A DNA stretch of 64,000 nt from a virus (Duplodnaviria > Caudoviricetes). The stretch is from IMG/VR virus record IMGVR_UViG_3300031110_000007, positions 2,472-66,471 of that record; one strand, given 5' to 3'. The translations under genes were made by a program, and so were the position numbers. Below, piece by piece: positions 1 through 64,000 of the stretch (position 1 is its first letter; every line of letters begins with the position of its first letter). Below the pieces are notes generated by a model. That model had not been told where the DNA came from. It made no database searches and saw only the letters and a list, made by a program, of their open reading frames with translations.

Positions 1-200
1 GTGCTGATGACCATGCTGACTCTGCTGCTGACTCTGCTGCTGACCATGCTGACTCTGCTGCTGACTCTGCTGCTGACTCTGCTGCTGACTCTGCTGACCG
101 TGCTGCTGACCGTGCTGCTGACTCTGCTGACCATGCTGACTCTGCTGACCGTGCTGACTCTGCTGCTGACTCTGCTGACCGTGCTGCTGACCGTGCTGCT
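1..200. repeat. Degenerate 9/12-bp tandem repeat (ctgctgctgact / gtgctgctgacc) encoding SAAE/SAAR/SAW units on the minus strand
   Basis: Directly visible. Confidence 0.95.
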
Positions 201-649
201 GTTACATCAATTTCATTAAATTGTTTATCAAATAAAACTATACACTCATCTAAAACTTTTAATACACCTATATCCTTAATCCATTCTTTTTGTTTTGTTA
301 GGTTTGCTTTAAAGAAATCTGATTTAAATTTATTAAAATCAAACCCTAGTGGTATTTTTTCAATAGACTGGTAAGGAAATGCACTAGCCTCCTGCTCAGG
401 TAAGCCTTCAAATATTTTTTCTGTTAAATAGCAATACCATAAGTCAATGTTATATTTTTCAGAAAACTTTTCTATAGGGTTTTTACTTGTTTGCATAGTG
501 CATCCGTAAAAACAGCCTTTAAATTCTCCTAGATGGTTTTTATCAGTAGTAAGCCACTTACCCCTAACGAAATCGTCCAGTTCCTGATGCTGCTTAAGGT
601 TTAGTAATAATTCGTTTTTAAGTTGTTGTTCGTTGTTAAATGCTTTCAT
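2..649 (-). CDS. Phage protein with C-terminal SAA(W/E/R)SA low-complexity repeat; 3'-truncated by window edge; missed by ORF track
   Basis: Manual translation from ATG at 649: MKAFNNEQQLKNELLLNLKQHQELDDFVRGKW...KGCFYGCTM...EIDVTAARSAARSAESAAESARSAESAWSA...; open to position 2; downstream of the promoter at 672-703. Confidence 0.85.
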   Translation of the reverse strand, partial: MKAFNNEQQLKNELLLNLKQHQELDDFVRGKWLTTDKNHLGEFKGCFYGCTMQTSKNPIEKFSEKYNIDLWYCYLTEKIFEGLPEQEASAFPYQSIEKIPLGFDFNKFKSDFFKANLTKQKEWIKDIGVLKVLDECIVLFDKQFNEIDVTAARSAARSAESAAESARSAESAWSAESAARSAARSAESAAESAAESAAESAWSAAESAAESAWSSA

Positions 650-671
650 AATATTGTTTTGTTTTGTTGGA

Positions 672-703
672 CAAATGTATGTATAATAAATTTACTGTGC
701 AAG
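672..703 (-). promoter_or_regulatory. Early Bacteroidota sigma70 promoter
   Basis: Minus strand CTTGC-N19-TACATTTG, matching the -33 TTG / -7 TAnnTTTG consensus; 23 nt upstream of ATG 649. Confidence 0.8.
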
Positions 704-709
704 GTTTAT

Positions 710-922
710 TTAACATTTATTTTTATAATCATTAAACAATTGATTTGCTCCGGCTTCTGTGGGTGATTGTGATAGTGATCTATAATATTGGTATGGATTA
801 CCTTTATTAAACACCCTAACAACCCATTTACGGGATAATGCGGAGTAATAACCCCCTTCTGATTGTGGGGAGGATTCGCTGTGTTGACGTTTGTATCTTG
901 TTCCGTGGTTTAGTCCTGGCAT
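710..922 (-). CDS. Early hypothetical protein
   Basis: 70-aa ORF co-oriented and overlapping its neighbours in the early cluster. Confidence 0.6.
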   Translation of the reverse strand: MPGLNHGTRYKRQHSESSPQSEGGYYSALSRKWVVRVFNKGNPYQYYRSLSQSPTEAGANQLFNDYKNKC

Positions 923-1104
923 TGGTTATAATATAATGTTATTGTTGTAGTTGGGCTCGATAATAATGTTTTATTCCGGTCTTTAGTTGGTTTTATGACT
1001 TTAACTATTAGTGTGTTGTCATTTAACAATCCTTGTTGTTTGTATGTTTTGTTACCATATACAAACACCTCACGGGCTTCTGATACTATAAATGTGGGAT
1101 TCAT
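910..1104 (-). CDS. Early hypothetical protein
   Basis: 64-aa ORF with A-rich leader, in the early cluster. Confidence 0.6.
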   Translation of the reverse strand: MNPTFIVSEAREVFVYGNKTYKQQGLLNDNTLIVKVIKPTKDRNKTLLSSPTTTITLYYNQCQD

Positions 1105-1183
1105 GTTAATAAATTTCTAAATTATTGTTTTAAATCGGCCTTACGTCTTATAACTCTTGTTACATATCCGGTTAACTTATTTT

Positions 1184-1519
1184 TTAATTTAGTATTGGTA
1201 TTGTTATTCCTATTTGAGTTCCTTTGTATGGTTGATATCTCGGTATTCCTAGGCCGTTCTTGGTATACTTCACATAGTTGTAAAGTCTAATGCGTGCCTT
1301 GTATCTCATATCTTCGTAAGCGTCCCACATCTGTATATAAGCCGAATTCGTATTGTTGAATTTAACCCATTCAAATAGATCTGATTGTATCGGTGTGCTT
1401 CGGTAACTTACGAAATCTTTGATCTCTTTGGTTCCTTTGTGGATTAGTGTGAATCTAACTGGCTTTTTCATGTTGGTTATTTTTGATATTGGTTTGTTTA
1501 ATATTTGTTCGTTAGTCAT
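1184..1519 (-). CDS. Early hypothetical protein
   Basis: 111-aa ORF with A/C-rich leader. Confidence 0.7.
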   Translation of the reverse strand: MTNEQILNKPISKITNMKKPVRFTLIHKGTKEIKDFVSYRSTPIQSDLFEWVKFNNTNSAYIQMWDAYEDMRYKARIRLYNYVKYTKNGLGIPRYQPYKGTQIGITIPILN

Positions 1520-1690
1520 AGTATTCGAAGTTTGTATTTGTTATTGTTGTTTTGTTATAGTTGTTTTGTTATAGTTATTAACCTCGTGTTTAGTTGGTTG
1601 TGATATAACAATGTAGAATAAAGTAATTAATAAGATTGTGATTGTAAGGAATATTTGTTCCGGGGTTAATGTGTGGTTTTTGTTTCGTGG

Positions 1691-2065
1691 CTATATATAA
1701 TAATAATATTTTAGTATTGTTTCTTTGTTAATATACTCGTCAGCGTCTTTGTATTTAATTACTTTTGCGCTGTCCTTGAAACCAACCCATGAAGGTGCGA
1801 ATTTCATACAGTTAACAATACCTTCCTCAATGTGATCAAATTCTACGTCACCGAACCCCGTACCTATTCCACTTCCTTTAATTGGTTTGTGGACTGTGCC
1901 GAATCTTGGTAAACCATATTCAACTGAACATGTACCAATGTTTGTACCATCTGTGATGAATATTTGTTCTACTATATTTGATCTTGTTTCAAAGGTAAAT
2001 ACTTTTAAACCTTGTTCTTTTGCAATCGCTTCTACTTCTGCTAGTGTTGGGTGTAATGGTTTCAT
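1691..2065 (-). CDS. Early hypothetical protein (start probably ATG 2065, MKPLHPT...)
   Basis: ORF track 1691..2113; the internal ATG at 2065 follows the same 28-nt leader as the ORF starting at 2977. Confidence 0.7.
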   Translation of the reverse strand: MKPLHPTLAEVEAIAKEQGLKVFTFETRSNIVEQIFITDGTNIGTCSVEYGLPRFGTVHKPIKGSGIGTGFGDVEFDHIEEGIVNCMKFAPSWVGFKDSAKVIKYKDADEYINKETILKYYYYI

Positions 2066-2099
2066 AATGTTTGGTTTGTTATTGTTGGTAAGGTTTATT

Positions 2100-2621
2100 T
2101 TAAATTGTTTCATTGTTGTTTGTTAAATTCAACCCATTTTTCCTAACGTCACGTAGTTGAGAGGCAAAGAAGAAAACATCTAACAATATTAATTTGCCGT
2201 TCTTTACTGCAACATTCCTTGGTGATATTTCAAACTTAACATCACTCCCATAATTTGACATATCTTCCAAAACTTCTAATAATATATTTTTAACAGACTT
2301 GTTTTTTATATTTTGAAAAGCCTCAGATACTGCAAAGTAGTTGTTATAGTCTTTACCATCATATTTTATTGAAGCAAAAACATTTACTAAATCTTTGTAA
2401 ATTTCATAATATTTAGGTTGTAGTGAGGTTTTTAATGATGTTACTTTTGGGTAATATTCACAAGTATATTCTCTATCACCAATCCTTTTATATTGAGGGA
2501 AGTAGTTAACTTTACCTAAATCACTTAAGCACTCTTTGGCGTAGCATATAGATTTTACTAAAACTTTTTTATCAGATAGTTTGTAAACTTTTGTAAATGA
2601 CCCTTTACCTATTAGTTGCAT
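2100..2621 (-). CDS. Minimal protein-kinase-fold protein
   Basis: Gly-loop IGKGSFTKVY, beta3 Lys (VLVKS), alphaC Glu (KE), catalytic-loop-like FEISPRNV, DFG-like LLDVFF. Confidence 0.7.
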   Translation of the reverse strand: MQLIGKGSFTKVYKLSDKKVLVKSICYAKECLSDLGKVNYFPQYKRIGDREYTCEYYPKVTSLKTSLQPKYYEIYKDLVNVFASIKYDGKDYNNYFAVSEAFQNIKNKSVKNILLEVLEDMSNYGSDVKFEISPRNVAVKNGKLILLDVFFFASQLRDVRKNGLNLTNNNETI

Positions 2622-2658
2622 GATGTTTGTTTTTGTTTGTTTTGTTGTTATCTGAGTA

Positions 2659-2690
2659 CAAATTTATATAATTAAAATTTAACCCGCAAG
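2659..2690 (-). promoter_or_regulatory. Early sigma70 promoter
   Basis: CTTGC-N19-TAAATTTG upstream of the kinase ATG. Confidence 0.8.
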
Positions 2691-2761
2691 GTTTTTGATA
2701 ATTATTTTTGAGTATTTTGTTAAATGATTGATTTTCAGGTATATTATTTTTATGATAGTGA

Positions 2762-2977
2762 CTATCGGGTTGTGTAGTACGTATATTTTTCTACGTTAGA
2801 TATTGTAATATCTACACCTTTAGGTGGATTGCAGCATTTGTTTAACAACGCTTGTTTAACCTGTGATATGCGTGTGTATCCGCTATCATATATACTTGTT
2901 AATAGATTACCTTGCTTGTCCAGTAGATAGGCCTTTATGTCATCGTTGTATGTTATTCTGAATCTAGTTTGTCTCAT
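2762..2977 (-). CDS. Early hypothetical protein
   Basis: 71-aa ORF with the duplicated leader. Confidence 0.65.
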   Translation of the reverse strand: MRQTRFRITYNDDIKAYLLDKQGNLLTSIYDSGYTRISQVKQALLNKCCNPPKGVDITISNVEKYTYYTTR

Positions 2978-3057
2978 AATGTTTGGTTTGTTATTGTTGG
3001 TTAAGGTTCATTGTTTAAAGAAAGCAGTTTTAAAACTTGCTCAGGTTCATTTAACAA

Positions 3058-3186
3058 TTACTTGCGTGGCTTAGGACGTTTGGAGTTGTTCTGCTTACGC
3101 TGTTTGATAGGGTTGTTTTTTGACGTCTTGTTTTCGATTTGTGGTTTGTTTTTTGACACAAGGTCTTTGACTGTAATGTTTTTCAT
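3058..3186 (-). CDS. Small basic early peptide (42 aa), first gene after the 3222-3253 promoter
   Basis: Manual translation MKNITVKDLVSKNKPQIENKTSKNNPIKQRKQNNSKRPKPRK*. Confidence 0.55.
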   Translation of the reverse strand: MKNITVKDLVSKNKPQIENKTSKNNPIKQRKQNNSKRPKPRK

Positions 3187-3221
3187 AATGGTTGTAGATA
3201 TTTGGTTTGTTATATCTGTGA

Positions 3222-3253
3222 CAAATTTATGTGTTTAATTTGGATTGTGCAAG
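3222..3253 (-). promoter_or_regulatory. Early sigma70 promoter (outermost)
   Basis: CTTGC-N19-TAAATTTG. Confidence 0.8.
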
Positions 3254-3306
3254 TGTTTGAGTAAAATAATTTGTAAGTTGTTTAGAATGAAGGATAATAA
3301 TTTATG

Positions 3307-3481
3307 GTAGACAAGTCTGTCTATATGTATAAGCTGATCGTTAACCAATATTATTTATGTGGATAACTTGTTAGTAACTTGTGGATAAAATGTTAGACAG
3401 ATTGTTAGACTCAACTAACAATTTTTGTTTGAATGGCTACACTACCCGGAATTGAGCCCCAAAACAGACAGACTTGTCTAC
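3307..3481. repeat. Perfect 16-bp inverted repeat (gtagacaagtctgtct 3307-3322 / agacagacttgtctac 3466-3481)
   Basis: Directly visible. Confidence 0.9.
3358..3388 (-). promoter_or_regulatory. Two perfect DnaA boxes (TTATCCACA on minus strand) at 3358-3366 and 3380-3388
   Basis: TGTGGATAA twice on the plus strand, 22 bp apart; function inferred. Confidence 0.6.
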
Positions 3482-5229
3482 TTTCATTTAATACCCCGAA
3501 TGATATGATTTATACGTTCGTTTAAGATATGTAACTTTTCCCCGGCACATGGTGTTGTAACAAATCATTAATTCTACTGTATTTCAACACGTTAATCGGT
3601 AGCTTGTTATATGATTGAGTAGATTATTGACCTATAAAAAGTCCAAAAATTTGGACAGTAATTTGTGAAATAAGAGCCCCACCCCATCGAAAAAGTTGCG
3701 TTTTCCCCTTCGCTCCCGACCGGAATATACACCCCAATACCCCAAACCCTCTGATAGACTCAATTTTTTGAAAATTCAGTACATTAAACAAATTTTGTTA
3801 AATGAGTAAAAATGCAGTATTCATGCGGGTTCACAGCTCCACGCCAACTCCAAAACAAAACTGTAACCAAAATATTACACATAAATATTAACAAATTTTA
3901 ACAAAAATAGGATACTTTCGTCATAGTATAATCACCTCACCAAACAAATTCCAAAATTCAACCCAAAACACAACTCCACCAAATCCTGCACCAAACCTAT
4001 TCACCTCACACACTCTCACAGACTCATATACCCACCAAAAATTAACTCAACCCACCTCACTGGTATATTCATATTCCAATACACATTACAATCGATTTTT
4101 GATACCTTAAAATCAGTCGCGTCTTTATAGGGTTAAAATCATCTACCAAAATTTCATTAAACAGTTTTATTCCTCAGTTTAACCCAACTTAAATGCTTAA
4201 ACCTCTATACGTACATCAAAAATCCACTAAAACACACATAGACAACCAATCATACCAACAACCTACCCTTAATTGATTTTTGACCCACTTCTGAGCCTGT
4301 ACGGCAATGTTGGTTCACTAAACAAACTTCACCAAACAAAACATCATACACCCAAACAAATGCACACTCAACAATCGAGCTTATAGACTCCACAATCGGA
4401 CAAAATTGTTTGGTGGGCTAAAACAGCCTCGAAAAAGCAGCGAAAGAATATGATCTTATAATAATTATTATTTGTTTTATTAAACAGAGTTTAATTTATA
4501 ATCTCTAATACTAAGTGTTTTATTTATCAATAATATTCTAAAGTTTAATCCACCTAGTTTATTCAAGTAATATCTTACCTTAATCAATTACCTTAATCAA
4601 TTACTTAAATAGTATTCAAACAAGAATATTCTTAAATAACTATATTCACCTAATAATCTATTACAAATAATATACTATAATATTATTTTAAAATAATCTT
4701 TTGTATATATATACTTGTATATATATATTTAATATTTATAATATAAGTAAAAATATAATACATTAGAAATAAATTTTACACTTGTAAACCAACTTGTTAC
4801 ATGAAATATAATTTTTTTGGTTTGGGTAAAATCGTCTTGATTTTGGGTTTTGGGTAATTTTAGTGTATTGATAATGATTTATAACATTGTTTAATGAATT
4901 AATAACTATATAAGACACTTTGTTAAATTGACGGCAAGTGTTAAACATTTATTAAATGTATATACAGCACTTTTCAGATTCAAATATTTTACATATCTTT
5001 GTTGAAAATTAAATCAAAATGAATAAAATGCCAAAATTTACAGCTGCTTATAATAGACATAAGCAAAGGCTTAACAATGGGGAAATTTACTTTTAGGTAA
5101 AACAAACCAAACCTTCAACCCAGGTAAAACTTTAATATTTGAAATCCTTTAATTATGAAATTTAAAAACAGAAAACTTATCTGGTCATTTAGAATATGGG
5201 CAGTTTACGATGTTTTATTCTCAAATAAA

Positions 5230-5260
5230 TTTGCTACATTAAATAATTTTCATATATTTG
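5230..5260 (+). promoter_or_regulatory. Sigma70 promoter of the recombinase gene
   Basis: TTTG-N19-TATATTTG. Confidence 0.75.
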
Positions 5261-5280
5261 TCAAAAGAAATAAAAATTAA

Positions 5281-5985
5281 ATGGAAAATTACGTAGCTTA
5301 TTACAGAGTATCAACAAAAGGCCAGGGGCAGTCAGGGCTAGGACTAACGGCACAGCAAAGATCGGTTGAACAATATATATCTTCAACGGGAGGGGATTTG
5401 ATCAAGACTTATACAGACATAGAGTCAGGTAGGAAGGATGACCGCCCCTCTTTGATGAAGGGGTTAGCTAAAGTAAAAGAAACAGGGGCTACACTTTTGA
5501 TAGCTAAATTAGATAGATTATCAAGGGATGTTGCTTTTATCTACACGCTGATGGATGCAGGAGTTAAGTTTAAGTGTGTTGATATGCCGGAAGCAAATCA
5601 CTTAACAATTGGTTTGATGGCTGTATTAGCACAACAAGAGGCAAAGATGTTATCCGAACGAACAAAAGTTGCTTTGAAGTCCATTAAGATCAAATTAAAG
5701 AGAGGCGAGGTTCACATTTCTAAAAGTGGGAAGGTTGTTACATCACTGGGTAATCCTCAAAACCTTACAGACGAAGCAAGGTTAAAAGCTGTTAAGTCTA
5801 TAAAGGATAAAGCTGATAACAACCCTGAAACTAAGAAGTCATATGCCTTTATGAAAGTTTTAAGGGATTCAGGATTTACACTTGAATACATAGCAACAAA
5901 ATTAAATGAGTCAGGGTTTAAAGCTCCTAATGGAGGGGAGTTTAGTAAGACTCAGGTTTCAAGGATTTTGAGAAGGTTTAGTTAA
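5281..5985 (+). CDS. Serine recombinase (resolvase/invertase family)
   Basis: YVAYYRVSTKGQ catalytic Ser motif, DIESG..DDRP, LLIAKLDRLSRD, C-terminal HTH-like segment. Confidence 0.92.
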   Translation: MENYVAYYRVSTKGQGQSGLGLTAQQRSVEQYISSTGGDLIKTYTDIESGRKDDRPSLMKGLAKVKETGATLLIAKLDRLSRDVAFIYTLMDAGVKFKCVDMPEANHLTIGLMAVLAQQEAKMLSERTKVALKSIKIKLKRGEVHISKSGKVVTSLGNPQNLTDEARLKAVKSIKDKADNNPETKKSYAFMKVLRDSGFTLEYIATKLNESGFKAPNGGEFSKTQVSRILRRFS

Positions 5986-5989
5986 TAGT

Positions 5990-6078
5990 GTCAGGTATAG
6001 TATAGATCAAATAGGGCAGGGCTTAAAATGCAAACTGTTAAATACGATAAAGATCAAAATACTGTACCTGACTTTTTT
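5990..6078 (+). terminator. Long imperfect hairpin with T-tract after the recombinase gene, abutting the next promoter
   Basis: gtcaggtatagtatagatc (5990-6008) pairs with gatcaaaatactgtacctgac (6052-6072), followed by tttttt. Confidence 0.55.
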
Positions 6079-6079
6079 G

Positions 6080-6087
6080 TATATTTG
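6080..6087 (+). promoter_or_regulatory. -7 box TATATTTG
   Basis: Consensus match upstream of ORF 6114. Confidence 0.65.
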
Positions 6088-6113
6088 CAAAGTAATTAAT
6101 AAATATTTATATT

Positions 6114-6518
6114 ATGAGAGACGTAGAATTAACATTGACAGGGACGTGTAGTGTAGACGCTTTAAAAGCCTTATTAGGTGGAATTGAAGCATTGGAGAAA
6201 AGGTATCTTTATGACCCAACATCGGTAGCAGATGTTACGGCCGTACCTGCTGTATTTACAGGTACTACACATAGGTTTGCCTATACGTTTACATTTACAA
6301 CTGCAATTGCTACAGGTGAGTATACAGCAGTATTTGTAAGTAAGCAAGGTACAATAAATCCGCAGGATAGACCAAGTTTTGCAAGGTCAGCTCCGGAGTT
6401 AGAAACTTTTGAATTGCCTGATGATGCAGGTAAGAAATTGGTAGACGATGAAACAAATACACTTGTTGTAAAGGGAGAGGTTTTGGTAGATGAAAAGCCG
6501 AAAGGTAAAAAAGCTTAA
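6114..6518 (+). CDS. Hypothetical protein
   Basis: 134-aa ORF bracketed by promoter and terminator. Confidence 0.8.
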   Translation: MRDVELTLTGTCSVDALKALLGGIEALEKRYLYDPTSVADVTAVPAVFTGTTHRFAYTFTFTTAIATGEYTAVFVSKQGTINPQDRPSFARSAPELETFELPDDAGKKLVDDETNTLVVKGEVLVDEKPKGKKA

Positions 6519-6523
6519 GCTAA

Positions 6524-6560
6524 GGGGTTTGTGAGTAATATCATAGACCCCATTTTTATT
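6524..6560 (+). terminator. Intrinsic terminator
   Basis: ggggtttgtga-gtaata-tcatagacccc followed by atttttattt. Confidence 0.6.
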
Positions 6561-6575
6561 TAAATTAAATCTAAT

Positions 6576-7088
6576 ATGAGTAGAGTTAAGAAATCAGTAA
6601 AACACAAAGGCGTGTACAATTACGTCAGGGTTAAGGAACAGCCTGAAAAATCACGTTTCGTCTCAAATATACAGTATGACTTCCTTACTAATATAAAAGT
6701 GGTTTTTAAGTGGGCTATGGAGAATTATGATTTAACAAGGTCTGAGGTAGAAGTTATGCTATATTTATACGGACAAGGTGTATTTTCAATGCAGCAGGCT
6801 AGGAGTGCTGTTAAGTTGTATGACATTCAGTCATCATTACATTTTTATAGGTTTGTTAAGGAAGGTTGGTTTTTGAAGTGGAGAGATAAGACAGGAAAAG
6901 ATTCGCCTTTGTATACTTTATCCAACAAAGGTAAAATGATGTGTGCTAAGATGCATAAGTTTTGTACAGGGACTGAAAAGATTCCGGTGAGTGACCGATC
7001 TAACAAAATGGCTATTAATGCCGATACCGGAAATGCTAAGACTTATATGGATATGATCAGGAGGATGAATGAGGCAGTTAATAGATAA
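6576..7088 (+). CDS. Putative winged-helix (MarR-like) DNA-binding protein
   Basis: LTRSEVEVMLYLY...FVKEGW...LYTLSNKGK pattern. Confidence 0.5.
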   Translation: MSRVKKSVKHKGVYNYVRVKEQPEKSRFVSNIQYDFLTNIKVVFKWAMENYDLTRSEVEVMLYLYGQGVFSMQQARSAVKLYDIQSSLHFYRFVKEGWFLKWRDKTGKDSPLYTLSNKGKMMCAKMHKFCTGTEKIPVSDRSNKMAINADTGNAKTYMDMIRRMNEAVNR

Positions 7089-7091
7089 AAT

Positions 7092-7124
7092 AAAAGGGGA
7101 TTACTAAATAGTAGTCCCCTTTTT
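7092..7124. terminator. Bidirectional intrinsic terminator
   Basis: aaaaggggattact-aaat-agtagtcccctttt between convergent genes. Confidence 0.8.
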
Positions 7125-7724
7125 GCTATAGTACCATCTTGGGTACTTATCGCTTATTATTCTTAGTTTAGCAAAGTCTCTTGATCTTTTTGTAATTTTC
7201 ATAAACTCTCTTAAAGAGTTGAAGTAAACTCCATCCGCATAAAAACTACTACATTTTTGTAATAACATCATGTTAGTTTTTTCATCTGTTGAATACCTAT
7301 ACCCAAATCTAGGGTTATTTTCACCTTTAAAACAATAGGCTCCTTTTATCCTGTAGTTAACATCCTTTGATATTCCACCTTTCCAAGATGGATTATTAGA
7401 GCCATACATTATAGGGTTTGAACCGCCTTCAACGATATTATAGTTATTTTTATCTTCACAGTATATTTTTGTAACTAACCACTTTTCCTCGTCTACAGAT
7501 TCCTGATATGTATCAAAAAACATTAATATAATACATATAAATTTGTCTTTACCATATTTATTTATAGACCTCCTTAATAATTTACCACTACCTACATATC
7601 CGTCTAATAGGTTATTTGTAGAGTGTCTACCTATGTAAGTTTTACCATTAACTGTATTTTTTGTTTGATATACATAATGGTATTTAAGTTTACATAGGTT
7701 AGACATATTCTTAGAGTTGCTCAT
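7104..7724 (-). CDS. Free-standing GIY-YIG homing endonuclease with NUMOD3-like motif
   Basis: HYVYQTKNTVNGKTYIGRH...GYVGSGKLL, GENNPRFG. Confidence 0.85.
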   Translation of the reverse strand: MSNSKNMSNLCKLKYHYVYQTKNTVNGKTYIGRHSTNNLLDGYVGSGKLLRRSINKYGKDKFICIILMFFDTYQESVDEEKWLVTKIYCEDKNNYNIVEGGSNPIMYGSNNPSWKGGISKDVNYRIKGAYCFKGENNPRFGYRYSTDEKTNMMLLQKCSSFYADGVYFNSLREFMKITKRSRDFAKLRIISDKYPRWYYSKKGTTI

Positions 7725-8008
7725 TACTTGTTCTTCTTACCTCCACCTCTTGCATTCCTATCACCTGCTGTACCTGTTTTAGCTCCTCTGTTAATAGATG
7801 ATTTAACAAAACTATTAGTTCCATGATTGTAATCCTTTCCTCTAATATCCTGACCCCTCTTTGTAGCCTCAGCTCTCTTAGCATTTGACTCTGTCCTCTT
7901 TTTAACTTGTTCAGGTCTCCTGTTTAGCTTAGTATCATAAGCTGCCTTTTTTGCCCTTGCTTCGGGGTTTGATGCGTAATACTTCGCACTCTTGCTTTTT
8001 GCTGCCAT
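7724..8008 (-). CDS. Small highly basic protein
   Basis: 94 aa, K/R-rich; own promoter. Confidence 0.75.
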   Translation of the reverse strand: MAAKSKSAKYYASNPEARAKKAAYDTKLNRRPEQVKKRTESNAKRAEATKRGQDIRGKDYNHGTNSFVKSSINRGAKTGTAGDRNARGGGKKNK

Positions 8009-8029
8009 ATTTTTGTATTTAAATTATTC

Positions 8030-8047
8030 GTATATTTGCAAATATAC
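8030..8047. promoter_or_regulatory. Perfect 18-bp palindrome formed by two back-to-back -7 boxes (bidirectional promoter)
   Basis: gtatatttgcaaatatac contains TATATTTG on both strands, between divergent starts at 8008 and 8061. Confidence 0.75.
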
Positions 8048-8060
8048 AAAAATAAATACT

Positions 8061-8705
8061 ATGAGCATTATTAAAGATGGAAGTAATGAGACCTTGTTTG
8101 AGGCTGATACATTACAATACAGAAAAGGTATGTATGAGTTACACTACTCCCAAGATAAAGATTCAAATAAGTTGATTGGGATTAGGAATATACATAATCA
8201 AGACCCGATTGTACAACCACAATTACCTAATTCATACACGGTAAATGGAGCTGTTACAACAGACATTAAAGCTTTAGCAACTACTTTAAGTGTAGTATTG
8301 GGTTTTAAGGGGGTCAGTGGTGGGATTACTGAGGAAACTGACCCAGTGTATAACGCATCAGTAGCGAAAAATATGACACAAGGTATGTTGGATTACCTTA
8401 TGATAGCAGGGTTTCAGAATAACTTTATTACAACTGGTTCTTATAATTTGGTTGCGGATAAAAATGTTATAATGGTTACATTAAAGGTAGGTGCTAATAC
8501 TATTCAATTACCATCTGTAGCAGTTGACCCGGGTAAAATTATAATCATTGTTAATACTTCAGGTAATGAATGCACTATAAAAAGTACAACTGATGACGGA
8601 TCAATAATTTGGGATGGTGGTACTTTGTCTTCCTCAATTACTTTACCAAACGGAAGTAAAACAATTTTACTAGATAACACTGAAAACTACGTAGTAATTA
8701 TATGA
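8061..8705 (+). CDS. Putative structural/tail-associated protein
   Basis: Start reassigned to ATG 8061 downstream of the promoter; lies at the head of the tail-fibre cluster. Confidence 0.6.
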   Translation: MSIIKDGSNETLFEADTLQYRKGMYELHYSQDKDSNKLIGIRNIHNQDPIVQPQLPNSYTVNGAVTTDIKALATTLSVVLGFKGVSGGITEETDPVYNASVAKNMTQGMLDYLMIAGFQNNFITTGSYNLVADKNVIMVTLKVGANTIQLPSVAVDPGKIIIIVNTSGNECTIKSTTDDGSIIWDGGTLSSSITLPNGSKTILLDNTENYVVII

Positions 8706-9898
8706 TAAACAAAATATGTATATTTATAGCAATTGTTGTATCAACAGTATGTTATAGCCAATCAGCTAGTAAAGTAAATAACGCTCAAAATGTTCCGGTA
8801 TCGGTTGCAAATCCTCCTTTCTTTTTAGGTGCTGACCCTGCGCCTGATGGAATAATAAGGAAATATATTGTAGGTGATATTAGGTTTGGTACTAATCAAA
8901 TAACAGGTTTAGATACATTTATACAGACTACAGGTAATAGTTTATGGCAGCCTTTGTTAGGATATGTTCCTGTAACAAATATGAGGACTTTAACTATAAA
9001 TGGTGTTACTTATGATCTTTCGGTAAACAGGACTTGGAATATTGCATTTAATAGTTTGATTGATAGGCCTACGAGTTTAAGTGGATATGGTATAACAGAT
9101 GCTTATCCTTTGGTAGGTAATCCTTCCGGATTCTTAACAACACTTCCGGAGATTAAGTGGGTTGATGTAACAGGTAAACCTGTTATATATTCTTTCACAG
9201 GTTTGTCTACACAATATACTAAAGGTGATGGTACATATGCAACATTCCCTACAAGTGTATCTAGTTTTACAAATGATAGTGGTTATGTCACAGGGTCATC
9301 TTTAACAACAACATTGTTAAATTATTCTACTACAGCAGCATTAACTACAGGGTTAGGTACTAAAGAGGGTGTTATAGCAGCAGGTTCTACAGGCCAGTAT
9401 TGGAGGGGTGATAAAACGTTTGTTACATTAAACACGAGTGTAGTTCCGGAGTCAGGTAATTTGTACTATACTGATACAAGAGCTAGAGCAAGTAACTCGG
9501 CCGGAGTAGGTATTAACTACAATGCTACTACAGGAGTTATAACAAACTCTGCACCTGATCAGGCTGTAAGTTTAACAGGTTCAGGTGGAATAAATATTAC
9601 AGGTACTTATCCTAATTTTATCATTTCATACCCCGCTGTTAAAAGACAAGAGCCTTACTCAGGTGTTAGTAATGCTAGTGGGGTTTATACAATAACATAC
9701 ACTACACCATTTGCAGTTACACCAAATGTACAGTTTCAAGTTATTGGTGGTACAGCAAGGACTGTAATAATGATAACATCTTCATCTACTACAGGCTGTA
9801 GTTTCTTAGTTCAGACTAGGAATGATGTATTAGGTTTGTTACCAACATACAGTAATGTTGTAGGAGCTAATATAGATATTTTAGTAACAGAAAAATAA
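8702..9898 (+). CDS. Tail-fibre-like protein with N-terminal signal-peptide-like sequence
   Basis: Motifs RTLTING, YGITDAY, QYWRGDKT, NLYYTDTRAR; T/G/S-rich; N-terminus MINKICIFIAIVVSTVCYSQ. Confidence 0.65.
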   Translation: MINKICIFIAIVVSTVCYSQSASKVNNAQNVPVSVANPPFFLGADPAPDGIIRKYIVGDIRFGTNQITGLDTFIQTTGNSLWQPLLGYVPVTNMRTLTINGVTYDLSVNRTWNIAFNSLIDRPTSLSGYGITDAYPLVGNPSGFLTTLPEIKWVDVTGKPVIYSFTGLSTQYTKGDGTYATFPTSVSSFTNDSGYVTGSSLTTTLLNYSTTAALTTGLGTKEGVIAAGSTGQYWRGDKTFVTLNTSVVPESGNLYYTDTRARASNSAGVGINYNATTGVITNSAPDQAVSLTGSGGINITGTYPNFIISYPAVKRQEPYSGVSNASGVYTITYTTPFAVTPNVQFQVIGGTARTVIMITSSSTTGCSFLVQTRNDVLGLLPTYSNVVGANIDILVTEK

Positions 9899-9904
9899 AA
9901 TAGT

Positions 9905-10186
9905 ATGGCAAGAATAAATAAAACAAGTATTTACCCGGTATCAACAAATTATGATGGCGGAATTGTTATAGGCTCTGATACTGACAATAATGGCAAAACC
10001 GTTAATTACAGTTTAGATGGGCTTAAAGAGTTTTTTGGTACGGGTAAAGAAGGTAAATCAGCCTATGAGGTTTGGCTATCTGATGGTAACGTAGGTACAG
10101 TTGATGACTATTTAGCATCATTAAAAGGAGAAAAAGGTGATAGCGGTACAGCTATTTTAATGTATAACGATATATTTGATATTTAA
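9905..10186 (+). CDS. Short tail-fibre N-terminal/adaptor-like protein
   Basis: GKSAYEVWL...GTVDDYLASLKGEKGD collagen-like fibre motif. Confidence 0.6.
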   Translation: MARINKTSIYPVSTNYDGGIVIGSDTDNNGKTVNYSLDGLKEFFGTGKEGKSAYEVWLSDGNVGTVDDYLASLKGEKGDSGTAILMYNDIFDI

Positions 10187-10187
10187 T

Positions 10188-12569
10188 ATGAGTGTAGCAG
10201 ATGATATTTTACAGTTAATAGATAAAACGTCAGGAGTTGGCGTTACATATAGGGAAACAACTACATGGTACGATGGTACACCTATGGATGATTCTAAGAG
10301 AGACCCTACTGTATTTGTAAAGAAAGACGGTATTTTCTATAAGAGGACTTTTGATGAATTAGATTCTAAAAATCTAATAAAAGACAACATGCAGGCATTA
10401 AGAGACTTAGCACCTTATGAGATCCTTATGCTTAAGATGGGTGTTTATGAAAGCGTTGAGGTACAGGGGTATTTAACAAAAGGTGACATACCAAAACCTG
10501 TTGTGTTCAAGATAGCAAACCCTACCACTAATACTGAGGGGTTTGAGGTTGTAGATGTATTAGATATAAAACTAGTCTCAGAGTTTACGGTTACTAAACA
10601 ATCTACATTGCCTTTGGCTGACACTAGTTGGAGAGTTGTTTATGATGTAACATGTCCTGAGAGAGGGGATACAAACTTAGACACTTCTACTTTAGAGTTT
10701 AGGGATTATGTCAACATTAAAGGTACTATAAATGTTCATGAGCTTCAAGAGCCTTTAACAATAAGGGTTAACACTGATAGGCCTTCATATGGTCAAAGGC
10801 CTCTTAAGAGTGTTAAATTTAATTTCATTGTTGCCGGATGGAGAGAGTTTTATAAAATTGATGAAGCTTACTTACACTTGTCTGAGCCTCCACAGCCTCT
10901 TGTAGGTAGTTTGGATAGAGACTTGATAAGGGTTGTTAAAGTAAGTAGACTAAGGTATCAACTACAAGTAAGACAAGATTATCAAAACTCTGTTGTAATC
11001 CCTACAACAGATTATGAAAGGAAGTCAACAGGTAGTGTTATAAACTATTTAAAGGATGCGTTAAATACTATTGTATCTCCAAACGTAGTTAAAAACTCTT
11101 ATAACTATGATCAATGGTCAGAGAGTATATCTTGGTTAAATGTTTATGATAAACCGGAAGGTAAAGCAGTATTCCCTATAAAAAATGATCAAAAATTAAA
11201 CATAGCTTTACAGGAGATACCTGATACAACACCTGTTATAACTAGGACAGGAGTTTATAGGGAGACTAATTATGCTACTCCTCTTACTTTTGGTTGGGGA
11301 ACAAGAACAACAGGAGAGACTGATGGTATAACGGCTGAGACTATTCCTAATAGTACAAGGCAGTTTTTAAGGTTTAGATTAAGACCGGGACAAGTTAACG
11401 TACCTCAAAGATCAGAGCTAAGTACTGTATCGCCTGTTACACCAATACAAGGGGTAACTAATGTAAGATGGTTTAGTGGTATGTTAAGGCTTCCTGAGAC
11501 TTTAAAAGTTGCTAAAGGTAACAGTTTCATTGTTATTCAAATGTTACCGGAAGACACGCCAGTAGGTAGAGAACCTTGTGTTGCTTTATACGTTAGGGAT
11601 GGTCATTTGGTTTTAGAGAGTAGGAATAATACTAGAGGTACTACAGGTGATTTATCAGGTGATGGTGGTATAAATGTAAGGCCTACAATTAAGTATAAGA
11701 AGTGGGATTTAGGTCCTGTAAATTTAGGTAGTTGGGATAAGATAATTATAAAAGCAGAATTTAGTTGGACTAATAGTGGTAAGCTACAACTTTGGAGAAA
11801 TGACGAATTGTTAGTTGATTCTACAGGTCCTAACTGTTGGTATGACCCGGGTAAGAATACACCTTTTGTTAAGTTTGGTATATACAATCCATTATGGTCA
11901 TCTACAGCAGATGATAACCTAGATTCTTCATATAATATTCAAGTAGATTGGTGTGACCCTATGTGGGGAGGATATGAAGCAACATACCTTAGTATGACTC
12001 CTTATAATGTAACAAACTATAGGGGACTAAGAATAAACGTTGATGCTGATTTGGTTAACTCTAAATCATATCAACAAAATGGAGCTGTTATAGCTACTTA
12101 TCCTGCTGTTCCTTCGTTACAGACGGTTGATGTTGCTACTATAATAACTACAGGTAATTATGGTATTAATGCAGCATCAACTAATTTACCTATAGCATCT
12201 AGTGGTAACTTAATGGTTTTCAGGTGTTCAAATGGGACTATTGTTCATATCTTTGTTCCTAATACCGGAGCACAGTTTTACTTTAACACTAGAAGTGGTG
12301 GAGTATGGGTAGGATGGAGAAACTTATTAGCTAACGCTACACCTTCTTTAAGAGGTTTGGTAAATCAAACCGTGCAAGTACCTAAAGTAATTGCAGATGA
12401 TGCAGTACAATCAACTGTAGCAGATGCAACAGACTTACCTACGGCTATAGCATTGGTTAATGATTTAAAAACAAAGTATAACAGTTTAGTTATATTAGCA
12501 AACTCTAATAAGAGACAGTTAAATGCTAAATTGGATGGTGATGTGGCATCAAATCAACAAGTTACATAA
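10188..12569 (+). CDS. Receptor-binding tail protein with polysaccharide-lyase-like beta-jelly-roll and pyocin-knob-like domain
   Basis: RSEL...RWFSGMLRLP...GKLQLWRND...PFVKFGIY lyase-like pattern; TTGNYGI...IFVP...FYFNTR...WVGWRNL knob; C-terminal ADATDLPTAIALVNDLK. Confidence 0.7.
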   Translation: MSVADDILQLIDKTSGVGVTYRETTTWYDGTPMDDSKRDPTVFVKKDGIFYKRTFDELDSKNLIKDNMQALRDLAPYEILMLKMGVYESVEVQGYLTKGDIPKPVVFKIANPTTNTEGFEVVDVLDIKLVSEFTVTKQSTLPLADTSWRVVYDVTCPERGDTNLDTSTLEFRDYVNIKGTINVHELQEPLTIRVNTDRPSYGQRPLKSVKFNFIVAGWREFYKIDEAYLHLSEPPQPLVGSLDRDLIRVVKVSRLRYQLQVRQDYQNSVVIPTTDYERKSTGSVINYLKDALNTIVSPNVVKNSYNYDQWSESISWLNVYDKPEGKAVFPIKNDQKLNIALQEIPDTTPVITRTGVYRETNYATPLTFGWGTRTTGETDGITAETIPNSTRQFLRFRLRPGQVNVPQRSELSTVSPVTPIQGVTNVRWFSGMLRLPETLKVAKGNSFIVIQMLPEDTPVGREPCVALYVRDGHLVLESRNNTRGTTGDLSGDGGINVRPTIKYKKWDLGPVNLGSWDKIIIKAEFSWTNSGKLQLWRNDELLVDSTGPNCWYDPGKNTPFVKFGIYNPLWSSTADDNLDSSYNIQVDWCDPMWGGYEATYLSMTPYNVTNYRGLRINVDADLVNSKSYQQNGAVIATYPAVPSLQTVDVATIITTGNYGINAASTNLPIASSGNLMVFRCSNGTIVHIFVPNTGAQFYFNTRSGGVWVGWRNLLANATPSLRGLVNQTVQVPKVIADDAVQSTVADATDLPTAIALVNDLKTKYNSLVILANSNKRQLNAKLDGDVASNQQVT

Positions 12570-12578
12570 TCACATAAG

Positions 12579-12621
12579 GGAACACCGTGTTTTTACGGTG
12601 TTCCTATTTTTTGTATATTTG
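12579..12621 (+). terminator. Intrinsic terminator whose T-tract runs into the lysis-cassette -7 box (TATATTTG 12614-12621)
   Basis: ggaacaccgt-gttttt-acggtgttcc then tattttttg TATATTTG. Confidence 0.8.
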
Positions 12622-12645
12622 CAAAGGATAATTAAAAAATTTAAT

Positions 12646-13197
12646 ATGGCGTGTTTTATTAGTGCAGGGCACAACCCTAAAGGAGTTAAAGTAGACCCCG
12701 GAGCAGTGGGTAACGGATACAGAGAGGCAGATTTAACTGTTGAATTTAGAGATTTAGTAATTGCTGAATGTCTTAAATTGGGATTGAAAGTAATTTCAGA
12801 TCGTGATGATGAGACTTTAGCACAATACTTAGGTAGGATTAAACCGGGTAGTGGTTCTGTTGTATTAGAATTTCATTTTGATGCAGCAGCTTCCCTAACA
12901 GCTACAGGTTCTACAGCAATTATATCAGGTACACCTTCTCAGAATAGTAGGAATTTTGCAAAAGAATTGGTAAATACTACATCTAATACTTTATGTATCA
13001 AGAATCGTGGTGTTATTACTGAGGCAGATTCTCATAGAGGTAGGTTAGGTCTGATGAGGAAAGAAGGAATTGTTGCTTTATTGGAGATTGGATTTATTTC
13101 TAACAAGTCTGATATAGAGGCTTATAAGAAGTATAAAGAAGAGTTGGCCAAGCAGGTCGCTAAAATTGTAGAAAAGTATGAACTTTTAATCGACTAA
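12646..13197 (+). CDS. Endolysin, N-acetylmuramoyl-L-alanine amidase (Amidase_3 type)
   Basis: ISAGH...E...LEFHFDA...LLEIGFISN zinc-amidase motifs; start reassigned to ATG 12646 after the promoter. Confidence 0.9.
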   Translation: MACFISAGHNPKGVKVDPGAVGNGYREADLTVEFRDLVIAECLKLGLKVISDRDDETLAQYLGRIKPGSGSVVLEFHFDAAASLTATGSTAIISGTPSQNSRNFAKELVNTTSNTLCIKNRGVITEADSHRGRLGLMRKEGIVALLEIGFISNKSDIEAYKKYKEELAKQVAKIVEKYELLID

Positions 13198-13199
13198 CC

Positions 13200-13499
13200 A
13201 TGATAGACAAAGACGGAGAATTTTATAAACTAGGATTTTACTTATCAGCAGCTTTAACGGCTAGCTTGATTAAGTTTATCAGGAGTAAGCAAAAGTCATG
13301 GACTTCTCTTTTTTTAGAGGTCTTGATAGGGGCATCCATAGCAATATTTCTTATACCTATGGTTGTTGAGCATTTTGGGCTTAGTTTAAGTTTTGGAACT
13401 GGGTTAACTTGGTTCACAACAATTTTTTCTAAGGAAGTTTTAGAGAAAGTCAAAGTTAAATTACTAAATAAAATAGATGATACAACTATTAATGGTTAG
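13200..13499 (+). CDS. Putative holin
   Basis: 99 aa, 2-3 hydrophobic segments, charged C-terminus, directly after the endolysin. Confidence 0.75.
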   Translation: MIDKDGEFYKLGFYLSAALTASLIKFIRSKQKSWTSLFLEVLIGASIAIFLIPMVVEHFGLSLSFGTGLTWFTTIFSKEVLEKVKVKLLNKIDDTTING

Positions 13500-14178
13500 A
13501 AAATTTGTTTGGGGGAATTGGAAATGGGTTCTCCCAACATTTTTGTTTATAGGGGCTTTGTTATATCATTATAACTACAAGCCGGAGACGATTATAAAAC
13601 CTGTTATTGTTGACCCAAACACAACCAAAGTTAAATTAAAAGATGGTGGAGGGGTTCAGATAAAGGTGAGTACGCCTGATACAAAAACGCCTTACGAGGC
13701 AGGATTTAGCAAGGCATACATAAATGATACTATTACTAAGATTTTAAAGATTAAAGAGAAAGATATAAAATCTATAAATAAGATTAACGCTACGTTTATA
13801 GATTCATTAAAATTAGTAAAAGAGGAAAGGGATGAGAGCAATAGAATGGTTCGTTATTACGAGTCCCGTGATAATAAAGGTAATATCGTGGGTAATGGTA
13901 AAGTCACAGATGGCAGCGATATGGTATATAAAGGTAACGTCAACTTAACAAGTGTTGTAAAGTCAGGTAAGGTTGATTCATTAAAGTTTTACGACCCTAC
14001 AGGAAGGTTTACTGTAAACAATTCTAGGGAGTTTAATTATGCATTAGAGCCAAAGAAAATAAAACGTAAATTAACCTTCTCAGCACAAACAGGAACAGGT
14101 GTAGTTGTACCTAATTTTGAAACTAAAAAAGCATCATTAGGTTACTACGCAGGATTTGGTTTATCTTACAATTTCTGA
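13477..14178 (+). CDS. Putative spanin-like lysis protein
   Basis: N-terminal TM segment, C-terminal beta-strands ending GFGLSYNF; third gene of the lysis cassette. Confidence 0.5.
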   Translation: MIQLLMVRKFVWGNWKWVLPTFLFIGALLYHYNYKPETIIKPVIVDPNTTKVKLKDGGGVQIKVSTPDTKTPYEAGFSKAYINDTITKILKIKEKDIKSINKINATFIDSLKLVKEERDESNRMVRYYESRDNKGNIVGNGKVTDGSDMVYKGNVNLTSVVKSGKVDSLKFYDPTGRFTVNNSREFNYALEPKKIKRKLTFSAQTGTGVVVPNFETKKASLGYYAGFGLSYNF

Positions 14179-14226
14179 CGTACCAATAAAAATACTATTT
14201 TTGTATAACAATTTAAATTAAAAAGA

Positions 14227-14475
14227 ATGGCAACAATCAGAAAAATTTCAGTGGGTAACGGACACCCTGCATCAATGATGCACTACCAAGTAGGTAGTAA
14301 GTCCAACTTAAGTGGTAAAGTTTATGAGATAGTTTCAATAACACAAGACAACGAACTATTCTCTAGGGGTTCAACAGGATATAATATTTATATCAAAGAT
14401 GAGCATTCAGTTGTTTTATGGAAAACACTGATCAATGTTCCGGTAGTAGTTGAATTTAACATAGACTTTGAATAG
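14227..14475 (+). CDS. Hypothetical protein
   Basis: 82-aa ORF; upstream TATTTTTG at 14196-14203. Confidence 0.75.
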   Translation: MATIRKISVGNGHPASMMHYQVGSKSNLSGKVYEIVSITQDNELFSRGSTGYNIYIKDEHSVVLWKTLINVPVVVEFNIDFE

Positions 14476-14476
14476 T

Positions 14477-15061
14477 ATGAGGACACACGGATATGTTATT
14501 GTAGAGGTTGATGAATCATACATCAATGAGGTTGAAGTTGCAGGAGGTCTAAAACTGACAGTAAACACAACTATAGAAAGCATTGAGCATATTAATAGAA
14601 AGGCAAGAATTATTTCAGCTCCTGCCTTTACTCCTTTAAAAGAGGGGGATTATATTATTATGCATCACAACATTTGTAGGTTAAGGAATGGGGTTAAAGG
14701 TGAGTTGATTAGGAGTAATTACCACTTAAAAGAGAATCAGTATTTTGTTCCACTTACAGAAATTTTCATGTATAAAAGACCTGACGAGTATTGGGAGGCT
14801 TTAGCGCCTTTTGTTTTTGTAAAACCAATCGTACACGAAGGCATAAAAAGTTCTTTACATATTATAGATAGTACAGCAGCTCATAACGGCATGGTTCGAA
14901 ACATAGGGTACATTAAGTATGGGAACAAGCTGTTAGATGACTACGGGTTTGTTAAAGGAGATAAAATTTTGTTTTCAAATGATAGTGAATATGAGTTTTG
15001 TATAGAAGGTGAGTTATTATACAAAATGTCATTTAAAGATATTTTAGGTAAATTTGAGTAG
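14477..15061 (+). CDS. GroES-like co-chaperonin (possibly two GroES-type domains)
   Basis: ARIISAP...LKEGDYIIMHHN and GYIKYG...VKGDKILF...EYEF.IEGELLY patterns. Confidence 0.55.
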   Translation: MRTHGYVIVEVDESYINEVEVAGGLKLTVNTTIESIEHINRKARIISAPAFTPLKEGDYIIMHHNICRLRNGVKGELIRSNYHLKENQYFVPLTEIFMYKRPDEYWEALAPFVFVKPIVHEGIKSSLHIIDSTAAHNGMVRNIGYIKYGNKLLDDYGFVKGDKILFSNDSEYEFCIEGELLYKMSFKDILGKFE

Positions 15062-15062
15062 T

Positions 15063-15623
15063 ATGGCATTAGTTTATATACATAAAAAACTTACAGATAA
15101 TAGTATATACTATGTTGGTATTAGTAAAAATGAAAAGAGGGCGTATAATAAATGGGGTAGAAGTAATATTTGGAAAAGGTACTATGCTAAATACGGACTA
15201 AAAGTTGATATAATATGTAAAGATATCAGTCTTGATGAAGCAAAAAAGATAGAAATATTTTTAATAAAAAGTTATGGTAGGATTGACAATAATACAGGCA
15301 TACTTTGTAATATGACAGATGGTGGTGATGGTGCTACATCTAGGGTCATAACAGATGAATATAGACGTATGTTAATTGATAATTATAAGCCTAGAAAACC
15401 TAGAATTGGATATAAACACAGTGAATATACTAAGAGTAAAATAGGGGAATCTAATAGTAAATGTGTTATACAATTTGACTTAAAAGGAATTATGTTAAGT
15501 ATGTATGATTCTTTAGCAGATGCTTATAGGATAACAGGTGTAAGGCAAGGTAATATTTACTCTGTATGTATAGGTGACAGGAATACAGCAGGAGGATTTA
15601 AGTGGAAATATAACAAAATATAA
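15063..15623 (+). CDS. Free-standing GIY-YIG homing endonuclease with NUMOD1-like C-terminus
   Basis: VYIHKK...YYVGIS...RAY; NMTDGGDG; VIQFDLKG...YDSLADA...C.G...TAGGFKWKY. Confidence 0.85.
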   Translation: MALVYIHKKLTDNSIYYVGISKNEKRAYNKWGRSNIWKRYYAKYGLKVDIICKDISLDEAKKIEIFLIKSYGRIDNNTGILCNMTDGGDGATSRVITDEYRRMLIDNYKPRKPRIGYKHSEYTKSKIGESNSKCVIQFDLKGIMLSMYDSLADAYRITGVRQGNIYSVCIGDRNTAGGFKWKYNKI

Positions 15624-15627
15624 TACT

Positions 15628-18504
15628 ATGATAAATTTAAGCGCACAAATTGAGTCCGGGTTGAACACAGTTTTAGAGGGGCTTAATTATGATATAGAAT
15701 TAGATTATAAAATTAAAGACGAGTCTGAGTATAAAAGTTACTCAGGCTATAATATCCAAGCCGATCTAAAGAGTGGCGGTAAGATAGCAGGAGTTATAAA
15801 AATAGTTAATGACTCGTCTTTAGATATCTCATTCAATATAAAAGAAGGAGCAAAGTATGTTCCTACAACTAAGACAATAAATTTTAAGAATATACGAGCA
15901 GCGAAAGTATTTGAGGAGGATTCAGCTTTGTTAGAGCCTGATAAGATGCAACAGATAATCAATTCAAAAACTACTTCGTTTGATTCAGCAAAGAAAATAT
16001 TAACCACTTGGATGGCTTCACCTAACGCCCCAAGTAAAGTCAAAGTAAAGGAATTTCTTGAAAAGCTAGCTACAGCAGGTGATAAGTCAATTAAATTCTT
16101 GCGTAATGCTTTAGCACATGAAATTGATTATGATGCATTAGAGGTACATAAGCACCATAATGCAACCAAAGCAAAACCTTTGATATTGATAGCCATTATG
16201 GATATGGATAATAATGTAAGGGAACTTAAAGAAAAGATTGAGAACAATCAGTTAAGTTTGGTTGAACAAGATTTTAAATTAGGGTATCCTGAGAGGTTTG
16301 CTAATGGAGAGTTCTTTGATGTAAAGAAGCTTTGGAAAACACCACTTAAAAAGGGTTCAGTTAAGATTTGTCCTTATGGTACTGAGGGTGAAACAATAGT
16401 CCTTACAGACTTAGAAATAATTCTTCCGGCTGTGCCAAAGAATAAGAAAGATATTTTGTTCAGTGATCTACCAAAAGAAGAGCAATATTGGAGGCGAGAG
16501 GAACTACCTGATATTTCATTAGAGGGTGTTGATTCATTCAGTGACTTTATAAAGAAGGAATTTAAAAGGCGTGTAGAGGGAGTTTGGTTTATGAATAACG
16601 GTGTACCTACTTATATGACAGGTCATATGTACTTTACATTAAAGTATTTCCAAATGCTAGATGACGGTGATTATATGGCTTACAGGGAAGCTCAGAGAGA
16701 TATGTTTTACCACATACAGGCTTGTATAGTTGACCCAAGATGTTTAGGTCAGTTATTTGGTAAATCAAGACGTACAGGTTTTACATATTGTATTCTTGGT
16801 GTACTTGCAAACTGGGCCACTAGTAGGAAGAATGCTAAGTTTGGTATGATGTCAAAAACAGGTGCGGATAGTTCTGAGGCATTCATGAAGTTGGCTTATG
16901 GTATTAGGGCTTTACCATTTTGGTTTAAACCTATTATACAAGGTAAGGAGGATACAACATCAGGGTTCACATTCTCAGCTCCGGCAGATAACTCTAAAGA
17001 GGCTAAGAAAAAGAAAAAAGGTAATGTAACAGATTATCTAAATACAGTTATTGACTGGCGTTCTACCTCTGATGGCTCTTATGACTCCATTAAGTTGAAT
17101 GGGTATTTGTTAGATGAAGCTTTCAAGATTGAAAGACCAAACGATGTTATTACTCACTTAGGTCAGATTGCACCTACAATGATGCCTAACAATGGGACTC
17201 CTATTGGGACAATGTTTGCAGGCTCAACAATGGGGTCACATGCTAAAGGTGGTTCACAAGGTATTGAGTTGATTAAGAATAGCCAAATAGTAGATAGAGA
17301 TGAGATAACAGGTAAGACTACTACAGGCCTTTATTTTCACTTCCTCCCGGCTCAATTGAACATGGAGGAGTTTACAGACATGTATGGTAAATGTCATACA
17401 GAACGTCCACCAGTTGGTACACTTAATGTTAAAGGAGAGGAGATTGTTTTAGGCTCTATTGAGTTCTTAATTGCTACAGAGGCACAGAAAAAGAGACAAG
17501 GTGATAAAGCTTATAATGAGCAGCTTAGGACTTACCCTCGTACTTTGGATCATATGTTACGGGATGAATCTAGTAACTGTGAGTTTAATGCTACTAAGCT
17601 TCAAGATCAAATTGACCATAATGAGTGGATAGATGAGGAGGATTTATACATGACAGGTAATTTCGAATGGGTTAATGAGAAAGATGGTGATGTAGGTTTT
17701 TATCCTAATCCTAATGGTAGGTTCAGAGTTAAGTGGCTTCCTTCAATTGCTAATGGATTACATCATTTAGCAAACGCAGTTAAGAAGGTTGGGGATAAAT
17801 TCTATCCACTTAATAAAGACATGGTTAGATTTGGTTGTGACCCATTCTCAATTAAGGCTACTAATGGTGAAGGTTCTAAAGGAGCTATTCATGGTAAAAC
17901 TTTAATGTTCCCCGATGGTTCAGAGGACGGAGTGCCTTGTAATGATTTTGTTGTTGAGTATATAGCTAGACCGCCTGATGAGACTATTTTCTTTGAGGAC
18001 GTTATTAAGGTCATCCGGTATTACGGGTCACCAATACTTGTTGAATCAAACAGAATTGACTTGTTACGTCACATGAGGAATAGAGGTTATAGACCTTTTT
18101 CAATGAACCGACTTGATAAGCATGAGTCTCAGTTGAACCCTAATGAAAAGGAATATGGAGGACAAACAATGTCATCTAAAGATATTTTAGATTCACATAA
18201 AAATAAGATTGGTTCATGGATTGAGAATTATGTTGGTGTGAGTATAAATCCTGAAATAAGAGAGGAGGGTGAAATGGGTAAAATGGTTTTCCAAGAAACT
18301 TTAAAGGATTGGTTAAAATTTGATTCAGCAAAACGGACCAAGTTTGATGCAACAATTTCAAGTGGATTAGCTATTATGGCCTGCTCAACCGAGAAGTATA
18401 AAGGAGATAAAAAAGAGCGTGCTGTAAAAAAGATTACCTTTGTAAAAAGATACAACAATAAAGGTAATATAGGGACACTAAAAAATTATAATAATGGAAG
18501 ATAA
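15628..18504 (+). CDS. terL: Terminase large subunit with about 230-aa N-terminal extension
   Basis: Walker A-type GKSRRTGFT, Walker B YLLDE, nuclease FGCDPF, ILVESN, FDATISSG. Confidence 0.9.
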   Translation: MINLSAQIESGLNTVLEGLNYDIELDYKIKDESEYKSYSGYNIQADLKSGGKIAGVIKIVNDSSLDISFNIKEGAKYVPTTKTINFKNIRAAKVFEEDSALLEPDKMQQIINSKTTSFDSAKKILTTWMASPNAPSKVKVKEFLEKLATAGDKSIKFLRNALAHEIDYDALEVHKHHNATKAKPLILIAIMDMDNNVRELKEKIENNQLSLVEQDFKLGYPERFANGEFFDVKKLWKTPLKKGSVKICPYGTEGETIVLTDLEIILPAVPKNKKDILFSDLPKEEQYWRREELPDISLEGVDSFSDFIKKEFKRRVEGVWFMNNGVPTYMTGHMYFTLKYFQMLDDGDYMAYREAQRDMFYHIQACIVDPRCLGQLFGKSRRTGFTYCILGVLANWATSRKNAKFGMMSKTGADSSEAFMKLAYGIRALPFWFKPIIQGKEDTTSGFTFSAPADNSKEAKKKKKGNVTDYLNTVIDWRSTSDGSYDSIKLNGYLLDEAFKIERPNDVITHLGQIAPTMMPNNGTPIGTMFAGSTMGSHAKGGSQGIELIKNSQIVDRDEITGKTTTGLYFHFLPAQLNMEEFTDMYGKCHTERPPVGTLNVKGEEIVLGSIEFLIATEAQKKRQGDKAYNEQLRTYPRTLDHMLRDESSNCEFNATKLQDQIDHNEWIDEEDLYMTGNFEWVNEKDGDVGFYPNPNGRFRVKWLPSIANGLHHLANAVKKVGDKFYPLNKDMVRFGCDPFSIKATNGEGSKGAIHGKTLMFPDGSEDGVPCNDFVVEYIARPPDETIFFEDVIKVIRYYGSPILVESNRIDLLRHMRNRGYRPFSMNRLDKHESQLNPNEKEYGGQTMSSKDILDSHKNKIGSWIENYVGVSINPEIREEGEMGKMVFQETLKDWLKFDSAKRTKFDATISSGLAIMACSTEKYKGDKKERAVKKITFVKRYNNKGNIGTLKNYNNGR

Positions 18505-20986
18505 AGGATACCAAATTGAGGGTAGTATGGGTTTTCCTAGTCATAGCGTTCCGGATGAGATTAAGTCAACTCCGGAATTTGGCTTGGCTATGGCAAGAGC
18601 TATAGAATCTGAATGGTTTCACAGGCCGAGTGGAGGTGATTGTACTTATCAAAGTAATAGAGATAAGTTTCATAGTCTAAGGCTATACGCTCGTGGTGAA
18701 CAGGACACAAAAATTTATAAGGATATGATTTCTCCGGAGGACACAAGTTATACTAACTTTGATTGGAGACCGTTGCAAATAATTCCAAAGTTTGTTAAGT
18801 TGATCGTTAACCAAATGTCTGAGAGACTTTTTGAGATTAAAGCAGAGGCTACGGACAAATTCTCTACCGATTTAAAGAATAATTACAAAAAGAACATGGA
18901 GCGTTTTGTTGTAGGTAAGCCTATGATGAAACAAGCTTTACAGGACTTAGGGGTAAATGTGTTTCCTGATGATTATGAGTCTTATCCTGAGAGTAAAGAG
19001 GAGATTGATTTATTTATGCAGCTGAAGTATAAACCCGCTATTGAGATAGCCACTGAGGAGGCTATTAAATTTACTTTAGGCTTGAATGACTATGAGGAGA
19101 CTCAGCAAAGAGTTATTGAGGATATAACAGTTTTAGGTATTGGTGCAGTTAAACAAAAGACAGACCCCTCTAAAGGGATTGTTGTCGATTACGTAGACCC
19201 GGCAAACCTTGTTTATTCTTATCCTCGTCATAGGGATTATAGGGATTGTTACTACTATGGTGAAGTTCGTAGGATAACAATCAACGAATTAAAGCGTATA
19301 TCCGATAGAGCATTTACACAAGAGGAGTTGGTAGCTATTGCAAGAAATTCAGCTTCATTTGCTAGGAATAATGGTGAAACAAATGAATTTGGTGATGATA
19401 ATGGTAACAGGGATGTTAGCGGTTACATGGTTGATATTATGGACTTCAACTTTAGATCAACCAACACACTAACTTATAAAAAGAAGTTTAGTAAGAATGG
19501 TGGGTATATTATGAAACAAAGGGAGTCCACATTTACTAAAGGTGAGTACGCCAAAGAGTATGACGCTGTTAAGAGAAACATTGATGTATGGTATGAAGGT
19601 ATTTTGATTCTTGGTTGTGGTGAGCTGATTAACTACAAGATGAGCGAGAATATGATTAGGCCAGAAGGATTGTTAAATATGACTCAGCCTAATTATTCAC
19701 TTTATTCTCCTGAACTTTATCAAAACAGGACTAAGAGTACTGTTGAGAGAATAATTCCGTATGTTGATCAGATGCAGCAAATACATATTAAGATTCAACA
19801 AATGATTGCTAAAGTTAGACCTAATGGTATATTCATTGATATTGATGGGTTAAACGAAATTGATATGGGTGATGGTACATTCTTAACTCCAATGGATAAT
19901 ATTAAGATGTACAATGAGACAGGTAATATTTTTGGTTCGGGACGTGATGCAGAAGGAAATTTTAATTACTCTAAAGTCCCATTCCAAGAGTTAAACAATG
20001 GGGTTGTTCAGGGATTAGAGAGGTTAACCGGAATGTATAACCATTATCTTAATTTGTTAAGGGATGCGATCGGAGTTCCGGAAGGAGCTGACGCCAGTAC
20101 ACCAAACCCTAAAATGCTTGTAGGAGTTCAGCAGCAGTTAGCTTTAAACTCAAACACAGCAACAAGACATATTTTAGATGCGTCACTAAGTATCTCCAAA
20201 AGAGTTGGATTAGGTGTATCGTTAAGGCTAAAGGATATTTTCATGTATTCTGAACTTAAAGAAGTTTATATAAATGCTATTGGAGCTTTGGGTGTGGAGA
20301 TTCTTGACTCAATTAAAAATTATCATTTACATGATATGGGTGTATTAATTGAATTAAAGCCTGATACAGATGCCAAACAACAATTAGAGCAGAATATACA
20401 AATTGCTTTATCAGAAGGTAGTATAACTCTTGATGATATTATTGATATCAGAGGTATTAGCAATATAAAGTTAGCTAATGAGCTGATAAAGGTAAGGAGA
20501 GTTAAGCGGGAGAAAATGAAAAATGAGCAGCAGGAGAAAATGGCTAAGATTCAAACGGAGGCTCAAATACAATCTGCTCAAACGGCTGCTCAATCTGCTA
20601 TGGATAAAATACAGGCTGAGAGTCAGGCTAAGTTAGCTTTAGTTCAGGCAGAAGCCGAAGCTGCATCAAGAAAGATAAACGAAGAGAAAGAGGCTAAATT
20701 AGTTTTGATGGAAAGGGAATACCAATATAACTTAGTTATGAGGGGTATAGAGTCTGAGGCTACAGTTTATGCAAATAAGTTGAAGGAGGACAAGAAAGAT
20801 GCAAGACAGAATAAGCAGAATACTGATGCATCTAAGATGATAGAACAAAGACATAACAACGGAAGTCCTATAGATTTCTCAGCACCTGATGACCTCGATA
20901 TAGACAATGTACCAGTGTTTGAAAGTGGAGTTGATAATATTGAGGGTGGAGTAAGTATGGAAGGGTTCGAACCAGTGGTTGGCTAA
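18494..20986 (+). CDS. Portal protein
   Basis: 830 aa directly after terL; DWRPLQIIPKFVKLIVN, YYYGEV, C-terminal coiled coil. Confidence 0.85.
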   Translation: MEDKGYQIEGSMGFPSHSVPDEIKSTPEFGLAMARAIESEWFHRPSGGDCTYQSNRDKFHSLRLYARGEQDTKIYKDMISPEDTSYTNFDWRPLQIIPKFVKLIVNQMSERLFEIKAEATDKFSTDLKNNYKKNMERFVVGKPMMKQALQDLGVNVFPDDYESYPESKEEIDLFMQLKYKPAIEIATEEAIKFTLGLNDYEETQQRVIEDITVLGIGAVKQKTDPSKGIVVDYVDPANLVYSYPRHRDYRDCYYYGEVRRITINELKRISDRAFTQEELVAIARNSASFARNNGETNEFGDDNGNRDVSGYMVDIMDFNFRSTNTLTYKKKFSKNGGYIMKQRESTFTKGEYAKEYDAVKRNIDVWYEGILILGCGELINYKMSENMIRPEGLLNMTQPNYSLYSPELYQNRTKSTVERIIPYVDQMQQIHIKIQQMIAKVRPNGIFIDIDGLNEIDMGDGTFLTPMDNIKMYNETGNIFGSGRDAEGNFNYSKVPFQELNNGVVQGLERLTGMYNHYLNLLRDAIGVPEGADASTPNPKMLVGVQQQLALNSNTATRHILDASLSISKRVGLGVSLRLKDIFMYSELKEVYINAIGALGVEILDSIKNYHLHDMGVLIELKPDTDAKQQLEQNIQIALSEGSITLDDIIDIRGISNIKLANELIKVRRVKREKMKNEQQEKMAKIQTEAQIQSAQTAAQSAMDKIQAESQAKLALVQAEAEAASRKINEEKEAKLVLMEREYQYNLVMRGIESEATVYANKLKEDKKDARQNKQNTDASKMIEQRHNNGSPIDFSAPDDLDIDNVPVFESGVDNIEGGVSMEGFEPVVG

Positions 20987-21009
20987 AAATAGGGTATGAA
21001 TTTTTTTGC

Positions 21010-21017
21010 TATATTTG
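21010..21017 (+). promoter_or_regulatory. -7 box TATATTTG for scaffold/capsid operon
   Basis: Consensus match preceded by a T-tract. Confidence 0.65.
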
Positions 21018-21054
21018 CAGTACAGAAAACGACAAAGGAATTTAATTAAATATT

Positions 21055-22236
21055 ATGATAGGAACAAATCAAACAATCGAAGGGTTTAAGTCTAATGGCC
21101 AAGAGCCTAATTATGACTTTGACATTAGTGATAAGGATTTCAGTAATACTGATCAAGGTAATAATGAGCCTCCTGTATTGGAGGTTCTTGAAAATATAGA
21201 GTCTACAACTACTCCGGAGACTGTTGTTACAGAACCAGTAGTTATCCCTGTAGTAGAATCAGGGGTAGAAGCGAACACATCTAACGAGAAAGTTGAGCAG
21301 GAGGTTGTTACAGTCCCAGTGCAGACACAGGTTACAGCAGAGATTAATGACGACAGTGTATTTAACTACCTAAGTGGTAAACTAGGAAAAGAAGTTAAGA
21401 CATTAGATGATTTAATTCCGCAATCTGTTAACCCACTTGATTCAGATCCTTATTTGAAAAACCTTGTTGAATGGAGAAATAAAACGGGGCGTCCTTTAGA
21501 GGATTGGGCTAAGTACCAAAAGAATTATGATGAAATGAGTGACATTGATGTTGTAAGGGAAAGCCTACAACTAAAATATCCAATGTTAACTCCTGACGAG
21601 ATTGATTCTGAGTTAAGTAAGTTCATCCCTGATGAGGATGAGGATACCCCACAAGAGATTAGATCAAAGAATATTGAGATTAAAAAGTTTGCACATGACG
21701 GTAGGACTTTGTTAAATGAACTAAAATCTGACTTAGGGAAACCGAGTGAGGGATTTGGTTTATCAGAGGAACAAAAGTCTGATTTAGAGTTAGCTAGACA
21801 ATATAAAGAAAGCCAAGCAGGGCAATCGCAGGCAGTCTTAGAGTATAGCAATAATGTAAAGCAAGCATCTTTTGATCTTGGTAAGGTTAGTTTAAAACTA
21901 TCCGATACTTTATCAATTGATTACAACGTATCCGAACAAACTAAAAAAGAATTACCTGACTTCATTAACACGATGCCTCATTGGAGGAATGCTGATGGAG
22001 GTATGAATTTTAAAGCAGTTGCTGAGGATTCATTAAAGATTAAGCATTTTGATGACATTATGAAAATAGTATTTGAACAAGGTTTAAGTGCAGGTAAGGA
22101 CGAAGTATTAAAAACAACAAATAATGTCAATCTAACTGAACCAAATAGGTCTCAGGTAGTTGATACAAATGCGCCCATTGTTGAGGGGTTAGACAGAATG
22201 TTTGGTCTAACAAATAACAAAATTAGGTTTAAATAG
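21055..22236 (+). CDS. Putative capsid scaffolding protein
   Basis: Acidic low-complexity N-terminus, helical C-terminus; between portal and capsid genes. Confidence 0.6.
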   Translation: MIGTNQTIEGFKSNGQEPNYDFDISDKDFSNTDQGNNEPPVLEVLENIESTTTPETVVTEPVVIPVVESGVEANTSNEKVEQEVVTVPVQTQVTAEINDDSVFNYLSGKLGKEVKTLDDLIPQSVNPLDSDPYLKNLVEWRNKTGRPLEDWAKYQKNYDEMSDIDVVRESLQLKYPMLTPDEIDSELSKFIPDEDEDTPQEIRSKNIEIKKFAHDGRTLLNELKSDLGKPSEGFGLSEEQKSDLELARQYKESQAGQSQAVLEYSNNVKQASFDLGKVSLKLSDTLSIDYNVSEQTKKELPDFINTMPHWRNADGGMNFKAVAEDSLKIKHFDDIMKIVFEQGLSAGKDEVLKTTNNVNLTEPNRSQVVDTNAPIVEGLDRMFGLTNNKIRFK

Positions 22237-22257
22237 TAACAATAAAAATTTTATATT

Positions 22258-23607
22258 ATGGCATTATCAAACACCCCAAATTATCAGGTTAGACCGAGTG
22301 CAACTAAGACTCAGGTTCAATCTAACTATATTTCTATCTTTGACTACTCTAGTCAGTATTTACCGGATGTTCATGCAGACATGGCCAAGAAGTTTGGTAA
22401 TCAGTCTATCAGTGGTATGTTGTACATGCTTGGTAATGAGAGCGCAATGGCCTCTGACAAGACTATTTGGACTGAGGAAGGTAGATTACATACAGTATAT
22501 GACAAATCAGTTACAAGAGCGGGAATGGTATTTACCCAAGCGGGTCATGTTTTCCGAGTAAATGAAACTGTTTATTTGTCTGACGCAAACGTTAAGAGAC
22601 AAGGTATTATTACAGCAGTAACTGAGGATACTTTCACTGTAGCTCCTTATAAAAATATCGCATTCACCGGACTAGGAACAACGGGTATTACCGCATGGTC
22701 TTACGGTTCTGAATTTAAGAAAGGTACTTTTGGTATGCAGGGTTCTTTAGATACAGACTTAACTGTTTTATCTAACACTCCTATTATCATGAAAGAGAAG
22801 TTCTCTGTTTCAGGTTCTGACGCTACTCAGATCGGATGGGTTAAGACAAAAGACGGATGGTTATGGTACATGCTTTCTGAGGCTGATACTCGAAGACGTT
22901 GGGAGGACAAATTGGAATTAGCAATGATCTTAGCGGAGGTTGCTGAACCGGGGTCTGTTGCTAACCAAAACGGATTCAAAGGTACTGAGGGTCTTATTGA
23001 AGCAATCAGAACTAGAGGTAACAGATTCGAGGGTGTAGCTGATACACTTGAAGATTGGGACGCTATTCTTAAGAGATTCGATGCACAGGGTAAGATTCAA
23101 GATTACATGTTCTATGTTGATAGAGATCAGTCCTTAGCAATTGACAATATGCTTGGAAAGCTTAACGCAGGTTATGACGGTGGTATCTCTTACGGTATCT
23201 TCAACAACGACAAAAACATGGCTGTTAACTTAGGATTTAAGTCCTTCACTAGAGGAACTTATAACTTCCACAAGACAGACTGGAAATTGTTGAATGACCC
23301 AACTCTAATGGGTGCTGTAGCTGCTAAAGCAGGTAAAATTAGAGGTTTACTAATCCCAATCGGAACAAAAGAAGTTTACGAAGGAGAGTACAATGGCGGT
23401 GGTGATGGGACTAAGATCACAACTCCGTTCTTAGAAATGAAGTATAGAGCTTCCGGAGCTGAGAACAGAAAGTACAAAACTTGGATTACAGGTTCTGTTG
23501 GAGGTGTTTACACTGACGATCAGGATGCAATGCATGTTAATCACTTGTCTGAAAGATTACTTAAGACGGCGGGGGCTAACAACTTTATGGTATTCGAAGG
23601 GGAATAA
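22258..23607 (+). CDS. Major capsid protein (crAss-like/Flavobacteria podovirus type)
   Basis: 449 aa, synteny, biased codon usage, strong terminator immediately downstream. Confidence 0.85.
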   Translation: MALSNTPNYQVRPSATKTQVQSNYISIFDYSSQYLPDVHADMAKKFGNQSISGMLYMLGNESAMASDKTIWTEEGRLHTVYDKSVTRAGMVFTQAGHVFRVNETVYLSDANVKRQGIITAVTEDTFTVAPYKNIAFTGLGTTGITAWSYGSEFKKGTFGMQGSLDTDLTVLSNTPIIMKEKFSVSGSDATQIGWVKTKDGWLWYMLSEADTRRRWEDKLELAMILAEVAEPGSVANQNGFKGTEGLIEAIRTRGNRFEGVADTLEDWDAILKRFDAQGKIQDYMFYVDRDQSLAIDNMLGKLNAGYDGGISYGIFNNDKNMAVNLGFKSFTRGTYNFHKTDWKLLNDPTLMGAVAAKAGKIRGLLIPIGTKEVYEGEYNGGGDGTKITTPFLEMKYRASGAENRKYKTWITGSVGGVYTDDQDAMHVNHLSERLLKTAGANNFMVFEGE

Positions 23608-23619
23608 TAAATATATAAC

Positions 23620-23650
23620 TAGGGGTCTGTTAAATCAGACCCCTAATTTT
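23620..23650 (+). terminator. Intrinsic terminator after capsid gene
   Basis: taggggtctg-ttaaat-cagaccccta followed by attttt. Confidence 0.85.
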
Positions 23651-23672
23651 TAACTTAATAAAATATAATACA

Positions 23673-24578
23673 ATGGCAAGACCAATTAATACACAAAAAC
23701 AATCTAATACAACACAACCTGAAATTTTCGAACAGTCAATCTTGGAAGTTCCTGAAACAATCGAAATTGTAGAAAAACCTATTAAATCACAACCTAAAGT
23801 AAAGAGAGTAGATAAAATGTACAGGCTTACAGAAGGTTCTAAAGGTGCCTCATGTATGATCAAAGTTGGTAGGAATAAAAAACTTACAGTATTTGATGAG
23901 AAACTACAAAAGCAGAGAGCAATTAGACACTGCCCTAACGAATTATCTATTTATGTTGATGAGCAATCAGAACATGCAGTTGTTGAGGAGATTGTTTTTG
24001 AAAAAGGTAACTTAGAAGTTTCTAAGTTTAAAACAGTAACTCAGGATTTCTTAGATATCCACCCTTCTAATGCAGAGCATGGAGGAATTATCTTTGAAGC
24101 TGTTGATTATGCTAAAGAGGCTGATGATATTGTTCAAGAGGAGGAATTAATTTCTAAGATCAGAGAAGCGGTAAGAATTAAGGCATTAGAGGATGACGGA
24201 GTGTTTTACTTAGAAATGGTAGCATCTGTATTAGAAAACTCTTTAACGGCTGTTGCAGGTATGAATATTAACGAGTTAAAAAGAGTTATATACTTCCACA
24301 TAAATGACGACCCAATGTACTTTGTTGATGGAGATACTTTGGACGTAAATATATTTGACGATTTAGGTACACTTAGAACGTACACCACATTGAAGGCTAT
24401 TCAAGAAGGAATTATCAAAAGATCAGCTAATGGTAGATCAATCCTTTGGGCCAAAGGTAATAAGGAGATTATTGCTGCTCCATTTGGTATGGATGCAGTA
24501 GAATATTTTGCTGAGTTCCTTGCAAGTAATGACGGTATTTTAGTGTTTGCTGAGATCGAAAAAAGACTTAAACTATAA
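23673..24578 (+). CDS. Hypothetical protein (probable virion/assembly)
   Basis: 301-aa ORF in the head module. Confidence 0.75.
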   Translation: MARPINTQKQSNTTQPEIFEQSILEVPETIEIVEKPIKSQPKVKRVDKMYRLTEGSKGASCMIKVGRNKKLTVFDEKLQKQRAIRHCPNELSIYVDEQSEHAVVEEIVFEKGNLEVSKFKTVTQDFLDIHPSNAEHGGIIFEAVDYAKEADDIVQEEELISKIREAVRIKALEDDGVFYLEMVASVLENSLTAVAGMNINELKRVIYFHINDDPMYFVDGDTLDVNIFDDLGTLRTYTTLKAIQEGIIKRSANGRSILWAKGNKEIIAAPFGMDAVEYFAEFLASNDGILVFAEIEKRLKL

Positions 24579-24596
24579 TATTTTTAAAATATTTTT

Positions 24597-24636
24597 AACC
24601 CCCTATTTGTTAGTAGGGGGTTTTTTCGTATATTTG
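24597..24636 (+). terminator. Terminator overlapping a TTTG-N19-TATATTTG promoter
   Basis: aacccccta...tagggggtt + tttt; TTTG 24606-24609 and TATATTTG 24629-24636. Confidence 0.75.
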
Positions 24637-24658
24637 CATTAAATAAAATAAACAAATT

Positions 24659-25213
24659 ATGACTAAAACGATTTACATAGAGGGTCAAACTATTGGGTAT
24701 TACGATATTAAACAGTTGAAAGGAGAGTTTAAAGAATATAATATTTCTATTGATGATCATGTGGAAATAGGTGATGAAGTTGAAATAAATAGGGATGTAT
24801 CAATTGGTAAAGGTTGTGTAATTGGTGACGGAGTTGTCATTCAACAAAATACAACTTTAGAGTCTGAGGTTAAGTTACAGGCTAACGTTGAGTTAGGCAT
24901 GAATTGTTATATCAAAACAGGAGCTGTAATTGGTGAAAACTCTGTTATAAAAGATGGTATAACAATAGGGGAGGATAATATTGTCCCTAAAAATACTTTG
25001 TTAAATGAAAACATTCACTTTGTTGGGTCAGTTGCTACGGTAACATATGTTGGTAATGAAATAGTTTGTATCGGGTGCAAACATAAATTGATAAGCAATT
25101 TAACTGATGAGTTTTTAGAAGACTTAGGTAAAGAGTATCACTACACACCTGATCAGATTGAGGAGTATAAAGGTTACGTTAACCAAATAAAAGATAAAAT
25201 AAAAGGCTTATGA
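24659..25213 (+). CDS. Left-handed beta-helix (hexapeptide repeat) protein
   Basis: VEIGDE VEINRD VSIGKG CVIGDG VVIQQN ... AVIGEN SVIKDG ITIGED repeats. Confidence 0.85.
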   Translation: MTKTIYIEGQTIGYYDIKQLKGEFKEYNISIDDHVEIGDEVEINRDVSIGKGCVIGDGVVIQQNTTLESEVKLQANVELGMNCYIKTGAVIGENSVIKDGITIGEDNIVPKNTLLNENIHFVGSVATVTYVGNEIVCIGCKHKLISNLTDEFLEDLGKEYHYTPDQIEEYKGYVNQIKDKIKGL

Positions 25214-25929
25214 TAGATCAAGTTTACAGGGTTGTTCAAGCATTGGTAAATAAGGAAAATAACGGGTATTTAACCCCTACAGAACTTAACTTACTTGCTA
25301 AACAAGCTCAGGAAAGAATTTTAAGTAATTACTTTTCAGATTATAATTTCGCAAAGAATAAAGGTAACAGAGGAGCTATAAACAGTGGGTATGCTAATTT
25401 GGATTTAGTTATAAAACAAAAATTATCTAGGTTTGTATCATCTGCTGATATGGTAGTTAATCTAAATGGTGAAGTTCCTTTACCAAGAGATTTAAGGTTT
25501 ATAGAGGATGACGGTGTAACATCTTTGTTTGATCTACCCGGAACAATGATTGAGGATGTGGTTGTATCCGAGGTTGATAATTCTAAAATAGGTAGGATGT
25601 TAAAATCTGATGCAGCACCCTCTACAGTATTCCCTGTGTATACTTTAGGTGAAGGTATTTTAAAGGTATATCCCCCAACAATACCTCAGGTAAGGGTAAG
25701 GTATTTAAGAAAGCCTAAAGACCCTAATTGGACTTATAGAGTTATATTAGGTAAAGAGGTGTTTGATATGTCAAATGGTTCTTATCAGGACTTTGAATTG
25801 CATGAGTCAGAGTTTGCAAACATTGTTATATCAATGCTTTCTCAGATTGGGATTGTTATAAGGGAAAACAACGTTGTTGAAATAGCAGAGAATTTGAAAG
25901 ATAAACAGAAAATAAAAGATAATGAATAA
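25210..25929 (+). CDS. Putative head-tail adaptor/tail ring protein
   Basis: YLTPTELNLLAKQAQ, VRYLRKPKDPNW, FELHESE; synteny. Confidence 0.6.
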   Translation: MIDQVYRVVQALVNKENNGYLTPTELNLLAKQAQERILSNYFSDYNFAKNKGNRGAINSGYANLDLVIKQKLSRFVSSADMVVNLNGEVPLPRDLRFIEDDGVTSLFDLPGTMIEDVVVSEVDNSKIGRMLKSDAAPSTVFPVYTLGEGILKVYPPTIPQVRVRYLRKPKDPNWTYRVILGKEVFDMSNGSYQDFELHESEFANIVISMLSQIGIVIRENNVVEIAENLKDKQKIKDNE

Positions 25930-26794
25930 GAATAGCAATCCGGAATACTACGAGCAGGAAGAGCTTTGGGGAGGTTATCAATTTATCACTTTAGAGAAAG
26001 TTGTTAATGATTACTTATCTCTAAGGGATGACGATGACTATACATCGAGAGTCGGGAGGGATAAGATAATTATACAGGCTAAAAGAGGTATTAGGGAGTT
26101 GTTTGCTAGTGCCATGCATCAAATAAGAGGACAACAATTAACTTTAAGTGATAACTTAATGATTGTTCTACCACAAGATTATGTTAATTATGTCCGTGTA
26201 TCTTGGGTAGACTCAGACGGTATATTACACCCTATGGCCAGTAACAAAAATCTTTCTATGGCTAGGAGGTATTTACAGGATAATGTAGGAGGTATTTTGT
26301 TAGATAATGAAGGGTATGAATTTGAGGATGATGGAGGACAACAAGGTAACGGACTAGGCTATAAGAAATACGAAATTTGTTGTGATGATCATTATCATGG
26401 ATACAACAGTCATTTTAGACCAAATAAAGATTTTTCAAATGATTATCCAAATGGAAGTTTTAATATTGATACAGAGCGTGGGTTCATTAGATTTAGTTCT
26501 AATGTTAAATCAAGGGAGATTGTTTTGGAGTATATCTCAGACGGCTTATACATTGGTACGGATGCTCAGGATGAAAGAAATATTAAAATACATAAATTCG
26601 CAGATTCTTGTTTAAGGAGTTTCATATATTATGAACTGATTAAACAAAGACGAAATATACCTATGGGTGAAAAGGCTTTAGCTCGTAAGGAGTATTATAA
26701 TGATCTAAGATTGTTAAAGCGTAAAATGAACCCTATAAGGTTGGCAGATTTTATGCAAGCCTTTAAATCAGCTAACAAGTGGGTTAAGAAATAA
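25922..26794 (+). CDS. Putative tail ring/tubular protein
   Basis: LPQDYVNYVRVSWVD, LEYISDG; synteny. Confidence 0.6.
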   Translation: MNKNSNPEYYEQEELWGGYQFITLEKVVNDYLSLRDDDDYTSRVGRDKIIIQAKRGIRELFASAMHQIRGQQLTLSDNLMIVLPQDYVNYVRVSWVDSDGILHPMASNKNLSMARRYLQDNVGGILLDNEGYEFEDDGGQQGNGLGYKKYEICCDDHYHGYNSHFRPNKDFSNDYPNGSFNIDTERGFIRFSSNVKSREIVLEYISDGLYIGTDAQDERNIKIHKFADSCLRSFIYYELIKQRRNIPMGEKALARKEYYNDLRLLKRKMNPIRLADFMQAFKSANKWVKK

Positions 26795-26806
26795 AACAAA
26801 TAGGAT

Positions 26807-27064
26807 ATGATTAAAAAAATGTTAAATGGGAACGCTATGGTAGTTGTTTCTAAAAGAGAGGAAGTAACAAAAGGTGGGTTAATATTAAGTACAAACATTG
26901 AATCTAATGTAAAGAATGCTATTGTTAAATATAAAGATAACTTAGGTGTTACTGAGGTAGGAGATAATGTAACATTGCCTTTTCACTCAGGTGTTGAAAT
27001 GGAATACGAGGGAGAGAATGTTTTACTTATTAATGTAAACTCAGATATTTTATTTATAGATTAA
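26807..27064 (+). CDS. GroES-like co-chaperonin
   Basis: EEVTKGGLILS mobile loop, EVGDNV, GVEMEYEGENVLLIN..DIL. Confidence 0.8.
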   Translation: MIKKMLNGNAMVVVSKREEVTKGGLILSTNIESNVKNAIVKYKDNLGVTEVGDNVTLPFHSGVEMEYEGENVLLINVNSDILFID

Positions 27065-27065
27065 T

Positions 27066-30000
27066 ATGGAAGTAAAAAAGACACTCATACAGGGTACTAT
27101 GAACAAGGGGGTAGACGAACGCCTGCTTCCTGATGGTCAGATATTACACGCTGAGAATGTAAGGATTGTTACAACAGACTCCGACTCAGCAGGAGTTGCA
27201 GAGAATAATAGGGGTAATGAAAGACTTACCAATATGCAGTTAAAGAATGCTAAAACTATTGGTGGATTAAGTGATGGCAAGAATGGTAAATTATATTGGT
27301 TAATCTATTCTGAGGAAAAGGATTTGTTAATGGAGTATAACACAAGGACTAACGTACTTACTACAATTCTTGAATCGACTAGGGTTGGAGGAGTTTTGAA
27401 CCTTCACCCTAACTACCTTGTTACCGGAATAGTAAAATTGTTCAATGATGATTTCAATAAAGATTTACTGGCATGGACTGATGACCGGAATCAACCAAGA
27501 TGTATCAACATTGAAAGATGTAAAACATTTACACCTAATGGTTTTGAGGAGGAGGATATTAACCTCATTAAAAAACCTCCTATTTTCGCCCCTAAAGCTC
27601 AGATGACTTTTACAGCATCTACGAGAGAGAACAATTTAGAGAATAAGTTTGTTTCATTCGCATATAGGTATAAATATTTAGATGGCGAGTATTCAGCTTT
27701 ATCCTCTTTTACAAACTATGCATTCTCACCTAAGAAGTTTGATTTAGATTATCAGACTATGGAAAATATGGGTATGGTTAATAACTTCAACGCTGTTAGG
27801 TTAACATTCAACACCGGGAGTAGGAGAGTTACAGATATTGAGTTAGTTTTTAAAGAATCAAACTCAAATACTATTTTCATGATTGAAAGGTTTAAGAAGG
27901 TTGAGCAGAATTGGGATAATGATGTAGAAAAGCAATTTGTTTTCTCAAATAGTAAAATCTATACTACATTACCGTCAGATGAAATTTCTAGGCAGTTTGA
28001 TAATGTTCCTCGTAAAGCAAAAGCTTTAGATTATGTTGTTAACAGATTAATGATGGGTAATTATGTTGAAGGTTATAACCTAATCAATATGTATGGGGAG
28101 GACATTAATTTGGACTATGATGTATCAGTAGTTACTAAAAGTATACAAGGAACTCAAATACCTTTAACAATATCACCTGATAGATTTAACTTAAATTTTG
28201 ATTTAACAAATATTGAACTAAAAACTGACACAAGGTTAAACTTCTCATTAGAGTTGGAACAGATTGATATTACAGGTGTATTTCAAGGTGATGTAGATTT
28301 TATCTTGAACCGAGACTATACAGGAGCTGCTGACTTAATAAGTGATACAGATTTTCAGTTGTTTATAACTGATATTTTATCTAACAAATTTATTCAGGAT
28401 TATACAGCTACGCCACCTGCTAACTCAAACGTCCCGGTACTTACACCTTTTTCAATTGTTGGTGTGACAGGGAGTACTGTAACAATTGGCAGTCCTTCAT
28501 TGACTTACACAATAGATGATACACCAAGTGACCCTAACGATAACCAAACTCATGATGAAACTTTCAGATGGGGATTTAGAGGTACTTCAACTTTGTATTT
28601 TAAAAATGTAGCTGTTGACTCCTCTATGAAGTCAAATAGGAGTTATGAGGTAGGAATTGTTTACAGAGATAACTACGCTCGTAAAACAACCGTTTTAACG
28701 GACATTACGAACACGATCTATATTCCACAGGACTTATCTATCAATCAGAATAAGTTAAGGGTTAGACTGAATCATTTAGCACCTATGTGGGCTGATACAT
28801 ATAAGCTTGTAGTTAAACAAAACAAAGGAGAATACCAAACTATATATGCAAACGTATTTTATCAGGAGGGTATTTATAGATGGGTTTTGTTAGAGGGAGC
28901 TAACAAAGATAAGGTCAAAGAGGGTGATACATTGATTGTTAAATCAGATTTAAGTGGTTTTGTATCAAACTTAATTAAAGTTAGAGTTTTAGAGGTTAGT
29001 GTTAAACCAAGAAACTTTATAGAGGTTAATTATGATGTTGACGGTAATGAGATTGTTGAGGAACAAGGCTTGTATATGAAAATAAAACCTATTGGGTTTA
29101 ATATGAATTTTGATGCCTCTACATCAAGGTTATTTTTAGGCAGTCAAGGTCTTAGATATCCATCAAGATGTTTTACTAACCCTCAATTCGGACAGTATGT
29201 AAATGGCACTTTTGTTCCTTATAAATTAAAGTCAGGCTCTAGGATTAGGATTAACATTAAAGTAGAGGCTTTTGGTAAGATTGAGTTTGAACATGAGTTT
29301 GATAAACGATATCGGGTACAGACAGACTATGATAGTGTACAACAATGGTTTGAAGCGGAAGTACAAAACTTAGGACAGTTTGGTAAAGATTATCTTTGGA
29401 ATGGAGTTGATGATATCGGCCCAAATATTGGGGGTCAGGGAGCAGGTCAGGCAGATGCATTTAACAGGTATTCAGGATGGGACTTTACACCTAACGGAGA
29501 CGGGTTTTGGGTTGTGCCGTGGAGAAAGGGTACTAACTCTAGAAATATTTATACCTCAATGAGGTGGGAGGTTTTTTTCTCCGAAGGTGATGTAATATTT
29601 GAAACAGAGCCATTAGATACAACAAGTGAAATTTATTATGAAACTGAGCAAACTTTTAAAGTTGTTAACGGTCTGCATATGGGTAATGCTTCAAATCAAA
29701 CTAATAGTACACCCGCATTGGTAGATATGGATTCATTTAATTGTTATGTGCAAGGAAATGGAGCTGAGAGTTATAGATACAAAGATGTTAACAATGCTAA
29801 GTGGTTGAATATTGATTTGAGGCCTTCTGCTACATCTGTTGAGAGATATAAAGAGGTTCGAAGGTTTGCTGACTTAACTTATGGAGAGCCTTATAATGAC
29901 AGTACCAATATTAATGGACTAAATGAATTTAACTTATCAAGAGCTAACTTTAAAGATGATATTAGTAAGAAGTACGGGTCTATTCAGAAAATATTTGCTA

Positions 30001-31199
30001 GAGATAATGATGTACTTGTTTTACAGGAGGATAAGATTTCAAAGGTTCTTTATGAGAAAGATTTATTGATGAATGCAGACGGAACAAGTAATGTCACATC
30101 AATCAATAGGGTTTTAGGCAGGCAGATTCCCTATTTGGGGGAGTATGGTATTAGTAATCATCCGGAGAGCTTTGTGTTTGATGGGTTTAATATTTACTTT
30201 TCAGATGCTAAGAGAGGAGCTATTATGAGGTTAGCCGGAGATGGTATTAATGAGGTAGTAAATGGAATGGCTCAATTCTTTAAAAATAAGTTTAGGAATG
30301 AGGATTTCACAGCTAAGAAAGGAGGTTATGACCCACATTACGATGAGTATTATTTCTACGATTCAAAAGACCCAATAAACCCACCAACTGAGATAGGTTG
30401 TGGAACAAGGTTTGTAGAGAAAAATTTCTCAGGTTTGAAGGAGATAAATGTTAATTATGGGGTTGGTGAAGGTGAAGCATCATTTAGTTTTATGACAAAT
30501 GAAAAACCTATTAAGTTTACAGTTGACGTTGGTAACGATGTTTATGAAACAGGGTTCTATGGTTCATCTGAGTATAATGATGATCTTATTACTATGGGCT
30601 ACAGTCCGGTAGTTAGCGGAGGAGTTGGTAATTTCAGTTTTAACAAAACAAGATTAAACCCAAGAAACCCGCAACCAAATACGGACTTATCTTTAGCAAA
30701 GATAACTGTTATAGCTCCTTTTGTTGGTACAGATTTAGATATGTCTACTGTATGTCCTATTGATAATAAAAGAAACGTTGTTACAGCTATATTCAAAGGT
30801 AATGATATAACACATAGATATCAGTATGATACTTGGTCTAATTGGGGTTTATCGGGTGTAATTGGTCAACCTATTGAGCATAGCGGCTCATTTGAATTAG
30901 ATGGGCAGGTTTTTGAAACATTAACAGGTGTAGAGGGTGTTAACAGGGTTCCTAAATCAGGGTCAACTATTAAGATCATGAAAGGTTTTAAAGGTATGGA
31001 TATTATTGGTAAAGCTTTTTGGTTATTGACTGATATTCAGTATACTGAATCAGATATGCCAAATATATTAAATACAGCAATTGAAATTCCTTTAGGTATT
31101 GCTCTAGACTCGCAAGGATCACCTGCTCAGTTTGGGGATTTTATAATGCCTACATTTGATAAAAAATATTTATATATAATTTTCCAATACGATTATTAA
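27066..31199 (+). CDS. Tail nozzle/stabilization protein
   Basis: 1377 aa; MNKGVDERLLPDGQ...AENV, KYGSIQK, YGISNHPESF, YFSDAKRG, GGYDPHYDEY. Confidence 0.7.
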   Translation: MEVKKTLIQGTMNKGVDERLLPDGQILHAENVRIVTTDSDSAGVAENNRGNERLTNMQLKNAKTIGGLSDGKNGKLYWLIYSEEKDLLMEYNTRTNVLTTILESTRVGGVLNLHPNYLVTGIVKLFNDDFNKDLLAWTDDRNQPRCINIERCKTFTPNGFEEEDINLIKKPPIFAPKAQMTFTASTRENNLENKFVSFAYRYKYLDGEYSALSSFTNYAFSPKKFDLDYQTMENMGMVNNFNAVRLTFNTGSRRVTDIELVFKESNSNTIFMIERFKKVEQNWDNDVEKQFVFSNSKIYTTLPSDEISRQFDNVPRKAKALDYVVNRLMMGNYVEGYNLINMYGEDINLDYDVSVVTKSIQGTQIPLTISPDRFNLNFDLTNIELKTDTRLNFSLELEQIDITGVFQGDVDFILNRDYTGAADLISDTDFQLFITDILSNKFIQDYTATPPANSNVPVLTPFSIVGVTGSTVTIGSPSLTYTIDDTPSDPNDNQTHDETFRWGFRGTSTLYFKNVAVDSSMKSNRSYEVGIVYRDNYARKTTVLTDITNTIYIPQDLSINQNKLRVRLNHLAPMWADTYKLVVKQNKGEYQTIYANVFYQEGIYRWVLLEGANKDKVKEGDTLIVKSDLSGFVSNLIKVRVLEVSVKPRNFIEVNYDVDGNEIVEEQGLYMKIKPIGFNMNFDASTSRLFLGSQGLRYPSRCFTNPQFGQYVNGTFVPYKLKSGSRIRINIKVEAFGKIEFEHEFDKRYRVQTDYDSVQQWFEAEVQNLGQFGKDYLWNGVDDIGPNIGGQGAGQADAFNRYSGWDFTPNGDGFWVVPWRKGTNSRNIYTSMRWEVFFSEGDVIFETEPLDTTSEIYYETEQTFKVVNGLHMGNASNQTNSTPALVDMDSFNCYVQGNGAESYRYKDVNNAKWLNIDLRPSATSVERYKEVRRFADLTYGEPYNDSTNINGLNEFNLSRANFKDDISKKYGSIQKIFARDNDVLVLQEDKISKVLYEKDLLMNADGTSNVTSINRVLGRQIPYLGEYGISNHPESFVFDGFNIYFSDAKRGAIMRLAGDGINEVVNGMAQFFKNKFRNEDFTAKKGGYDPHYDEYYFYDSKDPINPPTEIGCGTRFVEKNFSGLKEINVNYGVGEGEASFSFMTNEKPIKFTVDVGNDVYETGFYGSSEYNDDLITMGYSPVVSGGVGNFSFNKTRLNPRNPQPNTDLSLAKITVIAPFVGTDLDMSTVCPIDNKRNVVTAIFKGNDITHRYQYDTWSNWGLSGVIGQPIEHSGSFELDGQVFETLTGVEGVNRVPKSGSTIKIMKGFKGMDIIGKAFWLLTDIQYTESDMPNILNTAIEIPLGIALDSQGSPAQFGDFIMPTFDKKYLYIIFQYDY

Positions 31200-31200
31200 T

Positions 31201-31956
31201 ATGACTGAGAATAAAGAGGTTATGACGGTGTCATACAATGAAACAATTAAAGGGTGGACTTCGTTCCACTCTTTTTTTCCTGACTTAATGTTAGGTATGA
31301 ATAATGAATTTTACTCATTTAGTAATGGGGATTTGTTTAAGCACAATTCAGATAATGTACCAAGGAATAACTTCTACGGTGTTCAGTATGACTCAAAATT
31401 ATCTGTTATGGTTAATCAAACTCCATCAACAATAAAAGAGTTAAAGAATATTTCATTAGAGGGTAACAAACCGTGGGGTGTTAAATTAAAGGCATACGTT
31501 AGGGATTTAGGAGACTTTAAGGAAAGTACAATACAAACATCAGAGTTCGTTGTTAAAGAAGGAATTTGGCATGCTTATGTAAGGCGAGACGAAAACCCTA
31601 ATCAACTTGATTCAAAGTCGGCTTATGGTATAGGGACAGTATCTAATATTACAGGCAATACTGTAACATTATTTGGTGGCAGTTCTTTTATCACTAATGG
31701 GGATGTTATAGCAAATGACAGTATGACTGTTTTAGGTGAAATTGTTTCATCAAATATTGACGGTAATGCTATTACATTGGTCCTAACAAGCACTGTAGGT
31801 ATTAATGTAGGAAACTTTTTGTTAGGTGTAAAAGATGCTAGGATTGAAGGAGGTAATTTAAGGGGGTATACTATACGAGTTGATTTAACAAATACCGATG
31901 TTGATAAAGTAGAGTTATTTGCTGTTAATGCAGAGATATCAAAAAGTTTTCCGTAG
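31201..31956 (+). CDS. Putative tail protein
   Basis: GWTSFHSF.P...NNFYG, DARIEGGNLRGY, VELFAV; follows the nozzle gene. Confidence 0.6.
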   Translation: MTENKEVMTVSYNETIKGWTSFHSFFPDLMLGMNNEFYSFSNGDLFKHNSDNVPRNNFYGVQYDSKLSVMVNQTPSTIKELKNISLEGNKPWGVKLKAYVRDLGDFKESTIQTSEFVVKEGIWHAYVRRDENPNQLDSKSAYGIGTVSNITGNTVTLFGGSSFITNGDVIANDSMTVLGEIVSSNIDGNAITLVLTSTVGINVGNFLLGVKDARIEGGNLRGYTIRVDLTNTDVDKVELFAVNAEISKSFP

Positions 31957-31971
31957 TTAACAATATTTTTG

Positions 31972-31979
31972 TATCTTTG
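31972..31979 (+). promoter_or_regulatory. -7 box TATCTTTG for the ejection-protein operon
   Basis: Consensus match. Confidence 0.6.
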
Positions 31980-31998
31980 TCAATAAGATTTTATTACA

Positions 31999-32409
31999 AT
32001 GGATATAGAAAACAAATTTAGATTTGAGGTATACCCTACAGAAAAGGTATATTCTGAAATTATTGAATGGTGGGGAGAAAGGGATTTTCCTATTCTCCCT
32101 TTATCATTTCTACCTAAAGAGTGTTTAATTACACATACAGATAAATATTGGACTCATGCAATATTTTTGTTTAAAACAGATTCAGAAATTTGTTGGACAG
32201 CATTCCCTGTAGCAAGTCCTTTTGTTGATAAGGGGGATAATGAGGGTGGATTAGAGGCACTATTTAAATTTGCCTCAGAATACGCTAAGAGTGAAGGGTT
32301 TAAGTATGTATTTACTACATCACCTTTACCAAAAGTTCAAAAGTCTTTGTTAAATGAAGGTTACATCCTCGGTGACAAAGACGTTAATCACTATTTAAAA
32401 ATTTTATAA
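31999..32409 (+). CDS. Putative GNAT-like acyltransferase preceding internal virion proteins
   Basis: 136 aa; EALFKFASEYAKSEGFKYVFTT pattern; position like T7 gp13. Confidence 0.45.
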   Translation: MDIENKFRFEVYPTEKVYSEIIEWWGERDFPILPLSFLPKECLITHTDKYWTHAIFLFKTDSEICWTAFPVASPFVDKGDNEGGLEALFKFASEYAKSEGFKYVFTTSPLPKVQKSLLNEGYILGDKDVNHYLKIL

Positions 32410-32410
32410 T

Positions 32411-33091
32411 ATGATAGCAACAGCAGCATTAACAGCAGTTTCTGTCGGAGCTTCTATATACGGAGGCATCGAAAAGAATAAACAAGGCCGAAAGATGCAA
32501 CAACAGGCTCAGAAGGAAATGGATAAATTCAAATGGGATGAGTTAGAGAATGCATTTAAGGATACACAGGTAAGTACATCAGGAGCAGACTTACAGAGAG
32601 AGGAAAGCGCTAGGACAGCATCAGGCATTGTTGACGCTCTTAGGACTGGGGGCTCTAGGAATATATTAGGTGGTATTGATAATGTTCAAAGTGGCATAAA
32701 TAAAGTCAATCAGAATATCGCAGTTGATTTAGATCAGCAGGATAAAGCAATTCAGATGGCTAAAGCTCAGGATGAACAGAGGATTAGAGATATGAAAGCT
32801 AATAGACAATCTAGGGAGCTACAAGGATATGGGGCTTTATACAGTGCAGGGATGGATATGAAATACTCAGGTATGGGTGATATTTCCTCCGGGGTAGGTG
32901 CAGCAGGTCAGGCAGCAGGTGCTATGGGTAATATCTTTAAATCCGGGAATGGTCAGCAGACAGGAGGTAGTAATTTTAGTCAATTTGACTTTACAGCTCC
33001 TCAGATCGTACAAAATCCAACAGCTCCTGATTTTAATAAGATTTATGGTGGTAGTATTTTTAACACAATTGGTAATAACTTTAGTATGTAA
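32411..33091 (+). CDS. Putative ejection/DNA pilot protein
   Basis: Hydrophobic Ala/Gly N-terminus, Gln-rich helix, Gly/Ala-rich C-terminus. Confidence 0.6.
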   Translation: MIATAALTAVSVGASIYGGIEKNKQGRKMQQQAQKEMDKFKWDELENAFKDTQVSTSGADLQREESARTASGIVDALRTGGSRNILGGIDNVQSGINKVNQNIAVDLDQQDKAIQMAKAQDEQRIRDMKANRQSRELQGYGALYSAGMDMKYSGMGDISSGVGAAGQAAGAMGNIFKSGNGQQTGGSNFSQFDFTAPQIVQNPTAPDFNKIYGGSIFNTIGNNFSM

Positions 33092-33093
33092 TT

Positions 33094-34635
33094 ATGACAG
33101 GAATAGGTGAAGCATTTTTAAATATACAACCTCCTAAGAATGATGGGTTAGCCTCTAGTGCACAGGGGTTAACTCAAATATTCGCAACACAGAGGGAGAA
33201 TAACGCTGCTAGGGCAGAGAGGGAGAAAGTACGTAAGGATAATGACATTAAGGAGTGGCAGAAAGATAATAAATTAAACTTTGATGATTTTCAGCAAAAG
33301 GTTTCAGGGTTTAATACATTTGATGATGTTGGCAGAGACTTTACTAACCAAGCTGTAGATAAATACATAGAGTATAATAACTTGGCGGATAAAGCTATGA
33401 AAAAAGGTGATACGGCTACTCAAAGACTTTATGAGAATAAGATGATGAAATTAAAAGGTTCATCAGCTCAGGTTAAAGATATGGTAGGTCAGTTTGCTAC
33501 ATTACATAAACAATATCAGGACATGGTTGATAAAGGTCAAATGTCAGGTGTTGATTTTGATACATGGGAGGCTGAGAACTACGCTGTAAATGCAAAGAAA
33601 TTTACAGTTACTTTTGATGATAATGATAACCCGGTTGTTCAGGGTGTTAAGACTTTAAACAATGGTGATGCAGAGCCTTTTACAATCCCTTATGACAAAA
33701 TGATGAATGGTAATTGGAGGCCTTATCAGAAAACAGACTTATTAGGTAAGGACGGCATTGTTACATCAGTTCTAGGTAGTTTGGGTAGTTATGAGAAAAA
33801 GACTGAAAAAGGGCTCATGACTATTAAATCAAAATTATGGACTCCTGAGTTGCAACAAGGAGCTGTAATACGTTTGTTACCTCTTGTTAAATCAGATGAA
33901 GTTATGGCAGATTTAACAAATCAATTTGACCCTACTTCTAAAAAGAGGTCAGGGTTTAGTGATGAAGAAAGAACAAATATGGCAAATAATTTAGCTGAAA
34001 TGGTTAAGACCGGATATAAAGAATTATATACTGAGGAGTTTAACAAAGACTTAGCAGCTCATCAAAGGGATTTAAGTAAGATTGATGAAACTAAAAGGCA
34101 TAATAAAGCTGTTGAGGCTAATACAGCCTTTAGTAATCAAACGTCTCGTCAGAACTCTAATGCTTATGTTAGAAAGTTAATGGCTGATGCTAAAAGGGAT
34201 GCTAATAATGACTTTAGTTTAGAGGTAAGTGACGAGTTTAAATCTAAAATACCTAATGGTCAATACTACAACTTTAACACTTATACATTAGGAGATAACA
34301 AAAAAGGTCAAATACAGCCTTTTGTTTTACCCGGTAGAAAGAATGCAGCGGGTGAGGCAGTAATGATTACAGCTCCTTCTGTTGATATTAGTACAGATAG
34401 TAATATTATGAAGCTTAGAGACTCAGAGGGTATGGAACATGTTATTACTCGTAAAGGCAGATTTGCTAATGTATTCCGTAGTATTGAAAGTCAAATGAAA
34501 AATAGAAAATCTGATGCAGACCCTACGGATGTTGCACCAGTAACACAATCACCTAACTCTCCTCGTTCTCCAACTTCATTAAGCAAAGGAGCAAGTGTAC
34601 AGGATGTTAAAAATCAATTTGGAATAAGTTATTAA
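33094..34635 (+). CDS. Putative ejection (internal virion) protein
   Basis: 513 aa, helical; synteny. Confidence 0.55.
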   Translation: MTGIGEAFLNIQPPKNDGLASSAQGLTQIFATQRENNAARAEREKVRKDNDIKEWQKDNKLNFDDFQQKVSGFNTFDDVGRDFTNQAVDKYIEYNNLADKAMKKGDTATQRLYENKMMKLKGSSAQVKDMVGQFATLHKQYQDMVDKGQMSGVDFDTWEAENYAVNAKKFTVTFDDNDNPVVQGVKTLNNGDAEPFTIPYDKMMNGNWRPYQKTDLLGKDGIVTSVLGSLGSYEKKTEKGLMTIKSKLWTPELQQGAVIRLLPLVKSDEVMADLTNQFDPTSKKRSGFSDEERTNMANNLAEMVKTGYKELYTEEFNKDLAAHQRDLSKIDETKRHNKAVEANTAFSNQTSRQNSNAYVRKLMADAKRDANNDFSLEVSDEFKSKIPNGQYYNFNTYTLGDNKKGQIQPFVLPGRKNAAGEAVMITAPSVDISTDSNIMKLRDSEGMEHVITRKGRFANVFRSIESQMKNRKSDADPTDVAPVTQSPNSPRSPTSLSKGASVQDVKNQFGISY

Positions 34636-34648
34636 ATTTAAAATAAAT

Positions 34649-37600
34649 ATGGCAGAATTAGATGAACAAAACATAACCCCCGAAACTACAGGGGGTTTTA
34701 ATCAAACACCACCGACAGGTGAGCCAACTCTATCTCAGGCTGACAGGTCTAAGTTAGATAGCATTGTTATGAGTATGGCTAAAAAGAATGCTTCTAAAGA
34801 GCAGGTACAGGCTATTGTATCAGACTTTAAAACAAAATATGCTAAGGTACAACCAAGTCCGGTAAAGACACAAGCCGTTCCAACAAAATCACCTTCCGGT
34901 TCGGCTGTTGGGAGATCGCCATTAAACGACACAGGTGAGTCAACAATTGATGTATCAGGGCTGAAGGATAAAAGAACTTTGATACAAAGTATGCAGGAGA
35001 AAGCAATATCTAAACCAAAAGCAGGTAAAGAGCAAAAAACATCAACTAAGTTTGATCAAAGGGTAAACAAAGTAGCTACACAACCCCCTGTTAAATGGAA
35101 TTCTAAAAAACCTATTGACCAAAAGGTTAAGGAGGTTTTTAGTGCAAACCCTAATAAAGTACAGGAAGGTGAGCAATCTTTAGTAGGTAACTCTGTTGAT
35201 AATTATATAGAACGTCATACACCTGAATACAAGTATATGTCAACAGCTTATGATACCCTTAATGCTCAGGAGGATGCAAAAGCTCAAAAAGATTTTATGG
35301 GATTAGAGGATATTGGAGTTAATCAACAAGATTTCAATATGTTCCTTAAAAACAAAACTTCTTATTTCAATTCTGATATTAACTATGATAGTGATGCTCA
35401 GAAAGAGTATGCATTAAACAGTTATGTAAATAAGTATATGGTTGATAGGGCATCATATTTGAAAGATAAATTTACCATATCAAACCCCGAAGGAAGGCAA
35501 AGGATCATTGATGAAAGTAGTACATTAGGTAAAAACTACGAAAACTTTAAGAAGGAGAATTTACCTGAGTACTATAAAGTTGAACAACAAAAGAAAGCTG
35601 AAGACTTACAGTTTTACAAAGATGTTAAAGCAGGTAAGAATATATTAGCTGATGCAGCAGGTGTTAGTAAAGGATTGATCAAAGGGGCTACATACGCTTT
35701 AGCAGATTTAGTTAGTACAGGCGCCGATATAATTGGTTTTGATAACTACGCTGATAAGTTAAGGTTTGAGAAAGGTTTTATTGATTGGATTGATAATAGG
35801 GGAACGGTTACAAACGCGACAGGTAAGAAGGTTAAGTACAATGGTAATGAATACCTTGTTACAGCAGACGGTAATGTAATTGATACACAAACTAAAACAT
35901 CAGTTAACAATATTACTAAAGCTGATGATTTGAATAATATTTACAAAATGTCTGAGGAGTCTAAGGACACAGATCATATTTATAGTGGTCGTGGTTATTC
36001 TTATGCTTTATCAAACACATTAGGTAACTTAGCGTTTCAGATCGTAGCAACAAAAGGTATTGGTGGAGCTGCTGCAAAGGTCGGCATCACTGAGGCTAAT
36101 TTAGGTAGGCTGGGTGCAACTATTCCTGAAATGGTAGCCGTTGGCTCAATGGTTGGTTCATCTACTTACAATGATACATTACAGCAATTAAGGGATGCAG
36201 GAGTTAAAGATGAGGAGGCTAAAATTGAAGCTGGGAAAGTAGCTGCTATAACATCAGCAGCAGGCGCTATTGCTACACGATTTTTACCAAATACTAACGC
36301 AAACAAATTGTTAAGTGAACTTAATACAGGTGATGTAATACGTAGGTCGGTAGCTGCCTTTGCTGAATCAGGTTCTAAAGGGGTTTCTGACTTCCTCAAA
36401 TCAGGCGCAAAGAATGTATTCTCAACCGCTTCTCACACATTTGAGGAAGGAGCAAAAGAAATGTTACAGGAGTTTATAGAAGGGGCAGGGCAGAAACAAG
36501 GTAATTACTGGGCTAATGCAAACTTAGATAAAGATATTCTTTCAACAGGTTATACAAGGCAGGAGATTTTAGATACAGCAATCTTATCTTTTGCTGCCGG
36601 AGGACTAGCAGCAGCGGGAGGTTCAATGAGGTCAGGTTCATTAGGAACTAACATTCAAGAGAACTTTGATATGTTAACAGCTATTGACGGGAATAAGTTT
36701 GATCAAGCAGGTGAGACTTTGATTAATAAGGGTCATTTAACAGAGGATCAATTTATAGACTTGAAACAGCAGGTTAAGAATTATAAGGATTTTAAGAATA
36801 AATTACCTGACAGTGTTAAAGGTAAAACTGCTGTGGATGTATCACAATTACTGGCAGAGAGGGAAGGGTTAAAGAGAGATAAGAAGAATCTTGATGAAGC
36901 TTTCCACCCTGAAATTGATTCTAAATTAGAAAATGTAAATAACAGGATAGTAGAAACGTTAAATAATAAAGTAAATGAAGAAACAACAACCGAAACCACC
37001 ACCGGACTTGATGAGGATCAAACGTCAGCCGAAAGCGAAGCCACCAACAGGGAAACCACGTATGGTAAAGAAGTAAAAAGACCTTTAAATGATGCAGAGT
37101 TAATTGATGCAGTTGAGAATAATAAACCTTTGTTCAAAGACCCTAAATTAGTTAATTATTTAAAAAGTGAATTTAATATATCAGACGAATTGATTAACGC
37201 CCTACCTCCTGATTTAAATGTTACTTTCTCAGCGTTAATGGGTAGAAAAGGTGATAGCCCTATAGGTAGAGTATTAACATCTGTTATAGCATCAGGAGGT
37301 TATAGAGTGCCTAGAGAAATGTCAGCGGATAATGATACAGGTGTCATTAATACAACATCGGGTTTAGGTGATATTCAAATGAACTTAAGTCATATGATTA
37401 TAGGTTCTGTATTTGGGGATCAAACAGCAGGTGGTAAGACATTGTTTCATGAGATTGTACATGCAGGATCGGTATTAACTATGGCGGATATTAGGGAGTA
37501 TATTAAAAATCCTGAGTATCAAAAATCTAACAAATACACACCTGAGCAAATAAAAGCTTATGAGAATATTAGTGATGTCTACAGGACTATGAAAAGGAAG

Positions 37601-40600
37601 GAAAAGAATTTATCTAAACCTACATCACTAAAAGCAAGTACTTATGGACTGACAAATGAGTATGAGTTTGTAGCTGAGTTTATGTCTAATAAGAACTTTA
37701 GAGAGTGGATTGTTGATGATAACAATATATTAGACCCTAATTCTAGTATGTTATCAAAGATTTGGGAGAGTATTAAAACAATGCTTGGTATTAAGAATAA
37801 AAAGGTAAACACAGAATTTGAATCCCAAATCCAATCGGATATTGATTCTATATTTAAAGCCCATAGAGAAAATTTAAATAAGATTATCAAAAGTCGTCAG
37901 GGGAATGTGGATACTAACACTGATACTAATACAACAGTTAATGACGATGTTAGTCAGGAAGTAACATCAACTCCTGAAACACAAGATGATTTAAGGAAAA
38001 CTGATTTATCAAACCAAACTGGGTTAGATAGTTTCATAGATCGTGTTACTAAAATGAGGGATGATTTAGATAACAATAATGATACCTTATATAAACGACT
38101 GCCTGTAGATGTTGCTAGAGGAGCTTTGAATGCGGTTATCGCAGCAGCTAATACAGCTAAATTAGGGTTAGATGCTATATCAGCCGGAGTTGACTATATT
38201 CGTTCAACAGATTGGTATAAAAACTTAGATGTTAATGAAAGAGAAGAGTTAGAAAATGATGGTGTTTGGGATTCTATATTAAGTACTACTAATGAGCCTA
38301 ACGTTGATAAAACAAATAAGGTGTCTATTCCGGAAGGCAAGTTGTTAACTGATAAATTAGAGGCTTTAAGACAAGGGTACGAACAAGGTTCAGCAGATGT
38401 ATCTAAACTAAAAGCTGATTTCTTAGAGCAAGTTAAGTCGGCTATTAAAGGCTTAGGAACTAATTTCTCTGAACGTGACGCAGGTATTTTGTTAGATCAG
38501 GCATCAAAGGTTAATAAGGATAATATTGGTGGAGTTAATAAAACAATTGACAACCTTGTTAAAAGATTAGAGAAAAGAGCAGGTAAAGCTAGAGACAATA
38601 AATTAAAAACATTACAGAAAAGAGCTAACGTAAAGGCTAGGACTAAGTATGGTAATGCCGGAGAGAATGTAAGGAAGCTTACAACACTTCCAGTAAACCA
38701 AATTCCTGATGCTAACTACGATGAATACTACTCTATAATGGAGGATTTATCAAAAGGTAATGATGTTGATTTTAATCATGTTAATGATCTTTATGACAGA
38801 CTTAGACAAAACATAAATGACTATGTTGAGAAAAAGAATGAGGATAAAGCGAACAAGGTTAAGCCTGTACCTAAAGATAATGCAGAGGCTATTAATAAAT
38901 TACAGAGTTTTGATAGAGATAATATAAAACCTTCTGATAATTTAACTGATTTTGAGAGAAAAACGTTAAGAGATTTTAAGGCTATCCCTAACGGATATTT
39001 AAATAGTCTATCTGCTGCTGAGCTTGGTAGAATTAACAGAGCTTTAGAAGCTCACAGAGACGCGGGTATTTTACCAAACAAAGTTTTAACAGACGTTGTT
39101 AATAAATATAAAGCTGAAAGAACGGCTAAGGATATTATAAACACTGTTGGAGCTAAGGTATTAAAGCCTGTATCAGGTATAACCAAGTTTATAGACAACT
39201 TAAAAGGTAGGGAGTATACATCGGATGACTTCTTTAAAAAGATCAGTCGTGAAATGATGCAGCATATTGACTATGCAGTTAAAGGTGTTAAAGGAACAAC
39301 GTTCTATGATAACATAGTGCACCCGTTAACGTCAAACCTTAACAAAGCTGATAATGAGACAATGTCTGTAGCAAACGAATTTACTAATTTGTTCAATAGA
39401 GCTGCAAAGAAAGAACCTTTTAAACTTAACGTTAAACTTCAAATGTTCCTTAGAGCTAGAGAGTTTGATTCAAACCCTGAATTAAGAGGGAATAAGGTTT
39501 ATCCTTTAGCAGAACATATGAAAGCTATGGAGGCTAATAAGTTAAATCTTAATATGCCTCAGACAGATATTAATTATGTTCAGGAGGTTTATAATGACGT
39601 TAAAGGTAAAACATCTGAGGAAATGTATAACGATTTCTCCCCGGCTGAGAAAAGTGTTATCGAGTTTATGGATAAGAAGTTGAGAGAAACAGAGTTAACA
39701 AGTCGTGATTATAATAATCATTTACGTGGTGAAACTTTGTTATATCCTACTAACTACTTTCCTCGTAAGAATTCAGGCAACAATATAAATGCGGATACGG
39801 ATGCTGATATTAAGAATCGTTTAACAAACATTCTAGGTGCAACATCTGTAAAAGCTGATCAATCGAATGAGAGGATTGCTACAGGTGCTAATCCGTTAAG
39901 TTTTGATACATCAGGTATTTTCATGGGACATATAAGACAATCAAATATTGAGGCTAATTTAGCTCAACCTTTGAAAGTTGTAGGAATGACAATATCAAAT
40001 GTTAAAAAATCTAACAATGCATCTTTAGTTAGTTTAGGAGGAGCTTTGGAAAAAACAGTTTCAAATTTGATTGATGCTCAATTAGGTTCATCCCCGTATA
40101 GCTTCAAATCAAGGTCAAATGAGCTGTTTAATACTTTTGTAAGGAATACATTCACAAAAGTTCTTGTAGACCCTGTAAGGTTAGGATATGACGTTTTATC
40201 AAACTACTCAACAGTGTATGGGTTGCATGCTGATAAGCTGCCTGCTATTATAAAGGCAAACAATAATATTGATGATAGTGTTAATAAAGTTATTCAAGAG
40301 AATATTGCGTCTACACAATCTGAGAGGTTGGGGGGCTCTAGGGCTTCTGATTATAAAGGTGCTATGAGTTCGCCAATTAATCAGGTTAAGTACAGGACTT
40401 TAAGACCTGAACCTGTCCAAAGAATGGTAGATATGTATAAGCATAATGTGTTTACAAAGTTCTCTGAGGAAGCAGGTAAACAGTATTATAAATACGCTGA
40501 TTATCCTTCACAGCATTTGTGGAAGTATTATACAAATGAGGAATTTAAAAAGATCACTGGTAATGATTTTGATGGTAAGAAGTATCGTGATGACAAATCT

Positions 40601-41479
40601 TATCGTGAGGAAGTTCACAACGATCTACAGAAAGCTGTAACACAAGCTGATAAGAAAACAGCTAATTACTTCAATACCGGAGCAACAGCAGAACAGAAAC
40701 TAATTGTTCAATCAGGTAAGGCAAATTGGTTTACGAAGTTTAATAACTTCCTTAGATCATTTACATTTAATGAGAACAGGGTTTTTTGGGATTCTTTGAA
40801 CGGTATGACAGGTATAGGTGATTCTACATTTGATTCTAAATCAGATGCATTCAGGGCGTTTGCTGTAGTCAATGCTAGGGGTATTGCTTATAGTTACTTA
40901 GGTGCTATTGCAGGAGACTGGATCGTTAAAATGGTTACAGGAGCTGACGATGAAGAGGAAGGACTGGTCAATAACAAAGCTATGAAAAAGGCTTTAGGTC
41001 AGCACTTAGGTTTGATTGCTTTAGGTAATAAAGGAGCTGTAGCAGGATTTATGGGTAACTTTATTGGGGAAATGATCAATAAGGAATACATTAAATCAAC
41101 AGGTGAGAAATACAACGCCTTTGAGGATAGTATGTTTTTTACACCAACTAAGAAAAGTAAGTACACTGATTTCTTAGGTAACTTAGGTGCTGAGGGATTA
41201 GCAGTTAAATCTGTTGTAGATTTTGGTTCAATGAGTTATGATCTACTTGATAAATACAGGGCTAATGATAAGATTACGGAGAAAGATTTGATTAAGTTCA
41301 AGACTGCTCAGTACACAACATCGTTAGTATCACAGGCAACAGGTTTACCTATTGATAGGTTTGGTAGGGTTACTCAGAAATATTTACAGGCTAAGAATCC
41401 TGTAACTGATAAACCAAAGAAACATAAATCAAAGATTAAAACATCATACTCAGGGTATGGGTCAGGTTATTACAAGTAA
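34649..41479 (+). CDS. Large internal virion/ejection protein with zincin-like metallopeptidase motif
   Basis: 2276 aa; LFHEIVHAG (HExxH) plus downstream NEYEFVAE; Gly/Ala hydrophobic stretches. Confidence 0.65.
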   Translation: MAELDEQNITPETTGGFNQTPPTGEPTLSQADRSKLDSIVMSMAKKNASKEQVQAIVSDFKTKYAKVQPSPVKTQAVPTKSPSGSAVGRSPLNDTGESTIDVSGLKDKRTLIQSMQEKAISKPKAGKEQKTSTKFDQRVNKVATQPPVKWNSKKPIDQKVKEVFSANPNKVQEGEQSLVGNSVDNYIERHTPEYKYMSTAYDTLNAQEDAKAQKDFMGLEDIGVNQQDFNMFLKNKTSYFNSDINYDSDAQKEYALNSYVNKYMVDRASYLKDKFTISNPEGRQRIIDESSTLGKNYENFKKENLPEYYKVEQQKKAEDLQFYKDVKAGKNILADAAGVSKGLIKGATYALADLVSTGADIIGFDNYADKLRFEKGFIDWIDNRGTVTNATGKKVKYNGNEYLVTADGNVIDTQTKTSVNNITKADDLNNIYKMSEESKDTDHIYSGRGYSYALSNTLGNLAFQIVATKGIGGAAAKVGITEANLGRLGATIPEMVAVGSMVGSSTYNDTLQQLRDAGVKDEEAKIEAGKVAAITSAAGAIATRFLPNTNANKLLSELNTGDVIRRSVAAFAESGSKGVSDFLKSGAKNVFSTASHTFEEGAKEMLQEFIEGAGQKQGNYWANANLDKDILSTGYTRQEILDTAILSFAAGGLAAAGGSMRSGSLGTNIQENFDMLTAIDGNKFDQAGETLINKGHLTEDQFIDLKQQVKNYKDFKNKLPDSVKGKTAVDVSQLLAEREGLKRDKKNLDEAFHPEIDSKLENVNNRIVETLNNKVNEETTTETTTGLDEDQTSAESEATNRETTYGKEVKRPLNDAELIDAVENNKPLFKDPKLVNYLKSEFNISDELINALPPDLNVTFSALMGRKGDSPIGRVLTSVIASGGYRVPREMSADNDTGVINTTSGLGDIQMNLSHMIIGSVFGDQTAGGKTLFHEIVHAGSVLTMADIREYIKNPEYQKSNKYTPEQIKAYENISDVYRTMKRKEKNLSKPTSLKASTYGLTNEYEFVAEFMSNKNFREWIVDDNNILDPNSSMLSKIWESIKTMLGIKNKKVNTEFESQIQSDIDSIFKAHRENLNKIIKSRQGNVDTNTDTNTTVNDDVSQEVTSTPETQDDLRKTDLSNQTGLDSFIDRVTKMRDDLDNNNDTLYKRLPVDVARGALNAVIAAANTAKLGLDAISAGVDYIRSTDWYKNLDVNEREELENDGVWDSILSTTNEPNVDKTNKVSIPEGKLLTDKLEALRQGYEQGSADVSKLKADFLEQVKSAIKGLGTNFSERDAGILLDQASKVNKDNIGGVNKTIDNLVKRLEKRAGKARDNKLKTLQKRANVKARTKYGNAGENVRKLTTLPVNQIPDANYDEYYSIMEDLSKGNDVDFNHVNDLYDRLRQNINDYVEKKNEDKANKVKPVPKDNAEAINKLQSFDRDNIKPSDNLTDFERKTLRDFKAIPNGYLNSLSAAELGRINRALEAHRDAGILPNKVLTDVVNKYKAERTAKDIINTVGAKVLKPVSGITKFIDNLKGREYTSDDFFKKISREMMQHIDYAVKGVKGTTFYDNIVHPLTSNLNKADNETMSVANEFTNLFNRAAKKEPFKLNVKLQMFLRAREFDSNPELRGNKVYPLAEHMKAMEANKLNLNMPQTDINYVQEVYNDVKGKTSEEMYNDFSPAEKSVIEFMDKKLRETELTSRDYNNHLRGETLLYPTNYFPRKNSGNNINADTDADIKNRLTNILGATSVKADQSNERIATGANPLSFDTSGIFMGHIRQSNIEANLAQPLKVVGMTISNVKKSNNASLVSLGGALEKTVSNLIDAQLGSSPYSFKSRSNELFNTFVRNTFTKVLVDPVRLGYDVLSNYSTVYGLHADKLPAIIKANNNIDDSVNKVIQENIASTQSERLGGSRASDYKGAMSSPINQVKYRTLRPEPVQRMVDMYKHNVFTKFSEEAGKQYYKYADYPSQHLWKYYTNEEFKKITGNDFDGKKYRDDKSYREEVHNDLQKAVTQADKKTANYFNTGATAEQKLIVQSGKANWFTKFNNFLRSFTFNENRVFWDSLNGMTGIGDSTFDSKSDAFRAFAVVNARGIAYSYLGAIAGDWIVKMVTGADDEEEGLVNNKAMKKALGQHLGLIALGNKGAVAGFMGNFIGEMINKEYIKSTGEKYNAFEDSMFFTPTKKSKYTDFLGNLGAEGLAVKSVVDFGSMSYDLLDKYRANDKITEKDLIKFKTAQYTTSLVSQATGLPIDRFGRVTQKYLQAKNPVTDKPKKHKSKIKTSYSGYGSGYYK

Positions 41480-41483
41480 TTTT

Positions 41484-41511
41484 AAGGAGGCTAGAAATAG
41501 TCTCCTTTTTT
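41484..41511 (+). terminator. Terminator ending the structural block
   Basis: aaggaggcta-gaaa-tagtctcctt followed by tttt. Confidence 0.85.
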
Positions 41512-41525
41512 CATGTACATATAAC

Positions 41526-41556
41526 AAAAAGAGGTATACCGTTTGGTACACCTCTT
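41526..41556 (-). terminator. Terminator ending the leftward block
   Basis: aagaggtatacc-gttt-ggtacacctctt with A-run on the plus strand. Confidence 0.75.
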
Positions 41557-41585
41557 GTCTCTAAATTCCATCGTAATCTTTCATC

Positions 41586-42621
41586 TTATTTAATTTTTGT
41601 TAATTCACCTAATAGGTTTATTTCTTCATTTTCATAATTAATACCTACATAATCTAATACCTCCCCAAGCCCTGTATTATATATAAAAAGTTATGCATTT
41701 TGGGGTGTGTGAGTTTTAATTTCTGAAACCTGTTCATGTCACCTTTATCTTGTTCTGCCCCAAAAGCACAAATAACACACCCAGTTTGCCTTTCCCCGCT
41801 TACCTCAACACCTTCCTCTGTAACCCTTTTATAATACACTTCACAAAACCTTATATTATACTTGTCATGATATTCCCATATATCTTTTTCAGTCCAAATA
41901 CTTATTGGTTTAGACATTGGTTTATCCCCAAAATTATTACAACCTGTTCTAAGGTAAGAAACTCTGACTCCTCAGCAGTTGTGCCTACTATAGGATGCTC
42001 ACCTGTCTCTTTATGATAATCACTGAATGGCATTTTTTAAAGTAGTCACAACACTTATTACTTACTTTAAAAGGTGTATTTATTAGTTTATGCCATTTTT
42101 TAGATAATTTAAATACGCTAGTTTTGGTTCCATCTCTCTTTATACCTGTTAAATATAAATTCCTAGACACTTTATTTCTATCTGTAGGATTCTTTAAGTC
42201 GTGTATCATTCTTGATACTTTTTTAGACCCTACAGCAAAACCATGTTCTTTAACAACATCTTTATACATCTTCTTAGGTATAAGTATTTTAACATTACTA
42301 AAACTATTTACGTGCTTCCTAAGTTCAGGAAACTCTAACTTGGTGTCAGCAAATACTTTAGTAGGTTTATTGTTTTTACTTATAAGTATCTTTTTTAGTA
42401 TTTTATACTCTAATTTTAGCATATTATCTAACTCCCCCATCGTGTAATCTATCTATAATATCAGCCATAACCTGTGAGTCTTTACCTCCTGAGAATGCTA
42501 AAAAACACTTATCTTTATAAACCTCTCTAAAGTCTATATACCTTTCAATAGTCCATTGTATTTTTTCTTCTAAACTTAGATTAACCCTGTTTACATATTC
42601 TTCGTACGTTACTTTACCCAT
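41586..42621 (-). pseudogene. PAPS reductase/PP-loop family gene broken by four frame changes
   Basis: AFSGGKDS, VFADTKLEFPE, SNKCCDYFKK, GTTAEES, KPISIWTEKDIW, QTGCVICAFG spread over successive frames. Confidence 0.8.
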
Positions 42622-42627
42622 AATATT

Positions 42628-42963
42628 TTAATTTAATTTTTCTATTTTAACTTTCACCTCACCGTCTTTCAAATCAGCAATCTTTTTAAAAGCACCCTCA
42701 CTCAAATCCAATTCCCGGCCATACTTACTAAACCCTCCCCGATCATTAACGACAACAATAACCTTTTTGTTCGATGAAACATTTGTAACTTGGAGACGAT
42801 CTCCAATTTTATACTTACTTGAAGCAGCACACGTCATTTTATTCTTATCGAAAATAACACCACTCTTTGTAATACGCCCGTGATGTTTTCCTCCATACCA
42901 CGACACTCTATACGTTTTAGTCTGTAAAACTAAAACCATTAATAATGTAGTTAATAATTTCAT
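42628..42963 (-). CDS. rlpA: RlpA-like lytic transglycosylase (DPBB domain) with signal peptide
   Basis: SWYGGKHHGRITKSG..FD...TCA...V.VNDRG...RELDLS.GAF..IA. Confidence 0.88.
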   Translation of the reverse strand: MKLLTTLLMVLVLQTKTYRVSWYGGKHHGRITKSGVIFDKNKMTCAASSKYKIGDRLQVTNVSSNKKVIVVVNDRGGFSKYGRELDLSEGAFKKIADLKDGEVKVKIEKLN

Positions 42964-43002
42964 AACACTGTTTTTAGTATCTCACGATACAATTAATAAG
43001 TG

Positions 43003-43033
43003 CAAATATACAAAAATATTTCATTAAACCAAA
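43003..43033 (-). promoter_or_regulatory. Sigma70 promoter for the RlpA/PAPS unit
   Basis: TTTG-N19-TATATTTG on minus strand. Confidence 0.7.
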
Positions 43034-43063
43034 AAGAACCACAGAAAAATTATCCTGTGGTTC
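43031..43063 (-). terminator. Intrinsic terminator
   Basis: gaaccacag...ctgtggttc with plus-strand A-run. Confidence 0.65.
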
Positions 43064-43078
43064 AATTAGTTGTGTTAG

Positions 43079-43522
43079 CTACCCTTCGAAAATACTCTTT
43101 ACAGCGTACATACAAGACGTTTCAATGTCTGTCTTAGCTTTGCTTAATCTCCTTCCGGCTACACCATTTTCTATGATAGTGTCTAAGTATCTAGCAGCGG
43201 CTTGTTTGATGTTGAATATCTTACGATTATCTACACCAAAGTCTCCGATTAATACACGGCCTTCTGTTTGTTTAGGTACTGGGCTGTATAAAAAGTACTC
43301 AATTCTTTCTGTAAGTATATTGATTAGCTCTCCCATGATATTGTGTTGAGCAATCAACCTTTGCTTTTCCTCTTTTTGAAGATCATTAAACAAAAGGCTT
43401 GTATCAATGAACATATCTAAAGCTAAATACTATAAAATCCTGTCCTGTCTTTCGTTAACTACTCTTTGTTGATGTGGTTGTAATGCGCTTGTGTCTCCGA
43501 ATGGTTTTGTGTTTGTTGTCAT
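43079..43522 (-). pseudogene. crAss001_48-like plus Acb2/Tad1-like fusion interrupted by an in-frame TAG at 43430-43432
   Basis: ATG 43522 MTTNTK...LQPHQQRVVNERQDRIL*YLALDMFI...AQHNIMGELINILTERIEYF...IKQAAA...GRRLSKAKTDIETSCMYAVKSIF, all in one frame. Confidence 0.6.
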
Positions 43523-43524
43523 AA

Positions 43525-43692
43525 TTATTTCTTTAAAAGTTTGTTATAATACTCTATCAATTTCTGCATCTTTGATTTGTAGTAATCCTCAAAGTCCTCA
43601 AACTCCTCTGAGTCTTTTTTCCAAAGTCGGTAAAATGAATCCCTCAACAATTTTGAAGGGGATTCAACTTTATCAGGGTTACTCCTTGACAT
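43525..43692 (-). CDS. Small hypothetical protein (55 aa), missed by ORF track
   Basis: MSRSNPDKVESPSKLLRDSFYRLWKKDSEEFEDFEDYYKSKMQKLIEYYNKLLKK*; fills the gap exactly. Confidence 0.7.
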   Translation of the reverse strand: MSRSNPDKVESPSKLLRDSFYRLWKKDSEEFEDFEDYYKSKMQKLIEYYNKLLKK

Positions 43693-44353
43693 ATGATGTT
43701 AATTTTTGAAGTTCTAAAAATACTTTGTAATGATCTGAAATATCTTTAGCCACAGCCTCAATATCTGCCATCACTTGTTTAATCCTTGCTTTTGTAACCT
43801 TCTTTGTTATAGGGTGAATCTTACTCCCTAATTTTAAAGGTTCATTCTTAAAAGCATTGCCTGTTCTATCAATTAATATAACTTGCACATTCTTTGGTAA
43901 AACACCATGCTCCTGTAACAAAGCTGCTGAGTAAATATCTAGTTGGATGTAATCATCATCTTGATACTCAGCAATTTTCTCATCTTTAACCTCACCTGTT
44001 TTGTAGTCAACAAGGTTTAGATAGTCATTTGAGTTTGTATCAATATAGCCAATGACATGAAACCCTTTGAACTTTAATGAGATATACTTTTCAAACTGAT
44101 CATATCGTGGGATTGTTTTTAACAATTCTTGTTCTTTAGTGGTGAATTTACTAAAATCCCCTTTCTCTAAAGCGTTACCAATCAAGCTCCCAAATTCTGT
44201 ATATTGGTTTCCAGTGAACTTCTCACCAAAGAAATACTGCCTCATGTAATCCCTCTTATTCTTTTTCCATGTACTTATCTGACTATATGATAGACAGGGT
44301 AATCCGTCCCTACTCTTTGGTAATTCAATTACGTATTCTTCTGCTTTACTCAT
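43679..44353 (-). CDS. PD-(D/E)XK (Cas4-like) exonuclease
   Basis: LSYSQI, FGS..G, GYIDT...LVDYKTG, QLDIY. Confidence 0.8.
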   Translation of the reverse strand: MSKAEEYVIELPKSRDGLPCLSYSQISTWKKNKRDYMRQYFFGEKFTGNQYTEFGSLIGNALEKGDFSKFTTKEQELLKTIPRYDQFEKYISLKFKGFHVIGYIDTNSNDYLNLVDYKTGEVKDEKIAEYQDDDYIQLDIYSAALLQEHGVLPKNVQVILIDRTGNAFKNEPLKLGSKIHPITKKVTKARIKQVMADIEAVAKDISDHYKVFLELQKLTSYVKE

Positions 44354-44354
44354 A

Positions 44355-45218
44355 CTAAGAATTTAATTGTTTAATGTGAGCTTTAGTAAGTTTTGTTGTC
44401 TTACCTTTAGCAGTTGATACTATGGCATTTAGGATTGTTGACATTTTTTCTGCATTCTCCTTTGTTGCATCATTAAACAGTGTCTTTAAAATTTCATTAT
44501 CAGCCTCACTAAAATGACCTTCAAACATAGCCGTTAACAAAGGCTTTTCAACGAGTGGGGCAGGAACATCGGAAATGTTTTTAAACCTATACAATATGTT
44601 ATAAACGGCCTCTACGTCCTTCTCACAATACCTACTAATCCTTTCAATCTCACCATCCCAATACATTTTTGGTACATCAGCTCCTGAAATATCATCTTTA
44701 GGTGAAGGTATTCCAAGTGCATTTGTTACCGCAACCAAGCTCGTAAAACCCCAAAGCTCTGCTGTATCAACAATCCAAATGATTTCCCAAGGCTTCTTTC
44801 CGGATACATCAACCAATTTGTGAGGGATAACCCCGTTGACAATCGAGCGTTTAAAGATATAAGGTATGTCAAAAGTCTTGATAAAATGACCTGACACCTT
44901 CCAATGCTTTCTCCTAAGAGTTTTGTTAAACTTCTCAATAAGTTCTTTTTCATTCTCATCATTAAATGTCATTGTTACAAAATTACCATTATGAAGTGTG
45001 CCTACAGAGATACAAGCAATCCTACCAAACTCCGGATAAAGTGCCCCTTTCTCATGATACAAATCTAATAACTCTATGTCAGTTAAATTTAACTTTTTAT
45101 TAGTATAGGACCAAGCGTCAAACAGAGGAGTATTTAACTCCAACTGTTTAACTAATGTAGTGGTCTCAATATCAATTACTAATAACTCCTCTAATTCTAT
45201 TTTATTAATTGCCTCCAT
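44355..45218 (-). CDS. DnaQ/PolB-type 3'-5' exonuclease
   Basis: IDIET, GHFIKTFDIPYI, VDT, YCEKDV. Confidence 0.85.
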   Translation of the reverse strand: MEAINKIELEELLVIDIETTTLVKQLELNTPLFDAWSYTNKKLNLTDIELLDLYHEKGALYPEFGRIACISVGTLHNGNFVTMTFNDENEKELIEKFNKTLRRKHWKVSGHFIKTFDIPYIFKRSIVNGVIPHKLVDVSGKKPWEIIWIVDTAELWGFTSLVAVTNALGIPSPKDDISGADVPKMYWDGEIERISRYCEKDVEAVYNILYRFKNISDVPAPLVEKPLLTAMFEGHFSEADNEILKTLFNDATKENAEKMSTILNAIVSTAKGKTTKLTKAHIKQLNS

Positions 45219-45466
45219 TATTTAATTTGTTTTAATTCAACTGAACTCATACCTGCTCCGAACTCGTTTAAAGTAAAGTGATATGTTTCAAAATCTTTCT
45301 CTACTTTTATTCGGGTGGCATAAGTACCATTACTACCTGTTCCCTGAGATTCAAGTTTTTGACGTACTTTTAATACGTCATTAACCTTTAAATCTTTGAA
45401 CATTTGTCTTTTTGTTTTAGACTTTACCTCTGTTACGATGAAAAGGCCTGTTAATTCTAATCCCAT
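45218..45466 (-). CDS. Hypothetical protein
   Basis: 82-aa ORF in operon. Confidence 0.7.
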   Translation of the reverse strand: MGLELTGLFIVTEVKSKTKRQMFKDLKVNDVLKVRQKLESQGTGSNGTYATRIKVEKDFETYHFTLNEFGAGMSSVELKQIK

Positions 45467-45475
45467 AATTAATTT

Positions 45476-45724
45476 TTAAAATTGGTTAACATAAGGGTAT
45501 TTACCACTCAACTCAGATTTAATAGAATAATAAATAGTCTCTAAACTTGCTAAAGGCCAATTATCACTTGCTATCCAAACTGTCTCTGAAAAAATTTTAC
45601 CATCTTTGTAAGACAATTTAAACTCTGCTTGATGCTTAGATGTTGTAGTTCTATACCCATCTAAACAATATTCATAGACTCTTAAAAGTTTAATTATCTT
45701 TTTATAATACTTGCTATTTAACAT
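45476..45724 (-). CDS. Hypothetical protein
   Basis: 82-aa ORF in operon. Confidence 0.7.
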   Translation of the reverse strand: MLNSKYYKKIIKLLRVYEYCLDGYRTTTSKHQAEFKLSYKDGKIFSETVWIASDNWPLASLETIYYSIKSELSGKYPYVNQF

Positions 45725-45725
45725 A

Positions 45726-46547
45726 CTACAAATCCATTAAAATGTTTAACGGTGTATCTTCATTCAAAATAACAGCACACCCGATAGCAGGTTTCTTAAA
45801 CCTCTTTGCATAAGCCATTGCGTAAGAATCCCAGTCAACACCACAACCAACCTGAGTCCCGAATATTTTCATACCATCACCAACGTGATACCATGTATAA
45901 GCCTCTGTATGAATGTGACCCTGAACAGTTGACATCATAGAGGATAAAGCTTTAGTTCTTGCTGTACCACCTTCCCCGTGGATATATTGAACCTTACCAA
46001 TAATATGACGATCTTTAAACTCCCAACCCGGTGTATTCAATACCTCTTTAAACTCCTTAATCCACTTCTGAGGGATTGCAGATGATTGAGCTTTACGCAT
46101 GATTATACGATCATGATTACCGATAATAACCGTTGCTTTAGGGAAGGCTTTATACCATTCACCAATCCTCTCAATTGCTAAATCTAACTCCCTAGAGCCT
46201 CCATGCCCTTCTGTATCTGTTTCATGATAAGATGAATAATGATTATCAATAATATCCCCAATGAAAACAACCTCAGTACATTTGTACTTATGAAATTGTT
46301 CAATACAAAACTCCAAATAACCTTCCTTTTCAAAAGGAGTATGTAAATCACCTATAACAAGTACATTACGTTTATTCTTTTTGTATGGCTTTGTCATCTG
46401 CTTATACCAACTCCTAATTGTTCTAGGTGTTACACCAAAGTAATTAGATAAGTTTAACTGCGCTTTCTCTCTTGTTTTATGATTTAAATAGTAAGAACTA
46501 ATTAAGGCCTTGTCATCCAAATTTAACTTATTAAAACTTTTATTCAT
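45726..46547 (-). CDS. Calcineurin-like metallophosphoesterase with N-terminal HTH
   Basis: GDLH, GDIID, GNHD, HGE, GHIH; N-terminal FGVTPRTIRSW. Confidence 0.88.
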   Translation of the reverse strand: MNKSFNKLNLDDKALISSYYLNHKTREKAQLNLSNYFGVTPRTIRSWYKQMTKPYKKNKRNVLVIGDLHTPFEKEGYLEFCIEQFHKYKCTEVVFIGDIIDNHYSSYHETDTEGHGGSRELDLAIERIGEWYKAFPKATVIIGNHDRIIMRKAQSSAIPQKWIKEFKEVLNTPGWEFKDRHIIGKVQYIHGEGGTARTKALSSMMSTVQGHIHTEAYTWYHVGDGMKIFGTQVGCGVDWDSYAMAYAKRFKKPAIGCAVILNEDTPLNILMDL

Positions 46548-46548
46548 A

Positions 46549-46698
46549 TTACTCCGCTGTTTTGTTAATATTTAATTTGAAATTCTTTAAATTGTTGATT
46601 GCTTCATCAATAGCTTTGTTAGCTTCCTTTAACAATTTATCAGCTACAGCCTCATACACATCATTTACATTGTCATGAATTTCATTTAATGTACTCAT
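46549..46698 (-). CDS. Small helical hypothetical protein (49 aa)
   Basis: Manual translation MSTLNEIHDNVNDVYEAVADKLLKEANKAIDEAINNLKNFKLNINKTAE*. Confidence 0.6.
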   Translation of the reverse strand: MSTLNEIHDNVNDVYEAVADKLLKEANKAIDEAINNLKNFKLNINKTAE

Positions 46699-46711
46699 CA
46701 CTGATTCTAAA

Positions 46712-47185
46712 TTATTTTCTACCATATCCTTTATCTTTTAAAATTGTAATTACTTCTCTACACTCAGTTTGCGTTGTTGGTTTGAACAACATAGGTGGGG
46801 TATCACGACTGTTCATACTATTCATGAAAAATTTCCACCTAAGCGGGAATGACTCATTAGCCTTACCTTTAACCTCAATAATGAACTCCTCTTTTGGGTG
46901 AACAAAATCAGGTGTGTATTCCATCTTTCGAATGGTTGGTTTATCGACTAACGTCATATCTTTGGTACTTTTCCTTTCAAAGTTACCTGACGGATATTTA
47001 AACCCTGATACTAATAAGTACGTTTTGTTAAGTTCAAATGGTATTTCATTATCCCTTAACAATGTGTACATATAAGATTCTAACTTTGAATCAAAAGTAA
47101 TCCCGTCAACATCTGTTTTAGTGTAGTTAATTAGCTTAACTCCTTTCTTACGGTATTTAGTAACACCTATCTTTCTTACACCCAT
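46712..47185 (-). CDS. PD-(D/E)XK endonuclease (DUF1064/endonuclease I-like)
   Basis: DGITFDSKLE...YTPDF...IEVKG. Confidence 0.8.
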   Translation of the reverse strand: MGVRKIGVTKYRKKGVKLINYTKTDVDGITFDSKLESYMYTLLRDNEIPFELNKTYLLVSGFKYPSGNFERKSTKDMTLVDKPTIRKMEYTPDFVHPKEEFIIEVKGKANESFPLRWKFFMNSMNSRDTPPMLFKPTTQTECREVITILKDKGYGRK

Positions 47186-47186
47186 A

Positions 47187-48083
47187 TTAAACTAATTTAG
47201 ATTTAAAGAATGTAGCGGCTTTTGTACTAATAACTTTTTGAACATCTTTAATTGTTAATTGAGAGTTTTCAAGTACATCTGATTCCTCAGAAATTATATC
47301 CTGAACAACCCACTTTATATAAGCGCCTGTGTTCTCTAACTTCACCTCAACATTTTCTAAACCTTGGTTTAGTCTTTGCTCAGTGACAGAATAATTAATA
47401 AACTCATCAACTGACTTTAACTTATCAGGGTCTACAGAGTTTAAAACCTTAACCTGACTTACTGAATGCTTCTCTCCTTTAGATTTAAATACGATCTCCG
47501 GATGCTCAATACATCTTAATACTAAACCTTCACCAATGCCACTAATTCCAAAGTAAGTTCCAATAGGGCACTCATCCTCTACAATAGTTGTTAATTCTAT
47601 TAAATGGTTTTGAACTTCTATTGGGTTTGAGAAATCAATCATAATCTCACTAGTAGGAAAATCATAAATGTTATAAATACCTTGTTCATGATCTTTAATA
47701 CTTTTAAAAGGTACTGAAACTCCATCTACCAAAACCTGAAAGATAATAAAAATCTTTTCTTTTAGTTGTGTTAAAGCAACTCCTTTCTGAATGTTACCAC
47801 CACACCATTCTCCATATACAACAATGTTTTCATCGAACAAATATTTGGTCATAAATGTTAAATCCTTATTAACCATAGCTTGCATGAACCCTGCGTTATC
47901 CTGCTCTAATGTCAAAACTCTCTCTCTTGACTGATATTCAACACCGCTAGGGTAAAAAACAATCCCTGCGTTTGTTCCATGAGCTTTAATAGAGCATTCA
48001 AAATTCAATTTAACTCCTCCGTAATTCTTTAATACGTCTTGTATGGCATTTCTAAACTGCCCTGTTTTTGGGTATTTTATCAT
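47187..48083 (-). CDS. RNA ligase (Rnl2-like)
   Basis: IKAHGTN, YGEW.G..IQKG, GEGLVLR, FKSKG; start reassigned to ATG 48083. Confidence 0.8.
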   Translation of the reverse strand: MIKYPKTGQFRNAIQDVLKNYGGVKLNFECSIKAHGTNAGIVFYPSGVEYQSRERVLTLEQDNAGFMQAMVNKDLTFMTKYLFDENIVVYGEWCGGNIQKGVALTQLKEKIFIIFQVLVDGVSVPFKSIKDHEQGIYNIYDFPTSEIMIDFSNPIEVQNHLIELTTIVEDECPIGTYFGISGIGEGLVLRCIEHPEIVFKSKGEKHSVSQVKVLNSVDPDKLKSVDEFINYSVTEQRLNQGLENVEVKLENTGAYIKWVVQDIISEESDVLENSQLTIKDVQKVISTKAATFFKSKLV

Positions 48084-48093
48084 ATATTTTTGT

Positions 48094-50145
48094 TTAATGC
48101 GTTTCTGCAAATGTCCTCCCGTTTTGAACTTCACAATCCAATCTGACATTTAATTTTAAATACTTATTTACATCTTCTATAGCAAGTTTAATTTGTTTTT
48201 GTATGTCTATGATAGTGTTTTCATTATCATCAACCCTCAACATTAAGTCATCATGTGTCTGTGTAATAGGATACCCAACCCTTTTAACAACAAAATAAAC
48301 CCACATGTTAAAACAAAACACTGCTGTACTTTGGTTTATGACAGAGAATTTATCCTTCTCATTTCTAAGGAAGTACCAAAACCTACTAACAGGGTTGAAA
48401 ATCCAGTTTTCACCGTCAATCTTTTTAACCTTGAAAGTTTCTGATACTTCTTTTACAGCCCAATGAACCTTCCAATAAGCATCTATCAACTCCTGAGCTT
48501 TGTTAACTGTAATACCAAGATTACGACCAAGTGTTGTAGCCCCAACTTTATACAATGATGCATAGTTAGTTGTTTTCCCTTGACTCCTTTGACCTTTTAA
48601 CTCTTGTAATTTAACCTTCTGTTTATCCTCCGGTAGATCAAACAAAGCCTGTACCTCCTCATTATACTGGTAAAAACTAAAGTTCTTATAATCCATATTA
48701 GATATGTCTTTACCTGCTTTCCCCATATCATCTAAAGCAGCATTGTATACATAAAACAATTCCTCAGCCTCAGTCATAAGACCTGCTGTTACAGAAATCT
48801 CTGTATGAGGGTCATAGAAATCTTGTTTAGTTTTCTTAATCCTTTCAGGGTTTAATTTGAAAGTATAATGATCTGAGGTTCTTGATTCAACACCGGATAA
48901 ATCAGCTTGTATCAACCTTGTTCCTTCACTCGCTATTAAACATTCCCTTAACCAATATCCATCCCTTAAATCCTTCTTACCTGTATATTTAGGAATGTTA
49001 ACAATAACAGCATGCTGCCACCTCATTGTTACAGCTAATTGTGTAAGCCCTTGCGAGATCATATCATTCTCATCACGTTTGTTCAAAAACCCTTTCAGAA
49101 TCCCAAGTCTATGCGTGATTACCGTCAACCCATCCAAAGCCTCAATAGCAGGTTCAACCTCTACCAACTTCCTGACAGAATGACAAAGCATTTTTGTATC
49201 AGGGTTTGTTACCTGTGGTATTGCTCTTTGTTTAGTCTCCATACGTCTTTTAGATGGGTTATAAACTTCCTCACGAACATATTTGAAAGTTTCCGGCTCC
49301 CAACCTAAATCAAATAACCATTTTTTCTTTTGATCTACAGAGTTTGGGTTTCCTTCTGATATTGATAAAATATCTTCGAACTCTAAGGTATCATGTGGTA
49401 AGCCTAGTTCATCACACTTATCAATCCACTTTGCTCCGGCCACTGATAAAGACCCATCTTTTTTATACATTGTTTTAGGTCTTAACCTAATACCTGTTTT
49501 AATATGCTTTGGCATTGCAGCTTTAAGGATTTTAATTTTCTCCTCTTTCATTTCATCAAAGTAGTTATAGTGTTTTGTTGTTAACTCAACATCTACCTTA
49601 ACTTTGGCTTCTTCCTGATTAAAGGAACAATCCATAATGAAATTTAACAAATTAATTAACCTTATAATCTCATCATCAGAGTCATAAATTTTACGCATTT
49701 TCTCTAACAAATCTACCCAAAGCTTTGTATTAATAACAACGTCCTGCTCACATCTGTGCCTATACTCCTCATAACTCAACCCTACCCAATCCTCAATCTT
49801 AGGTTTTGGTGTTCCATAATCCTCTCCGTATTCTGCTAGACCAAATTTCTTTAACCTTTTAGGATGCATCCACCATGATAGAGCTAATGAATCTATGATA
49901 GTGGCTTTAACCTTTATACCTAAAACTCTCTCAATTGCTGCTCCGTCATATCGTCTACCGTTATGCATAACAATAACATTATTCTCGTCAGCAAAGGTTT
50001 TCCTGATCTTTTCATAATCCGGGGTAGAACTCATGAACCACCCCGAATCTTTTTTATATGCTACTGATAACACATGAATTTTAGTTATAGTATCTAACAA
50101 TCCATCTGCTTCAATATCTCCAACTAAAACATTATCTAAGTTCAT
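48094..50145 (-). CDS. DNA polymerase family A with 3'-5' exonuclease
   Basis: DIEAD exo I; ADLSGVESR motif A; GKTTNYASLY motif B; HDD motif C. Confidence 0.92.
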   Translation of the reverse strand: MNLDNVLVGDIEADGLLDTITKIHVLSVAYKKDSGWFMSSTPDYEKIRKTFADENNVIVMHNGRRYDGAAIERVLGIKVKATIIDSLALSWWMHPKRLKKFGLAEYGEDYGTPKPKIEDWVGLSYEEYRHRCEQDVVINTKLWVDLLEKMRKIYDSDDEIIRLINLLNFIMDCSFNQEEAKVKVDVELTTKHYNYFDEMKEEKIKILKAAMPKHIKTGIRLRPKTMYKKDGSLSVAGAKWIDKCDELGLPHDTLEFEDILSISEGNPNSVDQKKKWLFDLGWEPETFKYVREEVYNPSKRRMETKQRAIPQVTNPDTKMLCHSVRKLVEVEPAIEALDGLTVITHRLGILKGFLNKRDENDMISQGLTQLAVTMRWQHAVIVNIPKYTGKKDLRDGYWLRECLIASEGTRLIQADLSGVESRTSDHYTFKLNPERIKKTKQDFYDPHTEISVTAGLMTEAEELFYVYNAALDDMGKAGKDISNMDYKNFSFYQYNEEVQALFDLPEDKQKVKLQELKGQRSQGKTTNYASLYKVGATTLGRNLGITVNKAQELIDAYWKVHWAVKEVSETFKVKKIDGENWIFNPVSRFWYFLRNEKDKFSVINQSTAVFCFNMWVYFVVKRVGYPITQTHDDLMLRVDDNENTIIDIQKQIKLAIEDVNKYLKLNVRLDCEVQNGRTFAETH

Positions 50146-50315
50146 TCTGTGTAAGTTATTATAACATGATGTTGACCATTTATAGAGTCTGTTTGGTATG
50201 TAACATCACAAAGTACAACCCCAGTCCTTTCTAAGAAATCATTAATTTGTTTTGATAAATCCTCTGCACCAGTATCCCAAAAACCTTTTGTATACTTTTT
50301 AATTTGAACATCCAT
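50142..50315 (-). CDS. Small hypothetical protein (57 aa)
   Basis: MDVQIKKYTKGFWDTGAEDLSKQINDFLE...IITYTE*; ATGA overlap with the polymerase. Confidence 0.65.
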   Translation of the reverse strand: MDVQIKKYTKGFWDTGAEDLSKQINDFLERTGVVLCDVTYQTDSINGQHHVIITYTE

Positions 50316-50953
50316 CACTTTGAATAATTAAGATTAACAGATTTTGTTACATAAGCTCCGGTGTCTTGGTATGATATTGTATACCCATCACCTGTAGCAT
50401 ACCCTCTTAAATATTTAATTGAATCATTACAATCCTCCTCAGTAACAGTTACAGGATTTGTCAAATCATACTCTTTATCTAAAGTACCATCAGTCTTAAA
50501 TTTATTCATAAGAGTTGGTGAATGACTACCCGCACCTCTTTTCAACAATCCTTCATTATTCCCCCTAATCAATTCTTGAACTCTATTAGTTAAAACCTCT
50601 ACGTCTTTTGCGTGCCTTCTCTCTACAGTATCATATATTCTCTTAGTTTCATAATCAAGCCACCTTTGCTTTTCATCTATAGCATTTTTAACAGCCTCTT
50701 TATACGCTTTTGCTAAATCCTCTCTACTCTCTTTGTACTTCTTATTAGCTAAACTTAATCCGCTACCAATAAAATACTCTGCAAAGAACATTAAACAAAT
50801 AAATATTGTTAAGCCAAAGTTTAACAAATACTCTCCGTTAAGTTTACCTGCCATCTTTACTAAAGTTAATTGAACAATTGCTCCGGCTGATGTAATTAGT
50901 GGGATTAAAACCCAAAATAAAAACCTTAATACTTTATCTACTATTTTACCCAT
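50315..50953 (-). CDS. Putative membrane protein with coiled-coil cytoplasmic domain
   Basis: Two hydrophobic N-terminal segments. Confidence 0.65.
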   Translation of the reverse strand: MGKIVDKVLRFLFWVLIPLITSAGAIVQLTLVKMAGKLNGEYLLNFGLTIFICLMFFAEYFIGSGLSLANKKYKESREDLAKAYKEAVKNAIDEKQRWLDYETKRIYDTVERRHAKDVEVLTNRVQELIRGNNEGLLKRGAGSHSPTLMNKFKTDGTLDKEYDLTNPVTVTEEDCNDSIKYLRGYATGDGYTISYQDTGAYVTKSVNLNYSK

Positions 50954-50963
50954 AATTATAATT

Positions 50964-51368
50964 TTAATTGTTATTTAAATAAGTTTCAACAATGATCTCT
51001 GTAATATCATCATCTATTTTTAATGCGAACTCTCTAAGGACATTCCACAAATCCTGACTGTTATATGTCTTGTTACAAAAACCTTCCATATGTTTTTTGA
51101 CATTAATCAATTCTTTTTCGTCAGGTATAAACCCGAACTCTTTAGATACCTCATGAGCTATTCTAAGCTTGTTACGGGTAAAAACTTTCTCTTTAGGTGT
51201 TAATACCTTAATGTCATCTTCATAAAGGTTTTTTGGTACTTTAACGTAAGTCACAATAAATTTCTTTTTAGAACCTGAAACTGACTTAGCAACTAATCTA
51301 CCATTGACTCTACCTGCAAAATCTTGTGCTGCTTTACCTGAGTGAAACTCTTTACTTAATCTCTCCAT
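50964..51368 (-). CDS. Hypothetical protein
   Basis: 134-aa ORF in operon. Confidence 0.7.
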   Translation of the reverse strand: MERLSKEFHSGKAAQDFAGRVNGRLVAKSVSGSKKKFIVTYVKVPKNLYEDDIKVLTPKEKVFTRNKLRIAHEVSKEFGFIPDEKELINVKKHMEGFCNKTYNSQDLWNVLREFALKIDDDITEIIVETYLNNN

Positions 51369-51619
51369 ATATTGTTTTTTGCTCCGTTATCTAAACATGA
51401 CTGTAACCAACCTTTATCCCAACTATCTGAGGATAAAGTATTATCCCAACATAAGTCGTATAAATATTGTGGGTCTTGACCTTGCTTTATACTATATTCT
51501 GCTGATAAATAACCATTTTCATACTCATCTGTGTCATTAAAGGTTGTAGTATTAGTTAAATAGTAGTATACTATTAATGATACAATTATAGATACTGAAA
51601 TTACTATTATATTATTCAT
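51356..51619 (-). CDS. Membrane-anchored hypothetical protein
   Basis: N-terminal hydrophobic helix. Confidence 0.65.
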   Translation of the reverse strand: MNNIIVISVSIIVSLIVYYYLTNTTTFNDTDEYENGYLSAEYSIKQGQDPQYLYDLCWDNTLSSDSWDKGWLQSCLDNGAKNNIWRD

Positions 51620-51630
51620 AACCTATATTT

Positions 51631-52053
51631 TTATTTATCTAACCTAATACCTACACACACTGGGAATCTTGGTAAACCTTCATCCGTATATTCAAAGAAT
51701 CTAATCTCAGCCGTCAACCCTACATAGCTCTCTTTCTCTTTCAAAAACTTTTCTCTCTCAGCAAAAGAAAACTTCATCCCACACCCGAAATCTTTACCAT
51801 CCGGCATTGAACAAATAAACATCCCATGCTCAGGCCTTTTCTCTGTTGGTTGTACATCTTTGATTGTGCAAGAAATATCTAAGAAGTCTTTGTATTTTAA
51901 AAGGCTTGATGATCTTTTGTTTGATTCATAACCTGCTGATCCGTGGCGTACAATTGTCCCTTCGTAACCCTCTGCAATAAACTTAGAGTGGTATTTATCA
52001 AGTTCCTGTTTATTACTTATTTCATAAGTTGGCACTAATTTTATATTGTTCAT
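51631..52053 (-). CDS. ATP-dependent DNA ligase, C-terminal piece (motifs IV-VI, OB fold)
   Basis: GYEGTIVR, YESNKRSSSLLKYK, AEIRFFEYT..GLPRFP. Confidence 0.88.
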   Translation of the reverse strand: MNNIKLVPTYEISNKQELDKYHSKFIAEGYEGTIVRHGSAGYESNKRSSSLLKYKDFLDISCTIKDVQPTEKRPEHGMFICSMPDGKDFGCGMKFSFAEREKFLKEKESYVGLTAEIRFFEYTDEGLPRFPVCVGIRLDK

Positions 52054-52054
52054 A

Positions 52055-52306
52055 CTACAAATGTTTTAATTCTGATTCTTTTCTTTTAGTTATCGCATCC
52101 TCTAAGTTTTCAAACTTACCTATGTATAGTCTCATTTTATCCTTAAATATATACACTTCCCACTTGTTACCTCTTTTATAAACACCCTTATAACCTGATG
52201 TATTGTTTTTAGGTGTACGTTTATTTAAGTTTTGTTCTGAGTGTGTAGCCCATGCCTTATACTCAGGTGTACCAAACATTCCGTGTATTACCTTGAATTT
52301 ACCCAT
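52055..52306 (-). mobile_element. Degenerate HNH-AP2 homing endonuclease remnant (HNH core missing) inserted in the ligase gene
   Basis: HGMFGTPEYKAW joined directly to ATHSEQNLNKR, then AP2-like NTSGYKGVYKRGNKWEVYI...YIGKFENLEDAITKRK. Confidence 0.8.
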
Positions 52307-52961
52307 TAAAAATACTTTTTAGTTTTTCTTGTCTTTCTTTATATGGAATGTCTAAAACTATATCATATATATTAAAATTAATTTTGTGTGTATTGGCAGA
52401 ATCCTTTTTAACTGCCTGTACTTGATTTTGAAAAGACCCAATATCTATATTATACGCCTCCCCATCGTAAATACCATCAGGTATATTAGTACTCTCTAAC
52501 TGTAAAATAATATGATTTAACGTTACTATCTCTCTATTTTTACGTGATATAAGTGTTACCTTACCTTTATTTTTTATAGCAAGCATCCTAATACCATCAT
52601 ATTTCCTTTGAATAAAGCAAGGGTACTTAATATTTTTCTCTTGATCTTTGAAGTCTTTAGCTAACATCGGTAGGATTAAGGTGTCAACCTCTGCCTCCTC
52701 TTTAGTCTTATAATAACCTTCTTTAAGTTTTGCTACAATCTTTGCCTCAGCCTCTGATATAGCTTGTTGTTCAGGTGTTGTTTCATTAGCCTTACCAATG
52801 TTCTTACCTTCACAATTTGAAATGTTTGTTGTTGCCTTCCCATCTAACAAACCACTCTCTTGAATAACTTTACTCCCTTCTGTGGATATAGTTAAAAACC
52901 TTAGTTTCCCTTTGGAATCCTTTTTGTAAATTGTTACCATAGTATAAAATTGTTTAATCAT
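52299..52961 (-). CDS. ATP-dependent DNA ligase, N-terminal piece (WGR-like domain plus motifs I-IIIa)
   Basis: PMLAK, QRKYDGIR, DGEAY, FNIYDI. Confidence 0.88.
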   Translation of the reverse strand: MIKQFYTMVTIYKKDSKGKLRFLTISTEGSKVIQESGLLDGKATTNISNCEGKNIGKANETTPEQQAISEAEAKIVAKLKEGYYKTKEEAEVDTLILPMLAKDFKDQEKNIKYPCFIQRKYDGIRMLAIKNKGKVTLISRKNREIVTLNHIILQLESTNIPDGIYDGEAYNIDIGSFQNQVQAVKKDSANTHKINFNIYDIVLDIPYKERQEKLKSIFNG

Positions 52962-53208
52962 TATTACTTGACTGTATTATTACACTCCCTTCGAACTTAA
53001 CCCAAATATCACTCCTCCAAATATCACTATATTGACCTAATTGTGCGTGTACATCACCTCCAACAACCGTGCCTCCTATATGTGTGAACCCATCTAAAAC
53101 AGTAGTCTTACCTTCGGTCATTATAATAGTTTTACCATCCTTCATTTTAAGTAATTGTGGTTTGTTAAAATCTATGCCTGTTTTATTATCTTTTACTATT
53201 GAAATCAT
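52954..53208 (-). CDS. Hypothetical protein
   Basis: 84-aa ORF in operon. Confidence 0.65.
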   Translation of the reverse strand: MISIVKDNKTGIDFNKPQLLKMKDGKTIIMTEGKTTVLDGFTHIGGTVVGGDVHAQLGQYSDIWRSDIWVKFEGSVIIQSSNND

Positions 53209-53209
53209 A

Positions 53210-53413
53210 CTATTTAATTTTTCTTTGTTGTCTGTTTACCACAGATTCAATTAATTTAGCAGCCCTTTTACAAGCCTTATCATACTCACGTAATCCTCTT
53301 TCATTAACCTCACCCACATCCTCCGGAAATAAACCAACCTCTGTGTGTTGTCTTATAAACTCAGCAGCGTTGAATAACGCTAGTATTGTTCTTTCTCTTG
53401 TTTGTTTTGTCAT
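53210..53413 (-). CDS. Hypothetical protein
   Basis: 67-aa ORF after the -7 box at 53443-53450. Confidence 0.65.
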   Translation of the reverse strand: MTKQTRERTILALFNAAEFIRQHTEVGLFPEDVGEVNERGLREYDKACKRAAKLIESVVNRQQRKIK

Positions 53414-53496
53414 GTTATTTCATTTGTTAAATTTTGATATTGCAAATATAAATAGAAAAACCTTACAAAACAGCATTTTTATAAAGAATTTTTGAA

Positions 53497-53524
53497 AAAT
53501 TTTAAGGGGCTTTTTAAACCCCTC
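53497..53524 (-). terminator. Probable terminator after nrdA
   Basis: aggggc-tttttaa-acccct hairpin with A/T-run. Confidence 0.5.
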
Positions 53525-53536
53525 AAAACCATACTG

Positions 53537-55198
53537 TTATGATTCGCAAGAACTGCAATCAGGTTTCATAGCTTGAGCTGCTGCCTCTTTTGATACACTT
53601 GTACCCCTTTGATAGTACAAAGTCTTAACCCCTTTCCTCCATGCATCAATGTATAAAGTATTAATATCTTTAATTGAAGCTGTTGTAGGTATGAATAAAT
53701 TAACTGACTGAGATTGATCAATGTATTGTTGTCTATTAGCAGCTTGGGAAATAATATCCATTTGGTTTATCTCCTTAGCTGTTTTAAATACATCTTTCTC
53801 CTCATCTGTTAGGCCATTAATTGATTGAACAGACCCGTGGTCAAACATTATTTGCCTCCAAACTTCCTCAGTGTTTAGCCCTTTTTCATTTAACAAATCC
53901 TCTAAGTACTTATTCTTACGCATAAAGTTTCCTTTAGATAAGCCTGCCTTGAAGTAGTTAGATGAATAAGGCTCTATTCCGGCTGATACCTGCCCTAAAA
54001 TAGACGATGAAGAAGTTGTAGGGGCAATAGCTAACCTTGTTGTATTCCTAACCCCATAACCCTTTAAAAGATCAGGTTCACCAAACAGTCCTGCTAACTC
54101 TTTAGATGCCTCTAATGATTGTTCATCCAACTGTTTAAAAATCTTAGAGTTTAATTGTTGAGCCCTAAAATCACCGAAAGGAATCATCTTTGATTGTAGT
54201 AATGAGTGCCAACCTAAGACACCAAGCCCTAAAGCCCTATGTCTTTTAGCAAAGGTATTAGCTGATTTCATATGATGATTACCTTCTGTCTTTTCAATAA
54301 ACTCGGACATAATCGCATCTAAGATATAAACAGCTGTTTTAACCGCGTCTGTATCTTTCCATTCATCGTATAAAGCAAGGTTCATTGATAATAAACAACA
54401 TACAAAGGATTCATCAAACGTTGATGGTAACAAAACCTCACTACAAAGGTTTGAAGCGTTAATCATCATACCATTTTCCTTATACACATCCGGCTTACCC
54501 TTGTTAATTGTATCTGTAAAGAAAATATACGGCATACCTTTTTGTTGCCTTGACTCTAAAACCTTAGCCCAAATCCTACGCTTATCACTATCACCATCAA
54601 TCATTTCCTGCATCCAGTAGTCAGGAACACAAACACCTGTAAATACGTTTTGAATAGGTGAACCAATAGATTTTATTGTTAAAAACTCCTCAATGTCTTT
54701 ATGATCTATATCTAAGTAAGCTGCGAATGCCCCTCTCCTCGTACTTCCCTGTGAAACAACATCCATTGCTGTATCAAACAGTTTCATAAACGATACAGAA
54801 CCTGAACTTTCCCCATTATCTGTAACTGCTGCGCCTCGATGCCTTAACTCACCAAAATAACCGGATGTACCACCACCAAGTTTGGTTTGCATAATAACCT
54901 CCCCAAGCTTGTTTGTTATACCCTCTATACTGTCCGGTACGTGTACGTTAAAACAACTAATGGGTAAACCTCTCTTAGTTCCTGCATTAGACCAAATAGG
55001 GGACGATAAACTAATCCAACCTTTAGCAACTATATCTTCAACTATCTTAGCAAACCCTTTTATTTTAAGCCTTTGTTCAACTGATTTAGCAACCCTTTTA
55101 ACCGCATCCTCTGCATTCTCCCCACGTAGTAAATAGCCCCCTTTAAGCATTTGTAAAGATTCCTCATTTAACCACCAATAATTTGTTCCTTTCGTCAT
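53537..55198 (-). CDS. nrdA: Ribonucleotide reductase class I alpha subunit (short, no obvious ATP cone)
   Basis: ISCF, QGSTRRGA, SNLCSE, IAPT.SSS, DQSQSVN, KTLYYQR, C-terminal CSSCES. Confidence 0.93.
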   Translation of the reverse strand: MTKGTNYWWLNEESLQMLKGGYLLRGENAEDAVKRVAKSVEQRLKIKGFAKIVEDIVAKGWISLSSPIWSNAGTKRGLPISCFNVHVPDSIEGITNKLGEVIMQTKLGGGTSGYFGELRHRGAAVTDNGESSGSVSFMKLFDTAMDVVSQGSTRRGAFAAYLDIDHKDIEEFLTIKSIGSPIQNVFTGVCVPDYWMQEMIDGDSDKRRIWAKVLESRQQKGMPYIFFTDTINKGKPDVYKENGMMINASNLCSEVLLPSTFDESFVCCLLSMNLALYDEWKDTDAVKTAVYILDAIMSEFIEKTEGNHHMKSANTFAKRHRALGLGVLGWHSLLQSKMIPFGDFRAQQLNSKIFKQLDEQSLEASKELAGLFGEPDLLKGYGVRNTTRLAIAPTTSSSSILGQVSAGIEPYSSNYFKAGLSKGNFMRKNKYLEDLLNEKGLNTEEVWRQIMFDHGSVQSINGLTDEEKDVFKTAKEINQMDIISQAANRQQYIDQSQSVNLFIPTTASIKDINTLYIDAWRKGVKTLYYQRGTSVSKEAAAQAMKPDCSSCES

Positions 55199-55211
55199 AT
55201 ATAAAATTTGT

Positions 55212-55427
55212 TTAATAGTCTATGTGTATTAAAAATGTTGTGTCGATTAGCTCAGGGTATGTTTTAGCAATCCATTCATCTAATTCATCCCTATCATACT
55301 CAGGGTCTGAGGATAATGAGGATTTTACATAGCAATCGCACCCTTGTTCCTCCAACCAACCTTTGTCTAAATCCTCCGGTATTTCACAATATGAAACAAC
55401 CTTCATCGTAATTTCTATTAAGCTCAT
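55212..55427 (-). CDS. Small acidic protein, paralog of 55430-55705
   Basis: DPEYDRDELDEWIAKTYPELIDTTFLIHID. Confidence 0.7.
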   Translation of the reverse strand: MSLIEITMKVVSYCEIPEDLDKGWLEEQGCDCYVKSSLSSDPEYDRDELDEWIAKTYPELIDTTFLIHIDY

Positions 55428-55429
55428 AA

Positions 55430-55705
55430 CTAATCAGGTGCATTAAGTTGTCTGTACTCTGAAAGATTATCTAAATGAACTAAGAACATATTCTCATCCT
55501 TTAAGAACGGGTAATTGTCAACAACCCACTCATCTACGTAGTCATAGTCAGGGTCATTAACCTCACATACATGCGCACTTATAGCCTCTCCCTCTGTTAA
55601 TTTAGTATCCTCAATAACTTTTCTTTGAACATGTACAGGCATTACAGATACCGGTAATACAAACATTTTTACTTTTTCTAGTTTTTCTAATTTTTTAACT
55701 GCCAT
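55430..55705 (-). CDS. Small acidic protein, paralog of 55212-55427
   Basis: DPDYDYVDEWVVDNYPFLKDENMFLVHLD. Confidence 0.7.
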   Translation of the reverse strand: MAVKKLEKLEKVKMFVLPVSVMPVHVQRKVIEDTKLTEGEAISAHVCEVNDPDYDYVDEWVVDNYPFLKDENMFLVHLDNLSEYRQLNAPD

Positions 55706-55722
55706 AATATAATTGTTTAATA

Positions 55723-56676
55723 TTAAAATAAATCATTACCTGTAACAGGTTTATCATGTTTAGTATAATCCACAGGTTTTTTAGCAAAAAAATCATCGAG
55801 TGAGTTTGCATAAATCTCCTCATCAAACCACTTCATCGGTGCATATTGTTCAGGTGTTATATTAAATACAGGTTTAATATTTAACTTATTAAAAGCTGTA
55901 TCAACTCTATACTTCATAAAATTTAACATATCCTCTTTACTAAACATATTTAACTCTCCATGTTCATAAATCCAATCTAAAATCTTTCCTTCAAATTTAA
56001 TATACTCTTTAGATGAAACCCTGATAGCTTCAACCATACGATCTGTTAAGTAACCTTCCTCTCTTAATTTGTTGAGTAAATAAATACCGCCTGCTGCGTG
56101 ACAGTCCTCATCTGCACTAGTCCAAGCAATAATATTAGATACATTTTTCATCTTACCTTTAAACCTTGTTAATGATAATACGTTAGCAAACAAACTAAAC
56201 AACGCTGTATTCTCAGTTATAATAGTAAAATATAATAACTTACCTACTATATCTAAATCAGGGTGTAAGTGCTTGTTAATCATATCTACTTTCTCTTTAA
56301 AGATAGGTATATCTAACAAAGTTCCAAATTTATGTTCCAACCCTAACACACTTATAATCCGACTATAACTTTCTGAATGTCTAAATTCTGATTCAGCAAA
56401 CGTAGCCCCTAACCCATTAAACTCAGGTTTTGGGAAGTGGCTATACAAGCTACCCCAAAATGATTTTACACCTACTTCAACCTGTGATATGCCTAACATA
56501 GACCTAATAATAACTTCCTTCTCGTGAGGCTCTAAAGCCGTATGAAAATCTTGTACATCACCTGTAAAATCTAATTCTGAATGAACCCAAAATGTTTGAT
56601 TGATCCTATCAACAAACTCCATAACCTCCGGGTATTCGAAAGGTTTGTAACTTACTCTTTTATCTTTTATCCCCAT
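55723..56676 (-). CDS. nrdB: Ribonucleotide reductase class I beta subunit
   Basis: YKPFEYP, FW...E, ESEFRHSESY, TEN..LF..F, DEDCH. Confidence 0.93.
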   Translation of the reverse strand: MGIKDKRVSYKPFEYPEVMEFVDRINQTFWVHSELDFTGDVQDFHTALEPHEKEVIIRSMLGISQVEVGVKSFWGSLYSHFPKPEFNGLGATFAESEFRHSESYSRIISVLGLEHKFGTLLDIPIFKEKVDMINKHLHPDLDIVGKLLYFTIITENTALFSLFANVLSLTRFKGKMKNVSNIIAWTSADEDCHAAGGIYLLNKLREEGYLTDRMVEAIRVSSKEYIKFEGKILDWIYEHGELNMFSKEDMLNFMKYRVDTAFNKLNIKPVFNITPEQYAPMKWFDEEIYANSLDDFFAKKPVDYTKHDKPVTGNDLF

Positions 56677-56684
56677 AATTACTA

Positions 56685-56987
56685 TTATATCATACTATCT
56701 ATTACACGATCTACGTAATCCTCCAAACTAATAACTTCAACTCCTGCAACTTGTTGAATGACTTCACTATTAGTTTTTACTTTATATTCTTTCTTTAGTT
56801 TACCCCAATCGTTGCTATTACCTACAATATTTGCTAAAGCTAAATTAGCCCTTTTTGTTGTACTGAAAGCACATTCACCATTTGATGTAACAATCTTATC
56901 TCCTTTAACAATTAAGAATACACTCTCCTCTTTTGTTAAACGCCATTCATAGTTTAACGCATTTATTATTTTTTGTTTTAAATCCAT
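56685..56987 (-). CDS. Hypothetical protein
   Basis: 100-aa ORF in operon. Confidence 0.65.
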   Translation of the reverse strand: MDLKQKIINALNYEWRLTKEESVFLIVKGDKIVTSNGECAFSTTKRANLALANIVGNSNDWGKLKKEYKVKTNSEVIQQVAGVEVISLEDYVDRVIDSMI

Positions 56988-57631
56988 CCTAAAGCTTTTG
57001 AAATTAACGGGGTTTGTTCAACCAAAATATCCTTAATAGCTTTTGCTATCTCCTGTGCCTCCTTTTGTGCGTGAGCATCATCCCTTAACGCAACAAAGTG
57101 AATCCATGATCTAACAGAACCAGTCATAAAAATCTTTGTTTTGGTTGCCATCGGTAGGATTAATCTTGCTTGCTCCCTTGCTACTCCTGCATTTAACAAT
57201 TTGTTATATAACTCTTTTGATCCATCTAACAAATCCCCTATCTCATCCGAAGCTCTCCTCCTACCGTAAACTGTATCAAGACTAGGATCAAAAACCATTT
57301 CAGAACTTTGTCTATTATCTTTCGCTTGCTCTCTGACCTCAACATCCTCAAACAAATCCTCACCTAACAAATTAACATCCTGATACCTTTGGCTAAACTC
57401 TTGAAACGTAAAACTCCTGTGCCTTAGTAACTGAATACCAATTGCTTTACTCGTTTCAATTTCAAATGTAATATAACCATGCTCAAACGGGGAGAAATGC
57501 TTGTTCACTATCAGGTAATTAATTAACCCACTTGGGTCACTTGATTTATCAACTCTCTTTGACGACACCCTAGCGATTTCAACAATCGTTGTCTCAATGT
57601 TTGGTGTTACTGCTTTTAATTCTACTTTCAT
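56978..57631 (-). CDS. thyX: Flavin-dependent thymidylate synthase
   Basis: HFSPFEH, QLLRHRSFTFQEFSQRY, REQARLILP, SVRSWIHF..LR...HAQKE. Confidence 0.93.
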   Translation of the reverse strand: MKVELKAVTPNIETTIVEIARVSSKRVDKSSDPSGLINYLIVNKHFSPFEHGYITFEIETSKAIGIQLLRHRSFTFQEFSQRYQDVNLLGEDLFEDVEVREQAKDNRQSSEMVFDPSLDTVYGRRRASDEIGDLLDGSKELYNKLLNAGVAREQARLILPMATKTKIFMTGSVRSWIHFVALRDDAHAQKEAQEIAKAIKDILVEQTPLISKALGWI

Positions 57632-57632
57632 A

Positions 57633-57905
57633 CTAATACTCGTTATCTGTTTCTCTTTTAATTTTTCTAAAATGGTCTCCTTTTTCATGTAACAAATACT
57701 TTGATACATTTACTTTTTCTACTGTTCCATCTGAGAAAACAAAATAGTAATTTGTTTTAACCTCATAACCTTTATAGAAGTTATTGTACTCAGAGCCTAT
57801 GGCCCCTTTCTTTTCAAGAAGTGTGACATTCACATACTCCGGTTTTCTCTCCTCACAGGCTGTTAAAGTAAGGAGGAATAATAATGTTAATATTAACTTT
57901 TTCAT
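57633..57905 (-). CDS. Putative lipoprotein
   Basis: MKKLILTLLFLLTLTAC lipobox. Confidence 0.7.
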   Translation of the reverse strand: MKKLILTLLFLLTLTACEERKPEYVNVTLLEKKGAIGSEYNNFYKGYEVKTNYYFVFSDGTVEKVNVSKYLLHEKGDHFRKIKRETDNEY

Positions 57906-58165
57906 TTCTCTACAACTATTTCTCGTGGTGCAATAAGTGCATTCACTTGGGTTAAAAAACTGGTCTGCTCATTCTCAGTCTTGAATGTAAAAACACGACT
58001 GTTATATACTTTTGTTCCGGTTGATGAAACAGATACACTGTACTGGAATGTAACTACATACGTGTTAACAACACCTGTTGAAGTCGTTGCAGACCTTACA
58101 TCTTTTGTAACCTCCTGAACATTATCTAAGTTAACAGTTACATTATCATATTTAATTGCTGTCAT
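57902..58165 (-). CDS. Hypothetical protein
   Basis: 87-aa ORF in operon. Confidence 0.65.
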   Translation of the reverse strand: MTAIKYDNVTVNLDNVQEVTKDVRSATTSTGVVNTYVVTFQYSVSVSSTGTKVYNSRVFTFKTENEQTSFLTQVNALIAPREIVVEK

Positions 58166-58661
58166 TTAAGATAAATTTAATTTGTTCAACATCTACATTA
58201 TAGTGATCTGCCACAATCTTTTTAGCATCCTTATCCTGTACTTTAATAATCTCAGGTAAATCTTTTGCATAAGCCCACACCTTACTGTTTTCTGTTTTCT
58301 CAGCCTCCTCTAAAGTCTCTGCCATATCCCATGCTAAAAACTTATTATTCTTTACCATAAACACAACTCGTTTATTCCATACAGTACCTTTCATAGAAAC
58401 CAACATAATTTTAGGGTATTCCGGTTTAGTTAAAGATTCTAATGTCTCTACCCTTAATTTATTTTTAATAACATCTTCAATATCATAAAGACCTAAATCA
58501 CCATCAACATCTATTCCGTAGTACCTAAATTTGTCGTTATGAATCTTATTACAGTTAAACCTCCAATAATCTGTATCGAAATTATAATCAGTAAAAAACT
58601 GCTTAACCTTTCGTCCATGATCTAAATCTAAAACCTCTATAACAATTCCTTTTAAATCCAT
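58152..58661 (-). CDS. Hypothetical protein
   Basis: 169-aa ORF after the promoter at 58692-58723. Confidence 0.75.
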   Translation of the reverse strand: MDLKGIVIEVLDLDHGRKVKQFFTDYNFDTDYWRFNCNKIHNDKFRYYGIDVDGDLGLYDIEDVIKNKLRVETLESLTKPEYPKIMLVSMKGTVWNKRVVFMVKNNKFLAWDMAETLEEAEKTENSKVWAYAKDLPEIIKVQDKDAKKIVADHYNVDVEQIKFILNDSN

Positions 58662-58691
58662 AATTAATTATTTTGTTTGTTATTACTGATG

Positions 58692-58723
58692 CAAATATAA
58701 AACAAGTTTTTTAATCTTGCAAG
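58692..58723 (-). promoter_or_regulatory. Sigma70 promoter of the same architecture as the early promoters
   Basis: CTTGC-N19-TATATTTG. Confidence 0.8.
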
Positions 58724-59784
58724 TTTCTACCTAAATATTTTTCAATTAATTCTCCCTTATCCTTATAAACCCTGTCATCACCTTGTGGGTATGTCACAGA
58801 ATATGTCAACAAATACATCAAATTAGCTACTGCGTGTGCTAGATGTAACAGGCCTGACTCTTTATCAATATCATGACCTAACTCAAACTCAGCTAGATGC
58901 CTTTTGCATGAAGCTATAACACCCATCCAACCTAAACCTTTCTCCCAATTTCTGTCCCCATACTTCTCAGCACCCTGTGTTAATACCTTGACAATCTCCC
59001 TCATTGCTATAGGGTCTACAAGATCATAACGCAATTTACCTTTGTTAAATCTAGCGCCTTCGTGGTTTGGTTCATTATCTTTAGGAAACGCCTCTGTATC
59101 ATGCAGCTTACAAGGTTTTTTACTATACATACTATAATGAACTGACATAATTTTATCTGCAAGAGCCGAAGCATTATTATCTAATTTATAATACTTAAAT
59201 AAAAATTGGTAATCATCCGAACGAATTTCATGATCTAAATAGTTAAGTAGTTGACTCCTTGTAGGGGTGTTGTCATTAATCCATTCTATTACAGTATTAA
59301 GTACTTTATTAAATTTTTTATTCTCAGGTAATAAGCTTAACCATTCAAAAGACCCATCCTCTTTTATACTACCTACAACTGTTGTACCTTCTTCTGTTTC
59401 AGATTTGGTATAACTTGATCCATAACTATAAAGCGTACCATCAGGATGACCCTCAGTCCAAATTTTTATTGTTAAATCATTAATAATATAATCTAACAAT
59501 TCCCTCCTTGAATCGTAGTCACTAAACTCCCAGTAAGAGACATTTGTACTTACTGAACTATCAAAACTATGATCCTGAAAATGACTTATTCTCCATGCTT
59601 TAGCTCTTTCATCTAAGTGAGGGTGTGTAGTTTTTATATTTGATAAATACTTTTTAAACTCTTTTTCAACACCTATATCCCTAGAAATATTACATAAAAA
59701 TGCGAAATCACCTACTCTTTTACAGCTTAAAAAATTCTCTTTAACCTCTTTAAACTTATCTAACAATTCTTTATTTGTTTTCAT
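58711..59784 (-). CDS. Protein with C-terminal dATP/dGTP diphosphohydrolase (DUF5664-like) domain
   Basis: GARFNKGKLRYDLV...VLTQGAEKYGDRNWEKG...RHL...DKESGLLHLAHAVANLMYL. Confidence 0.8.
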   Translation of the reverse strand: MKTNKELLDKFKEVKENFLSCKRVGDFAFLCNISRDIGVEKEFKKYLSNIKTTHPHLDERAKAWRISHFQDHSFDSSVSTNVSYWEFSDYDSRRELLDYIINDLTIKIWTEGHPDGTLYSYGSSYTKSETEEGTTVVGSIKEDGSFEWLSLLPENKKFNKVLNTVIEWINDNTPTRSQLLNYLDHEIRSDDYQFLFKYYKLDNNASALADKIMSVHYSMYSKKPCKLHDTEAFPKDNEPNHEGARFNKGKLRYDLVDPIAMREIVKVLTQGAEKYGDRNWEKGLGWMGVIASCKRHLAEFELGHDIDKESGLLHLAHAVANLMYLLTYSVTYPQGDDRVYKDKGELIEKYLGRNLQD

Positions 59785-59801
59785 TTTATTTAATTTTATT
59801 T

Positions 59802-61736
59802 TTATAAAAATGCTTCGTTCGGGTTAATCCTCATAAGTGGTTTTGTAACTACCCCACTCTTAGCCTGAGCCCTAACACCTAATTTTGATACTAACGATTT
59901 ATACATAGGGTTGTTACCTTTACTGTCCCAGTACCCTAAAAACCCGTCTCTCTCTTTCCAAATCAAATCAGTCCATTCACCGGAGTTGTGCCTTTTACCA
60001 CCTGTTTCCTCCTCCTTAACTTTCTCCATCATGATCATCATACTCCTCCTGATATCATCATCAGCATGGTTATTAATCCTGTGGAATATAAAGAAGTCAT
60101 CAACCCTATAAGGAAAGTCTGCCCCTCCCTGAATGTCATACTTGCTTGGTGGTGATAGATAGCCGTCTTTATCTTTATTATTCCTCGGTGCGTTTGATGA
60201 TGGGTGAGCCATAACGTACACTGAGCAATAAGATTCAGCAAATACCCTCATTTCAGATAGCATGTCATTGTTATGTGAGTAACCATTACCATCTACTTTA
60301 AAGAAGTTGTAAGGATCAATTAACAGTGCCTTAATCCCGTAGTATTCATACAACCTTTTCCCCATTTCAAGGACGTCATTTAATTTGTAATGTTTCTTGT
60401 TAGATATAATCTTGAAATTATCCCTAACTTGTTTTACGTACTTATCAAACAAACCTTTATCATTTCCAAATGAGTTTATAGTCCTTCCTGAATAACATTC
60501 AACAAGTCTCCTACGCGACATAGCTGTTTTATTCTCCGGCATAATCATCCCCCATTTCCAGTCGTGTAAAACATTCGAAGCCATTGCCAAAGACAACATC
60601 ATAACTGATTTACCAACCCCATCATACCCCAACCCAAAGTTTAAAGAGTTTTCTTTTAACCTCATATACTCATCTAAAACCTCCCAACCTGTACTCAAAC
60701 CTAATTGAACCTCTCCCTTACGAGCTTGCTCTAATAAAGTATTTTCCTCAGCTTCATCTGATAAAAACGTTAAGTCCTCTAATTGCTTCTCCCAACTCTT
60801 TGCTTCAACCTCTTTAACAGTTGTCCTTACATCCCTTTCATCAGCATTACCGTAACCTTGATCATATAACTTACCATACGCAGCCCTATAGTCACCGTCA
60901 CACTCTAATTCTGCAAAAATAGCATGGTTGTTATATGGTCGTTCTAACTCGAAATTATCCTGAGCTGATGAGAAACAGTAAAAAAACTTTTCTTCTTTAT
61001 GGTAACCGCCGTGTATGTCCCCCGATTTAGTCCCCGGTCGTGACATATTGATCCACACATCCTCCTCACTGTTTGTTTTATGTAAAGTCCAACCTTTGTT
61101 TAATAACAGATCAATCCCGATTTGCATATCCTCATTATAGTCAGGGAATTTTTGAATGTACTCATTATCAGCATTTGTTAACTTCTTTTTAGATTCTTTA
61201 ACAATTAACTCATTAAGCATTTTTGCTGAAAGGAATAGTTGTAGCCTCTCCTCCGGGGATATGATAGGGATTTTGTCAAAAGAGCCTTGAATAATTTTAT
61301 ACCCCTCTGATGGGGCACACTTTATGTAACCACCTTCACCACGGGTTTCAATAATAGCTTCACCCTTACCATTCTTTGCTAACTTCTGAGAGGATGAAAT
61401 TGATTCACACCTGTAAATCATGTGATACCCTTTAGATTTTGTTTGCTGTACTACAAGCTTTTTAAGTAGCTTTGCGGGGAGTTTTGATTTGAATTTAGTC
61501 ATTACCCCTTTTGGGTCTAATGAGTTCTTTAAATCAAAGTCTATGGCCTCCAAACCGAGTGATATGATACCTGTACTAATACCTATACTTGAAAATTCAA
61601 AGAAATCAATCTCTGTTTCAGTCATAAGTACTGAGCTGTGACCCTCCCTCAGAGGTATTTTGCTATCTCCGTTAACAGGGACAGGATTTAATCCATAACT
61701 TAAGTATTCTTTAGCTATCTGCCTTCCGTCTATCAT
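59802..61736 (-). CDS. Primase-polymerase/DnaB-like helicase fusion
   Basis: N-terminal NPVPV..DSKIP, AIDFD, GYHMIY, IETRGEGGY; C-terminal GYDGVGKS, LIDPYN, VMAHP; start reassigned to ATG 61736. Confidence 0.88.
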   Translation of the reverse strand: MIDGRQIAKEYLSYGLNPVPVNGDSKIPLREGHSSVLMTETEIDFFEFSSIGISTGIISLGLEAIDFDLKNSLDPKGVMTKFKSKLPAKLLKKLVVQQTKSKGYHMIYRCESISSSQKLAKNGKGEAIIETRGEGGYIKCAPSEGYKIIQGSFDKIPIISPEERLQLFLSAKMLNELIVKESKKKLTNADNEYIQKFPDYNEDMQIGIDLLLNKGWTLHKTNSEEDVWINMSRPGTKSGDIHGGYHKEEKFFYCFSSAQDNFELERPYNNHAIFAELECDGDYRAAYGKLYDQGYGNADERDVRTTVKEVEAKSWEKQLEDLTFLSDEAEENTLLEQARKGEVQLGLSTGWEVLDEYMRLKENSLNFGLGYDGVGKSVMMLSLAMASNVLHDWKWGMIMPENKTAMSRRRLVECYSGRTINSFGNDKGLFDKYVKQVRDNFKIISNKKHYKLNDVLEMGKRLYEYYGIKALLIDPYNFFKVDGNGYSHNNDMLSEMRVFAESYCSVYVMAHPSSNAPRNNKDKDGYLSPPSKYDIQGGADFPYRVDDFFIFHRINNHADDDIRRSMMIMMEKVKEEETGGKRHNSGEWTDLIWKERDGFLGYWDSKGNNPMYKSLVSKLGVRAQAKSGVVTKPLMRINPNEAFL

Positions 61737-62460
61737 ATTCCTTTTTGATTTTTGTATTGTGTATGAAATTTTTAGAGAATGGTTGACCATCCTTCCAATA
61801 ATCTGCCGTGATAACTTCTCCGTTATCAAGTACGTATAATAATTCGTATCCTTCCGGTGCATTATCAGGGAATGTAACAACCTTTGCCCGTTTAGACCAA
61901 ACGTTACGTATTTTAGCTCTCCAATCTGATACGATTTTACCCTTTGCATCATACCAGAACTCCTCAGTACTTTTAGGGTTGTTATTGTAAAAATTAATAA
62001 AATATTCAGGGTCTACGTAATATCCTTGTGATAGTGAATATTCTAAAACCTCTAACTCTGTTGGTTTGTTAAATATCTTTCTCTTCTCTTGTGGGTTGAT
62101 CCCTATTTCATCTAACAAATCCCTAACCTCTTGTGGTAGCTCTGCTAAATTAGATTTGATCTTTGATAATGTTGTATCAGCTTTACTGACTGTACTAAAG
62201 TGCGCAGGGACTATAAAAAACACTTCAACACCTACTTTTATCACCATCAAATCTTTTTGTTCAATCAATTCTCTTGTAGCTTTCCTTATTTCAGGTAAAT
62301 TTAATTTTGTTACAACACTTATATCCTCCGGACTTTGACAAACAACCCCTAAGTAATTTATTATAGGGGTTGTAGTAAAGTAGATATATAAGAGCATAGC
62401 ATTAGGTGAAAGTTTTTTAAACCTCCTGCTGTTCCACAGCTTCATCGTTGATACGCCCAT
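61711..62460 (-). CDS. Putative replication initiator/replisome organiser
   Basis: N-terminal wHTH-like LSPNAMLLYIY; C-terminal FNKPTELEVLEY...FINFY...DWRAKIRNVW. Confidence 0.55.
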   Translation of the reverse strand: MGVSTMKLWNSRRFKKLSPNAMLLYIYFTTTPIINYLGVVCQSPEDISVVTKLNLPEIRKATRELIEQKDLMVIKVGVEVFFIVPAHFSTVSKADTTLSKIKSNLAELPQEVRDLLDEIGINPQEKRKIFNKPTELEVLEYSLSQGYYVDPEYFINFYNNNPKSTEEFWYDAKGKIVSDWRAKIRNVWSKRAKVVTFPDNAPEGYELLYVLDNGEVITADYWKDGQPFSKNFIHNTKIKKEYDRRKADS

Positions 62461-62470
62461 ACATCATTTT

Positions 62471-63241
62471 TTAGAATGGTAATTCCTCATCCTCCTGACC
62501 AAATGGGTTGTCATCAACTGTTGTTGGCTCAGGTTGTGAAGGTTCTGCCGGGGCTGATGTACCAATGTAAGCCTGAATTTGTTTATCTGCCTCCATTGCT
62601 GCTGTTAATTCAACCTCAGTAAGAGGTGTTGTTGTTAACTTTGCTGAATAAAACCATACCGGACGTGGGGCTCTTGGGTTTTTAGCTAGGACTGCATCTA
62701 ATTTATCCTCCTCCTCTTTTGTTACCTCAACAATTTTATTCTCAACTGTTTTACATAAAACCCCTTTCTCCATTGTGATTTTGAAATCATAAATTGCGTT
62801 GTTTGGGTTTGCTTTAACTAGCTCAATCCAATCATTTAATGCAGCTCCGGAGATTTGTACATTTGTTACCTCATTACCGTTACCAAAATCGACTAATGAC
62901 AATACGTTTGCTGTAAATTTAGCTCCTGCAACCTTTTTCTTCTTAAAGTCCGCATACAATCCGTTGAAAATTTCCGATTTGTTACCTGAATTTGTTTTAA
63001 TAACTTTTAAAGATTCTTTTTGAATGTCTTTAACCATATTAGAACTAAATGCAGATGATGTACCGGAGTCATATCCGGTGATAGATGAAAGAACGTCTAA
63101 CACGATAAAATCAATTGACTCTAATTCAACCTTCTCGGCTTTTTCTTTGTCATAATATGAACTTGTACCCGCTCCTGCGCCATAAGATACATATTTTCTG
63201 ATTGGATTACCTGTTCCTGTTCTTGGATTTGATCTACTCAT
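62471..63241 (-). CDS. Putative single-stranded DNA-binding protein
   Basis: SRSNP...NPIRKY N-terminus, acidic tail ending DEELPF; next to replication genes. Confidence 0.65.
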   Translation of the reverse strand: MSRSNPRTGTGNPIRKYVSYGAGAGTSSYYDKEKAEKVELESIDFIVLDVLSSITGYDSGTSSAFSSNMVKDIQKESLKVIKTNSGNKSEIFNGLYADFKKKKVAGAKFTANVLSLVDFGNGNEVTNVQISGAALNDWIELVKANPNNAIYDFKITMEKGVLCKTVENKIVEVTKEEEDKLDAVLAKNPRAPRPVWFYSAKLTTTPLTEVELTAAMEADKQIQAYIGTSAPAEPSQPEPTTVDDNPFGQEDEELPF

Positions 63242-63253
63242 AATATAAAATTT

Positions 63254-63712
63254 TTAAAGTTTGTTAATATATTGTTGTTCGTACTGTTTTACCCTAGCTT
63301 TGTACGTTGCTAGTAATACTATTGTATCCTGTATTTTAGACTCAATAATACCTATTTTTTTGTTGTGGTACTTAGTGTTATCATCAAACAAAAGATTTTG
63401 ATATCCTGTTTGAAAAGCTTTGTATAAGTCCTTTAACTTTTTTGTGTACATATCGACTCTTTTTAAATCTCTCCTGTACGCTATCATTCTTGAACCTCTA
63501 ACAAAACCATTCTTTCTTAAAACTAATACATACTTTTCTCTTACTTGATCATAATAATCACTTTCTCGTGTGTTTAAAATTGAATACATACCTTCGATTA
63601 GTGTTAACCTAAATCCTTTATAAAGTATAAATTCTTCTCTTTTTGTTTTTTGGTAGTGGAGGCCACTTTGGTAAGCCTCATTAAACCACCTCTTTATTGT
63701 TTCTTGTTCCAT
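63254..63712 (-). CDS. Hypothetical protein
   Basis: 152-aa ORF after TACCTTTG at 63732-63739. Confidence 0.7.
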   Translation of the reverse strand: MEQETIKRWFNEAYQSGLHYQKTKREEFILYKGFRLTLIEGMYSILNTRESDYYDQVREKYVLVLRKNGFVRGSRMIAYRRDLKRVDMYTKKLKDLYKAFQTGYQNLLFDDNTKYHNKKIGIIESKIQDTIVLLATYKARVKQYEQQYINKL

Positions 63713-63728
63713 ATTATATGACTTAGGA

Positions 63729-63991
<263 letters not shown>

Positions 63992-64000
63992 TAAAAATTT

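Follow-up and report, generated by a model that had tools for sequence, protein, structure and literature searches.

A phage ATP-dependent DNA ligase probably encoded as two genes, with the stump of a homing endonuclease between them

Introduction

Several phage enzymes are already known to be split by endonuclease genes, among them ribonucleotide reductase, topoisomerase, and DNA polymerase. Splits of this kind without an intron or intein include nrdA of phage Aeh1 with mobE, T4 gene 39/60 with mobA, and genes 43A/43B of Aeromonas phage 25 (PMC2988022). In Aeh1, nrdA is split by the free-standing HNH gene mobE, and the enzyme is active as two polypeptides (PMC2988022). The nrdD gene of Felix O1-like phages (PMC4837284) and the NAMPT gene of Pectobacterium phage CB7 (PMC7344957) are likewise endonuclease-split.

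DNA ligases in two pieces have also been described. The NAD-dependent DNA ligase of phage T5 consists of ligA and ligB (PMC3632103, PMC4319617), and the "fractured genes" of Dassa et al. 2009 include one Felix O1-like DNA ligase from Lake Gatun (PMC2677866).

Here, we analyze a ligase locus in a 64,000-nucleotide stretch of viral DNA from the IMG/VR record IMGVR_UViG_3300031110_000007 (Caudoviricetes), which as a whole is referred to as the window. The original prediction for this locus was an adenylation domain split by a disarmed HNH-AP2 endonuclease, and the comparative data support this central reading. The locus probably encodes a two-subunit enzyme, a minimal ATP-dependent ligase of the Chlorella virus type with an extra N-terminal domain, as two genes. 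It would be encoded in this way because a free-standing homing endonuclease gene occupies a surface loop of the nucleotidyltransferase domain.

Results

LigN and LigC together cover an ATP-dependent DNA ligase

Inspection of the open reading frames (ORFs) of the window places LigN, an 83-codon ORF, and LigC on the minus strand. The features of the locus are listed below; numbers of the L003 type denote related loci.

52299..52961, minus strand: LigN, the N-terminal ligase gene (220 aa; PF01068 and phrog_114 matches)
52054..52298, minus strand: intergenic stretch from the LigN stop to the LigC start (245 nt, entirely within the 83-codon ORF)
52055..52306, minus strand: HNH-AP2 homing endonuclease stump (83 aa; C-terminal PHROG matches, relatives, and AlphaFold2 fold)
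52247..52252, minus strand: deletion junction TGGGCT, Trp19-Ala20 of the stump (nucleotide context and alignment with L003)
51631..52053, minus strand: LigC, the C-terminal ligase gene (140 aa; PF01068, PF14743, and phrog_114 matches)

LigN begins with an N-terminal domain of ~95 aa, which is followed by the nucleotidyltransferase motifs I (KYDGIR, residue 120), III (DGE, residue 166), and IIIa (FNIYD, residue 196). The codon of the adenylation lysine, Lys120, is located at 52602-52604. The protein ends in ...KSIFNG, and the next codon is TAA. LigC starts with MNNIKLVPTY and carries motif IV (EGTIVR, residue 31), motif V (LLKYK, residue 51), and motif VI (PRFP, residue 128); the last lies in the OB domain, which is matched by PF14743 (E 1.2e-11). 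Between them, the two proteins contain the sequence features by which an ATP-dependent DNA ligase is recognized, namely a motif I of the form KxDGxR with its lysine, motifs III, IIIa, IV, and V, and an OB domain with motif VI. The motifs and the ends and starts of the ORFs given in the original prediction are all found, each on the minus strand.

On the PF01068 profile, LigN covers positions 1-146 (E 6.9e-12) and LigC covers positions 151-204. On phrog_114, LigN aligns to positions 108-360 (E 2e-41) and LigC to positions 367-501 (E 6e-33). These homology matches are far beyond chance. Because the ranges adjoin on both profiles, LigN and LigC are contiguous on the family profiles, and jointly they correspond to an unsplit ATP-dependent DNA ligase from end to end.

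The break is in a predicted surface loop of the nucleotidyltransferase domain

We join the N and C halves of eight split ligases and align them with 46 unsplit relatives. The break falls between motifs IIIa and IV, in a stretch that is variable in both sequence and length. No ligase residue is lost and none is duplicated at this point. The tail of LigN, ...ILK-x-IF-x, aligns as native ligase sequence, and the stop codon lies 3-4 residues past the last aligned ligase residue. LigC begins at an aligned Met, which is already found in the closest unsplit relative (P0015).

In the AlphaFold2 model of P0015 (pLDDT 94.7), the break corresponds to residues 216/217, in the loop that joins helix 202-211 to strand 219-221 of the nucleotidyltransferase domain. 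The nearest solved structure is that of Chlorella virus DNA ligase (E 5e-17). In the modeled fold, the insertion site is a surface loop inside the nucleotidyltransferase domain.

The ORF between the halves is the stump of an HNH-AP2 endonuclease

The 83-codon ORF shares 8 nt with the end of LigN, and its stop codon lies 1 nt ahead of the LigC ATG, the arrangement described in the original prediction. It retains a short N-terminal HGMFGTPEYKAW segment and a C-terminal AP2 DNA-binding domain but not the nuclease core: ~68 residues present in L022, L003, and the family consensus are absent from the stump, and this core (...GGRGI...IDRIDNNGNYEP.NCRW) is conserved across the family. The Cys-rich N-terminus typical of full-length HNH-AP2 members is absent as well. 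In accordance, the stump matches PHROG "HNH endonuclease" families in its C-terminal part only (phrog_374 positions 337-406 of 617).

Full-length HNH-AP2 ORFs are present at the same site in two relatives, L003 (181 aa) and L022 (151 aa). The stump is 59-68% identical to them, and all three ORFs share one start ATG, which is formed within the LigN codons ...TTT AAT G. In the alignment, the relatives read ...EYRAW-A...(~68 residues)...CRW-AT, whereas the window reads EYKAW-AT, in line with the predicted deletion of the HNH core at a shared Trp, which leaves AP2. The sequence TGGGC, comprising the Trp-Ala codons, occurs twice in L003, where the two copies flank the nuclease core, and the window has one TGGGCT. 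The loss of the core fits a single in-frame deletion between the short TGGGC repeats. The 83-aa form is confined to the population of this phage, the contigs of which are 100% identical at the locus; the deletion may therefore be recent.

The AlphaFold2 model of the stump (pLDDT 86.8) contains three strands and one helix. The top Foldseek matches are the AP2 domains of the plant proteins TEM1, WRINKLED1, and ERF1 (probability 1.00, E 0.014-0.1, best rmsd 1.0-1.7 Å), and the best sequence match in the PDB is the AP2 domain of TEM1 (E 0.038). The Pfam AP2 profile (PF00847) matches 14 of 42 members of the endonuclease family. A Pfam search with the stump and with the full-length endonuclease of L003 gives no match, so the AP2 identity is taken from the fold, the PDB, and the family members. 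The "HNH" label rests on the PHROG names, because Pfam has no model for the deleted core. The HNH-AP2 family (phrog_374, phrog_99, and phrog_4578) comprises 128,187 representative proteins at E <= 0.001, with which the stump shares the C-terminal AP2 domain and a short HGMxxTPEY segment.

Introns, inteins, and expression signals at the locus

An Rfam search for introns in the window at E <= 10 yields none, the only match being a chance one outside the 245-nt stretch, and a search of seven related loci at the gathering score yields none either. A group I intron with an endonuclease ORF is ruled out by the lack of an Rfam match and by the 245-nt gap, all of which is ORF. The view that the insert leaves no room for an intron core is therefore upheld. 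No Pfam intein match is found at the end of LigN or at the start of LigC. A split intein is ruled out as well, since the halves abut flush on the unsplit relatives, with no intein residues on either side.

A scan for promoters and terminators between the halves gives nothing above the level of shuffled sequences. No RNA structure is found that hides the start of LigC (z = +1.26), which lies within unstructured A/U-rich RNA. GGAG or GAGG occurs upstream of three of the 58 gene starts in the window. Gaps of 1 nt and overlaps of 8 nt are common in this genome. The tight spacing at the ligase locus is thus the genome norm and provides no evidence for a special coupling device.

The split is shared by a clade of related ligases

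The closest proteins to LigN (50-68% identity) are nearly all ~211-237 aa long, which corresponds to the N-half alone; full-length relatives (~350 aa) first appear at 56% identity and below. All 11 sequenced relative loci, which come from metagenome contigs, consist of LigN, an endonuclease ORF of 73-274 aa, and LigC. About 18 clusters of N-halves and 35 clusters of C-halves (90% identity) break at the same loop. The 35 C-half clusters, which come from the LigC search, begin at this junction and have motif IV at residue 28-33.

A tree of the N-half region groups 17 of the 19 split N-halves in a single clade (SH-aLRT 95). The window belongs to an 11-row subclade in which all rows are split, with up to ~0.7 changes per site to its nearest rows. 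A megablast search of GenBank phages returns no relative, and tblastn returns ligases only, at <=41% identity, of which the two inspected are unsplit. A scan of viral contigs returns one distant locus only, at 32% identity. As judged from these loci and the tree, the split is clade-wide and not confined to one phage.

Two unrelated endonuclease families occupy the gap

The gap holds an endonuclease of the HNH-AP2 type in the window, L003, and L022. In L002, L005, L006, L007, L011, L013, and L021, it holds one of an unrelated type (phrog_1035, "endonuclease VII"), which is characterized by the motif ...WHIDHI...NLQPLW...N..K. ORFs of this second type range from 73 to 274 aa (206 aa in L002 and L007, 274 aa in L005, 258 aa in L013, and 73 aa in L006, where the ORF is a stump). 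The 5' junctions differ between the types: HNH-AP2 ORFs overlap the LigN stop (-8 or -14 nt), whereas phrog_1035 ORFs follow a spacer of 27-40 nt that bears a TAnnTTTG-like motif. At the 3' junction, the two types are alike in that their ORFs reach or overlap the LigC ATG. The window has no further copy of either family that could act in trans.

The distribution of endonuclease types is discordant with the ligase tree. The endonucleases of L002 and L007 (206 aa) are 98.5% identical in protein sequence, and the ligase halves of the two loci share 81-85% of residues. At the DNA level, the inserts are 97-100% identical per 60-nt window, and the identity of the flanking ligase DNA declines with distance to ~75%, reaching lower values towards the 3' end of LigC. 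This gradient of identity around the insert points to homing with co-conversion and thus to a mobile endonuclease. In the window, L003, and L022, the HNH-AP2 ORFs have diverged from each other (59-68% identity) about as far as the ligase halves have (54-66%), which fits a long co-inheritance of the split.

An uninterrupted ligase is found in a close relative of a split one. L009, which is unsplit (354 aa), and L006, which is split and carries the 73-aa stump, share ~99% DNA identity apart from a 254-nt insert. The junction of L009 reads ...ILKRNQIN-MNN..., compared with the clade-typical ...IL[KR]NIF-x, and the nucleotides that encode RNQIN are identical to the 3' end of the L006 endonuclease ORF in a different frame. 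We therefore infer that L009 is a re-fused gene, produced by deletion of the insert, and not a virgin site.

Both ligase halves look selected

Among 58 unsplit ligases, 64 columns are conserved at >=95%, 40 in the N-part and 24 in the C-part. The 18 split N-halves retain 98.1% of the N-part columns, and the 35 split C-halves retain 97.3% of the C-part columns. In the window, LigN retains 39 of 40 and LigC 22 of 24 (the changes in LigC are H to F and I to V). Overall, 61 of the 64 conserved columns are retained, which leaves three mismatches, one of them an alignment artefact in the LigN tail. The substitutions listed for the window itself comprise M to V, H to F, and I to V, alongside one alignment artefact.

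In pairwise comparisons among L002, L007, and L013, for which dS is unsaturated, dN/dS is 0.11-0.22 for the N-halves and 0.13-0.21 for the C-halves, although, given the horizontal movement of the endonuclease, some lineages may have accumulated part of this divergence before they were split. For the window, dS is saturated against all relatives and its own population is without variation, so that selection is not measurable in this particular phage.

Both halves are called as full-length ORFs at all 11 split loci; LigC runs off the contig end in the duplicates L004, L012, and L023. The six motifs are present across the eight loci checked, apart from three misses of the search pattern in L003 and L011. 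The copies of the endonuclease have decayed to stumps in the window (83 aa) and in L006 (73 aa), and the flanking ligase halves are intact. From these patterns, both ligase halves look selected. The original description of the halves as otherwise intact agrees with the 97-98% retention of conserved columns and the dN/dS of 0.1-0.2.

Discussion

As the same split is shared across an entire group of related phages, it is very probable that the enzyme functions as two polypeptides. LigN and LigC would be translated separately, from one transcript, and would reassemble non-covalently to form one active site, to which LigN would contribute Lys120 and motifs III and IIIa, and LigC motifs IV, V, and VI. 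Once the gene had been split, the gap would serve as an intergenic landing pad, where endonuclease genes home, replace one another, and decay. Free-standing endonuclease genes would colonize the gap and compete for it as at any intergenic site, and an occasional deletion of the insert would re-fuse the ligase gene.

Phage ligases are sometimes dispensable when host ligase is sufficient, as exemplified by T7 gene 1.3, so a recently broken ligase gene could look intact for some time; in addition, the endonuclease is mobile and some of the splits may be recent. The insertion could then have killed the ligase, with LigN and LigC as still-intact pseudogene pieces in a phage that uses the ligase of its host. 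We consider this improbable. Both halves are full-length at the 11 split loci (with motifs examined in eight), the 53 half-gene clusters keep 97-98% of the conserved columns, dN/dS is 0.1-0.2, and the all-split subclade is deep. The endonuclease stumps of the window and L006 have decayed and the flanking halves have not; unselected ORFs at 34% G+C would soon gain stop codons. It is highly improbable that a full-length ligase is restored by a self-splicing intron, by trans-splicing of a split intein, or by ribosomal frameshifting or bypass, even though group I introns with endonuclease ORFs often interrupt phage genes and translational bypass has a precedent in T4 gene 60. No Rfam intron is detected in the window or in the seven relatives, the 245-nt gap is wholly within an ORF, and the flush halves leave no room for intein halves of ~100 and 35 residues. 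Moreover, the junction layouts differ between the endonuclease families (-8/-14 nt versus 27-40 nt), and there is thus no recoding signal conserved across the two.

A two-subunit ligase is also compatible with different fates of the insert. The most likely fate of the 83-aa AP2 stump is that of a decaying remnant. The original prediction had it kept as a translational-coupling spacer or DNA-binding factor, and the stump might indeed have been domesticated. It could then bind DNA as an accessory factor or regulator, protect the site against related endonucleases, or provide a translated spacer that LigC needs for initiation. Its ORF has stayed open after the deletion, and 83 codons are long for a genome with 34% G+C; an AP2 fold is confidently predicted for it. 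What remains of it matches the ligase halves in conservation (59-68% identity, dN 0.21-0.32, dS saturated), and the independent stump of L006 (73 aa, of the other family) is also open at its 3' end to the LigC start. However, an in-frame outcome is expected one time in three, and the 83-aa form, found in its own population only, may stem from a recent deletion. The tight spacing is ordinary for this genome, the LigC start is unstructured, and L009 manages without any insert. We see nothing to indicate that a function keeps the stump in place and regard such retention as unlikely; the idea of a coupling spacer or DNA-binding factor is not borne out. A more specific proposal is a domesticated third component: a small protein that would bind DNA sequence-specifically, be translated together with the ligase subunits, and either target or regulate the ligase or guard the locus against cleavage by related endonucleases from co-infecting phages. 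This proposal is improbable. If it were true, the transition of an endonuclease to a regulator would have been caught in a phage.

At a single site, the locus displays the stages in the life of a selfish gene, which invades, homes with co-conversion, gives way to an unrelated family, decays to stumps, and probably leaves a re-fused host gene. All six ligase motifs must meet in one active site. The locus is a system in which to ask how a nucleotidyltransferase fold reassembles from two chains. It represents a natural complementation site, for which dozens of divergent variants exist in nature and the near-isogenic L009 provides an unsplit control. The natural split site may also guide the engineering of split ligases.

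Among known two-piece ligases, T5 ligA/ligB likewise places a phage DNA ligase in two adjacent genes, which are annotated as two subunits. The T5 enzyme differs in that it belongs to the NAD-dependent family, and its break by annotation comes after the adenylation and OB part and before BRCT, that is, between domains. In addition, ligA and ligB are separated by a promoter region of ~200 nt with no endonuclease gene there. The ligase of Dassa et al. (PMC2677866), like those described here, comes from a metagenome, is of the phage type, and is broken into two pieces that flank a free-standing endonuclease gene. At the loci of Dassa et al., however, split-intein halves rejoin the protein, whereas the window ligase has no intein residues at the break. 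In view of these two cases, the original statement that no equivalent had been described for a phage DNA ligase is too broad. In the literature, we find no report of an ATP-dependent DNA ligase split within the adenylation domain by a free-standing endonuclease without an intein. An ATP-dependent DNA ligase cut in its adenylation domain would therefore be a new host gene for such splits. In domain composition, the ligase resembles that of Chlorella virus (PBCV-1; PDB 2Q2T, 1FVI, and 1P8L), with nucleotidyltransferase and OB domains and the same set of motifs, but the PBCV-1 enzyme is one polypeptide and is without the ~95-aa N-terminal domain of LigN.

The closest parallel in genetic organization is Aeh1 nrdA/mobE. 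In both, an endonuclease gene interrupts a DNA-metabolism gene inside its catalytic domain, neither an intron nor an intein is present, the two ORFs are flush on the unsplit homologue, and relatives exist with and without the insert. The features of an Aeh1-type split are found here: two ORFs cover the unsplit homologue with neither gap nor overlap, a free-standing endonuclease gene lies between the pieces, relatives are known with and without the insert (L006/L009), and signs of homing are present (L002/L007). Unlike in Aeh1, the interrupted gene encodes an ATP-dependent DNA ligase, two unrelated endonuclease families and their decayed stumps share the gap, and the split is fixed across a deep clade and not limited to one phage. 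By analogy with Aeh1 nrdA, the ligase halves are expected to reassemble.

Homing and probable re-fusion at the ligase break

The endonuclease ORFs that separate the ligase halves in two related phages (L002, 3001-4708, and L007, 575-2282) encode proteins that are 98.5% identical. The identity of the flanking ligase DNA falls to ~75% or lower as the distance from the insert grows. Judged by sequence, this gradient is a signature of homing with co-conversion between two diverged phages.

Two further relatives, L006 (split; 793-1046) and L009 (unsplit; 3001-4065), are 99% identical. In sequence comparison, ~20 nt at the former break of L009 are identical to the 3' end of the L006 endonuclease ORF. 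In the ligase frame, this stretch encodes RNQIN, which replaces the NIF-x that is typical of the clade. Because endonuclease 3'-end sequence sits at its former break, the L009 ligase looks like a split gene re-fused through deletion of the insert.

Some related ligases may be broken at another site as well. Several ligase C-terminal fragments (P0330, P0333, P0336-P0339, P0341, and P0344; 104-118 aa), carried on contigs of 1-8 kb, start within or just after motif IV, and six of the fragments open with MIRH.. or MVRW...

Neighboring genes and elements

The window phage encodes an RNA ligase as well as the split DNA ligase.

Window 47187-48149, minus strand: RNA ligase gene (phrog_548, E = 1e-50)
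Window 48094-50145: DNA polymerase A gene, adjoining the RNA ligase gene

More selfish elements lie near the ligase in relatives L022, L013, and L002.

L022, 679-1374: GIY-YIG gene, directly upstream of the N-terminal ligase half
L013, 440-2059: metallophosphatase with a faint intein match
L002, 5699-6645: long ORF with a faint LAGLIDADG match

In L013, 2108-2140 matches the Rfam DUF805b RNA motif with 35.7 bits, barely at the gathering score of 35.6.

Translation starts and a candidate promoter

GGAG or GAGG precedes just 3 of 58 gene starts in the window, the leaders are A/T-rich, and the G+C content is 34%. This pattern suggests a host, for example one of the Bacteroidota, in which initiation does not depend on a Shine-Dalgarno sequence.

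In relatives with endonuclease-VII-type inserts, a spacer of 27-40 nt lies directly 5' of the insert and carries a TAnnTTTG-like motif (e.g., TATGTTTG, TATATTTG, and TATCTTTG).

L002, 3646-3672: spacer before the insert
L005, 3715-3750: spacer before the insert
L011, 3673-3704: spacer before the insert
L013, 3637-3675: spacer before the insert
L021, 1446-1481: spacer before the insert

The endonuclease-VII-type genes may therefore have a promoter of their own, as the motif is similar to the -7 promoter element of Bacteroidota.
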